This document shows, piece by piece, positions 1 to 64,000 of a stretch of DNA of 64,000 bases. The stretch is from Dehalococcoidia bacterium (GTDB lineage Bacteria; Chloroflexota; Dehalococcoidia; UBA2979). The translations under genes were made by a program, and so were the position numbers. The notes beneath the pieces are model-generated. The model was given only the letters and a program-made list of their open reading frames with translations, made no database searches and was not told where the DNA came from. The stretch covers positions 869,358-933,357 of the forward strand of contig OZ219872.1 of the NCBI GenBank assembly GCA_964291495.2. Direction: 5' to 3'. How positions within the stretch are numbered: position 1 is the first letter of the stretch; every line of letters begins with the position of its first letter.

Positions 1-2
1 GT

Positions 3-764
3 CAGCCAGTGCGTGCTGGTCTGCCAGTTCGCGCCGTCCGTAGCGTTGTAGAGCGCGACGAGCGCGGCCCGGTCCTGCGCCGTCGAGCCTGCCACCGGGG
101 CGGTTGCGGTCGCTGTCGGGGTGGGTGTGGCCGTCGGCGCTGGTGCGGGCGCCGCTGTCGGCGTCGGCGTGGCTGTCGGCGTCGGCGCGGGAGCTGGCGT
201 GGCCGCCGCCGTAGGCGAGGGCGTCGGTGTCGGTGTGGCTGCCGCCGCCGGAGCAGGCGTGGGTGCGGCCGTCGCCGTCGGAGTGGGTGTAGCCGTCGCT
301 GACAGCGTGGCAGTAGCCGTCGGCGCGGGCGTGGCCGCCGGCGGCGCCGTCGCGGTCGCCATCGCAGTCGCCGTCGGCACCTGCGCGACCTGCTGCTCGC
401 TGTCGTCGAGGCCGGCAAGGACGAGGAGCACGACCGCCGCAACGGCCACCGCCGCCGCGCCGGCCGCCGCCACGCCCGCCCAGACGAGCACTCGCCCGAC
501 CGGATCGAGCGCCGCGGGCAGGGCGAGGAGGCCGAACAGCCGTCGGCGGGGCTCGGGACGCCAGGCGGCGAGCTGCCGGCGGTTCTCGAGTCCGAGCTTG
601 CCGAGCATGTTGGAGATGTGGAACTTCACGGCGTCGAGCGTGACGCCGAGGCGCGCCGCGATCTCGGCGTTCGTGCCGCCTCGGCGCAGCTCTTCGAGCA
701 CGCGCTGCTCGGCCGGGGTGAGGATGCCGGGGCTTCGCGGGCGGCCTCGCCCTCGCTGCGTCAT
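3..764 (-). CDS. LuxR-type HTH + transmembrane helix + Pro/Thr/Ala linker + start of LRR-type extracellular domain (3' end runs off the window)
   Basis: Manual translation, absent from the ORF track: MTQRGRGRPRSPGILTPAEQRVLEELRRGGTNAEIAARLGVTLDAVKFHISNMLGKLG (LuxR HTH), hydrophobic VLVWAGVAAAGAAAVAVAAVVLLVLAG, PT/PA linker, then DRAALVALYNATDGANWQTSTHWL (typical LRR N-cap). Confidence 0.85.
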   Translation of the reverse strand, partial: MTQRGRGRPRSPGILTPAEQRVLEELRRGGTNAEIAARLGVTLDAVKFHISNMLGKLGLENRRQLAAWRPEPRRRLFGLLALPAALDPVGRVLVWAGVAAAGAAAVAVAAVVLLVLAGLDDSEQQVAQVPTATAMATATAPPAATPAPTATATLSATATPTPTATAAPTPAPAAAATPTPTPSPTAAATPAPAPTPTATPTPTAAPAPAPTATPTPTATATAPVAGSTAQDRAALVALYNATDGANWQTSTHWL

Positions 765-912
765 GCCCCAAGTCTAGGATCGTGCATCGGCGAATATCAC
801 TACCCGATGGCTCCCGGGCCTCCCGGCCCGCCCGCCCGCACCCGGCCTCAACCCGCGCCGGTGGTAGCATGGAACGCGCGCCGCGAGGGCGCGCGAAACG
901 GCTGGGGGCTGC

Positions 913-2393
913 ATGCACGACGTGGTGGTCGTCGGCGCCGGAAACGCGGCGCTCTGCGCGGCGCTGGCGGCGCAGGAGGCGGGCGCGAGCGTCCTCGTCC
1001 TCGAAAAGGCCAGCGAGGACGAGCGCGGCGGCAATACCTACTTCACCGGCGGCGGTTTCCGCTTCCCCTACGACGGCATCGAGGACATCCAGGTCCTCAT
1101 CCCCGACCTCACCGAGGGCGAGCTCGCACGCATCGAGGTCGGCGCCTACACCGAGGCCGCGATGCGCGAGGACCTGATGCGCGTTAGCGAGGGCCTCGCC
1201 GACGAGCAGCTGACCGACCACCTGGTGCGCAACTCCTTCGGGACCATGCAGTGGATGCGCGAGCGCCTCGATGTGCGCTGGGTGCTGATGTACGGCCGCC
1301 AGGCCTACGAGGTGGAGGGCAAGCTGCGCTTCTGGGGCGGCCTGATCGTCGAGGCCGTCGGCGCCGGCAAGGGCCTCTCCGACTCGCTCTTCGCCGCTGC
1401 CGACCACCACGGCGTCGAGGTGCGCTACGGCACGAAGGCCGTCGGCCTCGTGATGGACGACGCCGGCGCGGTGCGCGGCGTGCAGGCGCGCGGCCCCAAC
1501 GGCCGCGAAACCATCGACGCGCGCGCCGTGGTGATGGCCGCCGGGGCTTCGAGGCGAACACCGAGATGCGCACCCGCTACATGGGCCCGGGCTGGGAGCT
1601 GGCCAAGGTGCGCGGCACCCGCCACAACACCGGCGAGGGCATCCGCATGGCCCTCGACATCGGCGCGCAATCGCACGGCCACTGGTCCTCGGGGCACGCG
1701 GTCGCCTGGGACCTCAACGCGCCGCCGACGGGCAACCGCATCGTCGGCGACCTCTACCAGAAGCACTCCTACCCGCTGGGGCTGATCGTGAACATCGAGG
1801 GCGAGCGCTTCGTCGACGAGGGCGCGGACATGCGCAACTACACCTACGCCAAGTACGGGCGCGAGATCCTGCGCCAGCCCTACGGCGTCGCCTTCCAGCT
1901 GTTCGACCAGAAGACGGTGCCGATCCTGCGCGACGAGTACCGCATCCGCGAGATCACGAAGGGCGAGGGCCAGACGATCGGCGAGCTCGCCGACGACCTC
2001 GGCATCGACCGCGAGGGGCTGGAGCGCACGGTCGCCGAGTTCAACGCCGCCTGCCAGCCGGGCGAGTTCAACCCGGCGGTCCGCGACGGCGTGCGCACCG
2101 AGGGCATCGAGCCGCCGAAGTCGAACTGGGCGATCCCGCTCGACGAGCCGCCCTACTTCGGCGTCGCCGTGACCTGCGGGATTACGTTCACCTTCGGCGG
2201 CCTGCGCATCGACCACCGCAGCGCGCAGGTGCTGGACACGGAGCTGGAGCCGATTCCCGGCCTCTACGCGGCCGGCGAGCTGGTCGGCGGGCTCTTCTAC
2301 CACAACTACGCCGGCGGGACGGGCCTGATGTCGGGCGCGGTCTTCGGCCGGACGGCCGGGCGGGCCGCCGCCGAGGCGGTCCTCGGAGGGTAG
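913..2393 (+). CDS. tcuA: FAD-dependent tricarballylate dehydrogenase TcuA-like flavoprotein (frameshift at ~1543-1546)
   Basis: N-terminal VVVVGAGNAALCAA FAD motif in ORF 913..; continues as GFEAN...TFTFGGLRID...GLYAAGELVGGLFYHNYAGGTGLMSGAVFGR in ORF 1251..2393; one missing G in a GGGG run would restore AAGGFEAN. Confidence 0.8.
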
Positions 2394-2404
2394 GGGCAGG
2401 CGCG

Positions 2405-2590
2405 ATGCTGTACTTCCTCGCGATCATCGCGCCGCCGATCGCCGTGCTGGCGGTGGGGCGACCGTGGCTGTCGCTGCTCAACCTCGTGCTGACGGTCGCG
2501 GGCTGGATACCCGGCGTCATCCACGCGGTGCTGGTGATCAACGAGCACAAGGCGGACCAGCGCGCGGAGCGCTACGCCTCGCGCGAGTAG
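2405..2590 (+). CDS. YqaE/Pmp3 family small membrane protein
   Basis: 61 aa, LAIIAPPIAV...LNLVLTVAGWIPGVIHA signature. Confidence 0.9.
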   Translation: MLYFLAIIAPPIAVLAVGRPWLSLLNLVLTVAGWIPGVIHAVLVINEHKADQRAERYASRE

Positions 2591-2815
2591 CCTTCCCCCT
2601 CCGGCCCCCTCTCCCCGAGGGAGAGGGCGGGGGTGAGGGAGGCGCACGCCGGACCGTCGCCGTCCTCGGAAGGTTCGTTGCCCCCCGCCTGGATTCCGGC
2701 TCTTGCCGGAATGACGGGAAGGGCGGCTCCGGCCCCTCTCCCTGGGGAGAGGGCAGGGGTGAGGGGGAGAACTCCCGCACGCCCCGAATCCGCCGAGGGC
2801 GCAGCACGGGCCTGA
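2591..2815. repeat. Intergenic palindromic repeat mosaic 1
   Basis: Two CCCCTCTCCC-Nx-GGGAGAGGG..GGGGTGAGGG hairpins flanking CTGGATTCCGGC-N4-GCCGGAATGAC (2689-2715). Confidence 0.85.
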
Positions 2816-2826
2816 AGGGGATCCGG

Positions 2827-3861
2827 ATGCGAACGGACGGGAGCCCCCGCCGAGGGAAGCTGCTCGCGGCGCTCGCGCTGGCGACGGTGCTCGCGGCCCT
2901 CCCTGGTTGCTTCGGCGACGACGAGGGCGAGCCTCAACGCGTCTACACGTACACGCCGACCGAGACCGCGGAGGCGACCGCCACGCCCGTCGAGACGCCC
3001 TCGCCAACAGCGACGCCCACACCAACGCTCACGCCGGAGGCGCCGACCGCCACCCCGCCACCGACGGCCGAGGCGGACGCGCCGACCGCCGGCCAGGGCG
3101 GCCTGCTGCCTCCCGAGATCGGCGAGGAGGTGGTGCGGCTGCTGCTCGACGCGATGCGCGACCCGGACTCGGAGCTGTTCTCGGGCTCCATCGACGCGCT
3201 GCCGCCGGAGCTGCGGACCCTGCTCGACGCGCTCGGGGCCAACCTGCTGCTGGGCATCGTCGCGGTCGACACCGGCATCGGGGCCGGCGTCGTGGCGGTG
3301 CTGCCCGGCTCGCCCGCCGAGCGCGCCGGCCTTGCCGAGGGCGACCTGATCACCGCGATCGGCGCCGAGCCAATCGAGAGCGGCGCACAGCTGCGCGATG
3401 CCATCGAGGCGCTCTCCCCGGGTACGGCCTACACGCTGACGGCCAGCCGCGGCGGCGTTCCGGGGCTGCTGGACCTCGAGCGGGAGGCGGCGTCGGAAGG
3501 CGACGCCTGGCGGGCGGAGCTGCTGCGCCTGATCGCGCTGGTGGTGCTGCTCGAGGGCGGCGCGGACCTGCCGCCCTCGGTGCTCGGCGAGCTGGCCGAG
3601 GAGACGCCGGACGGGCTTCGCGTGTTCGCCGTCTTCCCCGGCTCGCCGGCGGATGCGGGCGGCGTGCGGCCCGGCGACCTGCTGGTCTCGATCGCTGGCC
3701 GCCAGCTCGCGACGATCGCCGACCTCGAGGCGTTGCTGCGATCGTTCAACCCCGCCGGCGGCACGATCGAGGTCGTGCTGCTGCGCGACGGCGAGGAACT
3801 GACGCTGGAGATCGACCTCGCGGCCGGCGGCATGTTCGGCGGAGGCCCGGCGCCGCAGTAG
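2827..3861 (+). CDS. Exported (lipo)protein with PT-rich linker and two PDZ domains
   Basis: Signal/lipobox LAALPGC, TPTPT linker, two V(L/F)PGSPA..AG(L/V)..GDL(I/L) PDZ motifs; ATG 2827 is in frame with ORF 2464..3861. Confidence 0.8.
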   Translation: MRTDGSPRRGKLLAALALATVLAALPGCFGDDEGEPQRVYTYTPTETAEATATPVETPSPTATPTPTLTPEAPTATPPPTAEADAPTAGQGGLLPPEIGEEVVRLLLDAMRDPDSELFSGSIDALPPELRTLLDALGANLLLGIVAVDTGIGAGVVAVLPGSPAERAGLAEGDLITAIGAEPIESGAQLRDAIEALSPGTAYTLTASRGGVPGLLDLEREAASEGDAWRAELLRLIALVVLLEGGADLPPSVLGELAEETPDGLRVFAVFPGSPADAGGVRPGDLLVSIAGRQLATIADLEALLRSFNPAGGTIEVVLLRDGEELTLEIDLAAGGMFGGGPAPQ

Positions 3862-3977
3862 GCGGCGGAGACGAAGGAGGGGCGCCCGCACTGCCCACCC
3901 GCTTGACAGCCTCGCGCGGCTTGCCGAGGCTCACGCGAGAGCGGGGCACGACGGGCGACCCCCAACGGAGAGCGCTG

Positions 3978-5228
3978 ATGGCGAAGAGCGACGCGAACAG
4001 CGACCGCGCCTACGACGAGCGACCGCGACCCCTGGCCGGGGTGCGCGTGGTGGACTTCACCTGGATCGTCGCCGGACCGCAGGCGACACGCATCCTCGCC
4101 GACCTCGGAGCCGACGTGATCCGCGTCGAGAACGAGGGGCACATGGACTCGCTGCGCGGGGGCCTGCCGCCGGACGGAGATCCGCACCCCGACCGCTCCG
4201 GGATCTTCAACAACTTCAACCGCAACAAGCGCGGCATCACCGCCAACATCTACCACCCGCGCACCCGCGAGCTGATCGAGCAACTGATCTCCGGGGCGGA
4301 CGCGGTGACCGAGAACTTCAGCCCCGGCGCGTTCGCGCGCATGGGTTTCAGCTTCGAGCGCCTGCGCGAGCTGAACCCGAAGATCATCTACCTCTCGCTC
4401 TCCGGCTACGGGCACTACGGCCGCGACAGCTCCTACGTGACGTGGGGCCCGACGGCGCAGGCCGTCTCCGGGCTGACCTACATCTCCGGCCTGCCCGACC
4501 AGGACCCGGCCGGCTGGGGCTACTCCTACCTCGATCACTCGGCCGGCTACTACGGCGCGATCGCGATGCTGCTCGCCCTGCGGCGGCGCGAGCGCATCGA
4601 GGGCGCACAGCGCATCGACATCTCGCAGGTGGAGACGGGCATGGTGATGACCGGCGTGACCATGCTCGACTGCCAGATCAACGGTCGTCCGTCCGAGCGC
4701 ATCGGCAACCGCTCGCGGCATCCGGCGATGGCGCCGCACGGCGCCTACCGCTGCGCCGGCGACGACCGCTGGATCACGGTCGCGGTCGAGAGCGAGGAGC
4801 ACTGGCGCGAGCTCTGCGAGGAACTCGGCGCGCCCGAACTCGCCGACGACGAGCGCTTCGCGAGCCTCGATGCGCGCCTCGCCGCGGAGGACGCGCTGGA
4901 CGCGGCGATCACGGAGTGCACGCGCGAGCGCGATGCGCGGCAGCTGATGTACGCGCTCCAGGCGCGCGGCGTGCCCGCCGGCCTGGCGCAGAACATGCCG
5001 GACAAGATGCAGGACGAGCAGCTGGCGGCGCGCGGCTTCCACCGCGCGGCGCCCAGCCCGTACGTCGGCGATCGCTTCTACGAGGGCCTGCCCTTCCTCT
5101 TCCGCCAGCTCGGCTGGGACGTTCGGCGCGGCGCTCCCGGCCTCGGCGAGCACGTCGACGAGGTGCTGACGGAGCTTGGCTGCACGCCCGAGGAGATCGC
5201 GCAACTGCGAGCGGAGGCCGGCGTATGA
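3978..5228 (+). CDS. CaiB/BaiF family III CoA-transferase
   Basis: PLAGVRVVDFTWIVAGPQATRILADLGADVIRVE, NRNKRG, ENFSPG, APGLGEH; GGAG RBS. Confidence 0.92.
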   Translation: MAKSDANSDRAYDERPRPLAGVRVVDFTWIVAGPQATRILADLGADVIRVENEGHMDSLRGGLPPDGDPHPDRSGIFNNFNRNKRGITANIYHPRTRELIEQLISGADAVTENFSPGAFARMGFSFERLRELNPKIIYLSLSGYGHYGRDSSYVTWGPTAQAVSGLTYISGLPDQDPAGWGYSYLDHSAGYYGAIAMLLALRRRERIEGAQRIDISQVETGMVMTGVTMLDCQINGRPSERIGNRSRHPAMAPHGAYRCAGDDRWITVAVESEEHWRELCEELGAPELADDERFASLDARLAAEDALDAAITECTRERDARQLMYALQARGVPAGLAQNMPDKMQDEQLAARGFHRAAPSPYVGDRFYEGLPFLFRQLGWDVRRGAPGLGEHVDEVLTELGCTPEEIAQLRAEAGV

Positions 5229-6526
5229 GCGACGCACCTCCGCTACCGGAGTTCGCCGCGAGCCTGGACGGCGCACCGATCCTCGATCGCGTGCGCGTCG
5301 TCGAGGTCGGCGACCTCGGCGAGGTCGCGGGGAGACTGCTCGCCGACGTGGGCGCGGACGTGATCCGCGTCGAACCGCCCTCGGGCACGGACTCGCGCCA
5401 CATCGGACCATATCCGGACGACGAGCCGGGCATCGAAACGTCGCTGCGCTTCGCGGCGCACAACGCGAACAAGCGCGGCGTCACGCTCGACCTCGAACAC
5501 GCCGAGGGCCGCGAGCTGTGGCGGCGGCTGTGCGAGAGCGCCGACGTGGTGATCGACGGCTCCGGGCACGGCGTCCTCGACGGCCTCGGGGCGGGCTGGG
5601 AGGCGCGGCTCGCGGACGGCTGGGCGGGCCCGCGCGTGTGGTGCGCGATCACGCCGTTTGGCCGCGAGGGGCCGTGGGCGGACTGGGCCTCGAGCGACCT
5701 CGTCCAGCTCGCGCTCGGCGGGCCGATGATGAGCACGGGCTACACGGACCACGACTTGCCGCCGATCCGCGGCGGTTTTGACCACTCGTACTGGATGGGT
5801 GGCGAGTACGCGGTGGTCGGCATCCTCGGCGCGCTGTTCGGGCTGGACGCCGGTCGCGCCGAGGGGCCGGAGCTGGTGGACATGGCGATCCACGACGCGG
5901 TGAGCGCCACGACCGAGGGCTCGTTCCCCAGCTGGGAGTACCGCCGGGAGATCAACCAGCGCGCCACCGGCCGCCACTCGGCGCCCGGCCCGACGCCGGA
6001 GATCCAGTTCCCGACCGTCGACGGGCGTCACATGAACATCATCGGCGGCGGACAGCCGCGCTCCGTACGCTACCTCGAGGGCCTGCTCGACTGGATGGAC
6101 CAGTACGACGCCGCCGCGGATCTGCGCGAGCCGCGCTTCCGCGAGGCGATCTTCGCGGCCCGCAACGACGCGCACGAGGAGCGTGCGCGCTTCTCCGAGG
6201 TGACCAAGCGCTTCGTCGCGATGCTCACGACGGAGGAGGCCTACCGCGGCGGCCAGTCGCTGCACCTGCCATGGGGCATCGTGCGCCGGCCCGAGGAGAA
6301 CCTCGACGATCCGCACTGGACGGACCGCGACTCGTTCGCCCCGCTCGAGTTGCCGGACGGACGGCAGGCGCGGCTCCCCATCGCCCCGTACCGCTTCGAG
6401 GGCGTCGAGCGCGTGCGGCCGTGCCGCGCCCCGCTGCTCGGCGAGCACAACCACGCCGTCTACCACGAGGAGCTGGGAGTGCCCGCCGAGGAGTTGCCGG
6501 GGCTCTCCGAGCGCGGCGCGATCTAG
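5225..6526 (+). CDS. CaiB/BaiF family III CoA-transferase (second, divergent subunit)
   Basis: GRLLADVGADVIRVEPP, NANKRGVTLDL, APLLGEHN; ATGA overlap with the upstream gene. Confidence 0.9.
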   Translation: MSDAPPLPEFAASLDGAPILDRVRVVEVGDLGEVAGRLLADVGADVIRVEPPSGTDSRHIGPYPDDEPGIETSLRFAAHNANKRGVTLDLEHAEGRELWRRLCESADVVIDGSGHGVLDGLGAGWEARLADGWAGPRVWCAITPFGREGPWADWASSDLVQLALGGPMMSTGYTDHDLPPIRGGFDHSYWMGGEYAVVGILGALFGLDAGRAEGPELVDMAIHDAVSATTEGSFPSWEYRREINQRATGRHSAPGPTPEIQFPTVDGRHMNIIGGGQPRSVRYLEGLLDWMDQYDAAADLREPRFREAIFAARNDAHEERARFSEVTKRFVAMLTTEEAYRGGQSLHLPWGIVRRPEENLDDPHWTDRDSFAPLELPDGRQARLPIAPYRFEGVERVRPCRAPLLGEHNHAVYHEELGVPAEELPGLSERGAI

Positions 6527-6960
6527 CCCCCTCCGGCCCCGTCGCAGGCCCCCACACCCCCATCCCGGACGAGCGGACGCTCCGCGCCGCTCGGACCCAC
6601 CCACCCGTCCCCGGATTTCTTTCTCTGTGGGGGCTGCGCCCCCACACCCCCTCGGAACCATCGAGGGCACACGAACCCATCGAAGGCGGTCCGGCCCCCT
6701 CTCCTGGAGGAGAGAGTTGGGGTGAGGCGGCTCGCCCGCGGATGCTCCCCTCGCGATGGGCTGTTGCGCCCCCCGGGGCTCGTGCTCCGCGGAACTCGAA
6801 CGAGCACGCTGCGCGGCCCGGCTGGATTCCGGCTTCCGCCGGAATGACGGGGATGCGGAAACCGCCCCTTCGGCCCGATCCGGCCCCCTCTCCCCCGGCG
6901 GGAGAGGGTGGGGGTGTGGGGGAGGCGGGCGCAGCCCGCCCGAGGCGGCAACGGACCCGC
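6527..6960. repeat. Intergenic palindromic repeat mosaic 2
   Basis: ~110-bp CCCCCACACCCCC-GGACGAGC..GGACCCACCCACCC-TGTGGGGGCTGCGCCCCCACA block, two CCCCTCTCC/GGAGAG hairpins and CTGGATTCCGGC-N4-GCCGGAATGAC at 6822-6848. Confidence 0.85.
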
Positions 6961-7063
6961 GAGGGCGCACCAGTGAGCCCACAACCAAACGTTAACGCCC
7001 GATCTGGCGCCACTTTGCGTCCCCGCGCTTGCGAGGCGGGGAGGCGGCGGCGAGACTGGGAGC

Positions 7064-7756
7064 ATGGCTCGCGTGCTGGTGGTCGAAGACGACGCCGCGA
7101 TCCTCGAGACGGTCGCCTACAACCTCGGCCGCGAGGGCTACGAGGTGGTCACCGCCGCCGACGGCGTCTCGGGGCTGCAACTCTCGCGCGAGACCGAGCC
7201 CGACCTGATCGTGCTGGACCTGATGCTGCCGCGCATGTCCGGCCTCGACGTCTGTCGCGTGGTGCGCGAGGAGCGGCCGGTGCCGATCCTGATGCTGACC
7301 GCGCGCAGCGCCGAGGGCGACAAGATCGCCGGGCTGGACCTCGGCGCAGACGACTACGTCACCAAGCCGTTCTCGATGCAGGAGCTGATCGCGCGCGTGA
7401 GCGCGATGCTGCGCCGTGACCGCATCTCTCGCGAGGCCGCCGGCGGGGTCAACGGCGGGACGTTGCGCGGCGGCGGCATCGAGCTGCGGCCCGAGGCGCG
7501 CGAGGCGCGGCGCAACGGCGAGGTCGTGCGGCTGCGTCCGAAGGAGTTCGACCTGCTGGAGTGCCTGATGCGTCATCCGCGCCAGGTGCTGACGCGCGAT
7601 CGCATCCTGGAGCAGGTCTGGGGCTACGAGTTCGGCGGCGGCACGCGCACCGTGGACGTGCACATGCGCTGGCTGCGCCAGAAGCTCGAAGAGACGCCCT
7701 CGAAGCCGCAACACCTCGTGACGGTGCGGACCGTGGGCTACAAGTTCGAGCCCTGA
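7064..7756 (+). CDS. OmpR/PhoB-family response regulator
   Basis: Receiver domain (VVEDD, DLMLP, ADDYVTKPF) plus winged helix (RTVDVHMRWLRQKLE, TVRTVGYKF). Confidence 0.95.
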   Translation: MARVLVVEDDAAILETVAYNLGREGYEVVTAADGVSGLQLSRETEPDLIVLDLMLPRMSGLDVCRVVREERPVPILMLTARSAEGDKIAGLDLGADDYVTKPFSMQELIARVSAMLRRDRISREAAGGVNGGTLRGGGIELRPEAREARRNGEVVRLRPKEFDLLECLMRHPRQVLTRDRILEQVWGYEFGGGTRTVDVHMRWLRQKLEETPSKPQHLVTVRTVGYKFEP

Positions 7757-7792
7757 TCCCGTGTCCGCGCAGCCGCCCCCGAGCCTCGAGCG

Positions 7793-9046
7793 ATGACCCC
7801 CGGCTGGCGCTGGGTCGCGCTCGCGGGTCTGGCGGCGATCGCCGTCGCCGCTCCGCTGCTGCTGTCGCGTCCGGCGGCCGCGCTGCTGGCTCTCGCCGCG
7901 CTGCTGGCCGCCGCACTCCTCGTGCGAGCCGGTTCGAGTCCGGCGCCCGCAGCGCTGCCCGAGGAGCCCCCGGCCCCGGCCCCCGCGATCCCGGCCACGC
8001 CCGACGCCGGACCGCTCCTCGCCTCGCTGCCCTGCGGCGTGCTGCTGCTCGATGAGGAGCTGAACGTGCTTGCCGCGAACGACACGCTCGCGCGCATCGT
8101 CGAGCACCCGCTCGAGACGATGACGGGCGTCTCGCTGATCCGCGCGATCCGCGAGATCGAGCTGGTCGAGTTCGCGCGTGAACGTCTCCACGGTTCGCGC
8201 GAGGCCCACCTCACGAACGGCGTCGAGGCGCGGCTCTCCTCGGCGCCGATCGACCTGCCGCTGGCCAGCGGACGGGCGACGCAGCTGATTGCCGTGGAGG
8301 ACATGACCGCGCTGCGCGCCGCGCAACGCGCGCGCTCCGACCTCGTCGCGAACCTCGCGCACGAGCTGCGCACCCCGCTGGCCGGGGCCCGCGCCATCGC
8401 CGAGACGTTCCACGCCGCCGCCGGGGATCCGGCAGAGCGCGAGCGCTTCCTGCGACTGCTCGGCGATGAGATCGAGCGGATGAGCAGGCTCGTCGAGCGG
8501 ATGCTGCACCTCGCGCAGCTCGAATCGAGCGACGAGCCGATCGAGCTCGAGCCGCTGTCGCCGTCGGAGCTGCTGGACGGGGCAGCCGCCCGCGTGGCGC
8601 CCGTCGCCGCGCAGCGAAAGATCCGCGTGGACATCGAGGCGGCCAGCGGCACACTGGTCGCGGGCCATCGCGAGCACGTCGGCGAGGTGTTCGCGAACCT
8701 GCTGGACAACGCGCTGCGCCACAGCCCCGACGACAGCCGCATCGCCCTCGCCGCGCTCGCCGGCAGCGGCGAAGTTCACTTCGAGGTGCGCGACGAGGGG
8801 TCGGGCATCCTGCCGAGCGAGCGCGAGCGCGTCTTCGAGCGCTTCTACACGGGCGACGACTCGCGCGGGACCGGGGGCGGCGCCGGGCTCGGCCTGGCGA
8901 TCACGCGCCAGCTCGTCCATCGGCTCGGCGGCCGCATCTGGGTTACCGATCGAACGCCCGGGGCGACGGTCTGCTTCACGCTCGCACATGCGCAGGACGG
9001 CGAGGCGCCCTCGGACGGAGGGGGCGAGGCAGGCGACGGGGTGTAG
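7793..9046 (+). CDS. Membrane sensor histidine kinase (PhoR/SenX3-like, PAS-like domain)
   Basis: Two N-terminal TM helices, H-box AHELRTPL, N-box NLLDNALRH, G-boxes DEGSGI and GAGLGLAI. Confidence 0.93.
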   Translation: MTPGWRWVALAGLAAIAVAAPLLLSRPAAALLALAALLAAALLVRAGSSPAPAALPEEPPAPAPAIPATPDAGPLLASLPCGVLLLDEELNVLAANDTLARIVEHPLETMTGVSLIRAIREIELVEFARERLHGSREAHLTNGVEARLSSAPIDLPLASGRATQLIAVEDMTALRAAQRARSDLVANLAHELRTPLAGARAIAETFHAAAGDPAERERFLRLLGDEIERMSRLVERMLHLAQLESSDEPIELEPLSPSELLDGAAARVAPVAAQRKIRVDIEAASGTLVAGHREHVGEVFANLLDNALRHSPDDSRIALAALAGSGEVHFEVRDEGSGILPSERERVFERFYTGDDSRGTGGGAGLGLAITRQLVHRLGGRIWVTDRTPGATVCFTLAHAQDGEAPSDGGGEAGDGV

Positions 9047-9053
9047 GGGCGGA

Positions 9054-10346
9054 CTATGGCTCCGCGCCGACGGCGGCGGGCCGCGGGCGGAACGTTCCCC
9101 TGCGCACCAGCGATCGCACCTCGGGCAGCATCGCCGCCGCCGTGAGGAAGGCGAGCGCCCAGATCATCGCCGGCGCGATCAGCAGGATGCGCACGCCTAT
9201 CTCGTTCGAAAGCCAGCCATAGCCGAAGTTCGCGAAGGCCATGTGGCCGGCCGCGAGCATCAGGTAGATCGACATCACGCGCCCGCGATACTCGTCCGGC
9301 ACGGTGCGCTGCACGAACGTCGCCGAGAGCGCCATGTAGCTGGCCTGCGTCAGGCCGGTCAGCACCCCACCGAGGACTGCCATCCAGGCCGTCGCCGCGA
9401 AGCCGATCACGAGCATCGCGGCCCCGCTCCCGATGCCCACGACCAGCAGCGCGCGGCCCTGCGCCACCTCCGTCCGCAGCATCGAGATCACGAGCGTGCC
9501 GCAGATCGCGCCCACGCCGACGCCGACGATGATCGCGCTGTAGGTGCGGTCCGCCCCGCCGACCTGGGTCGCCAGCGTCGGCATCATCGAGTCGAACGCC
9601 ATCGTCAGGCCGCAGTGCAGCCCGACGAGCACCATCACGAACAGCACGCGCGCGTCGCGCTCCAGGTAGGCGAAGCCCGCGCCGATGTCGTTGAGGATTC
9701 GGCGTCCATCGAAGAGCGGGCCCTCGGCTTCCCCTGCCGCCGGCGGCGCGCGGTACTCGAGCTTGAAGATCTGGTAGAGGGCGAGCATGACGAAGCAGCC
9801 CGAGAGGATGAACACTGAGCCCGACCCCAGGAAGGAGAGCATCGCCCCGCCGATTGTCGGGCCGAGCACGCGCGAACCGTGGCGCGTGATGCCGGCGAGG
9901 GCGATCGCGTTGAGCAGGTGCTCCTTGGGGACGACGTTGGCGACCAGGGCCTGCTCGGCCGGGGTGCCGAAGGCGCGCGCCGTCCCGCCCAGCGCCGCGA
10001 ACGCGATCACGTGCCAGGGCTCCACCAACCCCGGCAGCGTGATCGCCGCGAGGCCGAACGCCGAGAAGATACTGACCATGTCGGCGGCGATCGCCATCCT
10101 CCGCCGGTCCGCCCGATCGGCCAGCGCGCCGCCGATCGGGCCCGCCAGCAGCAGTGGGATCATGCCCGCGAACGTGGCCGCGCCCACCCAGCCAGCGTGC
10201 CCGGTCAGCTCGAAGATCAGCCAGCCGCGCGCCAGCAGCATCGTCCAGTGCGACGCCGAGGCGAAGAAGGCGTTGGCGAAAATACGCCGGAAGTCGCGCG
10301 ATTGCAGCGCGGGATGCCGCTGGGCAATCGAGTGGAACGTGATCAT
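9054..10346 (-). CDS. MFS transporter (MFS_3-like)
   Basis: About 12 hydrophobic segments, GGALADRADRRR motif A; start placed at ATG 10346, 6 nt after TAGACT. Confidence 0.9.
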   Translation of the reverse strand: MITFHSIAQRHPALQSRDFRRIFANAFFASASHWTMLLARGWLIFELTGHAGWVGAATFAGMIPLLLAGPIGGALADRADRRRMAIAADMVSIFSAFGLAAITLPGLVEPWHVIAFAALGGTARAFGTPAEQALVANVVPKEHLLNAIALAGITRHGSRVLGPTIGGAMLSFLGSGSVFILSGCFVMLALYQIFKLEYRAPPAAGEAEGPLFDGRRILNDIGAGFAYLERDARVLFVMVLVGLHCGLTMAFDSMMPTLATQVGGADRTYSAIIVGVGVGAICGTLVISMLRTEVAQGRALLVVGIGSGAAMLVIGFAATAWMAVLGGVLTGLTQASYMALSATFVQRTVPDEYRGRVMSIYLMLAAGHMAFANFGYGWLSNEIGVRILLIAPAMIWALAFLTAAAMLPEVRSLVRRGTFRPRPAAVGAEP

Positions 10347-10399
10347 CAAGCGAGTCTACAGGACGGCGTGCTCGGCGAACCTCGATCGTGGGCCGCCCG

Positions 10400-11026
10400 C
10401 TACTCCTCTGCGTCATCGAGCGCGCGCGCGACGATCGCGCGGCCGCGCTCGCTGAGGTCGAGACCGAGCGCCGCCTCGCGGCCCCGCTCGCTCATCTTGC
10501 GCCAGGTGCGGCGCACGATCGCGACCAGCCGTTCGTCGTCGCCGAGGCGCTCCCGGAACTCGTCGAACTGCGTCTGCAGGAAGACGAGGTTGAGGCCATC
10601 CTCCAGCGTCTGGACCTCCGGGTCGCTGAACAGCCCCTCCTTGCGCACGATCTGCTCGACGCGCTCGACGAGCGGGTCGTCGTAGCCCTCGGCGCGGAGG
10701 ATGCGCGCCGCCTCGTCGGCGTGGAAGCGGCGCAGATCGCGCCGCCAGCGCAGGTAGGCGTCACGGCCCAGCGGGTAGCTCGCGCGCGGCACCGTCCAGC
10801 GCCGGATGTGGTGCGCGCGCGCCGCCAGCAGCAGCGCCTCGCCCGGCGAGGGCACGAGGCGCGCGACCCACTCGCAGAGCAGCGCGGCGTGCGTCAGCTC
10901 CTTCGCGCGCGGCTCGCCGTCGACCATGATCGTCGCCGGATCAGCGGCGTTGGCGGCGTCGATCGCCGTGATCGCGCGCGCGAAGCGCTCCGCGTCGGCG
11001 CAGTCATGTGGAGCAGCAATCGTCAT
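10400..11026 (-). CDS. DUF4202 domain protein
   Basis: AIDAANAADP, LAARAHHIRRW..PRASYP..YLRWR, EVQTLED..LVFL, TWRKMS motifs; divergent from the sulfite reductase. Confidence 0.85.
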   Translation of the reverse strand: MTIAAPHDCADAERFARAITAIDAANAADPATIMVDGEPRAKELTHAALLCEWVARLVPSPGEALLLAARAHHIRRWTVPRASYPLGRDAYLRWRRDLRRFHADEAARILRAEGYDDPLVERVEQIVRKEGLFSDPEVQTLEDGLNLVFLQTQFDEFRERLGDDERLVAIVRRTWRKMSERGREAALGLDLSERGRAIVARALDDAEE

Positions 11027-11068
11027 CGAGGAGCCTCGACACTCGCGCCGGCCGTGCGCGGATCCGCG

Positions 11069-11096
11069 TTGACACTGCGTCTCCGGCTGTTACGAT
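11069..11096 (+). promoter_or_regulatory. Sigma70-type promoter for the sulfur assimilation operon
   Basis: TTGACA (11069-11074)-N16-TACGAT (11091-11096) with extended -10 TG. Confidence 0.7.
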
Positions 11097-11169
11097 GGCC
11101 CGGCAAATTGTCTGTGTTGTTTACCGGATTTGTCGACAATAGCAAATCCCTCCTCAGGAGGCAGCGCGC

Positions 11170-12951
11170 ATGACCACCACCGTCCGTGCCGACACCCCCG
11201 GCCACGTGATCCCGATCCTCGAGGACGAGCTCGCCGACTTCACCACCGAGGCAACCGCGTTCCTCGACGGCGACCGCGAGCTGCTGGAGTTCACGAAGTT
11301 CCGGCTGCGCCAGGGTGTCTACGGGCAGCGCCAGGCCGACCGCCAGATGATCCGCGTGAAGCTGCCCTTTGGCGGGGTCACGTCGGACCAGCTCGACGCC
11401 TTCGCCGAGGTCGCCGAGCGCTTCGCGCCGCTGCGCAAGGGCCACCTCACCACGCGCGAGAACGTGCAGTACCACCACGTGCCGCTCGACGAGACGCTCG
11501 AGCTGCTGCAGGTGCTCGGCCGCGCCGGCCTCTCCACGCGCGAGGCCTGCGGCAACACCGTGCGCAACGTCACCGGCGACCCCTGGGCCGGCATCCGCGA
11601 CGACGAGCCGTTCGACGTTACGCCCTACGCGGGCGCCTTCGTGCGCTACTTCGTGCGCAGCGAGCTGACCCAGCTGCTGCCTCGCAAGTTCAAGGTCGCC
11701 TTCTCCGGCAGCGACGAGGACTCCGCGCTGACGCAGATCCACGACCTCGGCTTCATCCCCGAGATCCGCGAGGTCGACGGCGTGCCCACCAAGGGCTTCC
11801 GCATCGTCACCGGCGGCGGGCTCTCGATCATGGCGAAGCACGCCGTTGTGCTGCGCGAGTGGGTCTCCGTCGACGAGTACCTCAGGCACTCGCACGCCGT
11901 GCTGCGCGTGTTCGACGCGGCCGACGAGCTGCGCAAGAACCTCGCCAAGGCGCGCATCAAGTTCCTCGTCCACCGCGTCGGCGAGGAGGAGTTCCGCAAG
12001 ATGGTCGACGCCGAGCTGGAGGGCGAGTGGGCGCAGGCCGACGCCCGGCCGGACCCGCTGCTCTTCCTCGACGACGAGGCCGCCGACGCACCGGCCCCGC
12101 CCGAGGACGCGCCGCAGCCGAGCGACGCCGACCGCGCCACCTTCGAGGAGTGGGCGCGGACGGCCGTGAAGGCGCAGCGCCAGGAGGGCTACTCGGCCAT
12201 CGAGGTGCAGGTGCCGCAGGGCGACCTGACGCCGGAGCAGTTCCGCGGCCTGGCGACAATCATGCGCGAGTACGGCTCCGGCCGCGCCCGCACCACGCCG
12301 TGGCAGAACATCGTGCTGCGCTGGATCCCGAACGAGTCCGTCTACGCCGTCTGGCTGGCGCTCGGCGAGCTCGGCCTCAATGGCGGCGGCATCCTCGAGA
12401 TCGAGGATGTGGTGAGCTGCCCCGGCACGGACAGCTGCAAGCTCGGCATCACCAGCTCGATGGGCCTCAACCGCGCGGTCTCGGAGCACGTTCGCTCGCT
12501 GCAGATCACGGACCCGCGGACGCGGCGGATCCTGATCAACGCCAGCGGCTGCCCCAACTCGTGCGGCCAGCACCACATCGCGAACATCGGCTTCCACGGC
12601 GCGGCCATCAAGTCCGGCGACCGCCAGGCCCCGGCCTACCACGTGTTCATCGCGGGCAACCGCCGCACCGGCCAGGACCTGCGGCTCGGCACGCTGATCA
12701 AGGCGCGCCTGCCCGCCAAGCGCGTGCCCGACGCCGTCGAGCGTTTCATCCGCCTCTACGAGGCCGAGCGCAGCGACGGCGAGGAGTTCAACGACTACTT
12801 CGATCGCGTCGGCAAGGCGCCCTTCGAGGACGCCGTCAAAGACTTGACGCTGCCGCCGGAGTTCTCTATCCAGACGATGGACGAGTTCATCGACTGGGAG
12901 CGCGAGGGCCTCTACGTCCTCGAGCGTGGCGAGGGTGAGTGCGCCGTCTAG
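11170..12951 (+). CDS. sir: Ferredoxin-type sulfite (or nitrite) reductase, siroheme/4Fe-4S
   Basis: FRLRQGVYGQRQ, HLTTRENVQ, LPRKFK, SCPGTDSCKLG and SGCPNSCGQH ligands; AGGAGG RBS; directly upstream of cysDNC. Confidence 0.9.
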   Translation: MTTTVRADTPGHVIPILEDELADFTTEATAFLDGDRELLEFTKFRLRQGVYGQRQADRQMIRVKLPFGGVTSDQLDAFAEVAERFAPLRKGHLTTRENVQYHHVPLDETLELLQVLGRAGLSTREACGNTVRNVTGDPWAGIRDDEPFDVTPYAGAFVRYFVRSELTQLLPRKFKVAFSGSDEDSALTQIHDLGFIPEIREVDGVPTKGFRIVTGGGLSIMAKHAVVLREWVSVDEYLRHSHAVLRVFDAADELRKNLAKARIKFLVHRVGEEEFRKMVDAELEGEWAQADARPDPLLFLDDEAADAPAPPEDAPQPSDADRATFEEWARTAVKAQRQEGYSAIEVQVPQGDLTPEQFRGLATIMREYGSGRARTTPWQNIVLRWIPNESVYAVWLALGELGLNGGGILEIEDVVSCPGTDSCKLGITSSMGLNRAVSEHVRSLQITDPRTRRILINASGCPNSCGQHHIANIGFHGAAIKSGDRQAPAYHVFIAGNRRTGQDLRLGTLIKARLPAKRVPDAVERFIRLYEAERSDGEEFNDYFDRVGKAPFEDAVKDLTLPPEFSIQTMDEFIDWEREGLYVLERGEGECAV

Positions 12952-13017
12952 GCGAACCCCCGCCCGCCGCGGGCTCCGGTCCTGTCGAGCACCGCCCGCG
13001 CAACAGAGGCCGCAGCC

Positions 13018-13971
13018 GTGAGAGACGCCGACACGGGCGCTGGTGACACCTCGCTGCCCACTCTCCCCCCGTCCGGGGCGGAGCAGCTGCGCGACCTCGA
13101 ATCCGAGGCGATCCACATCATTCGCGAGGTCGTCGCGGAGTTCGAGCGACCCGCGCTGCTGTTCTCCGGCGGCAAGGACTCGATCGTGCTGCTGCGGCTC
13201 GCCGAGAAGGCGTTCTGGCCCGCGCCGCTGCCCTTCCCCGTGCTGCATATCGACACCGGGCACAACTTCCCGGAGGCGATCGCGTTTCGCGACCGGCGTG
13301 TCGCCGAGCTGGGCGCAACCCTCGTCGTCGGCTCGGTCCAGCAGGCGATCGACGACGGCCTCGTGCAGGAGGAGACGGGCCCGGGCGCCTCGCGCAACCG
13401 GCTGCAAACGCCGGTGCTGCTGCGCACGGTCGCCGAGCACGGCTTCAACGCACTGTTCGGCGGGGCGCGCCGCGACGAGGAGCGGGCGCGCGCCAAGGAG
13501 CGCATCTACTCGCTTCGCGAGGCTTCCGGCGGCTGGAATCCTCACGCCCAGCGCCCGGAGCTGTGGAACCTCTACAACGGCCTCCACCGTCCCGGCGAGA
13601 ATGTCCGTGTCTTCCCGCTCTCCAACTGGACCGAGCTTGATGTGTGGCGCTACATCGAGGTGGAGGACCTCAAGACGCCCTCCATCTACTTCGCACACGA
13701 GCGGATGGTGTTCCGCCGCGACGGGATGCTGATGGCCGTCAGCCCGCACCTCCAACTGGTCGAGGGCGAGACGCCGTTCCTCGCGAGCGTCCGCTACCGC
13801 ACCGTCGGCGACATGTCCTGCACCGCCGCGGTCGAGTCCCGGGCGGACACCATCGAACGCGTCGTCGCCGAGATCGCCGCCACGCGGATCACCGAGCGCG
13901 GCGAGACCCGGGCCGACGACCGTACGTCGGAGGCCGCGATGGAGGACCGCAAGCGCGAGGGCTACTTCTGA
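13018..13971 (+). CDS. cysD: Sulfate adenylyltransferase subunit 2
   Basis: LFSGGKDS, HIDTGHNF, GGARRDEERARAKER, MEDRKREGYF. Confidence 0.96.
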   Translation: MRDADTGAGDTSLPTLPPSGAEQLRDLESEAIHIIREVVAEFERPALLFSGGKDSIVLLRLAEKAFWPAPLPFPVLHIDTGHNFPEAIAFRDRRVAELGATLVVGSVQQAIDDGLVQEETGPGASRNRLQTPVLLRTVAEHGFNALFGGARRDEERARAKERIYSLREASGGWNPHAQRPELWNLYNGLHRPGENVRVFPLSNWTELDVWRYIEVEDLKTPSIYFAHERMVFRRDGMLMAVSPHLQLVEGETPFLASVRYRTVGDMSCTAAVESRADTIERVVAEIAATRITERGETRADDRTSEAAMEDRKREGYF

Positions 13972-15293
13972 TGACAGCCGCGCCGCACGGCGCCAGCCTC
14001 CGGCCACTCCGCTTCGTCGCCACGGGCTCGGTCGATAGCGGCAAGAGCACGATCATCGGGCGGCTCCTGCACGACTCGAAGAGCATCTTCGAGGACCAGC
14101 TCGCGGCGGTGGAACGCAGCAGCCGCGAGGCCGGCCTCGACCATGTGAACCTCGCACTGCTCACGGACGGGCTGCGAGCGGAGCGCGAGCAGGGCATCAC
14201 CATCGATGTCGCCTACCGCTACTTCGCAACGCCGCGGCGCAAATTCATCATCGCGGACTGCCCGGGCCACACCCAGTACACCCGCAACATGGTCACCGGC
14301 GCCTCAACCGCCAGCCTCGCGCTGATCCTCACCGACGTCCTCGAAGGCGTCGTCGAGCAGACACGGCGGCACGCCGTCCTGGCCTCGCTGCTGGGTATCC
14401 GCGAGCTGGTGCTGTGCGTGAACAAGATGGACCTCGCCGGCTACCGCCAGGACCGCTTCGAGGAGATCCGCCAGGAGTTCGAGGCGTTCGCGGTGGGACT
14501 GGACGCGCAGGAGCTGGGCGCGCTGGGCCCGGGGACGATCCGCGTGACGGCGATCCCGGTCTCCGCCCTCAGCGGCGACCACGTCGTCGATCCCTCGGAA
14601 CGGATGCCGTGGTGCGACACGCCGCCGCTGCTGCGCTTCCTCGAGGATGTCGAGACCGAGGCGGCGGACGGCGGCGGCTCCGAACCTCGCCGCTTCCCCG
14701 TTCAGAACGTGATCCGCGCGGCCGCTGGCGGCGAGCCCCTGTACGCCGGGTCCGTCGCGGGCGGCGTGTTCCGCCCCGGCGATGAGGTCGTCGCCCTGCC
14801 CTCGGGCCGCACTACGCGCATCGAGTCCGTCGAGACGGCCACGGGCCCGATCGAGGAGGCCTCGGTCCCGCGGGCCGTCACGCTGCGACTACGCGACAGC
14901 CTCGAGATCGCCCGTGGCGACATGATCGCGGATGTGGAGCGCCCCCCTACCGTCTCCCGGCAGTTCGACGCCACGATCTGCTGGCTGAGCGACCATGGCG
15001 AACTGGCCGTGGGCCGCAGCTACTGGCTGAAGCACACCACCAACCGCGTGCGCGCCCGCGTCGCAGCGCTCTACCACCACATCGACATCAACACCCTCAC
15101 GCCCGACTCGGACACGACCGCCCTCACGTTCAACCAGATCGGCCTTGTTGGCCTCGAGGCCGACGAGCCGCTCTTCCTCGACCACTACGCAGAGAACCGC
15201 GGCACCGGCGCCTTCATCCTGATCGACGAGGCCAGCAACGACACCGTAGCCGCAGGCATGGTGGAGACGCGGCTCGCCGAGGACGCCGCGTGA
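13971..15293 (+). CDS. cysN: Sulfate adenylyltransferase subunit 1 (GTPase)
   Basis: [48 protein letters not shown]; TGATG overlap with cysD. Confidence 0.95.
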
Positions 15294-15859
15294 GCCGCGG
15301 CTTTGTCGTCTGGCTGACCGGACTCTCCGGCGCAGGCAAGTCCACCCTCGCGGGACTGCTCGAAACCGAGCTGCGCGCGCGTGGGCTGCGAGTCGAGACG
15401 CTCGACGGCGACGAGGTGCGTGAGAACCTCTCGAAGGGCCTCGGCTTCTCAAAGGAAGACCGCGACACCAACGTACGGCGCATCGGCTATGTCGCACGGC
15501 TGCTCGCGCGCAACGGCGTCGCCGTGATCGCCGCCGTGATCTCGCCGTACGCCGCAGTGCGAGACGAAGTACGGGCCGCCGTCGAGCAAGCGGAGGGCCA
15601 CCCGCGCTTCATCGAGGTGCATGTCGATTGCACGATCGAGGAGCTGACCCGCCGAGACACCAAGGGCCTGTATGCAAAGGCGCACCGCGGCGAGATCGCC
15701 AACTTCAGCGGCGTCTCCGATCCCTACGAGGCCCCCTCCGCCCCGGAGTTGCGCGTCGACACGGAGGCGCAGAGCGCCGGGGCATCGCTCGACACGGTCC
15801 TCGGGCTGCTCGATCGTGAGGGACTGATCGACGGATCGGGCGTGACGCGCGCAAACTGA
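15290..15859 (+). CDS. cysC: Adenylyl-sulfate kinase
   Basis: [43 protein letters not shown]. Confidence 0.96.
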
Positions 15860-15863
15860 CGGC

Positions 15864-16853
15864 ATGACCGCGCCGCTGCTCCTCGGAACCGCGTCCTGGA
15901 CCGACAAGCCGCTGATCGACAGTGGGCGCTTCTACCCGCCGCAAGCGAAGAACGCCGAGGCGCGGCTGCGCCACTACACGACGCGCTACCCCCTGGTCGA
16001 GATCGACGCGCCCTACTACGGCCTCCCGACGCCGGAGCAGGCCGCGCGCTGGATCGAGCGCACGCCCGAGGGGTTCACCTTCGACGTCAAGGCCTACTCG
16101 CTGTTCACCGAGCACCCCACGCCAGTGGCACGGCTGCCGAAGGCGATCCGCGCCGTGCTCCCTCCCGACCTCGAGGCGAAGGGCCGCTTCTACCGCCGCG
16201 ACACGCCGGACGAGATCCTCGATCTCTGCTGGTCCAGCTACACGGACGCGCTGCTGCCGCTGCACGACGCCGGGCGCCTCGGCGCGGTCGTGCTGCAGTT
16301 CCCGAAGTGGTTCGTGCCCGGCCCGCGCGCCTTCGCGACGCTCGAGGAGACCCGCGACCGCCTCGGACCGTTTCGGGGCGCGGTCGAGTTCCGACAGCGG
16401 CGCTGGCTGGAGCCGGAGCAGCGCGAGGAGACACTTGCGCTGCTCGGCGACCTCGATCTCTCGCTGATCTGCGTCGACGCGCCGCAGGGGTTCGACTCCT
16501 CGCTGCCTCCGTTCGCGGCTGCGACGAACGCCCTGGCGTTCGTACGCTTCCACGGCCGCAACACGGAGACCTGGGAGCGCCGCACGCGCACCTCCAGCGA
16601 GCGCTTCGACTACTGGTACGACGCTGCGGAGTTGGACGAGTGGGTCCCGCGCATCGAGGCGCTCGCGAGGGAGGCCGAGGCGGTGCACCTGATCGTCAAC
16701 ACCAACAACCACGACCAGGGCCCCGTCAACGCGGACCTGCTGCAACGGCGTCTCGAGGAGCACGGCCTCGCCGTCGAGCCGGCCTTCGAGGCTGTCGAGG
16801 CGCCCCCGGTCGGGACTCGTGAGATGGCGGAGCAGCAGGGCTCGCTGCTTTAG
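15864..16853 (+). CDS. DUF72 (YecE-like) protein
   Basis: GTASWTD, YPLVEID..YY, FDVKA, LQFP, AVEFR, VRFHGRN. Confidence 0.92.
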   Translation: MTAPLLLGTASWTDKPLIDSGRFYPPQAKNAEARLRHYTTRYPLVEIDAPYYGLPTPEQAARWIERTPEGFTFDVKAYSLFTEHPTPVARLPKAIRAVLPPDLEAKGRFYRRDTPDEILDLCWSSYTDALLPLHDAGRLGAVVLQFPKWFVPGPRAFATLEETRDRLGPFRGAVEFRQRRWLEPEQREETLALLGDLDLSLICVDAPQGFDSSLPPFAAATNALAFVRFHGRNTETWERRTRTSSERFDYWYDAAELDEWVPRIEALAREAEAVHLIVNTNNHDQGPVNADLLQRRLEEHGLAVEPAFEAVEAPPVGTREMAEQQGSLL

Positions 16854-16908
16854 GCAGAGCAGCGCCGGTTTAGGTTGAGGTGACATACTCTCGGGCAGGA
16901 TTGCCGCC

Positions 16909-17982
16909 ATGAACCGGTCACCGGGCAGATCGCACAGCCGCCGCCGCTTCCTCCAACTCGCCGCGTCGGGCGGCCTCGGCGGGCTGTTGCTCGCCTGCGG
17001 CGCGGGCGACGACACGGCCGAGCAGGCCGCCGTGCCGCCGACGCCAAGCCCGACGCCCACTCCGCCTCCGCCGACCCCAGTCGCGACAGCGGCGCCCACG
17101 CCCACCGCCACGCCGACGCCCACGCCCTCCCCCGTCCCCACGGCTACTCCGACGCCCACGCCGACCGCGACCCCCACACCCGTCCCGACGCCGGAGCCAA
17201 CTCCGGAGCCCACACCCTGGCCTGCCGGACGCGAGGAGATCGCGCTCATGGAAGGCACGGAGTGGGAGAACCCGCTGGTCGCGCACCACAGCGGCGCGGA
17301 GGGGCCGTCCGTGCTCGTCCTCGGCGGGGTGCACGGCAACGAGCCGGGGAGCTGGCTTGCGACCGAGGAGATCGTGGAGTGGCAGCCCGTGCGCGGCAGC
17401 CTGATCGTCATTCCTCGCGCCAATATCGTCGCGACGCGCGTCGGCGAGCGGACACTGCCCGAACTGGGCGACCTCAACCGGCTCTACCCCGGCTCACCCG
17501 ACGCCGAGCTGCCGATGTCGCGGATGGCCGCGCAGATCGTCGAGGTCGCACGCCGCTACCGAGTCTCACTCGTCCTCGATCTGCACGAGTCGTGGGGGTT
17601 CTACGCCGAGCGCGGGTCGAACAGCGGCACGGCGTTCATCGGCCAGACGATCACGGGCGGGCCCGGGGCGGACAGCGATGCCGCCATGCGGATCGCCGAG
17701 GACTTCAACGCGCGGGTGGAGATCGAACGCGATCAGCTGATCGCGCGAGACCGGAGGAGCTGGGGGTTCGGCTCGTCGCAGCGTAGCCCGTCGTTCGACG
17801 ACACGAGCAGCTGGGGCTGGCAGCCGGGGCGCGGCGGCAGCTCGCTCTCACTCGGCAACTACGTGGAGGGCCTGACCCCGATCCTCGTGGAGATGGGGCA
17901 GCAGCGCCAGGCGCTCGAGCGCCGCGCCGAGCTGCACCAGCTGGTGACGCGCATCGCCCTCACGCAGCGCGGGATGCTGTAG
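16909..17982 (+). CDS. Tat-exported lipoprotein with PT-rich stalk and AstE/AspA (M14-like) Zn-hydrolase domain
   Basis: SRRRFL twin-arginine motif, LLACG lipobox, GGVHGNE, DLNR.YPG, LDLHES. Confidence 0.85.
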   Translation: MNRSPGRSHSRRRFLQLAASGGLGGLLLACGAGDDTAEQAAVPPTPSPTPTPPPPTPVATAAPTPTATPTPTPSPVPTATPTPTPTATPTPVPTPEPTPEPTPWPAGREEIALMEGTEWENPLVAHHSGAEGPSVLVLGGVHGNEPGSWLATEEIVEWQPVRGSLIVIPRANIVATRVGERTLPELGDLNRLYPGSPDAELPMSRMAAQIVEVARRYRVSLVLDLHESWGFYAERGSNSGTAFIGQTITGGPGADSDAAMRIAEDFNARVEIERDQLIARDRRSWGFGSSQRSPSFDDTSSWGWQPGRGGSSLSLGNYVEGLTPILVEMGQQRQALERRAELHQLVTRIALTQRGML

Positions 17983-17997
17983 GCGGCCTCGCGGAGG

Positions 17998-19311
17998 TCA
18001 GCAAACGACGCGCCGCACGATCTCGTACATCAGCTCGCAGCCGCCATTGAGGTTGTCGACCGTCAGGAACTCGTTGTGCGCGTGGAAGCCGGCGCGCTCC
18101 CCGGCGCTGAACATGCACGGAATGAAGCCGTAGGACGGCATCCCGATCTCGCGCAGGAAGCGGTTGTCGGTCGCGAACGAGGCCACCGAGGGTGCGACCA
18201 CGGCGCCCTCGAACGCCTCCTCGACCACCTCGCGGATCGCCGTGAACAGCTCCGTGTCGAAGTCCGAGGACGCCGTTGAGGTGAAGTCGTCGAGCTCCGG
18301 CCGCACCGAGACGAGCGGGTCGTCGATGCGCTCGCGTACCTGCGCAATCCAGTCCTCGATGGTCTGCCCGGGCAGCAGGCGGCAGTCGATCACCGCCTCG
18401 CTGCGCGGGGGAATGACGTTCGCCTTGAAGCCGCTATCGATGACGGTGACGTTGAGCGTGTTGATGAACATCGCCAGCGCGGCGGGGTCGCTGCGCAGCG
18501 CCTGCTCGAACGCCTCGGCGTCCTCGGGGGGCGGGAGCAGCCCGGCGCGCGAGAGCTGGTCGACGAGGCGCGCCGTCCCCGGCTCGAATTGCAGGTCGCG
18601 GTCCCAGTCGGCGAGCCGCAGCAGCGCGCGGATCAGGCGCAGCGCCGAGTTGTCCTCGGACGGCAGGCTACCGTGCCCCGTTACGCCCTCGACGCGCAGC
18701 CGCAGCCAGCCGACCGACTTCTCGTTGACGCTGGCGAGGAAGATGCGCCGGTCCTCGCGCCCCGCGAAGTCGGTCAGGCCGCCGCCACCCTCGTTGAGTG
18801 CGAACTCGGCATCGAACAGGTCGCGGCGGTGCTCGATGAGCCAGCGCACGCCGTACACGCTGCCGACCTCCTCGTCGGGCGTCGCGAGGAAGACGATGTC
18901 GCGGCGCAGCGGTTCGCGGCGGCGCTGGAGCAGCAGCACGGCCATGAGCTGCATCACGCCCGCGCCCTTCATGTCCATCGCGCCGCGGCCGTAGATGCGG
19001 CCCTCGCGCACGACGCCTCCGAAGGGGGGAACGTCCCAGAACTCCTCCTCGACCGGCACCACGTCGAGATGGTTGCCGAGCAGCAGCGGGCGGCGGCTGC
19101 CGTCCCCGCGCAGCCGCGCGACCAGCGCCTCGCGGCCGGGGGCGGTCTCGATGTATTCGCAGGGGACGCCCTCCGCCTCCAGCAGCGAGCCGAGGAAGCG
19201 CGCGGCCGGGGCCTCGTTCCCCGGCGGGTTCGAGGTGTCGATGCGCAGGTAGCGCCGGAGGATGTCGAGCGCCTCGGCATGGACGGCGGGCCAGTCGATC
19301 GCTTCGGCCAT
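17998..19311 (-). CDS. M20/M25/M40 family metallopeptidase/deacylase
   Basis: HLDVVP, GRGAMDMKG, DEEVG, GHGS, FHAHNE. Confidence 0.93.
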   Translation of the reverse strand: MAEAIDWPAVHAEALDILRRYLRIDTSNPPGNEAPAARFLGSLLEAEGVPCEYIETAPGREALVARLRGDGSRRPLLLGNHLDVVPVEEEFWDVPPFGGVVREGRIYGRGAMDMKGAGVMQLMAVLLLQRRREPLRRDIVFLATPDEEVGSVYGVRWLIEHRRDLFDAEFALNEGGGGLTDFAGREDRRIFLASVNEKSVGWLRLRVEGVTGHGSLPSEDNSALRLIRALLRLADWDRDLQFEPGTARLVDQLSRAGLLPPPEDAEAFEQALRSDPAALAMFINTLNVTVIDSGFKANVIPPRSEAVIDCRLLPGQTIEDWIAQVRERIDDPLVSVRPELDDFTSTASSDFDTELFTAIREVVEEAFEGAVVAPSVASFATDNRFLREIGMPSYGFIPCMFSAGERAGFHAHNEFLTVDNLNGGCELMYEIVRRVVC

Positions 19312-19344
19312 CGCGTCCGCCCTCTGTAGTGCTCCGGCGCGTCG

Positions 19345-20190
19345 CTAGAAGATGAGGTTCGTGAGCCGCTGGCGGTAGCGGCGCGTCAACTCGGCGCCGT
19401 CGCCCAGCAGCGTGAAGGCGTCCAGCATGCGCAGCCGCCCGCCGTCGTCGGCGACCCCGCGGTCGAGTCGCACGGTCGCCAGCAGGTGCTCGAGGGCGTC
19501 CTGCCACTCACCCGCCGCCGCCAGCAGGCAGCCGAGCCGGTAGTGCGCCTCGGCGTCGTCCGGGTTCGCCTCCAGCCTCGCCTCGAGGGCCTCGCGCGGC
19601 TGGTCCCCGGCTTCGTCGCGAAACGCGAGCCGCGCGAGGACGCGCGCGGCGGCGGGGTCGCCGGGAAAGCGTGCGGCCAACTCGCGGGCGCGGGCGACCT
19701 CGCCCTCATCGAGCAGGATCGCGGCGAGCGCCGCCGAGGCGCCGCGATGGTCGGGATCCTGCTCCAGCGCGTGCTCCAGGTGCAGCCGCGCGGCGCCCGG
19801 CTGGTCCATGCGCAGCGCGTGCTCGGCGGCGGCGACGGCCTGGTCGGCGGCGCTTGGCACGAGCGAGTCGAAGAACCCTCGGACCTGCGGCTCGGGGAGC
19901 GCGCCGACGAACTCGCTCACGACCTCGCCGTTGTGGAAGGCCTTGACCGCGGGGATGCCCTGCACCTGGTAGCTGGAGGCCACGCCGGGGTTCTCGTCGA
20001 CGTTGATCTTGACGAGCTGCACCTCGCCAGCGCGTTCGTAGGCGATCGTCTCGAGGGTGGGGCCGAGCACGCGGCAGGGACCGCACCAGGGCGCCCAGAA
20101 GTCGACCACCACCGGCAGCTGATGTGAGCGCTCGATTACGTCCGTCGCGAACGTCGCGTCGCTCGCCTCCAGCACCGCCCCCGCCGTCAT
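19345..20190 (-). CDS. cnoX: Thioredoxin-TPR chaperedoxin (CnoX/YbbN family)
   Basis: VDFWAPWCGPC followed by TPR region ending YRQRLTNLIF. Confidence 0.88.
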   Translation of the reverse strand: MTAGAVLEASDATFATDVIERSHQLPVVVDFWAPWCGPCRVLGPTLETIAYERAGEVQLVKINVDENPGVASSYQVQGIPAVKAFHNGEVVSEFVGALPEPQVRGFFDSLVPSAADQAVAAAEHALRMDQPGAARLHLEHALEQDPDHRGASAALAAILLDEGEVARARELAARFPGDPAAARVLARLAFRDEAGDQPREALEARLEANPDDAEAHYRLGCLLAAAGEWQDALEHLLATVRLDRGVADDGGRLRMLDAFTLLGDGAELTRRYRQRLTNLIF

Positions 20191-20337
20191 CGCCCTCGCC
20201 CCCTCCGCCGCGCGTCCCGTGCGCCAAGCCTACCGCGAGGGCGCGCGCCGGGCACGCCGTGAGCGCAAGCGGGCGCTCCGCTAGGATGCGCCCGAACGTG
20301 GACACTGCGTGACACTGAGCGGGAGACGGGGGCCAGG

Positions 20338-21189
20338 ATGCGCTTCGGAGTGACGGTCGACTTCAACGAGCAGCCGGTGACCTCGCCGGAGTTCCTCGCC
20401 GGGTTCGCCCAGGCCGCCGAGGACTGCGGCTTCGACACCCTCTGGACCAGCGACCACGTCGTGATCCCGCAGGACCACAGCTCGGACTACCCCTACGCCG
20501 AGCGCATGCCCTACGAGGAGGCGCCGATCCCCGACCCGATCGTGACGCTCACCTTCGTCGCCGCGAAGACGAAGACCATCCGCCTCGGCACCTCGGTGCT
20601 GGTGCTGCCGCAGCGCAACCCGGTCGTGCTCGCCAAGCAACTCGCCTCGCTCGACGTCTACTCCGAGGGCCGCGTCGACCTCGGCATCGGCGTGGGCTGG
20701 CTGCGCGAGGAGTTCGAGGCGATCGGCGTGCCCTGGGAGCGCCGCGGCAAGCGCACGGACGAGTGCATCGAGGCAATGCGCGCGCTCTGGACGCAGTCGG
20801 TCGCGAGCTACGAGGGCGAGCTGGTGCGCTTCTCCAACGTCGTCTGCGACCCCAAGCCCGTCCAGCCGGGTGGGGTGCCGTTCATCATCGGTGGGCACTC
20901 GATGGCCGCGGCGCGGCGCGCCGGGAAGTATGGCAGCGGCTTCTTCCCGCACGTCTTCGGCCGCGCCTGGCACGAGCTGATCGCGGAGGCGCGACGGACC
21001 GCCGAGGCGCACGGCCGCGACCCCGACGAGGTCGAGATCAGCGCCGGCGTGCCGCCGGAGCTGGAGCTGGCGCAGCGCCTCGGGGAGCTCGGCGTCTCGC
21101 GCCTGAACATCCTGATCACGGACCCGGACGTGCCGTCCGCGCGGCGAACGCTGGAGCGCATCTCCCGCGACCTGATCGCGCGCATGTAG
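20338..21189 (+). CDS. LLM-class (putative F420-dependent) oxidoreductase
   Basis: GFDTLWTSDHVV, RLGTSVLVLPQRNPVVLAKQLASLD..S.GR..LGIGVGWLREEF. Confidence 0.92.
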   Translation: MRFGVTVDFNEQPVTSPEFLAGFAQAAEDCGFDTLWTSDHVVIPQDHSSDYPYAERMPYEEAPIPDPIVTLTFVAAKTKTIRLGTSVLVLPQRNPVVLAKQLASLDVYSEGRVDLGIGVGWLREEFEAIGVPWERRGKRTDECIEAMRALWTQSVASYEGELVRFSNVVCDPKPVQPGGVPFIIGGHSMAAARRAGKYGSGFFPHVFGRAWHELIAEARRTAEAHGRDPDEVEISAGVPPELELAQRLGELGVSRLNILITDPDVPSARRTLERISRDLIARM

Positions 21190-21264
21190 CCGCTCGCCCG
21201 CCTCGCCCGTACGGGCCTGTCGTAGTGCCATACGGTGCTGACGCGTTCGTGCTAGGATAGCGCC

Positions 21265-21549
21265 ATGGCAGTGGCATTCGACACGCTGAAGGCAGCCACC
21301 CAGCTCCAGGAAGCAGGCTTCCGGGAGACGCAGGCGCACGCCCTCGTCACCATCCTTGCCGAGGTAGCGAACGAAACTCCGGGGGAAAGACCGAGTTCGA
21401 CAAGCTCGAGCCCTCGCTGGGGACGCGCAGAGTGCGCCGCTCTGTGCGCCGAGATGCGAGTCATGAAGCGAGACATCATCATCCCGCTCGGGAGGCTCTA
21501 CATCGTCATGACCGGGCTCATCGTCGCCGCCACCAGCGTGTTCGGCTAG
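21265..21549 (+). CDS. CCDC90/DUF1640-like small coiled-coil membrane protein (possibly degenerate)
   Basis: AFDTLKAATQLQEAGF..QAHALV head motif and C-terminal TM helix; atypical middle segment. Confidence 0.65.
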   Translation: MAVAFDTLKAATQLQEAGFRETQAHALVTILAEVANETPGERPSSTSSSPRWGRAECAALCAEMRVMKRDIIIPLGRLYIVMTGLIVAATSVFG

Positions 21550-21603
21550 CAGGCCGCGCCAACCCCACACGTCGCGCTCGCACCGCCCCCCGCCGACGGC
21601 GGG

Positions 21604-21912
21604 CTAGCCGTGCTGTCAGGTCGGCTGATGGCGGTGGTCGGCGGAAACCGTGAAGCGGCGCCAGAAGAACAGGAAGCGCTCCGCATCGACCCTCACCGCG
21701 CTCGCCCACTGCAGCAGCGCGGGCGCGACGTGGACCGTCAGGTCGCGGTGCCGGACGGTTTCGTAGCGGGTGAGGTTCTTGCCCTTGAGGTAGGTGTCGA
21801 CCGGCACATCGAGGACGCCTCGTCAGCCGAGCGGGCGAATGAAATCGAGCGCCAGCTCGCCGCCCCGGCGCCGCGCCAGCTCGGCCGCCTCAGCCGTGAT
21901 CTCGATCTCCAT
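21604..21912 (-). CDS. Candidate selenoprotein with two in-frame UGA codons (HesB/CC-Se-motif-like N-terminus, C-terminal HxHxxxUxH)
   Basis: GAGGG RBS, ATG 21912; MEIEITAEAAELARRRGGELALDFIRPLG-UGA(21825-21823)-RGVLDVPVDTYLKG...DHRHQPT-UGA(21618-21616)-QHG-UAG; hairpins with GU-containing loops after both UGAs. Confidence 0.72.
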
Positions 21913-21935
21913 GCGGCCCTCGGGGGTCCGTCGCG

Positions 21936-22835
21936 TCAGCCCGACTTGGCCTCGGCAAGGTAGTCCTCGCCGAAGCGGCGCATCAGGTCCGGCGCGTCGA
22001 GCAGCTCCCTCGGGTGCAGACCGACGATCGCGTGATCGACGCCCGCCTCGCGGGCCCGCCCCAGCCGCTCCCGCACCTGCTCCAGCCGATCGCTCGCGAG
22101 GAGCGCAATGCCGGTCATCGCGATCACGAGCGCGTCGGGGTCGCGCCCGGCGCGCTCGGCCGCCTCGCGGGCGGGTTGCATCGCCTCCCCGGCGTTGTCG
22201 AGGTAGTTGCCGTGCGTGAGCCAGCCGTCTGCCATTTCGCCGATGCGGCGCATCTGCTGCGGGCTGTCGCCGCCGATCCAGATCGGCACGTGACGCGGCG
22301 GGTGCGGCCGCGAGGTCCAGCCGTCGACCTCGTAGGTGTCGCCCTCGAAGCCGTCGACCCAGTCCTCGGTCCAGAGCTTTCGCGTCAGCTCCAGGCTCTC
22401 CTCGAAGCGCGCGCCGCGGCGGTCCGAGGGCATGCCGAGCACCTCGAACTCCTCCTTCGCCCAGCCCATGCCCGCGCCGAGGATGAAGCGCCCGCCGGCG
22501 AGGTGGTCGAGCGTGGCCATGATCTTCGCGTGCAGCACCGCCTGCCGCATGTTCAGCACCAGCACCGCCACGCCGAGCTGCACGCGGCTCGTCGCGCCCG
22601 CGACGAACGCCAGCTCGGTCAGCGGCTCCAGCAGCGAGGCGTCGATGTGCACCCGGCCCGGCAGGTTGCCGTCCGCGCTGTACGGGTAGCGCGAGCGGTA
22701 CTCGCGAGGGAAGACGACGTGGTCGTTGGTCCAGAGCGAGTCGAAGCCGGCCTCCTCGGCGGCGCGGGCGTGGCGCAGCACCACCTCGCGGGTGGCGCGA
22801 TCGCCGGCCTGGGGGAGCAGGATGCCTACGTCCAC
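21936..22835 (-). CDS. LLM-class (putative F420-dependent) oxidoreductase
   Basis: GFDSLWTNDHVV, QLGVAVLVL, ATLDHLAGGRFILGAGMGW, PIWIGG. Confidence 0.92.
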   Translation of the reverse strand: MDVGILLPQAGDRATREVVLRHARAAEEAGFDSLWTNDHVVFPREYRSRYPYSADGNLPGRVHIDASLLEPLTELAFVAGATSRVQLGVAVLVLNMRQAVLHAKIMATLDHLAGGRFILGAGMGWAKEEFEVLGMPSDRRGARFEESLELTRKLWTEDWVDGFEGDTYEVDGWTSRPHPPRHVPIWIGGDSPQQMRRIGEMADGWLTHGNYLDNAGEAMQPAREAAERAGRDPDALVIAMTGIALLASDRLEQVRERLGRAREAGVDHAIVGLHPRELLDAPDLMRRFGEDYLAEAKSG

Positions 22836-22879
22836 GCGCTCAGCCTCCGTTCAGGCGCCGCCGCGCGGCGCGAGCGACG

Positions 22880-23824
22880 CTAGCGAAGCAGCGCCGAGCC
22901 CGGTGGCACATGGTGTTCGATCTCGCCCTGATGGTCGAGCAGGATCACCCGGGAGCGGAAGCGCCAGACGCCGTCGACGCGCTCGAACGCGTCGTGGTAG
23001 CGGCCGGCCGCGATGATCTGAATCGGCAGCTCGCGGGTCGCCAGCGTGACGGTGAAGTAGGAGCGCGCCGTCGCCGTCCCGGCGTCCTCGTCCGGCTCGA
23101 TCAGCACGTTGGTCGTGACGTGCTTCGTGCGCGGGCTGCCGTCGTGCAGGCGGAAGCTGCTGCGCAACGCCTCGGCCAGCTCCGGTCCGCCCAGCGGCGT
23201 CCCCTCCACCCCGTGCTGCCGCCCGCCGTGCGCGAAGACCTCACCGGCCCCCTCGAAGTCGCCGAGGTCGATCCGCTCCGCGTAGGTGAAGATCAGCGTC
23301 TCGACCGCTGCGTGGACCTCCTCGGGGACGGGCATCGGCGGCACGTCCTCGAGCGGCGGCCCCAACACCTCGATGTCGTACGGCAGCTCGCCGATCTCGT
23401 AGCCCCGGATGTGCTGCGTGAGGTCGCCGCGCGTATCGAGCATCGTGAGGCGGTCCGTGAACCACCACCCGCCGTCGATGCGCTCGAACTGGTCGTAGTA
23501 GCGGCCGCTGCCAAGCAGTCGCAAGCGCATGGTCGGCGTCGCCTGGAAGAGCGTGAAGTAGGAGCGTGCGCGGGCCGTACCGGCCTCCTCGTCGACGTCG
23601 ATCATGATGTTGGTCGTCATGTGGCGCGTGCCCGGCGAGCCGTCGTGCAGGAGGAGCCGCCGCTTGCGATTCTCGGCCATCTGCGCGCCGGCGTGCGCGG
23701 CCCCGAGGCTCGAGCGGAACGGCCCATGCGTGAAGATCTCGCCGACCGCGTCGTGGTCGCCGAGATCGGTGAAGCGCGCGTAGCGCAGCATCACGTCGCG
23801 GATCTCGTCGCGGCTGTCCGTCAT
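22880..23824 (-). CDS. Tandem SnoaL/NTF2-like double-domain protein
   Basis: Two repeats of YA..D.GD...F...HDGSP.T.H.TTN..I..DE.AGTA.ARSYF...GRY.D.FER.DG.W.F. Confidence 0.9.
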   Translation of the reverse strand: MTDSRDEIRDVMLRYARFTDLGDHDAVGEIFTHGPFRSSLGAAHAGAQMAENRKRRLLLHDGSPGTRHMTTNIMIDVDEEAGTARARSYFTLFQATPTMRLRLLGSGRYYDQFERIDGGWWFTDRLTMLDTRGDLTQHIRGYEIGELPYDIEVLGPPLEDVPPMPVPEEVHAAVETLIFTYAERIDLGDFEGAGEVFAHGGRQHGVEGTPLGGPELAEALRSSFRLHDGSPRTKHVTTNVLIEPDEDAGTATARSYFTVTLATRELPIQIIAAGRYHDAFERVDGVWRFRSRVILLDHQGEIEHHVPPGSALLR

Positions 23825-23871
23825 CGGTCCTCACACCCCGGCGGGACCGTATGAGCGCGCCGCGAGACGCG

Positions 23872-24837
23872 TCAAGCGCCCGAGGCGCCGCCCGCGCGGA
23901 GGTGCGCGCTCAGGTCGCCCTCCATGTCGGTCTGGACGCGGCGCTCCGCGAAGCGCCAGACGCCGTCGACGCGCTCGAAGCGATCGCGGTAGCGCCCGCT
24001 GATGATCGGCTGAAGCGGCAACTCCGGCGTCTGCTGCAGCACGACGAAATAGGAGCGCGCGAGGCCCGTTCCGGCGGCCTCGTCCACCTCGACGGCGACG
24101 TTGGTGGTGAGGTGCTTGGTGCGCGGGTTGCCCTCGTAGAGCCGGACTGCGCCGCGCAGGCCCTTCGCCAGCGCCTCGCCGCGCAGCGCGTAGCTCCTGC
24201 CGTCCTCCGTCTCGCCGACGAACGGCCCGTGCTCGAACAGCGCGCCGACGCCCTCGAAGTCCGCGAGGTCGATGCGCTCGGCGTAGGTGTAGATCAGCGC
24301 CTCGATCGCGTCGGCGGCGTCCGGGGGCGGCGGCAGCGGCCGCAGCTCGGCCGCGGACGGGCCGCGCAGCGCCAGCGCGGGCTGACGGCGCGGGGCGGCG
24401 CGCAGGAAGCCGCCGACATCGCCCGAGAGGTCGAAGATGCTGACGCGCTCCTCGAAGCGCCACGCGCCGGCCTCGCGCACGAACTCGTCGTGGTAGCGGC
24501 CCGCGCCGACGACGCTGAGCGGCTCGCCGGGTGGCTGCTTGAGCATCGCGTAGTAGGAGCGGGCGCGGGCCGTGCCGGCCGCGGCGTCGATGTCGATCAG
24601 CAGGTTGGTCGTGAGGATGCGCGTGCGTGGCGTGCCGTCCTCGTGCAGGCGGATGCCGCGCGCGCGGTCGGCCGCAAGCTCGGCCCCGCCGAGCGAGCGA
24701 CCCATCGTCGAGGAGAAGCGGCCCTTCGCGAAGAGCTTCCCGATGCCCTCGAAGTCCGCGCCGTCCTGCAGCCGCGGGTAGGCGTGGACGAGCGCGACGA
24801 TGGCGGCGCGGTCGGCGGCGAGACTCGCTGAGGACAT
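23872..24837 (-). CDS. Tandem SnoaL/NTF2-like double-domain protein (paralogue)
   Basis: Same duplicated motif set; start at ATG 24837, 7 nt after TAGCGT. Confidence 0.88.
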   Translation of the reverse strand: MSSASLAADRAAIVALVHAYPRLQDGADFEGIGKLFAKGRFSSTMGRSLGGAELAADRARGIRLHEDGTPRTRILTTNLLIDIDAAAGTARARSYYAMLKQPPGEPLSVVGAGRYHDEFVREAGAWRFEERVSIFDLSGDVGGFLRAAPRRQPALALRGPSAAELRPLPPPPDAADAIEALIYTYAERIDLADFEGVGALFEHGPFVGETEDGRSYALRGEALAKGLRGAVRLYEGNPRTKHLTTNVAVEVDEAAGTGLARSYFVVLQQTPELPLQPIISGRYRDRFERVDGVWRFAERRVQTDMEGDLSAHLRAGGASGA

Positions 24838-24963
24838 CGGCGGCACGCTAGGCAGCGCCGCGCTCGCTCGTCAACCTCGCGGATCCTCGTGGCAGCGGCT
24901 GCGGGGTTCGCGCGGTAGGATGAGCGCCGCCGCGCGGGCGAAGCGCGGCGGGGGGTGATCACG

Positions 24964-25353
24964 ATGGCCGAGGCCGATGCCGCCCCGATCGTGCTGACGC
25001 GGGGCGCGGACGCGCCGTGGTCCGGGCACCGCTCCGGCATGAGCATCCAGTTCGGCGTCTCCGGGGAGCTGAGCGGCTCACACAACGTCTTCATGACGCA
25101 CCAGCGCATCCCGCCGGGGATGGAGAGCATTCCCCACGTCCACACCAACTGCGAGACCGCGATGTTCGTCCTCGCGGGCCCCGTGCTGATGCGCCACGGC
25201 CCCGCACTCGAGCTGGAGCACCGCGCGGAGAGCGGCGACTTCCTCTACGTGCCCGCCAACGCGCCGCACCAGATCGTCAACCCGAGCACAACGGAGGACG
25301 TCGCGGTGGTGCTCTGCCGAGACGCCGCCGAGGAGATCGTCAGGGAGCTGTAG
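24964..25353 (+). CDS. Cupin domain protein
   Basis: PHVHTNCETAMFVLAG and GDFLYVPANAPHQIVN cupin motifs. Confidence 0.9.
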   Translation: MAEADAAPIVLTRGADAPWSGHRSGMSIQFGVSGELSGSHNVFMTHQRIPPGMESIPHVHTNCETAMFVLAGPVLMRHGPALELEHRAESGDFLYVPANAPHQIVNPSTTEDVAVVLCRDAAEEIVREL

Positions 25354-25387
25354 CCCGCCCGCCGGGCGCCACGGATCGGAGCAAGTC

Positions 25388-26224
25388 ATGGAGCAACTCG
25401 AGGGCCGCGTCGCAGTCATCACCGGGGGAGGTTCCGGCATCGGCGAGGGCTTCGCCCGCGTCTGCCACGAGGCCGGGATGCGCATCGTCGTCTCGGACAT
25501 CGAGGAGAATCAGGCCGCGCGCGTCGCGAACTCGATTCGCGAGCTTGGCGGCGAGGCGATCGGGCTGCGCACGGACGTCTCGGACGCCGCCTCCGTGGGC
25601 GAGCTGGCTGACCGCGCCTACGAGGAGTTCGGCGAGGTGAACCTGCTGCTCAGCAACGCCGGCGTGATGATGGTCGCGCCGCTGCTCGAGACGCCGATCG
25701 AGGACTGGCAGTGGACGCTCGGCGTGAACCTCTACGGCGCGATCCACTGCGCGAACGCGTTCGCGCCGAGGATGCGCGAGCAGGACGGCGAGGGCCACAT
25801 CGTGTTCACCGCCTCGATCGCCGGCACCCGGCCGATCCACGAGACGCCGATCGGCGTCTACGTCTCCTCGAAGTACGCCGTCACCGGCTACGCGGAGATG
25901 CTGCGCATGGAGCTGGAGCCGGACGGCATCGGCGTCTCGATCCTCTGCCCCGGCGGCGTCGACACGCAGATCTTCACCGCCACCCGCAACCGCCCCGAGG
26001 ACCTCGGCGGCCCGGCCGAGCTGCCGCCCGCGGCGGAGGCGCGGGTCGAGGAGCGCGAGGAGCAGGCCGGCACGGCACGCATGATGGACCCGGTCGAGGT
26101 CGCGCGCCGCACCATCGACGGCGTGCGCGCCAACCGGCTGTTCATCTTCAGCCACCCGGAGACGCGGGTGGAGTACGACGACCGCAACGCCCGCGTGATC
26201 GCGGACTACGACGCCGTCTCCTGA
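25388..26224 (+). CDS. Short-chain dehydrogenase/reductase
   Basis: TGGGSGIG, NAGV, YVSSK. Confidence 0.95.
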   Translation: MEQLEGRVAVITGGGSGIGEGFARVCHEAGMRIVVSDIEENQAARVANSIRELGGEAIGLRTDVSDAASVGELADRAYEEFGEVNLLLSNAGVMMVAPLLETPIEDWQWTLGVNLYGAIHCANAFAPRMREQDGEGHIVFTASIAGTRPIHETPIGVYVSSKYAVTGYAEMLRMELEPDGIGVSILCPGGVDTQIFTATRNRPEDLGGPAELPPAAEARVEEREEQAGTARMMDPVEVARRTIDGVRANRLFIFSHPETRVEYDDRNARVIADYDAVS

Positions 26225-26246
26225 GCCACCCGGCGGGCGACAACCC

Positions 26247-26720
26247 GTGACCGCCAGCACCGGGGCCGAGGACCCTCGAGCCCTGCTGCGCCGCGCGATG
26301 CGCCTGCACAGCGACGACGAGATCGACGCCGCGCTCGCGGCGGCCGAGGGCGCCGTCGCGCTCGACCCGGACTTCTGCGAGGCGCACGCCTACCTCGGCA
26401 ACACGCTGGTGACGCGCAAGCGCCGCTTCGCCGACGGCCTCGCCGCCCTGGAGCGCGCGGTCGCGCTCTGCCCCGGCGACGCGGCGATCCTCTACACGCT
26501 GGGCTGGTGTCGCGAGTTCGTTGCGCACGCCCTCGAGCACCCGCGCCAGCGCCAGCCGCACCAGCCCGTCGCGCAGGACGCCGCCACGCTCTACGCCGCC
26601 ACCACCGACATCCTCCGCCGCGCCCTCACCCTCGACCCCGACCCGCAGCTGCGCGGCGACATCGAGGACATCCTCGACGTCGTCGCCAACGCCACGGGCA
26701 TCCCCTGGGACGAGGAGTAG
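26247..26720 (+). CDS. TPR-repeat protein
   Basis: AVALDPDFCEAHAYLG, ALERAVALCPGDAAILYTLG. Confidence 0.8.
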   Translation: MTASTGAEDPRALLRRAMRLHSDDEIDAALAAAEGAVALDPDFCEAHAYLGNTLVTRKRRFADGLAALERAVALCPGDAAILYTLGWCREFVAHALEHPRQRQPHQPVAQDAATLYAATTDILRRALTLDPDPQLRGDIEDILDVVANATGIPWDEE

Positions 26721-27160
26721 CGGCTGCCCCCGGAGCCCCATGCACCCTCGCGGGCGCGCTGCGCGCGCTCCCCCTCACCCCCCGCCCTCCCCCGCCAGGG
26801 GGGAGGGAGCCGGATCCGCCGTCGGGGGTTCGGTGCGCCGATCCGGCCCCCTCTCCTGGGGGAGAGGGTTGGGGTGAGGGGGCTCGCCAACCGGACCTGC
26901 CGCCTCGATGGGGTGTTTGCCCCCGGAGCCTGGTGCGTCCTCGGGGGCGCGCGGCACGCGCTCCCCCTCACCCCCCGCCCTCCCCCGCCAGGGGGGAGGG
27001 AGCCGGACCGGCCTCCCTTCCCGTCATTCCGGCGAACGCCGGAGTCCAGGCTCGGCAGACACACGAGCGCCCCCGGAAGGTCCGTTGCGCCCTCGAAGGT
27101 TCGGCGCGCGCCTCCCTCACCCTCCGCCCTCTCCCTCGGGGAGAGGGGACCGGACCTGGC
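26721..27160. repeat. Intergenic palindromic repeat mosaic 3
   Basis: ~50-bp exact direct duplicate (26765-26814 / 26958-27007), CCCCTCTCC hairpins in both orientations, GTCATTCCGGC-N4-GCCGGAGTCCAG at 27023-27049. Confidence 0.85.
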
Positions 27161-27224
27161 CGCACCCGGACAGCAACCCGCCTCGCCTGTACCGTGTGAC
27201 CCGCAGCCGAGGGACCAACGCTAC

Positions 27225-28016
27225 GTGCCACACCTCGAACTCGACGACGGCTTTCGGCTCTACTACGAGCGCCACGGCGACGGCCCGCCCGTCGTCCTCG
27301 CGCACGGCGCGGGCGGCAACGCCATGTCCTGGTGGCGGCAGGTCCCCGCCTTCAGCGAGCGCTACTCCGTCGTCACCTTCGACCACCGCGCCTTCGGCCG
27401 CTCCCCTGACATCGAGGGCGGCCCCGGCCGCGCCGCCTTCGGCGACGACATCACCGCGCTCGTCGGGCGGCTCGAACTCGGCCCGGTGCACTTCGTCGCG
27501 CACTCGATGGGCGCGCGCACCGCGGTCGGGCTGATGCGGCACAGGCCGGACGGCTTCCGCTCGCTGACCATCTCCGGCTCCAACGCCGGCTGCGTCGACG
27601 ACCGGCTGCGCGAGCGCAAGGCGGAGCTGCAGGCCTCGGGCGCGCTCTCCGGCAGCCTGCTGCAGCGGGCGCTCGCCGAGGACTACCGCGAGCGCGAGCC
27701 GGCGCTCGAGTGGCTCTACCGCCGCATCCGGGGGATCAACCCGCCGCGCCCTCGGGACTTCCTGGCGCCGCCGCCGGAGCTGCGCAACTACCGAGGCTCA
27801 ACGCGCGAGCGGCTGCTCGACAGCGGCGCGCCGCTGCTCTGGATCGTCGGCGCGCAGGACCGCGTCGTGCCCGCCGAGCTGGTCCGCATCTCGCACGAGC
27901 TGACCCCCGGCTCCGGTTATGTCGAGATAGCTGACGCCGGCCACTCCGCCTACTTCGAGCGCCCGGAGGAGTGGAACGCCGCCGTGCTGGGGTTCATCGA
28001 CGGGGTTGAGGCGTAG
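27225..28016 (+). CDS. Alpha/beta hydrolase
   Basis: LAHGAGGN, DHRAFGRS, AHSMG nucleophile elbow, GAQD, AGHSAYFE. Confidence 0.92.
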   Translation: MPHLELDDGFRLYYERHGDGPPVVLAHGAGGNAMSWWRQVPAFSERYSVVTFDHRAFGRSPDIEGGPGRAAFGDDITALVGRLELGPVHFVAHSMGARTAVGLMRHRPDGFRSLTISGSNAGCVDDRLRERKAELQASGALSGSLLQRALAEDYREREPALEWLYRRIRGINPPRPRDFLAPPPELRNYRGSTRERLLDSGAPLLWIVGAQDRVVPAELVRISHELTPGSGYVEIADAGHSAYFERPEEWNAAVLGFIDGVEA

Positions 28017-28086
28017 CGGCGGGACCGGCGGTACGCTTGAAGAGCCGCGAGGGCAGTTCGGGCGCAGACCAGGGTGGTTCCGGCCA

Positions 28087-29439
28087 GTGACGATCCTTCA
28101 GACCTTCGAGGACAGACACCCCGGCTCGCGGGAGCTGGCGGAGCGCGCCGCCTCCATCTTCCCCTCCGGCGTGACGCACGATGTCCGGTCCTTCGAGCCG
28201 TTCCCGATCTACGTCGAGCGCGCGCAGGGGCCGCGCAAGACGGACGTCGACGGCAACGAGTACGTCGACTACATCGGCGGGCACGGCGCGCTCCTGCTCG
28301 GCCACAACCACCCCGAGGTGATGGCCGCGATCCGCGCCGCACTCGAGGACGGCACGCACTTCGGCTCCTCGCAGGCGCGCGAGGTCGAGTGGGGCGAGCT
28401 GGTGCTGCGCATGGCGCCCTGCGCCGAGCGCGTGCGCTTCACCTCCTCCGGCACCGAGGCGACGATGATGGCGCTGCGCCTGGCGCGCGCCTTTTCGGGC
28501 CGCAACCGCGTGATCAAGCTCGCCGACCACTTCCACGGCTGGCACGACCTCGCCGTCGGCCAGCTGCGCGAGAGCGAGACGCGGGCCAGCGCCGCCGGGG
28601 TGCCGCCCGGCTTCTACGACGACCTGACGATCGTGCCGTCCGGAGACGTCGCCGCGCTCGAGCAGGCACTCGCGCCGCGCGACGTGGCGGCCGTAATCCT
28701 CGAGCCGACGGGGGCGCACTGGGGCCTGCACCCGCTGCCTGCGGACTACCTGCGGGCGGCGCGCGAGCTGACCGAGCAGGCCGGGACGCTGCTGATCGTG
28801 GACGAGGTGATCACCGGCTTCCGCATGGCCCCCGGCGGCGCGCAGGAGCGGTTCGGCGTCACCGCCGACCTCGCGAGCTACGCGAAGATCCTCGCGGGCG
28901 GCCTGCCGGGCGGCTGCGTGGCCGGCCGCGAGGACGTGATCTCGATGCTCGAGTTCCGCGCGGGCGACGAGGTCTGGAACCGCCGCCTGCGCGTGCCGCA
29001 CCAGGGCACCTACAACGCGCAGCCGCCCGCCGCCGCCGCGGGCATCGCCGCGCTGCGCATCATCGAGGCGGGCGGCCAGACGGAGCGCGCCGATGCAACC
29101 GCGGCGGCGCTGGTGCGCGGCCTCAACGCGCTCTTCGCCGACCGCGCCGTGCCCGGATCGGCCTTCGCGGTCTCCTCGATGTGGCATCTCAACCTCGGCC
29201 ACGACGGGCCGCGGCCCTCCGACGTGGAGTGGGACGCGGACGAGGAGGCTCGAGGCGTGGACCCGGCGCTGGCAATCCCGCTGCGCCAGGCGCTGCTCAA
29301 CCACGGCGTGGACCTGATGGGCACGGGCGGGATGGTCTCCGCGACACACGGCGAGGCCGAAGTCGAGGACACGCTGGCCGCCTTCAACGCCGCGATCTCC
29401 GACCTCCGCGCGGAGGGCTTGCTCGGCTCCAGCAGCTGA
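28087..29439 (+). CDS. Class III PLP aminotransferase (GSA-aminomutase-like)
   Basis: DVDGNEYVDY, SSGTEATMMALRLAR, DEVITGFR, SYAKILAGGLP, GTYN. Confidence 0.9.
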   Translation: MTILQTFEDRHPGSRELAERAASIFPSGVTHDVRSFEPFPIYVERAQGPRKTDVDGNEYVDYIGGHGALLLGHNHPEVMAAIRAALEDGTHFGSSQAREVEWGELVLRMAPCAERVRFTSSGTEATMMALRLARAFSGRNRVIKLADHFHGWHDLAVGQLRESETRASAAGVPPGFYDDLTIVPSGDVAALEQALAPRDVAAVILEPTGAHWGLHPLPADYLRAARELTEQAGTLLIVDEVITGFRMAPGGAQERFGVTADLASYAKILAGGLPGGCVAGREDVISMLEFRAGDEVWNRRLRVPHQGTYNAQPPAAAAGIAALRIIEAGGQTERADATAAALVRGLNALFADRAVPGSAFAVSSMWHLNLGHDGPRPSDVEWDADEEARGVDPALAIPLRQALLNHGVDLMGTGGMVSATHGEAEVEDTLAAFNAAISDLRAEGLLGSSS

Positions 29440-29591
29440 TTCTGGCTGCTCGCAGGGATGCTCGGCGGATGCAATTGCTTCAAGGCGCAACGCTCGATAG
29501 TCTCTATTGTGCAAGTTTGAACAATCGCCGAGTTCACGGGGAGTCGATGGGCCCCGGCAGCGCGGCGGCAAGGAAGGGAGCGGGACCCAAA

Positions 29592-29942
29592 ATGCGAAAT
29601 TCAGGGAGCCCGGAGCACCGGACGAAGCTCGGCCAGCAGCTGCGGACCTTGCGCCACAAGGCCGGCCGTTCCCAGACCGATGTCTCCAGGGGCGCCGGCA
29701 TCACCCAGGCATCGCTTTCGAACTATGAGACCGGTAAGCGAGAGGTCCCGCTCTCCACTGCCCTGAACATCGCCGCCGAACTGGACGTGCCGTTCAGCGA
29801 CATCGTCGAGACCAACGACGTGATCGTCGTCCGCGACTCCCGCCTCGGGCGCGCCGTGCAGGCGCTGGTCGAATCGCCCGACTTGATCGAGACCGTCGCG
29901 AACGGCAACGGCGGGACGAACGGCCACCGCACCGCTTCCTAG
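29592..29942 (+). CDS. XRE-family HTH transcriptional regulator
   Basis: LRTLRHKAGRSQTDVSRGAGITQASLSNYETGKRE; AT-rich upstream region. Confidence 0.88.
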   Translation: MRNSGSPEHRTKLGQQLRTLRHKAGRSQTDVSRGAGITQASLSNYETGKREVPLSTALNIAAELDVPFSDIVETNDVIVVRDSRLGRAVQALVESPDLIETVANGNGGTNGHRTAS

Positions 29943-29962
29943 CGGCCTTCGCACACCCGGTC

Positions 29963-29991
29963 ACAGCGGGCCGTTCCCGGCCCGCTGTTTG
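29963..29991 (+). terminator. Putative intrinsic terminator
   Basis: ACAGCGGGCC-GTTCCC-GGCCCGCTGT perfect 10-bp stem with a short T tail, just after the XRE stop. Confidence 0.55.
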
Positions 29992-30206
29992 TCGTGCCCG
30001 GCGGGGCACGGACACGAGTCGCCATCGGGAGCGCCGCCGTTGTCTGACACGGCACGTATACTGAGCGGCGTACGAGGCGGGATGCGGAGCTCCCATCCGG
30101 GGCGGCGGGATACGCGCCGCGGCGATCGGTGCGGCCCTGCCCTGCAGCCTCGCGACCGACTCGGTCACGCACGCCCTCGGGCGCTGGCACCGGCAAGGAG
30201 GACCAC

Positions 30207-31607
30207 GTGGCGAGCGAGCGAGCGACGACACTCGGCGCCCTGCGCCGCTCCGGCTACCGCGTGCGCAGCGTCCGCGAGGAGTTGCGCGAGAACCTGATCG
30301 CGGCGATCGAGAGCGGCGCGGACCTTTTCCCCGAGATCCAGGGCTACGACCAGACCGTCATCCCGCAGCTCCAGAACGCGCTGCTCTCCGGCCACGACGT
30401 GATCTTCCTCGGCGAGCGGGGGCAGGCGAAGTCCCGCCTGATTCGCAGCCTCACCGGGCTGCTCGACGAGTGGATCCCCACCCTCGCCGGGGCCGAGATC
30501 CCCGAGAACCCCTTCGACCCGATCAGCGAGCAGGGCCGCCAGATCATCGAGGAGCACGGCGACGACGCGCCGATCCACTGGATGCACCGCGACGAGCGCT
30601 ACGGCGAGAAGCTCGCCACGCCCGACATCACCATCGCCGACCTGATCGGCGAGGTGGACCCGATCAAGGTCGCCGAGGGGCGCTATCTCAGCGACCAGTT
30701 GACCATCCACTACGGCCTGATCCCGCGCACCAACCGCGGCATCTTCGCGATCAACGAGCTGCCCGACCTGGCCGAACGCATCCAGGTCGGCCTGCTCAAC
30801 GTGATGGAGGAACGCGACATCCAGATCCGCGGCCACAAGGTGCGGCTCGCCCTCGACGTCTTCATCGTGGCGACGGCCAACCCGGAGGACTACACCAACC
30901 GCGGCCGCATCATTACGCCGCTCAAGGACCGCTACGGCTCGCACATCCGCACGCACTACCCGCGCGGCATCGACGAGGAGCTGGACATCGTCTCGCAGGA
31001 ACGCGTCGACGTCGGCGCGGCCGGGCGCGAGCTGCTGATCCCGCGCTACATGGAGGAGATCGTCGCCGAGGTCACGCGCCTTGCGCGCCGCTCGCCGGAC
31101 GTGAACCAGCGCTCCGGCGTCTCCGTGCGCGCCTCGATCTCCAACTACGAGTCGATGGTCGCGAACGCGCTGCGCCGGGCCGTGCGGCTGGGCGAGCCGG
31201 AGGTCGCGCCGCGCATCTCCGACCTCGGCTTCATCCGCGCCTCGCTCGAAGGCAAGGTCGAGCTCGAGACGGTCGAGGAAGGCCGCGAGGATCAGATCAT
31301 CGAGCGGCTGATCCAGGGCGCGGTCGTCGCCGTCTTCAACCGCCACTGCAGCATCAGCGACATGGAGCCGCTGATCGAGTCGTTCAAGACCGGCGTCACC
31401 GCCGAGGTCGGCGAGGGGATGCCCTCGGAGGGCTACCTCACGATGCTCGGCAGCGTCGAGGGGCTCGCCGAGGCGGTCGCGGGTGTGGCGACGGGCGAGT
31501 CGGCCGCGGAGCAGGCCGCCGCGATCGAGTTCGTGCTCGAAGGGCTGCACCTCAACAAGCGCCTCAACAAGGACAGCATCGACGGCGAGGCCCACTACCG
31601 GGGCTAG
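30207..31607 (+). CDS. AAA+ ATPase (Mg-chelatase ChlI/MoxR-like)
   Basis: GERGQAKSR Walker A variant, AINELPDL, ATANPEDY; AAGGAGG RBS. Confidence 0.9.
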   Translation: MASERATTLGALRRSGYRVRSVREELRENLIAAIESGADLFPEIQGYDQTVIPQLQNALLSGHDVIFLGERGQAKSRLIRSLTGLLDEWIPTLAGAEIPENPFDPISEQGRQIIEEHGDDAPIHWMHRDERYGEKLATPDITIADLIGEVDPIKVAEGRYLSDQLTIHYGLIPRTNRGIFAINELPDLAERIQVGLLNVMEERDIQIRGHKVRLALDVFIVATANPEDYTNRGRIITPLKDRYGSHIRTHYPRGIDEELDIVSQERVDVGAAGRELLIPRYMEEIVAEVTRLARRSPDVNQRSGVSVRASISNYESMVANALRRAVRLGEPEVAPRISDLGFIRASLEGKVELETVEEGREDQIIERLIQGAVVAVFNRHCSISDMEPLIESFKTGVTAEVGEGMPSEGYLTMLGSVEGLAEAVAGVATGESAAEQAAAIEFVLEGLHLNKRLNKDSIDGEAHYRG

Positions 31608-31679
31608 CCGCACCAAGGCCAGTCGAGGCCGCGCCGGACAGGGACCCGGCGGAGCACGGAGGAGCGGGAGGCTCGAACG

Positions 31680-33905
31680 ATGACGCTGCTCGCGCGCTAC
31701 TCCGCCTGGGACGGCAGCCAGGAGATCCCGGAGCTCGAGGCCGGCGACATCCTCGAGGCGCTGTCCGACGACCTCATGAACTTCGGCGACCTGCAGCACG
31801 CGCTCCGCAACCTGATGCAGCGCGGGATGCGCAGGCCGGACGGCGCGCGCGCGCCCGGGCTGCGCGACCTGCTCCACCAGCTCCGACAGCAGCGCCGCCA
31901 GCGCCTCGACCAGTTCGACCTCGGCGGCACGATGCAGCAGATCGAGGAGACGCTGCGCGAGATCCTCGACCTCGAACACAGCACGCTCGACCAGCGGCTC
32001 GCCGAGGCCGGCGGACCCTCGCAGCCAGAGCCGGACGCCACCGACGAGGCGCCCGACGAGAGCGGCGAGGAAGGCGGGGGCCCGGAGGCACAAGGTCAGC
32101 AGGACGAGCAGGGCCCGCAGGGCGCCGAGGGCCAGCAGGGCGACGGCGGCGCCGCGCAGCAGCAGAGCGGCGCCCCGGGCCAGACGAGCGGCGGCGCGCC
32201 CTCGCAGGGCGGGGGCGGCGAGGGCGGCCCATCCGAGGACGGCGACCTGTCCGACATGCTGCGCCGCATCGTCGAGCGCAAGCAGCAGTACCTCGACGAG
32301 CTGCCCGAGGAGCCCGCCGGGCAGGTCAAGGCGCTGCAGAGCTACGAGTTCCTCAATCCGGATGCGCGAGACAAGTTCCAGGGACTGCTCGAGCAGCTCA
32401 AGCAGGCGATGACCGAGTCCTTCTTCGAGGACGTCTCCAAGATGGTCGACGAGATGTCCGAGGGCGACCTCGAGCGCATGAAGGAGATGCTGCGCGACCT
32501 CAACGACATGCTGATCCAGCGCATGCGCGGCGAGCAGCCGGACTTCGACTCCTTCATGGACAAGTACGGCGACATGTTCGGCGACAATCCGCCCGAGTCG
32601 CTGGACGAGCTGATTGCGCAGATGCAGGCGCAGACGCAGGCGATGCAGTCGCTGATGGAGTCGTTGCCCGGCGACCAGCGCCAGCAGCTGCAATCGCTGA
32701 TGGCCGACAAGTTCGGCGACCCGGAGCTCGAGGGCGAGCTCTCACAGCTGGCGGCCAACCTCGAGTACCTCAACCCCGGCGCCGAACGCGCGCCCGCCTA
32801 CCCGTTCCGCGGCGACGAGGAGATCGGCCTCGAGGCCGCGATGCAGCTGATGTCGGAGATGCAGGACATCGACGGCCTTGAGCGCCAGCTCGAGCGCGCC
32901 CAGTACGACGGCGACATCGACGGCATCGACCTCGACCAGCTGCGCGAGCTGCTCGGCGACGAGGCTTCCGAGGCGATCGACCAGCTCGGCGAGCTGCTCG
33001 AGATCCTCGAGCGCGAGGGCTACATCCGGCGCGAGGGCAACAACTGGGAGCTGACGCCTCGGGGCACGCGCATGATCGGCCAGCGCGCGCTCACCGAGAT
33101 CTACGCGCAGCTGAAGCGCCAGGGCATCGGCAACCACCCGATCCCGGAGCAGGGACGCCACGGCGAACGCACGGAGGACACCAAGGACTACGAGTTCGGC
33201 GACCCGTTCCACCTGCACATGGGCCGCACGATCATGAACGCCGTCGAGCGCGAGGGGCCGCAGACGCCCGTGCGCCTCATGCCCGACGACTTCGAGGTGC
33301 ACCGCTCCGAGCAGCTGACCGAGACGGCCACCGTCGTAATGGTGGACCTCTCCTGGTCGATGGCGCTGCGCGGCTCGTTCCAGTCCGCGAAAAAGGTGGC
33401 GCTCGCGCTGCACAACCTGATCAGCACGCAGTACCCGCGCGACCAGCTCTACGTCCTCGGCTTCTCCGCCTACGCGCGGGAGCTGCGCATCGCCGATCTG
33501 CCGTACGTGCGCTGGGACGAGTCCGTGCTCGGCACCAACATGCACCACGCGCTGATGATGGCGCGCCGCAAGCTGGCCCGGCACAGCGGCGGGACGCGGC
33601 AGATCATCATGATCTCGGACGGCGAGCCGACCGCTCATCTGGAACGAGGGCGCTCGCAGTTCTCCTACCCGCCGAGCCCGACGACGATCCGCGAGACGCT
33701 GAAGGAAGTGCGGCGCTGCACGCAGGCGGACATCACGATCAACACCTTCATGCTGGACCGCAACTACTACCTCAAGGAGTTCGTCAACCAGCTGGCGAAG
33801 ATCAACGGCGGCCGCGTCTTCTACACGACGCCCGACAAGCTCGGCGAGTACATTCTGGTCGACTATGTGCAGCGCAAGCGAAAGCGCATCGGCCGCAGCG
33901 CCTGA
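31680..33905 (+). CDS. VWA-domain protein, partner of the AAA+ ATPase
   Basis: RYSAWDGSQ N-terminus; MIDAS DLSWSM, GTNMHHAL, ISDGEPTAH. Confidence 0.9.
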   Translation: MTLLARYSAWDGSQEIPELEAGDILEALSDDLMNFGDLQHALRNLMQRGMRRPDGARAPGLRDLLHQLRQQRRQRLDQFDLGGTMQQIEETLREILDLEHSTLDQRLAEAGGPSQPEPDATDEAPDESGEEGGGPEAQGQQDEQGPQGAEGQQGDGGAAQQQSGAPGQTSGGAPSQGGGGEGGPSEDGDLSDMLRRIVERKQQYLDELPEEPAGQVKALQSYEFLNPDARDKFQGLLEQLKQAMTESFFEDVSKMVDEMSEGDLERMKEMLRDLNDMLIQRMRGEQPDFDSFMDKYGDMFGDNPPESLDELIAQMQAQTQAMQSLMESLPGDQRQQLQSLMADKFGDPELEGELSQLAANLEYLNPGAERAPAYPFRGDEEIGLEAAMQLMSEMQDIDGLERQLERAQYDGDIDGIDLDQLRELLGDEASEAIDQLGELLEILEREGYIRREGNNWELTPRGTRMIGQRALTEIYAQLKRQGIGNHPIPEQGRHGERTEDTKDYEFGDPFHLHMGRTIMNAVEREGPQTPVRLMPDDFEVHRSEQLTETATVVMVDLSWSMALRGSFQSAKKVALALHNLISTQYPRDQLYVLGFSAYARELRIADLPYVRWDESVLGTNMHHALMMARRKLARHSGGTRQIIMISDGEPTAHLERGRSQFSYPPSPTTIRETLKEVRRCTQADITINTFMLDRNYYLKEFVNQLAKINGGRVFYTTPDKLGEYILVDYVQRKRKRIGRSA

Positions 33906-34054
33906 CGCTCGATGGCGCCTGCAAACGCCTGTCTCGCAGCGCACGTGACGCCGGCCGGAGGATGTCCCACGTCATCCTCACGGGTCGCTCCGGCGAGTCC
34001 CACCCAGGCCTGCTCCACCGCCGCGGATGCCGGGCACGGGACCGCGGATCGCCC

Positions 34055-34083
34055 TTGAAAGGTCCCGGACCGATCCCTATCGT
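34055..34083 (+). promoter_or_regulatory. Sigma70-type promoter of the DUF1538 operon
   Basis: TTGAAA (34055-34060)-N17-TATCGT (34078-34083). Confidence 0.6.
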
Positions 34084-34141
34084 GTAGCCGCGCTGCGCAG
34101 GCCCAATCGAACCCCATGCAGCCACGCGCGAGGAGCATGGT

Positions 34142-34876
34142 TTGCCGCGTTTCGCGCTGGCCATGGCGAAGCGGGTCGTGGGCGCTCTTCGAGACCTGCT
34201 ACCCATCTTCGCCGTCATTGCGTTCTTCCAGCTCGTCGTGCTCCAGCAGCCCTTCCCCGATGTCGCCGACGTGGCGATTGGGCTGGTCTGCGTCGTCCTG
34301 GGGCTGGCGCTGTTCATCCAGGGGCTGGAGAGCGGGCTGTTCCCGCTGGGCGAGGCGCTGGCGCAGGGAATGGCGCGCAAGGGGAGTACGGCGGCGCTGC
34401 TGGCGCTGGCCTTCAGTCTCGGCTTCGGCACGACCGTCGCGGAGCCGGCGCTCATCGCCGTGGCGGCCGAGGCGGCCGACGTGGCGGCGGAGGCGGACTT
34501 CATCGGCGACAGCCAGGCCGCCCAAAACCAGTACGCCCTTGAACTGCGTGTGGTGGTGGCCCTCGCCGTCGGCGTCGCGATTGTCCTTGGAGTACTGCGC
34601 ATCGTGAAAGGGTGGCCGATTCACCGCTTCATCATCGGCGGCTACATCCTGGTGATGGTGATGACCGTGTTCGCGCCCGAGGAGATTGTGGGGGTGGCCT
34701 ACGACTCCGGTGGGGTGACGACCAGCACAATCACGGTGCCGTTGATCACCGCGCTGGGGGTGGGCCTCGCCTCCTCCATCCGGGGGCGCAACCCGATGCT
34801 CGACGGCTTCGGACTGATCGCCTTCGCCAGTCTCACCCCCATGATCTGCGTGCTGGGCTACGGGATGGTGGTGTGA
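34142..34876 (+). CDS. DUF1538 membrane protein
   Basis: [41 protein letters not shown]. Confidence 0.92.
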
Positions 34877-35658
34877 TGCAGGAGTCTCTCACGCTCGTTG
34901 GCGAAACCCTGCTCTACACGCTGCGGGACGTGACGCCCATCGTCGTCATCCTCGTGGTGTTCCAGGTGGGGGTGCTACGGCGCGGGCTACCCAACATCAG
35001 GGGCATCGCCGCCGGCTCGGTCATGGTGCTGCTGGGGCTGGCGCTGTTCCTGATCGGGCTGGAACAGGCGCTGTTCCCCATCGGCGAGACGATGGCGCGG
35101 CAGCTCACGGAGGAGGCAGGGGCGCTGGCAGGCGCGGTGCGGTGGGAGGACTATTGGCTGGTGTACGTCTTCGCGGCGGCCATCGGCTTCGCGACGACGG
35201 TGGCCGAGCCGTCCCTCATCGCCGTGGGCCTGAAGGCCCAGGAGGTTTCGGGCGGCGCGGTGAACGCCTGGGGGCTGCGTATCGCCGTGGCGCTGGGTGT
35301 AGCTGCCGGAGTGTCCCTGGGGTGCTTCCGGATCGTGACGGGCACGCCGCTGCCGTGGTACATCGTGGCGGCCTACGTTGTCGTCATCGTCCAGACGTAC
35401 CTGAGCAGCCGCACCATCGTCCCGCTGGCCTACGACAGCGGAGGCGTCACCACATCGACCGTCACGGTACCGGTGGTGGCGGCGTTGGGGCTGGGTCTCG
35501 CCGCGAACGTACCGGGCCGTAGCCCGCTGATCGACGGCTTCGGGCTCATTGCCTTCGCAAGTGTATTCCCCATCATGTCGGTATTAGGCTATGCCATCAC
35601 CGCCGAACGAGTAGAGCGCTGGCGCAAACGGAGAGAACGTCAGGAGGTGCAGCCATGA
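34876..35658 (+). CDS. DUF1538 membrane protein (second)
   Basis: [40 protein letters not shown]; TGATG overlap. Confidence 0.92.
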   Translation: MQESLTLVGETLLYTLRDVTPIVVILVVFQVGVLRRGLPNIRGIAAGSVMVLLGLALFLIGLEQALFPIGETMARQLTEEAGALAGAVRWEDYWLVYVFAAAIGFATTVAEPSLIAVGLKAQEVSGGAVNAWGLRIAVALGVAAGVSLGCFRIVTGTPLPWYIVAAYVVVIVQTYLSSRTIVPLAYDSGGVTTSTVTVPVVAALGLGLAANVPGRSPLIDGFGLIAFASVFPIMSVLGYAITAERVERWRKRRERQEVQP

Positions 35659-36005
35659 AGATGGCGCTGGTCGTCGCGCTGGTGAGTGACGAGAAGACAA
35701 ACCAGATCATCGATGCGGCGCGCGCGGGCGGCGCGACGGGCGACACCATCATCAGCGGCGTGCGCGGCGAGGGACTGAAGCCGGGAAAGACGTTTCTCGG
35801 GCTGGACCTCGCGTCCAGGCGAGACATGGTGCTGTTCCTGGTCGCCGAGCAGCGGGCGCGCGACATCCTGGAACGCATCGCCGCGGCCGGCGACATGGAC
35901 CGCGAGAGCGGCGCCGGCGTCGCCTTTCAGATCACGATCGAGGACGCCGTTGGCCTCTCGACCCAGTTGCCCACGCTGATGGAGGAGTTGGAAGGCGCTG
36001 TATGA
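35655..36005 (+). CDS. P-II-like signal transduction protein
   Basis: AARAGGATGDTII..RGEG..TFLGL, GAGVAFQITIEDAVG. Confidence 0.88.
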   Translation: MKMALVVALVSDEKTNQIIDAARAGGATGDTIISGVRGEGLKPGKTFLGLDLASRRDMVLFLVAEQRARDILERIAAAGDMDRESGAGVAFQITIEDAVGLSTQLPTLMEELEGAV

Positions 36006-36412
36006 GCGATCAGAGCAACAACGCAACGATACGCGTGTCCGACCTCATGGGGTCGCAGGTGCATGCGATCGACGGGCTGGCGACAGTGGCCGAGGCCATG
36101 GCGACGATGAAGCGGCTGCAGATCAGCTCGCTGGTGGTTGACCGGCGCGACGATGACGACGAGTTGGGGCTGATCACGGTGAGCGACGTGGCGCGGGAGG
36201 TCACCACGCGCGATCGCGCGCCGGAGCGGGTCAATGTCTACGAGATCATGTCGAAGCCGGCGCTGACAGTGCGCTCGGGCATGCTCGCGCGCTACGCCGT
36301 GCGACTGCTGGTGAGGTTTCGCGTCTCCCGCGCGCTGGTGATCGACGACGGCGGGGCGCCGCTGGGGCTGGTCACGCTGCGCGACCTGGTCCTCGGCCTG
36401 ACCCCGGAGTAG
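36002..36412 (+). CDS. CBS-pair protein
   Basis: VSDLM, LGLITVSDV, VYEIMSKP, LGLVTLRDLV. Confidence 0.92.
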   Translation: MSDQSNNATIRVSDLMGSQVHAIDGLATVAEAMATMKRLQISSLVVDRRDDDDELGLITVSDVAREVTTRDRAPERVNVYEIMSKPALTVRSGMLARYAVRLLVRFRVSRALVIDDGGAPLGLVTLRDLVLGLTPE

Positions 36413-36442
36413 ACAGGCTTCGCGCACCCGAGCGCGACGAGG

Positions 36443-37855
36443 TCAGAGCGGCGGCTGGCGGAGGTGCCAGTCGGTGGACTGCTGGTAGGCGTGGGCCACG
36501 CGGTAGAGCAGCGCCTCCTCCAGCGGGCGGCCATGCAGCATCAGCCCCACCGGCCAGCGACCGTCGTTGCCGAACCCGCACGGCACCGAGATCGCCGGGT
36601 GCCCGGAGACGCTGGCGACGCCGTTGCGATAGACGCCGCGCGAGCGGGCCTGGACCTCCCGGCCGCGAATCACGACCCGCTCCGCATCCCAGGCGTCACC
36701 GTAGGTGCTGCCCGTCGGCATCGCGATCACGTCCACCTCGCGCAGCACCGCGTTCGCCTCCTGTGTGATGCGCGCGCGGAACTGCTGCGTGTGCAGGTAC
36801 TGCTCGAAGCTCTGCGCCTCGCCCGCCTCGATCTGCACGTGGATCTCCGTCCACGCCTCGATCTCCTCCTCGCTGAAGTGATCGCGGATGAAGACCGGCC
36901 GCTCCGAGGCCAGCGAGAGGCCCAGCGCGCGGTTGCGGGCGTGCTCCGAGAGTGGCATCCGCACCTCGGAGAGCGCGGCGCCCAGCTCGCCCAGCCGCTC
37001 GATCGCCGCGCGCGCGATCTGCTCCTCCTCCTCGCTCAGCCAGTCGCGCCAGATCCAGTCGTCCACCGGCACGCCGATGCGCACCCCGGCGATGCCGTCG
37101 CCGAGGCCCGCGCGGTAGTCCGCGGGCGGCTCGTTGATGCTGAGCGGGTCCAGTGAGTCGTAGACGCCGATCGCCTCCAGCGCGGCGGCGTTGTCCTCGA
37201 CGGTCTTCGTCAGCGGGCCCGCCGTGTCGTCGCTCCACGAGGCGGCCCAGATGCCGTGGCGGCTGATCCGCCCGAACGTCGGCTTCATCGCCACGAGGTT
37301 GCTGTTGCTGCCGGGGTGGCGGACCGAGCCGCCGGTGTCCGTGCCGATCGAGAGCAGCCCCATCGAGGCCGCCGTGGCGGAGCCGGAACCACTGCTCGAG
37401 GTGCCGGGGCTGCGCGAGGGGTCCCAGGCGTTGCGGCAGCCGACCGGCCCGCGCGTGTCGCGGCCGATCTCGGAGACCACCTTGCCGACGAGGATCGCGC
37501 CCGCCTCCTCCAGCAGCCGGTGCAGCGTCGCCTGCTCCGGCGGGCGGTAGTCGACGCCTCGAGGGTTCCCGAAGGTGGTGCGCACCCCGCGCGTGGCGAT
37601 CACGTCCTTGAGCGTGTAGGGAATGCCGTGCAGCGGGCCGCGGTAGCGGTTCGCCGCGATCTCGCGCTCAGCCTGCCGCGCCCGCTCCAGCGCGTAGTCG
37701 CCGCAGTGCGTGACGAACGAGTGCAGCACCGGCTGCAGCCGCTCGATGCGCTCGTTCGTCGCCTCGATCACCTCGACGGGCGAGACCTCGCGGCGGCGGA
37801 TGCGCTCGCCGAGCCCGATGATCGTCGCGGCGCCCAGGTCGAGATCCGAGGTCAC
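36443..37855 (-). CDS. Amidase-signature family protein (GatA-like)
   Basis: GPLHGIPYTLKD, PGTSSSGS, IGTDTGGSVRHP. Confidence 0.93.
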   Translation of the reverse strand: MTSDLDLGAATIIGLGERIRRREVSPVEVIEATNERIERLQPVLHSFVTHCGDYALERARQAEREIAANRYRGPLHGIPYTLKDVIATRGVRTTFGNPRGVDYRPPEQATLHRLLEEAGAILVGKVVSEIGRDTRGPVGCRNAWDPSRSPGTSSSGSGSATAASMGLLSIGTDTGGSVRHPGSNSNLVAMKPTFGRISRHGIWAASWSDDTAGPLTKTVEDNAAALEAIGVYDSLDPLSINEPPADYRAGLGDGIAGVRIGVPVDDWIWRDWLSEEEEQIARAAIERLGELGAALSEVRMPLSEHARNRALGLSLASERPVFIRDHFSEEEIEAWTEIHVQIEAGEAQSFEQYLHTQQFRARITQEANAVLREVDVIAMPTGSTYGDAWDAERVVIRGREVQARSRGVYRNGVASVSGHPAISVPCGFGNDGRWPVGLMLHGRPLEEALLYRVAHAYQQSTDWHLRQPPL

Positions 37856-37857
37856 GC

Positions 37858-38754
37858 CTAGATCCAGACGCCCGGCGCCTCTTCCCAGAAGAGTTGCACC
37901 AGCATGCCGCCGACCTGGCGGGGGTGGAGGAAGGTCTCGGCCCAGCCCCAGCCGTCCCTGACGCCGTCCGAGCCGCCGAAGGTGGTCACCTCGTAGGCCT
38001 CGCAGGCGGCGATCGCCCGCTCCCAGTCGCCGACCTGGAAGGTGACGTGATGGATGCCGGGGCCGCGGCGCTCGAGGAAGCGATGGATGAAGGAGCGATC
38101 GCCGACGGGCTGCAGGATCTCCCAGTGCATCTGCTCCGTGGGCATGTCCAGCACCGTCGTGGCGAAGGGGCGTTCGTCCTCCTGCCCGCGGCGCTGCAGC
38201 CGCAACCCGAAGACCCGCTCGTACCACTCCGCGAGGACGTCGCGCTCCCCGTGCGCGTGCGAGAGATGGTCGAGCGCGACGATGCCCAGCGCGCCCTCGT
38301 GGTCCTCGGCGGGAGGCGGCCGATCGCCGCCGTCCTCGGGGCCGCGCAGGCGGAAGAGGAAGCCCTGCCCGCCTCGCGAGGGGTGGATGTAGACCTCCTC
38401 GCCCGGCTCGCTGCCGTCGCCGGGGTCGCCGCGCCACGGCTCGATCTCGAGACGCCGCAATTCCTCGACGGCGGCATCGAGGTCGGGGACGCGCAGCACC
38501 AGGTTGTGGATGCCCGGCCCGAGCGGGCTATCGATGAAGGCCTGCAGCTGGGACGACCTGAGCGTGGGCGCGGCCACCTCCCAGTCGACGTCGGAGCGGC
38601 CGGGCATCGAGAGCCGCACGCGCACCGCGCTGCCGTCGGCGTCGATCGTCGGTTGGCCGGCGCGGAAGCCGAACAGCTCCTCGAACAGCGCCACCTGCGG
38701 CGGCAACGCCGGCGCGACGACGCCGACCCGGTCGATGCGCGTGATCTCGAGCAT
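37858..38754 (-). CDS. Double VOC/glyoxalase domain protein (methylmalonyl-CoA epimerase-like)
   Basis: Two repeats with GPGIH(N/H), (Y/F)(I/L)HP...G and LVQL. Confidence 0.88.
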   Translation of the reverse strand: MLEITRIDRVGVVAPALPPQVALFEELFGFRAGQPTIDADGSAVRVRLSMPGRSDVDWEVAAPTLRSSQLQAFIDSPLGPGIHNLVLRVPDLDAAVEELRRLEIEPWRGDPGDGSEPGEEVYIHPSRGGQGFLFRLRGPEDGGDRPPPAEDHEGALGIVALDHLSHAHGERDVLAEWYERVFGLRLQRRGQEDERPFATTVLDMPTEQMHWEILQPVGDRSFIHRFLERRGPGIHHVTFQVGDWERAIAACEAYEVTTFGGSDGVRDGWGWAETFLHPRQVGGMLVQLFWEEAPGVWI

Positions 38755-38850
38755 GCACCCTCCGTCCGGCGGCCATCATACGAAACCGCCGCCCTGCGAC
38801 GAACGGCGAGCGGCGCCCGATGCAGCAAGGCCTCCTGTTAGCATCGTGGG

Positions 38851-39831
38851 GTGCTACCCGGCAGCCTGCTGATCGTTCGCAACCCGCATGCCCGCAGCGC
38901 GCCCTCGGAAGCCGCGTTGCGCGAGGCCGCCGAGCCGCTGCGCGCGGGCGGTGTGGCCGTCGAACTGCGCAGCACCTCGGCGCCCGGCCACGCCCGCGAG
39001 ATCGCCGCGGAGGCGGCGCGCGACGGGGTCGACGTGCTGGCGGCGGCGGGTGGCGACGGGACCATCCACGAGGTGGTCAACGGCCTCGCGGGCGGCGAGA
39101 CCGCGCTGACCGCGATCCCCGCGGGCACCGGCAACGTCTGGGCGCGCGAGGCCGGCATCCCCCGCAACGCCAGTCGCGCGCTCGCCTGGATCGAGGGCGC
39201 GCGGCGCGTCCGCATCGACCTCGGGCGTGCGGAGTTCGAGGGCCCCGGCGGCGCTCGCTCGGAGCGCTGTTTCCTGCTGATGTGCAGCGCCGGCCTGGAC
39301 GCCGAGGCGGTGCGCCGCATCGGCGGAGGTGGGCGGGCGAAGCGCTGGCTCGGCCCGCTTCCCTATGCCCTGCACGGCAGCGAGCGCCTGCTGCGCTCGC
39401 CCTCCGAGCGGACGCGCATCGCCCTCGAGGGCCCCGAGGAGGCGACGATCGAGCGTTCGCTGCTCTTCGCGATCGCCGGCAACACGCGGCTCTATGGCGG
39501 TGTCGCGCGGCTGACCGGCGACGCCCGCGCCGACGACGGGCTGCTGGACCTCGTGGCGTTCTGTGGCGGCAGTCTCACCTCGCGCCTGGCGCTCGGAGCG
39601 CGGGTCGTCCCGCGCGCCCTCGGCCGCGGCGTTCGCGGACCCCTCGCGCCGCTGCTCGGCGGCTCCGCGGACTACCTGCGCGGCGCCGCCATCCGCATTG
39701 AGCCGGAGCTGCCGCTGGCGGTGCAGGCGGACGGCGAGTACCTCGGCGAGACGCCGCTCACGTTGACCGTCGAGCCGAGGGCACTCGACGTACTGGTCGC
39801 ACCGCGACCACATGCGCTGCTCGGCGAGTAG
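38851..39831 (+). CDS. Diacylglycerol/lipid kinase family (YegS/DagK-like)
   Basis: NPHA, GGDGTIHEVVNG, PAGTGN, QADGE. Confidence 0.93.
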   Translation: MLPGSLLIVRNPHARSAPSEAALREAAEPLRAGGVAVELRSTSAPGHAREIAAEAARDGVDVLAAAGGDGTIHEVVNGLAGGETALTAIPAGTGNVWAREAGIPRNASRALAWIEGARRVRIDLGRAEFEGPGGARSERCFLLMCSAGLDAEAVRRIGGGGRAKRWLGPLPYALHGSERLLRSPSERTRIALEGPEEATIERSLLFAIAGNTRLYGGVARLTGDARADDGLLDLVAFCGGSLTSRLALGARVVPRALGRGVRGPLAPLLGGSADYLRGAAIRIEPELPLAVQADGEYLGETPLTLTVEPRALDVLVAPRPHALLGE

Positions 39832-39848
39832 GCGGTCACACCCCGGCT

Positions 39849-41054
39849 TCAGTCGCCAGCGTGCAGCTCGCCGTCCTCGAGGTGGTAGCGGCGCGCCTCG
39901 GGCAGCTCGTCCGCGCCGGGGCGGTCCGGGTCGGGCGTGGTGATCAGCACCTGGTCGACGCCATAGGCGGCGGCCAGCACGCGCTCGCGCCGCGCCGCGT
40001 CCAGCTCCGAGAGGATGTCGTCGAGCAGCAGCAGCGGCGGGTCGCCGGTGCGTTCGTGCGAGAGCGCGACCTCGGCGAGCCGCAGCGCGAGGGCGAGCGT
40101 CCGCTGCTCGCCTCGCGAGGCGAAGGCGCCCGCCTCCCCCTCGCCGATGGCGAACTGCACGTCGTCGCGATGCGGCCCGCTGCGCGTCATGCCCGCCGCG
40201 ATGTCGTCGCCACGGCGCGCGAGCAGCGTCTCGTGCAGCGCGGCCTGCGCGGCCCCGGTGGCGTCCTCGGGGCCCCCGGGCCCGGCGGCCGAGAGCGCCG
40301 CTGCCTGCTCCGGCGGCAGCCGCGGCTGGTAGCGCAGCTCGAGCGGCGGCGAGGCGGGCGCGAGTTGCTCCCAGCGCTCGGCGGCGCCCGCGGCGAGCGC
40401 GGCCAGCGCCGCAGCCCGGCCGGCGAGGATCACGCCGCCCGCCGCTGCCAGCTCGCCGTCCCAGAACTCCAGCTCGTCCACGCCCCGGCCGCGCCGCTCC
40501 TGCAGGCGCCGCAGCAACCCGTTGCGCTGCGTCAGCACTCGCTGGTAGCGCTGCAGCGCTCGCACGTAGCGCACGTCCAGTTGCGAGATCGTGATGTCGA
40601 GGTAGCGGCGGCGTTGACCCGGCGACCCGGCGATGATCTGGAGGTCGTCGGCGGAGAAGGGCACGACGCGCAGCTGGCCGATCAGGTCCGAGGCGCGCCT
40701 CGCGACGCCGTTGACGCGGAAGCGCCGGCCCGTCGAGGGCGGGCGGTCGTCCGCGGCAGCCGCCTCGCGCACCGTCACCGCCAGCTCGACGGCGACCGTC
40801 CCGCTCGCCGTCGCAACCTCGGCGGCAAGGCGCGCGGCGGGCAGCGGGTCGTCGCGCAATGCCTGCCGCGAGATTAACTCGAGGTCGGCGCGCGCCCGCG
40901 CGCTGCGCGCGGTCGCCAGCAGCGTGATCGCCTCGAGCAGGTTGCTCTTGCCGCTCGCGTTTGGCCCGCTGACCACGTAGCAGCCGGGTTCGAGCGACAG
41001 GTCGAGGGCGCGGAAGGTGCGGACGTTCGCGAGCGTGAGGCGGTCGAGCTGCAT
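39849..41054 (-). CDS. recF: DNA replication/repair protein RecF
   Basis: GPNASGKSNLLEAI, RRRYLD, GPHRDD, ASRGEQR, LLLDDILSELD. Confidence 0.95.
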   Translation of the reverse strand: MQLDRLTLANVRTFRALDLSLEPGCYVVSGPNASGKSNLLEAITLLATARSARARADLELISRQALRDDPLPAARLAAEVATASGTVAVELAVTVREAAAADDRPPSTGRRFRVNGVARRASDLIGQLRVVPFSADDLQIIAGSPGQRRRYLDITISQLDVRYVRALQRYQRVLTQRNGLLRRLQERRGRGVDELEFWDGELAAAGGVILAGRAAALAALAAGAAERWEQLAPASPPLELRYQPRLPPEQAAALSAAGPGGPEDATGAAQAALHETLLARRGDDIAAGMTRSGPHRDDVQFAIGEGEAGAFASRGEQRTLALALRLAEVALSHERTGDPPLLLLDDILSELDAARRERVLAAAYGVDQVLITTPDPDRPGADELPEARRYHLEDGELHAGD

Positions 41055-41072
41055 CGGGCGCCCCGCCTGGGG

Positions 41073-41972
41073 CTACCCCAGTTCGAAGCGCAGGCTACGC
41101 TCCGCCGGGGAGACGTCCGCCGCTTCCACGGCCACGCCGAGGCGTTCGCCGAGGGCTGCCGCGAGCGCCCCCGGGGCAACCGCCGAGTCGAACGTCAGCC
41201 GCAGCTGCGCCTCCCCCACCGCGTAGCCCTCGACATAGGCCTGATCCACGCCGACCAGCTGCGCGAGCGCCCCCTGCACGCGCAGGAGGCCCTGGAACCC
41301 CTCGACCGGCGCCACGCGCAACAGCACCGAGCCGCCCTCGGGCTGGAACAGCACGTCTCCATCGCTCTCGGCGCCGCTCCACGCCACGGCCTCGACGCGC
41401 TCGACGCCGACGCTCCCAACCGCCGCGCCCGCGTTCGGCGACACAGCCTCGACGGGCCCGGGTTCGCTCGCCGCAGCCTCGACGAGCCCGGGTTCGCTCG
41501 CCGCAGCCTCGACGGGCTCGGGTTCGCTCGCCGCAGCCTCGAGGGGCTCGTCCGTCGCCGCCTCGGGCTCGGGCTCGCTCGGCGGCGCAGTCGGCTCCTG
41601 CGCCTCGGCCTGCTGTAGCGCGTCGATGTCGCCGAGCAGCTCCTCGAGGAGCCGGACCTTCTCGGCCAGCTCCGAGCCCGGCGGCGGTTCCTCGGGCGGG
41701 GCGGCGAGGGCCTCGATTTGCGCTCGCGCGCCGTCGAACGACTCGTCGATCAGCTCCCGCGCGCGGGTGCGCGCGTCGGCGAGGATCTGCTCGATCTCGT
41801 CCATCGCGGGCGCTTCGCCCGCGGGGCGTCGCGGCGGCGCAGCAGGCTGCGCGGAGGGCTGCGCGGCCGGGAGGGCATCGTCGCCGGAGATGGCGACCAG
41901 TAACTGGCCGACGGCGCGAAGCAGCGCCGTCACTTCCGGCTGATGCTGCTCGCCGCCGCGCTGCGGCGTCAT
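41073..41972 (-). CDS. Hypothetical protein (coiled-coil N-terminus, acidic repeat linker, compact C-terminal domain)
   Basis: Coding-like ORF upstream of and co-directional with recF; GGAG RBS. Confidence 0.7.
   Translation of the reverse strand: MTPQRGGEQHQPEVTALLRAVGQLLVAISGDDALPAAQPSAQPAAPPRRPAGEAPAMDEIEQILADARTRARELIDESFDGARAQIEALAAPPEEPPPGSELAEKVRLLEELLGDIDALQQAEAQEPTAPPSEPEPEAATDEPLEAAASEPEPVEAAASEPGLVEAAASEPGPVEAVSPNAGAAVGSVGVERVEAVAWSGAESDGDVLFQPEGGSVLLRVAPVEGFQGLLRVQGALAQLVGVDQAYVEGYAVGEAQLRLTFDSAVAPGALAAALGERLGVAVEAADVSPAERSLRFELG
41445..41550. repeat. In-frame 30-bp tandem repeat (~3.5 copies; EPxxVEAAAS)
   Basis: GGTTCGCTCGCCGCAGCCTCGA at 41461, 41491 and 41521. Confidence 0.9.
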
Positions 41973-42095
41973 GCCGGGCTCCATCCTCGAGGGCGAGCGC
42001 CCCCGCGTCTGGCGCGCTGCCGCTCGTCCGCAGAGGATACGCTGGCCGCCGCCATCCTGCCGCAAGCGAGCGGGCGGCGTTCCGAGGAGGCGAGC

Positions 42096-43157
42096 ATGAC
42101 CACGGACACCACGAGTCACGAGCCGCTGCGCATCGGCTTCATCGGCGCGGGCGCGAACACCCGCTCGCGCCACATCCCCGGCTTCCAGGCGCTCGCGGGC
42201 GTCGAACTGGCCGCGGTCTGCAACCGCTCGCGCGAGAGCGGGCAGCGCGTCGCCGACGAGTTCGGCGTCGCCCGCGTCGACGAGGATCCCGAGGCAATCT
42301 TCAGCGACCCGGAGATCGACGCGGTCTGCATCGGCACCTGGCCGTACCGCCACCGCGAGTACAGCGTGCGCGCGCTCGAGGCCGGGAAGCACGTGCTCTG
42401 CGAGGCGCGCATGGCGATGGACGCCGCCGAGGCGCGCGAGATGCTGGCCGCCGCGCAGGCGCGGCCGGACCTCGTGGCGCAGCTCGTGCCGGCGCCGTTC
42501 GACCTCGCGAGCTGGCGCACGATCCGCCGCCTGCTCGCCGAAGGCGCGCTCGGGGAGCTGCGCGAGGCGCACGTCACCGTGCTGGGCGGGGGCGCGCTCG
42601 ATGCCGCGCAGCCGCTGCACTGGCGCGAGCGCAGCGAGTACTCCGGCCGCAACACGATGATGCTCGGCATCTTCGCCGAGACCGTGCAGCGCTGGCTCGG
42701 TCCGACCGAGCGCGTCGTTGCCGACGCGGCGACCTTCGTCACCTCGCGGCACAACCCGGAGAGCGGGGAGGACTACGAGATCGGGATTCCGGACAGCCTC
42801 GGCGTCTTCGCGCGGATGGTGAACGGCGCGCGCGTCAGCTACCTGCTCGGCGCGCTCACGCACGCGCCCGCCCTCGCCAACGGCATCTCGCTCTACGGCA
42901 GCGCCGCCACGCTGCACTGGGCGCAGGCCGGCGACCGCATGACGCTCGCCCCGCTGGGCGAGGAGCCGCAGCCGCTCGAGCCGGACCCCGGCACCGCCGG
43001 CGCCTGGAACGTCGAGGCCGACTTCGTCGCCTCGATCCGCGAGGGCGCGCCCGTCGAGCTGACCAGCTTCGAGGACGGACTGCGCTACATGCAGTTCACC
43101 GACGCCGTCTGGCGCAGCTGGTCCGAGGGCCGCGCCGTCGCCCTCGACGAGCTGTAG
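42096..43157 (+). CDS. Gfo/Idh/MocA family oxidoreductase
   Basis: RIGFIGAG, IDAVCIGTWP, AGKHVLCEARMA; GGAGG RBS. Confidence 0.92.
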   Translation: MTTDTTSHEPLRIGFIGAGANTRSRHIPGFQALAGVELAAVCNRSRESGQRVADEFGVARVDEDPEAIFSDPEIDAVCIGTWPYRHREYSVRALEAGKHVLCEARMAMDAAEAREMLAAAQARPDLVAQLVPAPFDLASWRTIRRLLAEGALGELREAHVTVLGGGALDAAQPLHWRERSEYSGRNTMMLGIFAETVQRWLGPTERVVADAATFVTSRHNPESGEDYEIGIPDSLGVFARMVNGARVSYLLGALTHAPALANGISLYGSAATLHWAQAGDRMTLAPLGEEPQPLEPDPGTAGAWNVEADFVASIREGAPVELTSFEDGLRYMQFTDAVWRSWSEGRAVALDEL

Positions 43158-43237
43158 CCCCCAGGGCGTGGCGGGGCGTAGCGTGACCGTCCGATGAACC
43201 TGATGGGCCAGCGACACGACGAGGCCGGGCCGCGCCG

Positions 43238-44575
43238 GTGAGTGCGCCACCGCCGGACGCCTGCGCCGGGGGCGGGTGGAGTCGCGAGGCCTTCTCGCCG
43301 CTCGCCAGCGGCGCCTACCGGCGGCTCTGGACGGCGACGCTGATCCAGTTCCTCGGAATGATGACGGCGGGCGTCGTGCGCGCCTTCCTCGCCTTCGACC
43401 TGACCGGGTCCAACACAGCGGTCGCCGCCCAGCTCTTCGCCTTCGGGCTGGCGCTGTTCCCCACGATGATCGGAGCGGGAGTGATCACGGACCGGCTCTC
43501 GCGCAAGACCGTGCTCACCGGCGCGCAGCTGCTGTTGATGACGCAGGCACTGCTGCTCGGCGTGATCATCCTGAGTGGGCTGCTCGAGTACTGGATGCTC
43601 TTTTCCCAGTCCCTGATCGAGGGCTTCGCCGTCGCCTTCCTCGTGCCCTCGCGGCAGGCGATGACCGGGCAGCTGCTCGGCGGGCAGGGCGCGGGCCGAG
43701 GCGTCGTGTTGCAGCAGGGCGCGATGGGCGCGGGTCGCATCCTCGGGCCGATCGGCGGGGGCGCACTGGTCGGCACGGTCCTCGGCTTCGGCGGCGTCTT
43801 CCTGCTCGTCGCGCTCTGCTACGGCATTGCCGCCTGGATGACCTTCAGCGTGCCCGGCGAGTTTCGCGCCGAGGAAGAGTCCCGCGACTCGTTCTTCGGC
43901 ACGCTCGCGGCCGGACTGCGCTACGTGCGAGGGCGTCCCGCGCTGCTCGTCACCGTGATCACGGCGTACGTCGTGGCCCTCACCTCGATTCCCTACTTCG
44001 TGCTGCTGCCGGGAATGGTGATCGACGTCTTCGGACGCGACGCCTTCGAGCTCGGCGCGATCACGTCCGCCTCCTCCGTCGGCGCGATCGCCGTGACCGT
44101 CTGGGCGGCGGCGGTCGTGCATCGCCCTGTGGCCTGGCAGCTCTTCCTCGGCAATTCGTTCCTGTTCGGGCTGGTCGTCATCGCCTTCGGGTTGGCGCCC
44201 AACTTCCCGATCGCGCTCGTGATCATCGTGCTGCTGGGGGCGGTCGAGATGGGCTACATCTCGTTCGTGCTGGGGCTCGGCATGGCCTACTCGCACCGCC
44301 GTTACGATGGGCGCGTGCAGGCGCTGATTGTCTCCAGCTTCAGCTTCCTCGGCTTCGTCTCGCTCCCCATCGGCGCGCTCGCCGACGCGATCGGCGTGCG
44401 CGGCGCGCTCATCGCCGAGGGCGCCGCGGGCGCCGCGCTGATCGGCATCGTCGTGCTCTACTCGCGCCGCATCGGGGCCGCCGAGGACGCGCGCGTCCCC
44501 GCCGACGAGGAGCGCACCCGCGCCCTGGCGACGGACCATGACGCCGCCGGCGAGGCGTGGAGGCAGACTCCGTGA
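43238..44575 (+). CDS. MFS transporter
   Basis: About 12 TM segments, GVITDRLSRK motif, YDGRVQAL. Confidence 0.9.
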   Translation: MSAPPPDACAGGGWSREAFSPLASGAYRRLWTATLIQFLGMMTAGVVRAFLAFDLTGSNTAVAAQLFAFGLALFPTMIGAGVITDRLSRKTVLTGAQLLLMTQALLLGVIILSGLLEYWMLFSQSLIEGFAVAFLVPSRQAMTGQLLGGQGAGRGVVLQQGAMGAGRILGPIGGGALVGTVLGFGGVFLLVALCYGIAAWMTFSVPGEFRAEEESRDSFFGTLAAGLRYVRGRPALLVTVITAYVVALTSIPYFVLLPGMVIDVFGRDAFELGAITSASSVGAIAVTVWAAAVVHRPVAWQLFLGNSFLFGLVVIAFGLAPNFPIALVIIVLLGAVEMGYISFVLGLGMAYSHRRYDGRVQALIVSSFSFLGFVSLPIGALADAIGVRGALIAEGAAGAALIGIVVLYSRRIGAAEDARVPADEERTRALATDHDAAGEAWRQTP

Positions 44576-44996
44576 GACGCGACATCCGCGTGAGCGTCTT
44601 CGACTTCGGCGACTCGGTGCCGCGCTCGCCGCGCGAGATCCTCGTGCGCTTCCTCGTGCATGCCGCGGGGCTCTGGCTCGCGGCCGCGCTCGTGCCCGGG
44701 ATCCAGGTCGGTGACGTACCCTCGCTGGCGGCGGCGACGGCGATCTTCGGGCTGCTCAACGCGTTCGTGAGGCCGCTCGCCTACCTCGCCTCGGCCTGCC
44801 TGATCGTGCTGACGCTCGGGCTCTTCATCTTCGTGATCCACGCGGGGCTGCTGGCGGTCACGGCCTGGACCTGCGGACAGCTCGGCCTGGCTTTCAGCAT
44901 CGCCGGCTTCTGGTCGGCGCTGTTCGGCTCGCTGATCGTCTCGCTCGTCTCGCTGCTCGCCCACGTCCTGCAGCGCAGCCGCCGCGAGCGCGAACC

Positions 44997-45000
<4 letters not shown>
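44572..45000 (+). CDS. YvlD-like 4-TM membrane protein (phage holin family 4)
   Basis: IFGLLNAFVRP..LIVLTLGLFIFVI, GFWSALFGSLIVS. Confidence 0.85.
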
Positions 45001-48058
<3,058 letters not shown>

Positions 48059-48062
<4 letters not shown>

Positions 48063-49273
48063 GGGACGACCGCCGCCTCGGTGGGCGGCTCGCCGGCCGC
48101 CTCCGCCGCCTGCACGTCGTCGACCTCGTTGAGCAGCTCCTCGAAGAGCGCGATCAGCTCCGGGACGGGCTCCGCGCCATGCTGCGTGACGTAGTAGCGG
48201 GTGAACAGCTCGGTGGCGCTCAGCTGGCCGAGCGCCTCGACGGCGCTCTCGTCCTCCGGCAGCTCGTAATCGAGCTGCACGTCGACGGCGTTGGGCAGCG
48301 CCTCACGCACGCGCTCCGCGATGCCCGGCTCCGGCCGCTCGACATCGAGGCGCACGCGCAGGTACGCGTCGCCCGCCTCATCGCGCTGCGCCAGCACCTC
48401 GTCGAGGCTGCCGCGCAGCTCGGCGAGCGGGCGGCCCTTGGTGAGCGGCACGACGGTGTGCGCCACCGGCTGCCCAGGCTCGGCGTCGATGATGCGCACG
48501 ACCTTCTGCTGCCCGCGCTCGCCGAAGTCGAGCTGCAGCAGCGAGCCGCTGTAGGCGGTCGGCACGGGCGCCGCGAGGATCTCCTGCGGCTCGTGCACGT
48601 GGCCGAGCGCGATGTACTGGGGCGCGATCGGTAGCTGCGGCGCGTTGATCCCGTAGGTCTGGCCGATGTGCAGCAGGCGCTCCGAGCCGTCGACCCGCGC
48701 GACGCGTGAGCCGTCGACGAAGATGTGCGTCGCGAGGATGTTCACGCTCGGCTCGTCGCCGAAGCCGTCGCAGATCGCGCGCAGAATGCCCGCGACGCCG
48801 TCTGCGTAGGCGCCGAACCAGTCCTCCTGCAGGCCCATCACCGCCGCCGCGTCCACGTAGCGGCCCTCGGTGATGAAGGGCACGGCGGCGATCCGGGCGA
48901 CGTGGTCGCGGCCCTCGATCGTCAGCACGCCCCCGGCGTTGGGCCGCAGCACCTCGTGCTGCGTCTGCACGCCGAGCAGCTCGGAGAGCAGCCCGAGCGC
49001 CTCGAGCTTGCGAGGGTTGTCGTGGTTGCCCGCGAGCAGCACGGCCTGGATGCCGTGCCCGACGCACTCGCGCAGCGCCTCGAAGACCAGCCGGTCCGAC
49101 TCCGGCGAGGGCGTCGCCTTGTCCCAGATGTCGCCGCAGACGAGCAGCGCCTCGACCTCCTGATCGCGCGCGATCTCGATCACTTCGGCCAGCACTGCCT
49201 CGAACTCGGCCGTGCGGCTGCGGCCGCGCATCGTGCGGCCCACATGCCAGTCGGCGGTGTGCAGCAGCCTCAC
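48059..49273 (-). CDS. sbcD: SbcD/Mre11 nuclease
   Basis: LLHTADWHVG, GDIWD, AGNHD, YIALGHVH, YSGS. Confidence 0.95.
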
Positions 49274-50964
49274 TCGAACCTCGCGAACGGGTCGGCGGTC
49301 GTCGCGGCCTCCGAGGGGCGCGTCGCCCAGGCGGGGTAGGGGAACTGGAGCAGCAACGGCACCGGGATCTCCGGCTGCTGCAGGATCATCGTGCCCGGCT
49401 TGAGCAGCGAGGCGCGCGCCCGCGCCGCGGGCGTCAGGAAGCCGTACTCGCCGCGCTGCGCCTCGGCGGCGTCGAGGCGGCCGACCACGCGCAGCGCGCA
49501 GTTCGCAACGACGCGCGGCTCCACCTCGCTCGCCGTCTGCTGCGCGCCGATCAGGACGACGCCGAGCGAGCGGCCTCGTTCCGCGATGTCGAGCAGCACG
49601 TCCTTGATCGGGCTCTGGCCCTCGCGCGGGGCGTACTTGTTCAGCTCGTCGAGCACCACGAGCAGCAACGGCTTCGGCGAGCCGCTTGCCTCCTTGCGCT
49701 CGAACTCGCGCTTCAGCACCACGCCGACCACGAAGCGCTGGGCGCGGTCGTGCAGGCGGTGGATGTCGACGACCGTGACCTGCGCCCCGCCCGTCTCGAT
49801 GCGGTGCCGCTCCGCGTCCTCCGAGGCGAGCCCGCGGACCAGCTGCCCGACGTGCGGCCTCGCCGCCTCCAGCCGCCGCATGAAGGCGGAGACCGTGCCG
49901 GGGGCGGCGCGTCCGCCCCAGGCGCCCTCGTCCGGGTCGGTCATGCGCCCGATCGCGTCGACCAGCTCGTCGAAGTCGTTGACGACCTCGCCGCCGATCT
50001 TGACCGTCGGCGCATCGAGGGGCTCCGAGAGCCGGGCGGCCTGCGCCAGCTCCGACTCGACGCGCTGCACGACGAAGCCGAGCTGCGAGCGCTCGTCGTC
50101 GGCGTCGGCGAAGAGGAAGCGCAGGTAGCGCTCGGCGCAGAACTCGCGCAGCGTCCAGTAGAACCCGGTGACGCCGTCCATCCTCGAGCCGGTCAGCGGG
50201 ATCGGCTGGTCGCCGCGCGCCGCCGGCGCGAAGAGCCGCAGCGAGGGGAACGGGGCCGCCTTGAGGTCGAGGTCCGTGTAGCGCACGCGCTCGGCCTCGG
50301 GCAGTCCGGCGTTCGGCTTGTCGAGGAAGAGCAGGTCCTCGCCCTTGACGTTGAAGACGAGCGCCCGCGTGTTGGCCGTCTCGTGGCCGAGCACGCCGCT
50401 GCCGAACAGCGAGTAGAGCAGGAACATCGCGTACGAGGTCTTCGTCGCCACGCCGGAGACGCCGGAGATGTTGACGTGCGCGCCGCGCTGGCCGTCGAGG
50501 AAGTCGAGGTTCGCGAAGATCGGCTCGCCCGAGCGCGAGAGGCCGACCGGGAGGCGGCGCTCCATCGCGTCGAAGAAGAGCGCGCGGTCGCGCGCGGCGG
50601 CGTGGGCGCGGCGCACCGCCTCGCCGGGCCGCGGCGGCACGAAGATCTCCGGCTCGACGCGCGTGACCGAGACGTGCGCGCTGACCGCGGACTCGGCGGG
50701 CAGCACGCCGCTGCTCGCCAGCGCCACGTCCGAGGCGAAGCGCACGCCCTCCTGCACGGCGCGCAGCTCGTCGACGACGCCATAGAAGTCGACGTGCTGG
50801 CCGTCGGGCAGCGGCGAGGTGACGTGCACCACGTCGTCGAGCTGGAGGTAGCGCTGGGGGTCGACGTAGGTCCAGAAGCCGAGCGGCGTCGAGGCGCCCG
50901 CCTCGGTGCCGAGCACCAGACCCTCGGGCCGCTGTGCCTCCAGCTCCGGCTGCCGGCCTACCAT
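49270..50964 (-). CDS. herA: HerA-like ATPase/helicase (N-terminal barrel + FtsK/HerA ATPase)
   Basis: HVNISGVSGVATKTSY, VVLDELNKYAP, ERGRSLGVVLIGAQQ; lies between nurA and sbcD. Confidence 0.88.
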   Translation of the reverse strand: MVGRQPELEAQRPEGLVLGTEAGASTPLGFWTYVDPQRYLQLDDVVHVTSPLPDGQHVDFYGVVDELRAVQEGVRFASDVALASSGVLPAESAVSAHVSVTRVEPEIFVPPRPGEAVRRAHAAARDRALFFDAMERRLPVGLSRSGEPIFANLDFLDGQRGAHVNISGVSGVATKTSYAMFLLYSLFGSGVLGHETANTRALVFNVKGEDLLFLDKPNAGLPEAERVRYTDLDLKAAPFPSLRLFAPAARGDQPIPLTGSRMDGVTGFYWTLREFCAERYLRFLFADADDERSQLGFVVQRVESELAQAARLSEPLDAPTVKIGGEVVNDFDELVDAIGRMTDPDEGAWGGRAAPGTVSAFMRRLEAARPHVGQLVRGLASEDAERHRIETGGAQVTVVDIHRLHDRAQRFVVGVVLKREFERKEASGSPKPLLLVVLDELNKYAPREGQSPIKDVLLDIAERGRSLGVVLIGAQQTASEVEPRVVANCALRVVGRLDAAEAQRGEYGFLTPAARARASLLKPGTMILQQPEIPVPLLLQFPYPAWATRPSEAATTADPFARFE

Positions 50965-52028
50965 CGCGCACCTCCGGCGCCGTTCGAGGAGAGCAGTGCG
51001 TCCCCGGGCGGGGCTGGCTCGCGGGGTTCGGGCGCGGCGCGCAGCGCGCTCGCGATCAGCCGCCGCACCCACTCGCGCTCGCCTAGCCGCCGCGTGAGCA
51101 GCGACTCGAGCGCGCCGACCGGCGTCAGGTTCTGCGGCGCGCGCGGGTCGCGCACCGGCGAGGAAGCCAGCCGCGGCAGCGCCAGCGCACACTCGTCGGC
51201 CAGCGCCGCCGCCTCGCCGAGAGGAAGCGCTCCGGGAGCCTCGAGGCGCACGATGCCGCCCAGCGGATGCACGTGCGGGCCGAGGTCGGCGAGGCGCATG
51301 TACCAGGCCGTGCGGTCGCGCCCGCCCCGATCGCCGTCCTCGCCGCCTCCGGCGATGCGGAACAGCGGCGTCCGCTCGCCGACGGCGAGCTCAGGCAGCA
51401 GCGCGCGGTGGCGCGGCTCCAGGTACCAGCGGTAGGTGCGCTTCACGTAGCCGGCCACGCGCGGCCCCGGCGCGCGCAGCCGCAGCGGCCCGTCGACCAG
51501 CGTGAGCGCGCTCTCGTCCGCCGAGAGCATCTCGGCGAGGCGCGCCTCCTCGTCGAGCATCAGCCGGTTGAGCGCGGCCACGAGGTCGTTCGGTGTGCGG
51601 GCGTTGGGCGGCGTCTCGGCGCGGAAGCGCAGCCGTGCCGATCCGGCCGCGATCTCGCGGTCGCGAGGCTCGCCGCCCGCCTGCAGGTAGGCGCGCCGCA
51701 CTCGCGGCAACTCGCCCTCGCCCGCCTCGCCGTCGAGCACGCGGGAGCGCGCGCCCTCGCAGCGCACCGCGCCGACGGCGTAGGAGCCGAACAGCCCGTA
51801 GGCCGTCTCCCCGTCCGGCAGGTCGTCGAGCGCGTGCGCCTCCACGCGCCGCACGCCGTCGACGATCTGCACCGCGGCGGGCGGCTCGCCCGAGGGTCCC
51901 CGCGCGCGCCACTCGCCTTCGATCGAGGTGTCCACGGCGGTGGTGTCGTCGGTGTCGTCGGACGACTCGGGGTCGGCCTGCATGGCGCTGCCGTACTCGG
52001 GAGACCAGGGAAGCAGGCGCAGCGGCAT
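50958..52028 (-). CDS. nurA: NurA-like nuclease
   Basis: VDGVRR, LVDGPL, GYVK, GERTPLF, WYMRL, DPRAPQNL.PVGALE. Confidence 0.85.
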   Translation of the reverse strand: MPLRLLPWSPEYGSAMQADPESSDDTDDTTAVDTSIEGEWRARGPSGEPPAAVQIVDGVRRVEAHALDDLPDGETAYGLFGSYAVGAVRCEGARSRVLDGEAGEGELPRVRRAYLQAGGEPRDREIAAGSARLRFRAETPPNARTPNDLVAALNRLMLDEEARLAEMLSADESALTLVDGPLRLRAPGPRVAGYVKRTYRWYLEPRHRALLPELAVGERTPLFRIAGGGEDGDRGGRDRTAWYMRLADLGPHVHPLGGIVRLEAPGALPLGEAAALADECALALPRLASSPVRDPRAPQNLTPVGALESLLTRRLGEREWVRRLIASALRAAPEPREPAPPGDALLSSNGAGGARW

Positions 52029-52149
52029 CGCGGAAACCTCGCGCGGGCGCGGTGGTGTTGCGAACGGAACGTTGGGGAGTGAGCGCAGTATAGCCACAGT
52101 GCGAACGGCGGGGTTCCTGCCCGGCGTGCCCGCGTCGTACGCTCGCCTC

Positions 52150-52896
52150 ATGCCGTCACAAGACAGCCGAGGCAACACGACGCTGTTCGAGGACGACGCC
52201 GCGCGCGCCGGGTACGTACGCTCGATGTTCGGCGAGATCGCCGGGCGCTACGACCTGATGAACACGGTCATCACGGGCGGCCGTCACAGCGCCTGGCGGC
52301 GGGCCACGGCGCGCGCCCTCGTCCGCCCCGGCGACACCGTCCTCGATGTCGGCTGCGGCACCGGCGACCTCGCCTTCGACTGCGCGGACCGCGGTGCGGG
52401 AGCCGTGCTGGGCGTGGACTTCGCCGCGCCGATGCTCGCCCTCGCGCGGAACAAGGCGAGCGCGCGGCAGGCGGCGACCGTCTCCTTCGCCGCCGCCGAC
52501 GCGACCCGGCTGCCGCTGTCCGACGCGAGCGTCGACGTCTGGTGCGCCGCCTTCGTGTTGCGCAACATCCCGGACCTCGACGCCGCCCTCGCCGAGGCGC
52601 GGCGCGTGCTGCGCCCCGGCGGCCGCCTCGGCGTGCTCGAGATCACTAGGGTCGAACGCGGCTGGCTGCGTCCGCTCGCGCGCTTCCACTTCGAGCGCGT
52701 GGTGCCGCTGCTCGGGCGCGCGATCACGCGCCACCCTTCCGCCTACCGCTACCTGCCGGACTCCGTCGACCACTTCCCGGCGGCCTCGGAGCTGTCCGAG
52801 CGCATCGAGGACGCGGGCTTCGAGGCCGCCTCGATCCGCCGCTTCGGCCTCGGCACGGTCGCGCTGCACGTCGCTACGCGCCGGGGCGAGTCCTGA
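52150..52896 (+). CDS. menG: Demethylmenaquinone/UbiE-family methyltransferase
   Basis: MFGEIAGRYDLMN, LDVGCGTGDL, AFVLRNI, YRYLPDSV. Confidence 0.88.
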   Translation: MPSQDSRGNTTLFEDDAARAGYVRSMFGEIAGRYDLMNTVITGGRHSAWRRATARALVRPGDTVLDVGCGTGDLAFDCADRGAGAVLGVDFAAPMLALARNKASARQAATVSFAAADATRLPLSDASVDVWCAAFVLRNIPDLDAALAEARRVLRPGGRLGVLEITRVERGWLRPLARFHFERVVPLLGRAITRHPSAYRYLPDSVDHFPAASELSERIEDAGFEAASIRRFGLGTVALHVATRRGES

Positions 52897-53293
52897 CCTC
52901 GGTGGTGTTGACCATGCGCAGCGCGAGCGGGCGCAGGGCGTCCATGATCTCGCGGGTGAGCGCTTCCTCCGTGCCGTGCGCCTCGAAGGAGGCTTCGAGG
53001 TGCGCGAGCCAGCGCTCGGCCCCCCGTTCGGTGATCGCGAACGGGCGGTGGCGGCGGCGCAGCGCCGGCTCGCCGTAGATCCGGGTGTAGAGCGGCTCGC
53101 CGCCCATCCACTGCTCGAGGAACGCCGCCTGCTTGTCGCGGCCCGGCCGCAGGTCCGGCGGGAAGACGGGCCGCAGCTCCGCATCGGCCTCGATGCGGTC
53201 GTAGAACGTCTCCACGATCGCCACGAGGGCGTCGCGCCCGCCGAGGCGCTCCAATCTCGTGCGCGGCTGTCGTGTGCGTCGCTGCGCGGTCAT
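52874..53293 (-). CDS. Group II truncated hemoglobin (GlbO/YjbI-like)
   Basis: LGG...IVETFYDRI, FLEQWMGGEPLY, LRRRHRPFAI, ERWL. Confidence 0.9.
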   Translation of the reverse strand: MTAQRRTRQPRTRLERLGGRDALVAIVETFYDRIEADAELRPVFPPDLRPGRDKQAAFLEQWMGGEPLYTRIYGEPALRRRHRPFAITERGAERWLAHLEASFEAHGTEEALTREIMDALRPLALRMVNTTEVRTRPGA

Positions 53294-53365
53294 GGTCCAA
53301 GTATCGGCGATGCGCGCGCTGTGGTCGGCTCGGCGCTAGACCTCGACGGGGCTATCATCGCCCTC

Positions 53366-54238
53366 GTGAGCGAGACGCCGACCGAGGGGACCGCGCGCCT
53401 GTTGGTGCAGTGCCCGGATCGCCCCGGCATCATTGCCGGCGTCTCCCAGTTCCTCTTCCAGCACGGCGCGAACATCGTCCAGGCCGACGAGTACGCGAGC
53501 GGCGGCGAGGAACCGCGCTTCTTCCTGCGCATGGAGTACGAGCTGGCCGGCCTCGACGCGAGCCCGGACGAGATCGCGAGGCTGTTCGGGTCCGAAGTCG
53601 CGCCGCGCTTCGGGATGCACTGGAACATCTCCTACAGCGCGAACCGGCCGCGCATCGCGATCCTCGTCTCAAACGTCGGGCACTGCCTGCTGGACCTGCT
53701 CTGGCGCTGGCGCTCGGGCGAGCTGCACGCCGAGATCGCGATGGTGATCTCCAACCACGACCGCTTCCGCGCCGACGTCGAGCCGCTGGGTGTCCCGTAC
53801 CACCACCTGCCAGTCACGCGGGAGACGAAGCCCGAGCAGGAACAGCAGATGCTGTCGCTGCTGCGAGAAAACGTGGGCCTCGTGGTGCTGGCCCGCTACA
53901 TGCAGATCCTCACGCCCACGGTCCTCGACGAGTTCCCGCAGGCGATCATCAACATCCACCACTCGTTCCTGCCCGCCTTCATCGGCGCGGACCCCTATCG
54001 CCAGGCCCGCGAGCGGGGCGTCAAGATCATCGGCGCCACCGCCCACTACGCCACCGAGGACCTCGACGAGGGCCCGATCATCGAGCAGGACGTCGCCCGC
54101 GTCTCGCACCGCGACACTCGCGCCGAGCTAATCCGCCGCGGCCGCGAGATCGAGCGCGTCGTGCTCGCCCGCGCGGTGCGCTGGCACATCGAGAGCCGCA
54201 TCCTCGTCCACGGCAACCAGACGGTCGTCTTCCCCTAG
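53366..54238 (+). CDS. purU: Formyltetrahydrofolate deformylase
   Basis: CPDRPGII ACT domain, HCLLDLL, LARYMQIL, INIHHSFLPAF.GA.PY, DLDEGPIIEQD. Confidence 0.96.
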   Translation: MSETPTEGTARLLVQCPDRPGIIAGVSQFLFQHGANIVQADEYASGGEEPRFFLRMEYELAGLDASPDEIARLFGSEVAPRFGMHWNISYSANRPRIAILVSNVGHCLLDLLWRWRSGELHAEIAMVISNHDRFRADVEPLGVPYHHLPVTRETKPEQEQQMLSLLRENVGLVVLARYMQILTPTVLDEFPQAIINIHHSFLPAFIGADPYRQARERGVKIIGATAHYATEDLDEGPIIEQDVARVSHRDTRAELIRRGREIERVVLARAVRWHIESRILVHGNQTVVFP

Positions 54239-54239
54239 C

Positions 54240-54395
54240 CTTCCCACTGCCGGGCTCGGAGCGCACAACGACCCTCCGGTCCCCTCTCCCCGAGGGAGAG
54301 GGCGGGGGTGAGGGGGACGGCGCGCGAGCGCCGCTCCGAGCGCACAACGACCCTCCGGTCCCCTCTCCCCGAGGGAGAGGGTTAGGGTGAGGGCC
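54240..54395. repeat. Intergenic repeat mosaic 4: tandem duplication of the CCCCTCTCCC/GGGAGAGGG hairpin
   Basis: 44-bp identical copies at 54259-54302 and 54338-54381 (period 79). Confidence 0.9.
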
Positions 54396-54455
54396 GACGC
54401 CCGCCCCGCGACAAGGTGCGGCGAGGCAGCAAGCGATCGAGGAGACCTGACGGCG

Positions 54456-55778
54456 ATGTGGACGCGCCCGTTCATCGTCCTCTGGCTCGCGATGTTCGTC
54501 GCGATGATCGGCATCGCGCTGATCTCGCCGCTGCTACCCGTCTTCGTGCGCGAGGACCTGGGCGGGCCCGAGATCGCCGTCGCGATCGCCTTCGCCGGCG
54601 TGACCGTGCCGATGATGGTCTTCTCGCCGATCGTCGGGCGCCTCGGCGACCGTTTCGGGCTCAAGCCGTTCGTCGCGGGGGGCTTCCTGCTCTACGGGCT
54701 GGCGGCGTCGGGCTACCTGATCGCGGGGAGGTGGGAGCACGTCGTCGGCTTCCGCGTGCTCTCGGGCGTCGGTGCAGCCGCGATCTTCCCGATGTCCCTC
54801 GCCTACGTGGGACGGCTGGCGCCGCCCGGCCGCGAGGGCGCCTATGTCGGGGCCTTCGCCGTCTCGCAGGTGATCGGTTTCGGCACCGGCCCCCTGCTGG
54901 GCGGCGCGATCCGCGACGCCGCGGGCGTGGACGCGGCCTTCGCGACGCTCGTGGTGCTGCTCGTCGGCACCGGCCTCGCCACCTTCCTGCTGCTGCCGCC
55001 GGCGCAGGGGGATCCAGCCGGCCGCGCGTCCGGCGAGGAACGCGACGACGAGGACACGCCCGGGGCGACGCAGCCCAGCGCGCGCGGGCCGACGCGCTCC
55101 TGGCTCCAGATGCTCCGCTTCGCCCCCGTCCAGGCTGCGTTCACCGTGCAGACCGTCTTCGCCCTCGGCTGGGGCGCGGGCGCGACCTTCCTCGCGATCT
55201 ACGTGATCAGCGAGGACGGACTGGGCACGCAGAGCGCGACCCTCGTCGGCCTGCTGCTCGCCTGCCGTGCGCTGATCGGCGGCATGCTGCAGCCCTGGTT
55301 CGGCCGCCTCGCCGATCGCATGAGCCGCCTCGCGCTGGTGGTGGTGGGGCTGCTGTTCTCCGCCGGCGGGCACTTCGTGATCCCGGACCTGCCGGGCGCG
55401 ACGTTCGAGGTCGGAACGCTCGTGATCGCACCCTGGCTGCTCGCAATCTTCGTGCTGATCGGGCTCGCCGAGGCGATCGCCTTCCCCGCGCAGCAGGCGA
55501 TCTTCGTCGACGTCGGGCGCAGCGTGGGGATGGGCTCGGTCATGGGACTGACGCAGATGGGCAGCTCGCTCGGCTTCCTCGCCGGCTCGATCGTCGGCGC
55601 GGGCGTGGTCGAGCTGTTCGGCCTCGTGGCGGTCTTCCGCTACACCGGCCTGGTGGTGTTTGCGGGCGCGCTGCTGTTCTGGGTGCTGATGCGGCGCGCG
55701 CGCGCGGATTTCGCCGCGCTGCACGCCGCGGCGAGGGCGGGAGCGCCGCCGCTCACGGACGAGTCGGCTCCGCGCTGA
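54456..55778 (+). CDS. MFS transporter
   Basis: GRLGDRFG and GRLADRMSR motif A in both halves. Confidence 0.92.
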   Translation: MWTRPFIVLWLAMFVAMIGIALISPLLPVFVREDLGGPEIAVAIAFAGVTVPMMVFSPIVGRLGDRFGLKPFVAGGFLLYGLAASGYLIAGRWEHVVGFRVLSGVGAAAIFPMSLAYVGRLAPPGREGAYVGAFAVSQVIGFGTGPLLGGAIRDAAGVDAAFATLVVLLVGTGLATFLLLPPAQGDPAGRASGEERDDEDTPGATQPSARGPTRSWLQMLRFAPVQAAFTVQTVFALGWGAGATFLAIYVISEDGLGTQSATLVGLLLACRALIGGMLQPWFGRLADRMSRLALVVVGLLFSAGGHFVIPDLPGATFEVGTLVIAPWLLAIFVLIGLAEAIAFPAQQAIFVDVGRSVGMGSVMGLTQMGSSLGFLAGSIVGAGVVELFGLVAVFRYTGLVVFAGALLFWVLMRRARADFAALHAAARAGAPPLTDESAPR

Positions 55779-55822
55779 CGCCCCGGATGCGGCTCCGGCG
55801 GCTGCTTGCTATCATCTTCCCG

Positions 55823-55969
55823 ATGACGCAACACGCAGCGTCGCCCGTTGGCTCGCACCACGGGGACCACACCGGCACCGCACCCGAGGCGTTCACACCA
55901 GCGGCAGCCCTCGCGCGGCCCAGCGCCGCCCTCCGCGCGAGGCTGCCCGCGGCAGCAGGACGCCCATGA
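55823..55969 (+). CDS. Putative leaderless uORF (48 aa) overlapping the helicase start
   Basis: TGcTATCAT -10 element 7 nt upstream of ATG 55823; stop overlaps the helicase ATG (ATGA). Confidence 0.35.
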   Translation: MTQHAASPVGSHHGDHTGTAPEAFTPAAALARPSAALRARLPAAAGRP

Positions 55970-57807
55970 GCCTGCTGCGACGCATCCGCGGCCTCATCGG
56001 CGGAGGCGAACGCGACCCCGAGGCGTCATCGAGCAGCGCGCCCACGAGCGAGGACGCATCCGGGAAGCCCTCGCGCCGCAGGCGCGGACGGCGCGGCGGA
56101 CGTGGCCGCAGACGCGGCGGCGGCTCCGGCAGCGCGCAATCCCAACAGCAGAACCAACAGCACGGAGGAACCATCACACCCACCGCAGAGGCGCCCTCGA
56201 GAGAGGCGCCAGCAACCACACGTAGACGCAACGAGGGTTGGCGCAGGCGCGACCGCCGCGGTCGCCGCGCCAACCTCGATGCGCCGCTGCCCGAGGACGT
56301 GGCCTTCCGGCCCGCCGCCGAGGGCGGCGACAGCAGCATCCTGCCCGGCCGGCGACGCCCCCCGCCCGGCGCACGCACCACGCCTCGAGTGCTCGTCACC
56401 GGCAAGCGCAACCTGCCGGTGTTCCACGACGTCGACGAGGACGGGAGCGCTCCGCCCGAACCGGAGGAAGCGCCGGAGGCCGTCGCAGACACCGCTGCGG
56501 ACGAGCCGGCCGGCGATGGGGCGGGCGCCTCAGGCGGTCGTCGCCGTCGCGGGCGGCGCGGCGGGCGCGGGCGCAGGCGCGGCGGCGAGGCCGCCGCCGA
56601 GGACGCGGCGCCCTCGACTAACGGCAGCGGAGCGGCGACACCCGCCGAGGCCGCTCGCGAGGCGGGCGGCGACGCCGACCTCGAATTGCCGGAGGCGTTC
56701 GCCGCCCTCGGCATCTCGGAGCGCTCGCTGACGGCGGTCGCGCGCATGGGCTTCGAGCAGCCGACGCCCGTGCAGGAGCGCGCCATCCCGGTGCTGATCG
56801 AGGGCCGGGACGTGGTCGGCATCGCCCAGACCGGCACCGGCAAGACGCTCGCCTTCGGCATCCCGATGGCGGAGTCGCTCGACGCCGGGAGCAGCGATGT
56901 GCAGGGCCTCGTACTCGTGCCCACGCGCGAGCTGGCGCAGCAGGTGCTCGGCGTGCTGATCGACCTGGCGCGCCCCTTTGGGATGCGCGCGATCGGGCTG
57001 CTCGGCGGTCACGCCCTCGAGGGCGACTTCCGCGCGCTGGAGCAGGGCCCGCAGATCGTCGTCGGCACGCCGGGGCGCATCAAGGATCACCTGCGGCGCG
57101 GCACGCTCTCGTTGCGCCGCGTGCGGCTCGCCGTCCTCGACGAGGCGGACCAGATGCTGGACATCGGTTTCCTGCCGGACATCACGCACATCCTCGGCCG
57201 CACCCCGCGCAGCCGGCAGACGGCGCTCTTCTCGGCCACGATGCCGCACACCGTCACGCGCCTGATCCGCCGCTACATGGAGAACCCCGAGCGCGTCGCC
57301 GTCGCCTCCGACCTCGAGACCGTCGAGTCGATCGAGCACGTCTACTTCGAGGTCGCCCAGCGCGACAAGGTCAACGGCCTGAGCGAGTTGATCGAGCGAG
57401 AGCTGCGAGGGCGCACGCTGGTCTTCTCGCGCACGAAGCGCGGCGTCGACTTCCTCGCGCGCGAGCTGCAGGGCCGAGGCGTGAACGTGGGCGCGCTGCA
57501 CGGCGACCTCGATCAGCGCCGCCGCGACCGCATGGTGCGGCGCTTCCGCAACGGCGAACTGGACATCCTGATCGCGACCAACGTCGCCGCCCGTGGCATC
57601 GACATTCCGGAGATCACGCACGTCGTGAACTACGACGTGCCCGACAACGCCGAGGAGTACGTGCACCGCACAGGCCGCACGGGCCGTGCCGGCCGCGAGG
57701 GCAAGGCGATCACCTTCGCCAGCGAGATGGACCTCGACCGCTTCGACGTGCTGCGCGAGACGTTCGGCGACCGGCTCCGCAAGGAGCGCCTCGATCTCTA
57801 CGTCTAG
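55966..57807 (+). CDS. DEAD-box RNA helicase with long Arg/Gly-rich N-terminal extension
   Basis: Q motif GFEQPTPVQ, AQTGTGKT, PTRELA, DEAD, SAT, ARGID, HRTGRTGRAG. Confidence 0.95.
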   Translation: MSLLRRIRGLIGGGERDPEASSSSAPTSEDASGKPSRRRRGRRGGRGRRRGGGSGSAQSQQQNQQHGGTITPTAEAPSREAPATTRRRNEGWRRRDRRGRRANLDAPLPEDVAFRPAAEGGDSSILPGRRRPPPGARTTPRVLVTGKRNLPVFHDVDEDGSAPPEPEEAPEAVADTAADEPAGDGAGASGGRRRRGRRGGRGRRRGGEAAAEDAAPSTNGSGAATPAEAAREAGGDADLELPEAFAALGISERSLTAVARMGFEQPTPVQERAIPVLIEGRDVVGIAQTGTGKTLAFGIPMAESLDAGSSDVQGLVLVPTRELAQQVLGVLIDLARPFGMRAIGLLGGHALEGDFRALEQGPQIVVGTPGRIKDHLRRGTLSLRRVRLAVLDEADQMLDIGFLPDITHILGRTPRSRQTALFSATMPHTVTRLIRRYMENPERVAVASDLETVESIEHVYFEVAQRDKVNGLSELIERELRGRTLVFSRTKRGVDFLARELQGRGVNVGALHGDLDQRRRDRMVRRFRNGELDILIATNVAARGIDIPEITHVVNYDVPDNAEEYVHRTGRTGRAGREGKAITFASEMDLDRFDVLRETFGDRLRKERLDLYV

Positions 57808-57824
57808 GCGCGTCCCGTAGCCCG

Positions 57825-59429
57825 ATGAGCGGCGAGGCGGCGCTTCCGGAGTACGTCCGGGCCCTGCTCGACCCCGCCGCCTACCCGCACGCGCCCGCCG
57901 CGGTCGAGCTGCGCCAGACGCACATCTCGTGGGTCTTCCTCGCCGGGGACCTCGTCTACAAGACGAAGAAGCCGGTCGACTTCGGCTTCATCCGCCAGCT
58001 GGACGGGGAGACGCGCGAGCGCTTCTGCCACGCCGAGCTGCGGCTCAACCGCCGCCTCGCGCCCGGCGTCTACGTCGATGTCGTCCCCGTCGTGCGGATG
58101 CCGGACGGCCGCTACGCCGTTGAGGGCGACCCGGCTGCGGGCGAGGTCGTCGAGCACGCCGTGAAGATGCGCCGTCTCCCCGACGATCGCACGCTCGATC
58201 GGCTGCTCGCTGAGGGCGAGGCGCCCGCGGACCTCGCGGAGCGGCTCGCGCGGCGGCTGATCGCCTTCCACGAGTCCGCCGTCGTCGTCGCGAACGACCA
58301 CGACTTCGCCGGTGCGCCCGCCGAGCGCGCCTGGTGGGCGCGCGAGTACGGCGAGGCCTCGGGCTTCATCGGCGACACGTGGCGGCCGGAGGACGCGGCG
58401 GCGACCCGCGCCTTCATCGAGGAGACGCTCGAACGCGACGCCGCGCTGTTCGACGAGCGGCTCGCCGCCGGGCGCGTGATCGAGGGCCACGGCGACCTGC
58501 GCGCCGCGCACGTCTACCTGCTCGGCGACGGCGACGAGGCGATCACGATCGTCGACTGCATCGAGTTCAGCGAGCAGTTCCACTTCCGCTACCTGGACGC
58601 GGGCTACGACGGCGCCTTCCTCGCGATGGACCTCGAGGCGCTCGGCCACGCGGACCTCGGCGACGAGCTGGTGGGGCGCTACCTCGCCGCCTCGGCCGAC
58701 GAGACGCTGGGCGTGTTGCAGCCGCTGCACCGCACCTACCGCGCGTTCGTGCGCGGCAAGGTGGAGTCGATCGGCGCGCGCGCCCCCGAGACGCCCGAGG
58801 AGCAGGCGCGCGCCCTCGCCGCCTCCGCCGCGCGCTTCTTCCGGCTCGCGGCGAGCTACGCCGAACGTCGCGCCGCGCCGCAGCTGATCGCGCTGAGCGG
58901 GCTTCCGGCAAGCGGCAAGTCGACTGTCGCCGCCACGCTCGCCTGCCGCGTCGGCGCGGCTTACCTCTCCACGGACGTGGTGCGCAAGCAGCTCGCGGGC
59001 ATCGATCCGCGAGAGCGGGTCCGCGAGGAGTGGCGCGCCGGTCTCTACTCGCCGGAGATGACGGAGCGCACCTACGCCGAGCTGCGCGCACGCGCCGCGC
59101 GGCTGCTGCGCAAAGGGCGGGCGGTGGTCCTCGACGCAATGCACGGCCGCCGCTCGGAGCGGGACGCCGTCCGCGCGCTCGCCGCGGAGCACGGCGTCCC
59201 GGCGACGATCGCCGAGCTGCGCATCGACGACGCGACGGCGCAGGCGCGCATCGCCGGTCGCGAGGACGACCCGCTGCGCACCTCGGACGCCACATGGGCG
59301 GTCTACGAAGCGCAGCGCGACGGCTTCGAGGCGATCGCGCCGGACGAGGCGCCCGACCTCGCCCTCGACGCGACCCGCCCGCCCGCCGCCCTCGCGCGCG
59401 AGATCGCGGAGGCCCTCGCGGGGGCGTGA
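57825..59429 (+). CDS. Bifunctional APH-like kinase / AAA_33 P-loop protein
   Basis: QTHISWVFL, KKPVDFGF, GHGDLR, DCIEF, GLPASGKST, VVLDA. Confidence 0.9.
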   Translation: MSGEAALPEYVRALLDPAAYPHAPAAVELRQTHISWVFLAGDLVYKTKKPVDFGFIRQLDGETRERFCHAELRLNRRLAPGVYVDVVPVVRMPDGRYAVEGDPAAGEVVEHAVKMRRLPDDRTLDRLLAEGEAPADLAERLARRLIAFHESAVVVANDHDFAGAPAERAWWAREYGEASGFIGDTWRPEDAAATRAFIEETLERDAALFDERLAAGRVIEGHGDLRAAHVYLLGDGDEAITIVDCIEFSEQFHFRYLDAGYDGAFLAMDLEALGHADLGDELVGRYLAASADETLGVLQPLHRTYRAFVRGKVESIGARAPETPEEQARALAASAARFFRLAASYAERRAAPQLIALSGLPASGKSTVAATLACRVGAAYLSTDVVRKQLAGIDPRERVREEWRAGLYSPEMTERTYAELRARAARLLRKGRAVVLDAMHGRRSERDAVRALAAEHGVPATIAELRIDDATAQARIAGREDDPLRTSDATWAVYEAQRDGFEAIAPDEAPDLALDATRPPAALAREIAEALAGA

Positions 59430-59870
59430 CGCCTCCCATCCGGCCCCCTCTCCCTGGGGGAGAGGGTGGGGGTGAGGGGGCTCGCCGGACGCTGCTGCCT
59501 CCTCGATGGGTTGATGCGCCCTCGGGATCTCTTGCCCGGCGGTGTCGGACGAGCGTGCGCTGCGCGCCGCTCGGACCCACCCACCCTCCCTCGGATTATC
59601 TTCCTGTGGGGGCTTCGCCCCCACACCCCCTCGGCTCCGCCGCCAGCCCCGCAGCCCTCGACCACACCCGTGCGCCTCTCCTCCGGCCCTCCCGTCACTC
59701 CCGTTCCGCCCTCCCGCTATTCCCGCTCCGCCCTCCCCTCATTCCGGCGTCCCCTTCCCGTCGTTCCGGCTCCCCCTCCGTCATTCCGGCGAAAGCCGGA
59801 ATCCAGCCGGGCGGCAACGGACCTTCCGAAGGCGGCGATGGTCCGGCGAGGTGCGCCGAGGCCGCGAACG
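59430..59870. repeat. Intergenic palindromic repeat mosaic 5
   Basis: CCCCTCTCCC hairpin, GGACGAGC..GGACCCACCCACCC-TGTGGGGGC block, degenerate ~21-22-bp tandem leading into GTCATTCCGGCGAAAGCCGGAATCCAG (59780-59806). Confidence 0.85.
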
Positions 59871-59975
59871 CGCTCCCGCCACCGCCCACGCCCGCCGCGC
59901 CGACACTGCAAGCCGAACTCCCCGCAACCCCGCACCCAACCCGGCCGCGCGATAGACTCGGCACGGAGGCGTGGC

Positions 59976-60506
59976 GTGGCGCTTGCGAGACTGCGGAGCC
60001 TGTTGCGGCGCGACCCGGAGGCGCGGGCGCTGCGCGCGCTGGCGCGCGGGCTGAAGCAACTGCCCGCCCGGCGCCGCCCGGAGGACTCCCTGCAGGTGGT
60101 CGTCGACCTCGCGCGCGAGGCGACCGGCGCGGACTACGCCGCCCTCGCCGTCACCGACCAGCACGACACGACACAGGGCTTCGTCACCTCGGGCCTCACG
60201 CCGATCGAGCTCCGAGGCCTGAAGACGCCGCCGCAGGGGCACGGCCCGCTCAGCTCGCTCCGCGCCGACGGCCGGCCGGTGCGCTTCGAGGACGTGCAGG
60301 ACCACCCCCGCGCCTTCGGCTTCCCGCCGCACCACCCGGAGATGCGCGCCCTGGCCGGCGTACCGATCTGGTCGCAGGGCCACGTCCGCGGCTCGCTCTA
60401 CGTCGCCGATCGGCGCGAGGGCCGCAGCTTCGGCGAGGACGACGAGCGCATCCTCGAAACCCTCGCCGTCCACGCCTCCCGAGTCATCGAGGAGGAGTGG
60501 TACTAG
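59976..60506 (+). CDS. Stand-alone GAF domain protein (DosS/DevS GAF-A-like)
   Basis: GGAGG RBS; ADYAALAV, PQGHG, HPRAFGFPPHHPEM..LAGVPI, GSLYV. Confidence 0.85.
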   Translation: MALARLRSLLRRDPEARALRALARGLKQLPARRRPEDSLQVVVDLAREATGADYAALAVTDQHDTTQGFVTSGLTPIELRGLKTPPQGHGPLSSLRADGRPVRFEDVQDHPRAFGFPPHHPEMRALAGVPIWSQGHVRGSLYVADRREGRSFGEDDERILETLAVHASRVIEEEWY

Positions 60507-60519
60507 CGTCCGTGCGTCC

Positions 60520-60566
60520 TCCGGCTCCCTCTTCCCCTTGCGGGAGAGGGCGGGGGTGAGGGGCCC
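60520..60566. repeat. Single CCCTTCCC/GGGAGAGGG..GGGGTGAGGG repeat between convergent genes
   Basis: CTCCCTTCCCCTTGCGGGAGAGGGCGGGGGTGAGGG. Confidence 0.75.
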
Positions 60567-60573
60567 GGGCCTC

Positions 60574-61327
60574 TCACTCCGTTGGATAGTCCTCGAGTAC
60601 GAAGGCGAAGCGCGCCGTGTCGCCGACCTGCACGCCGTTCGCGGCGTACCAGCCAGACGGCGCCTCGACGGCGTACCGGTAGACGTCGACGGGGCGGCGA
60701 ATCTCCAGAGACTCCGCCTCCATGCCGAAGATCTCCCGGATCACGAAGTCGGCGCCGATGAAGGCGATGTCGAGGTCGAAGTGCGTGTTCTTCATCCAGA
60801 ACGAGCGCCTGCCCTCCTCCTCGTAGTGGAAGAGCATCCCGCGCTCGCCCAGCTCGTAGCGGCCCGACAACCCGATCGAGTACTCCGTCCGCGGCGGCAC
60901 CTCGACCGGCAGCGCCACCACCGTCCCGTCCCCGCGCACGAACTCGATACGCGGGAGCGCCTCGAGGGGCAGCACGCCCGTGGTCGCCGTCGGCTCCGGC
61001 GAGACGGTTGCGTTCGGCGTGGCCACGGGTGTTGCCGTAGGTGCGGGAGTCGGAGGAGCCGCGGTCGCGGTCGGCGTGGCAACTGGCCGTGGACTGCCGG
61101 TCGGAGCCACCGTTGCGGTCGGCGTGGACTCCGAAGCTGGCGTCGCCGGCGGTGCGGGCGTCTCGGCGACGGGGCGGCGTCGCCGAGGGCGTCGCGGTCG
61201 AGGTCCCCGTGAACCGCACGGTGACCGGCTGATCCGTCGGCTCCGCCTCCGAGCCGCCGCCGCAGGCAACCGCCAGGGCGAACAGGCAGGAGGCAACGAG
61301 CAGGCGCGCGGAGCCGACGAGTCGCAT
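60574..61327 (-). CDS. DUF192 family lipoprotein with PT-rich stalk (frameshift at ~61171-61174)
   Basis: LAVACGG lipobox in one frame; GLSGR..GMLF..FWMKNT.FDLDIAFI in another; frame switch at a G4 run. Confidence 0.82.
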
Positions 61328-61415
61328 CGAGGGCGATCGTACGCGGCCTGCCCTCGGGCGGCCACGCGAGGCGACGAGGTTGACCGCGAGGGAGCGCGTT
61401 CGTAGCGTGCGAGGC

Positions 61416-62244
61416 GTGTCCGAGAGCCCAATCCTCGACCTCGCGCTGCAGCTCTGGCCGGGAGTGCGCGACGGCGCGCCCGTCCCGGACCTGGGCGCCC
61501 TCGACACCCTGCTCGCCGCGCAGGGGCAGCCCGGGGCGCCCGGCCACGACTGCGGCCTGACCACCACCTTCGCCTGCTTCGGGCCCGACGAGGCCGCCGC
61601 GCTCACGCTGCCGAGCGGCGAGCGCAGCCGTTCCGACGACGAGGCGCGCTTCCTCGGCCACCTGCTCGTCACGCGCACGCTGATCGCGGCGGGACTGGTG
61701 ATCGACGATCGCGTCGCGCGGGCCTCGGCCGCCGCCCACGCGCTCTCCTGGACGACCGAGGGCGGCGCGCCCTACCACCAGACGCCGCTCGCCCTCGCGG
61801 TCTCGCTCTGGCTGATCGCGCTCGATCCGCAGGCGCGCTCGGACACCCCGCTGCCGATCGACTGGTCGCCGGTCTGCTTCGAGCGCGACTGGTGGGACCA
61901 CGAGTACCGGCTGTTCTCGCACTACGACGTGCGCGAGCGCGCCCTCGACTGGTGCGCCTACGCGAGCATCGACCCCGCCCGCCACGAGGGCTGCGCGGCC
62001 TGGACGATTTGCGAGCCGCTGCTACGCATGGAGGCGGACAGCCGGGCGCGCATGGCGCTGCCCCAGCTCGCCGGCCACGCCGCCGGCTCCGCCTTGGGCG
62101 CCGGCGGACGCCGAGGGCGAGCCGCTGCCCGCGGCCGCGGCAATCGAGCGCGGGCGCGTCGCCCTGCTGGTGCAGGGCTACCTCGAGTCCTCGCGCCCCG
62201 CCGACGACGGCTCGATCCGCCCCGCCGACCACCACGCCCGCTAG
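61416..62244 (+). CDS. Hypothetical protein (apparent frameshift ~62090-62107)
   Basis: Coding-like ORF from GTG 61416 (7 nt after TAGCGT); typical codon usage resumes in a shifted frame as DAEGEPLPAAAAIERGRVALLVQGYLE..HHAR-TAG. Confidence 0.65.
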
Positions 62245-62249
62245 GAGGT

Positions 62250-62790
62250 TTCCCCTTCCGGCCCCCTCTCCCCGAGGGAGAGGGCGGGGGTGAGGGCCCG
62301 GCGCGCAGCGCCGCTCCGAGAGCCTATCGACCCTCCGAAGCAACCCGCATCCTTTGTTGGCGGGCTGCGCCCCCACACCCCCATCCCGGACGAGCACGCG
62401 CTGCGCGCGGCTCCGGCCCACCCACCCACCTCGGAGTTTTCTTCATGTGGGGGCTGCGCCCCCACGCCCCCGGGGGCTCTGGTGCACGCAGCGCAGCCCT
62501 CGCGGGCTGTCCGCCTCCTCTCACTCCCGTCACGCCGGCTCCCTCCCGTCATTCCGGCGAAAGCCGGAATCCAGTCGCGAGGCAACGGACCTTCCGAGGG
62601 GCGGCGACCGTCCCGCGAGCCCGCTCACCCCCTCCCTGGCTCCCCCGGGAGAGGGGCCGGAGCGGCGCACGAGCCTTCGAGGCGGCAGTCATGCGCGGCG
62701 AGCCCCCGCACCCCGACCCTCGCCCGGGGAGAGGGGGCCGTCGAGGGGAGGCTCCCAGTCGCCTGGGATGAACGAGCGGGGAAGGGTGCT
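62250..62790. repeat. Intergenic palindromic repeat mosaic 7
   Basis: CCCCTCTCCC hairpins, two GGGCTGCGCCCCCAC units around the GGACGAGC block, GTCATTCCGGCGAAAGCCGGAATCCAG at 62548-62574. Confidence 0.85.
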
Positions 62791-62795
62791 GGCGG

Positions 62796-63301
62796 CTACG
62801 CCTCGGCGCGGTAGTCGCCGGAGCGGCCGCCGGACTTGGCGACGAGGCGGACGGCCTCGATGCGCATGTCGCGCTGCACGGCCTTGCACATGTCGTAGAT
62901 CGTGAGCGCGGCCACGGAGACGGCGGTCAGCGCCTCCATCTCCACGCCCGTCTGCGCGCTCGTGCGCACGGTCGCCTCGATCTCCACTCGCCGGATCCTC
63001 GGGGTCGAGGCAGAGCTGCACCTCCACGCCGCTTATCGGCAGCGGGTGGCAGAGCGGGATCAGCTCGGGCGTGCGCTTGGCGGCCATGATCCCGGCGAGG
63101 CGCGCCGCCGCCAGCACGTCGCCCTTCGGCAACCCACCCTCGCCGATCAGCGCGAGCGTCTCGGCGCTCATCGCGACGCGCCCGCGCGCCGTCGCCTCGC
63201 GGCGCGTCACGTCCTTGTCCGAGACGTCGACCATCCGCGAGTGGCCCCGCTCGTCGAGGTGGGACAAGGCCCCGGTCGTCGCCCGCCGCAGACTCAGCCA
63301 C
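62796..63301 (-). CDS. moaC: Cyclic pyranopterin monophosphate synthase MoaC (apparent 1-nt insertions at ~63269 and ~62997)
   Basis: [50 protein letters not shown] split across frames. Confidence 0.9.
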
Positions 63302-63303
63302 CG

Positions 63304-64000
63304 TCAGCCACCGATGTACGACATCTCGATGCGCGGGAGCTCCTCGGTGTCCGCCGAGCGGATCTCCGAGTAGCGGTCCTCGCGCTCGCGCCAGACGCCG
63401 CCCAGCAGCGCCGCCAGCGCCGCGTCGTCCCGCGCCCTCGCGCAGCGGCGCGCGCAGGTCCGTGCCGGCGACGGCGAAGAGGCAGGGTGTAGAGGCTGCC
63501 GTCGGCGGAGATGCGCGCGCGCGTGCAATCGCCGCAGAACGGGGCGGAGACCGAGGTGATGAAACCGATCTCACCCTCGCCGTCGCGGTAGCGCCAGCGT
63601 TTCGCGACCTCGCCGCGGTACGAGGGGTCGACGGGCTCGATCGGCAGCGCGGCGTCGATCCGCTCGACCAGCTCGCGCGCCGGCACCACGTCGTCGAGCC
63701 GCCAGCCGTTGGTGACGCCGACGTCCATGTACTCGATGAAGCGCAGCACCGCGCCCGTGCCCTTGAAGCGCCGCGCGAGCTCGGCGACGCCCGCGTCGTT
63801 GACCCCGCGCTTGACCACGGCGTTGACCTTGACCGGCGCGAGCCCGGCGGCCTCGGCCGCGTCGATGCCCTCGAGGACCAGCGCGACCGGGAAGTCGGCG
63901 TCGTTCATCGCGCGGAAGGTGGCGTCGTCGAGCGTGTCGAGGGAGACCGTGACGCGGTCCAGCCCGGCCTCGGCGAGCGGGCCGGCGAGCGTGGTGAGGC
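63304..64000 (-). CDS. moaA: GTP 3',8-cyclase MoaA, 5' part beyond the window (apparent 1-nt insertions at ~63486 and ~63430)
   Basis: VKVNAVVKRGVND, RFIEYMDVG, FCGDCTRAR, YTCLF, C-terminal MSYIGG. Confidence 0.93.

Follow-up and report, generated by a model that had tools for sequence, protein, structure and literature searches.

The minus strand of the 64,000-nucleotide stretch of DNA analysed here, referred to as the window, carries a small reading frame interrupted twice by TGA, which raises the question of whether both codons are read as selenocysteine (Sec, U) and what kind of protein this would yield. The original prediction had placed here a GAGGG motif, an ATG at 21912 and a frame of 102 codons with UGA at codons 30 and 99, each followed by a hairpin, and translation of the region confirmed this layout. 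The whole gene occupies 21604..21912 (minus strand, as for all features below), with the start codon ATG at 21912..21910 and a Shine-Dalgarno-like GAGGG at 21921..21917, separated from it by a 4-nt gap (21916..21913), both being read from the sequence. Translated with TGA as U, the frame runs from MEIEITAEAAELARRRGGELALDFIRPLG through the first TGA, RGVLD...DHRHQPT, the second TGA and QHG to TAG, which corresponds to 29 codons, TGA, 68 codons, TGA and Q-H-G before the stop. The first of the two codons, UGA1 (codon 30, 21825..21823), lies in the motif DFI-x-P-(L/I/V)-(G/S)-U-x-G, and the second, UGA2 (codon 99, 21618..21616), in the tail H93-x-H95-x-P-T-U99-x-H101. The final codons Q100-H101-G102 (21607..21615) become part of the protein only when UGA2 is read through, and the TAG stop at 21606..21604 ends the 102-codon frame. 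A standard open reading frame listing (table 11) contains only the 63-residue piece between the two TGAs (21616..21807). Both predicted hairpins were found in the sequence where they had been expected: SECIS 1 at 21791..21810, formed by codons 35-41 within the coding region, and SECIS 2 at 21580..21613, which consists of an apical hairpin and an outer GCAC/GUGC helix.

The source genome is an 8-contig draft of 3.08 Mb with 71% G+C, 93.7% completeness and 3.68% contamination. A search for the Sec machinery, which had been proposed together with the prediction, found all of its parts: a tRNA-Sec with anticodon tca (77 bits, cut-off 47), selB (301.7 bits), selA (523.6 bits) and selD (368.3 bits), all three genes scoring above their curated cut-offs, and selD carries an in-frame TGA of its own (...SCGG-U-AGKLG). 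Elsewhere in this genome UGA is a normal stop, as 1578 long open reading frames with high GC3 end in TGA (661), TAG (817) or TAA (100).

The gene is not confined to the window. Searching 61 related genomes in six frames, the window's own among them, located it in 15 genomes and 16 places; in 15 of these places two in-frame TGAs stand at the same codons, and the remaining one is a weak match (33% identity, E 0.00115). These matches take in three other genera at 57-61% identity, and within the genus 12 species-level genomes carry both TGAs, with protein identities of 83-98%. A scan with one genome per species yielded 35 loci from Dehalococcoidia/Chloroflexota and from Acidimicrobiia MAGs at 44-95% identity, with TGA at codon 30 in 35/35 and, at codon 99, TGA in 33 and TGC in 2. 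A metagenome scan seeded with proteins that have Cys at position 99 (Cys99) added 80 more, giving 115 further loci in all (L038-L152), three of which fell outside the search pattern; 98 non-identical entries were scored, and because homologous loci share kinship, the counts given below are not independent. A profile search of 1.84 billion protein representatives returned 74 matches at E up to 0.001. Most of them are fragments of 62-69 residues beginning with MSVDTYL, which correspond to the reading frame after UGA1; the ones extending to the profile's end have ...HxHxxxCxH as their C terminus, and some bear the precomputed Pfam label PF28096.1. Public gene calls give the same picture, with 21/23 matches being fragments of 62-66 residues that start past the first UGA.

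What stands at the two positions in homologues was another of the proposed checks. Position 30 is TGA in 97/98 non-identical related loci and Cys in the full-length relatives (about 100 residues) P0003-P0007, P0011 and P0016. In an hhalign comparison (probability 97.6%), U30 aligns with the first Cys of GCCG in P0075, a true CC-motif protein. The surrounding residues are G-U-R-G in the window gene and G/S/T/A-U-x-G in relatives. Two entries depart from this: locus L138 has GGA at position 30 and a later in-frame stop, and protein P0076, with Gly at this position, is an odd case against the Sec/Cys pattern. As Cys occurs in database proteins at position 99 as well as at position 30, both UGAs have a classical Sec/Cys counterpart.

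For bSECIS elements, a 2026 review (PMC13188914) lists a loop of 3-9 nt, a stem of 4-16 bp, a spacing of 16-37 nt, a G in the first two loop positions and a minimum free energy (MFE) of at most -7.5 kcal/mol. The window's SECIS 1 fits these values in its GGUC loop and in its spacing of 20 nt from UGA1 to the loop; its stem is mismatched and the hairpin lies outside the MFE structure. The core reads GTGCC-ggtc-GACAC (21807..21803, 21802..21799 and 21798..21794). The loop of the E. coli fdhF element is likewise GGUC. The hairpin and its GGUC loop lie where the prediction had put them; a C.A mismatch in the stem, which the prediction did not mention, leaves 4/5 positions paired. Throughout the window's genus the hairpin is imperfect, with one C.A and one U.C mismatch that come from two substitutions, Ser to Pro and Glu to Asp. 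Folding of the 48 nt after UGA1 of the window gene with RNAfold gave an MFE of -11.2 kcal/mol (z +0.68), with the GGUC hairpin absent from the MFE structure, and the imperfect SECIS 1 is the weakest point for the window's own gene. Most relatives have a perfect 7-bp hairpin, AGGUGUC-GGUC-GACACCU, with its loop 20 nt past the UGA, and in relatives such as L058 and L064 it lies within the RNAfold MFE structure.

Conservation of this element can also be read from the codons that form it. The stretch GTG-(T/C)CG-GTC-GAC-AC after UGA1 is invariant in 29 aligned sequences, and across 94 non-identical genes the third-base identity at codons 35-40 is 1.00, 0.99, 0.92, 0.97, 0.99 and 0.95. At highly conserved residues elsewhere it is 0.41-0.85, the exceptions being F24 (0.96) and the single-codon positions M1 and U30. 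Such nearly frozen synonymous sites at codons 35-40 are the mark expected of an RNA constraint on top of the coding one. The proposed check on hairpin conservation thus came out positive for SECIS 1 through the frozen synonymous sites at these codons, although the pairing is imperfect in the window's genus.

At position 99, the 98 non-identical entries divide into 62 Sec/Sec, 25 Sec/Cys and 11 without the exact tail pattern, so that the 87 loci with a canonical tail have TGA in 62 and TGC in 25. The 11 others comprise contig ends, tails with a longer spacer that still contain U-x-H (L103, L119, L143, L152) and divergent tails (L113, L114, L151), with L113 and L114 ending in C-R-R instead of C-x-H; a further odd case is protein P0086 with Arg at position 99. 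The two TGC loci among the 35 genome loci end in ...HGPT-C-R-H-stop (L067) and ...HGPA-C-T-H-stop (L068). In Sec99 and Cys99 genes alike, position 99 is followed by a variable codon, a His codon (CAC/CAT) and, in nearly all, a stop after 0-1 further codon; two Cys99 loci have 2-3 further codons between His and stop. This statement rests on the sequence listings, as an automated count of His after position 99 is circular when the search pattern itself requires the His. The frame therefore goes on to x-His-stop in both forms, in agreement with what the check on this position was meant to reveal. The tail residues H, H, C and H are invariant in 19 aligned Cys99 proteins (fragments). Among the Sec99 relatives, 41/63 end exactly in U-x-x-stop, and 27/63 have a second UGA 6-9 nt beyond the Sec codon, which was taken as the stop. 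In a quick tree of 85 rows, built with position 99 left out, about 6 changes between Sec and Cys are needed, of which the well-supported branches force just 1; a Sec99 clade (L083, L092, L097, L098; SH-aLRT 95) is nested among Cys99 rows.

The apical part of SECIS 2, CCCGCC-gtc-GGCGGG (21603..21598, 21597..21595 and 21594..21589), starts 12 nt after UGA2 and lies wholly past the TAG, in the 3' untranslated region; by sequence pairing, an outer helix GCAC/GTGC joins 21613..21610 with 21583..21580. The 48 nt after UGA2 fold with an MFE of -24.4 kcal/mol (z -1.27, RNAfold), the hairpin included. With its 6-bp stem, GUC loop, 18 nt from UGA2 to the loop and this MFE, SECIS 2 agrees with the bSECIS values quoted above from the review (PMC13188914). 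Stricter settings (at least 5 perfect bp, loop of 3-5 nt, G in the first two loop positions, spacing of 16-24 nt) find the hairpin in 55/63 Sec99 genes versus 3/23 Cys99 genes. The stem differs in sequence from one clade to another, yet it stays paired and in place, with at least 7 different sequences, among them CCCGCC/GGCGGG, CGAGCC/GGCTCG, GGAGCACC/GGTGCTCT, GGTGCCC/GGGCACC, CGCCG/CGGCG, GCGTCGC/GCGACGC, TCCGGCC/GGCCGGA and AGGGCCGCC/GGCGGCCCT; the loops across relatives are mostly GTC, GGTC, GTT or GGT. The check on conservation of the second hairpin thus revealed compensated, clade-specific stems that are mostly missing from Cys99 genes. Of 661 ordinary TGA stops in the source genome, 13 (2%) are followed at +16..+24 by a hairpin of 6 bp or more with GT in its loop, and 114 by one of 5 bp or more.

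Since MAFFT misaligned the divergent hairpins after UGA2, a covariance model and a per-sequence hairpin finder were used, and the covariation statistics, which come from the alignment fitted by the covariance model, lean on that model. In this alignment, cells with changes on both sides of the stem number 13, against 7.5 +/- 1.8 after shuffling, a value reached in 1/500 shuffles. Over the whole helix, 81.2% of cells are paired (shuffles: 75.3%), and 4 pairs are changed on both sides, compared with 2.5 after shuffling, a number reached in 73/500 shuffles. Covariation across the whole helix thus lends SECIS 2 modest support. Searching 21450..22000 against Rfam (E up to 10) turned up no SECIS family, the rows returned being chance matches to snoRNA and miRNA models. 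Two other identities were considered for this hairpin and rejected: an intrinsic terminator, as no T run follows it, and a repeated genomic element, as the 8 copies of its 13-nt core in the 3.08 Mb stand in contexts unrelated to each other.

Other readings of the two TGAs have to be weighed against these data. That they are assembly errors, signs of a decaying pseudogene or, in this organism, codons for a standard amino acid has a negligible probability. The draft state of the genome, with its 8 contigs, 93.7% completeness and 3.68% contamination, could invite such an explanation, but both TGAs are found in 12 species-level genomes as well as in assemblies of Chloroflexota and Acidimicrobiia of many origins, 661 likely genes of the source genome end in TGA, and the genome holds a dedicated tRNA-Sec together with selA and selB. 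Sequencing errors in particular, the most mundane objection to the prediction, are ruled out, because the TGAs recur in independent assemblies of the 12 species-level genomes and in two phyla. A reading that treats the two codons differently takes only UGA1 as Sec and UGA2 as the stop of a 98-residue product, the hairpin behind it then being a transcript-end or stabilising structure. In favour of this reading, TGA frequently serves as a stop here (661/1578 long high-GC3 frames), just three codons lie past UGA2, GC-rich hairpins of at least 5 bp are fairly common after TGA stops (114/661) and public gene calls finish at UGA2. However, 25 relatives have TGC at this place, followed by x-His-stop, and H, H, C and H are invariant in the 19 aligned proteins, while the TGA forms retain CAC/CAT two codons further on and an in-frame stop right after it. 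Moreover, the hairpin with a G/GU loop tracks the TGA forms (55/63) and not the TGC forms (3/23), and no T run follows it, so that we consider a plain stop at UGA2 very unlikely.

It is also conceivable that UGA2 is read both ways, with mostly the 98-residue form and a selenium-dependent fraction containing Sec, the ratio of the isoforms reporting the selenium supply. In bacteria such as E. coli, release factor 2 acts as a competitor of Sec insertion, which is frequently of low efficiency; UGA2 lies three residues from the end, so that the truncated form would still fold, and the tail of the predicted model described below has low pLDDT values (72 and 56 in the last two blocks). Nevertheless, both the tail and SECIS 2 are strictly conserved and so point to the full-length form as the selected product, which makes a regulated double reading an unlikely account of the gene. 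Sec is almost certainly inserted at both UGAs, to judge from the genomic sequences compared. This was the central claim of the original prediction, which is borne out by the tests named as able to overturn it, namely those on the Sec machinery, the homologous positions, sequencing errors and hairpin conservation.

As to the kind of protein, a scan against NCBIfam returned NF041239 (CC/Se motif) alone, at 32.9 bits and E 5e-8, under the cut-off of 40, with residues 1-90 aligned over profile positions 1-89 of 91. Relatives score 22-40 bits with this profile and the true CC-motif protein P0075 scores 55.9 bits. An adjacent CC (or C and Sec) motif near residue 30 is absent, the second position being R in the window gene. 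An AlphaFold2 model built from 54 sequences reached a pLDDT of 86.9 and a pTM of 0.77. The best Foldseek matches are SufA (2d2a) and IscA (1x0g, 1r94, 1s98) with TM 0.53-0.61. A VIA-align comparison with 48,161 chains placed IscA/SufA/DsrR/HesB-like structures in all of the top 7 places at Z 8.9 to 5.5 (SufA 2d2a 8.9, DsrR 2k4z 8.3, IscA 1x0g 8.1, 1r94 7.7), the next chain following at Z 3.1, and although models without a true match often have a best Z of 7-8 as well, the clean separation in Z and the coverage over the full length make the match to the IscA/SufA fold convincing. The predicted fold is thus that of an A-type Fe-S carrier (IscA/SufA/HesB). The HesB-like or CC/Se layout originally suggested for the protein is in keeping with the sub-threshold NF041239 match, the hhalign result for P0075 and this fold.

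Sequence profiles add little to the structural match. Pfam scans at E up to 1 gave no A-type carrier match for the read-through protein and nothing useful for five relatives, an NCBIfam scan at E up to 1 gave no TIGR01911 match for the read-through protein, and a profile search of PDB sequences at E up to 10 returned 0 matches. In the source genome, searches with PF01521 and TIGR01911 match three other genes and not this one. The genome has three ordinary PF01521 carriers, the presence of which implies that the two-Sec protein is an additional, specialised member that does not replace them.

The closest described relative, NF041239 (Moor_selen_rel), is a family with one Sec, originally predicted in Moorella thermoacetica (PMC13188914, Table 1). 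The likeness consists in size (about 90-100 residues), in the N-terminal layout and in the alignment of U30 with the first Cys of GCCG. The two-Sec protein differs by having G-U-x-G, that is, by lacking the second Cys of the CC, and by its tail with the second Sec, as the NF041239 profile (91 positions) and P0075 are both without HxHxxxU/CxH. In IscA, the cluster ligands named in a figure legend (PMC11327457) are Cys35 and Cys99/101, and U30 and U99-x-H101 lie at positions similar to those given in that legend, with one thiol-type residue some 30-35 residues from the N terminus and a C-x-C-like pair near 99/101. However, IscA, SufA and ErpA have C-G-C in the tail, whereas the two-Sec protein has U-x-H preceded by HxH. 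The HesB-like selenoprotein TIGR01911 has its Sec near the N-proximal ligand (PMC13188914, Table 1); it contains one Sec as opposed to two here, and its profile does not match.

A Sec close to the stop, or two Sec, is found likewise in the UXX-star families (NF041114, NF041211), in NF041212, in NF045648 and in the KCU-star family NF033934, and several two-Sec/UXX-star families are thought to be metal-binding (PMC13188914). When the Sec stands two or three residues from the stop, as in families of the UXX-star type and in the two-Sec protein, the SECIS must sit past the stop codon. In fold, in the N-terminal Sec site and in the HxHxxxUxH motif, all of these families are unlike the two-Sec protein, and neither the HUGP/GUXX-star fusion NF041212 nor MbdU (NF045648), UXX-star (NF041114/NF041211) or NF033934 matched it (NCBIfam 20.0, E up to 1). 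NF049953 (ribbon_DG_selen, GUxG, 172 positions) was also tried and set aside, since it left the protein unmatched and its sole match in the genome lies elsewhere at 10.9 bits.

The prediction had remarked that the architecture was not recognised as described, and this accords with the catalogue of 119 selenoprotein families in the main table of the 2026 review (PMC13188914, Table 1), which has no such two-Sec form. A literature search for HesB-like or two-Sec selenoproteins in Chloroflexi/SAR202 yielded nothing on a two-Sec HxHxxxUxH family. BSepDB is based on homology to known families and counts the class Dehalococcoidia among the organisms richest in selenoproteins. The two-Sec HxHxxxUxH subfamily is, on this evidence, undescribed, though it is a variant within known kinds, and BSepDB or the supplements of the review may list members.

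Gene context gives little functional support, as no neighbour conserved outside the genus was found (35 genome loci; 10 distant loci examined). An LLM-type oxidoreductase upstream is syntenic within the genus only, at 11/35 genome loci. The 10 distant loci have a DtxR-type repressor in 3 (one clade) and an adenosine deaminase in 2 (one clade); an aconitase, a class-V aminotransferase, a GNAT protein, a disulfide oxidoreductase and an AhpC/TSA protein are single cases. The DtxR-type repressor stands directly upstream in its clade, and MerR is, like the aconitase and the aminotransferase, seen once. The DtxR-type, aconitase, class-V aminotransferase and MerR neighbours are a hint of metal or Fe-S biology, but they are unconserved.

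Taken as a whole, the locus very probably encodes a 102-residue protein with U30 and U99, made by two SECIS-directed events, with an A-type fold and a likely metal or Fe-S site. Its translation would need two SelB/SECIS recoding events, one per UGA. The GGUC-loop hairpin formed by codons 35-41 would serve the first, and the GUC-loop hairpin 18 nt past UGA2, with its apical stem-loop beyond the real TAG stop, would serve the second. In evolutionary terms, the two-Sec protein probably belongs to a sister group of NF041239 that gained the C-terminal HxHxxxUxH tail. By analogy with the A-type carriers, U30, H93, H95, U99 and H101 would most likely form a metal or Fe-S (or Fe-Se) cluster site, probably at a dimer interface as in those proteins. 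We infer SelB-dependent Sec insertion, the identity of the ligand and dimerisation. A bolder picture, which we put forward tentatively, is that of a widespread family of marine and sediment Chloroflexota and Acidimicrobiia, in which an A-type-carrier fold might hold an Fe-S/Fe-Se or metal centre with two selenolates and three imidazoles (U30, H93, H95, U99, H101), and in which a SECIS in the 3' untranslated region might tell apart the Sec-UGA from a stop-UGA 6-9 nt away in many members.

For genome annotation, the consequence is that ordinary procedures miss the real protein and both probable ligand residues, the annotated fragments starting past UGA1. With one SECIS past the stop codon and, in 27/63 relatives, a nearby stop-UGA, the family offers natural material on which the rule for SECIS spacing could be tried. 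With about 100 residues and natural Sec/Sec, Sec/Cys and Cys/Cys versions, the protein is a tractable scaffold that would allow a direct test of the role of selenium at a metal or cluster site. The two-Sec family would thus be an addition to the bacterial selenoproteome, represented in Dehalococcoidia and Acidimicrobiia.

In the window, the neighbours of the selenoprotein gene (21604..21912, minus strand) were tentatively identified by eye from ORF translations. An apparent luciferase-like (LLM) oxidoreductase gene (21936..22835, minus strand), transcribed in the same direction, ends 23 nt upstream of the selenoprotein gene, and further upstream a gene for a SnoaL-like protein of two domains (22880..23824, minus strand) precedes the LLM gene. 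On the other side of the selenoprotein gene lie a second apparent LLM gene (20338..21189, plus strand) and a thioredoxin-TPR gene (19345..20190, minus strand). This LLM/SnoaL/thioredoxin-TPR arrangement is shared only inside the genus, at 11 of the 35 genome loci. Just downstream of the selenoprotein gene, an ORF of 94 aa is located on the opposite strand (21265..21549, plus strand), and part of the genomes in the genus have a counterpart of it that is 37-77% identical. The scan returned a single terminator-like match, a 5-bp stem followed by ATTTCATT (21846..21859, minus strand), which sits within the coding region, in the N-terminal 29 codons, and is probably due to chance.

One clade of Dehalococcoidia encodes, directly upstream on the same strand, a metal-dependent repressor of the DtxR type that includes a FeoA domain (L057:15-812; L058:652-1413; L061:590-1381). 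At locus L072, the gene is flanked by a class-V aminotransferase gene upstream and a DUF3179 gene downstream. Sec-containing forms are known in the DUF3179 family. One related genome (G017) carries two copies of the selenoprotein gene on the separate contigs C3 and C4 (L030 and L036), which score the same and are both 84% identical to the query; they represent either a duplication or assembly redundancy.

Among the 63 relatives with a TGA at codon 99, 27 use TGA as the true stop codon, located 2-3 codons past the Sec codon (for example L057:1792-1803, L059 and L061), so that two UGAs only 6-9 nt apart need to be read differently. The second UGA of these relatives, the stop, is separated from the hairpin by less than the 16 nt that the SECIS model sets as its lower limit.

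The public protein collections hold mostly truncated versions of the protein, as 21 of the 23 close matches are fragments of 62-66 aa that start after the first UGA (P0077-P0097). Some of these fragments carry the precomputed Pfam label PF28096.1, so that truncated gene calls may underlie a family model.

In the genome to which the window belongs, which has a G+C content of 71%, TAG is the most frequent stop codon (817), followed by TGA (661) and TAA (100), as counted in 1578 long ORFs with high GC3. The selD gene of this genome, located outside the window (locus L018, contig C5:1608812-1609747), contains an in-frame TGA at ...SCGG-U-AGKLG. The selenophosphate synthetase of the organism is therefore a selenoprotein itself.
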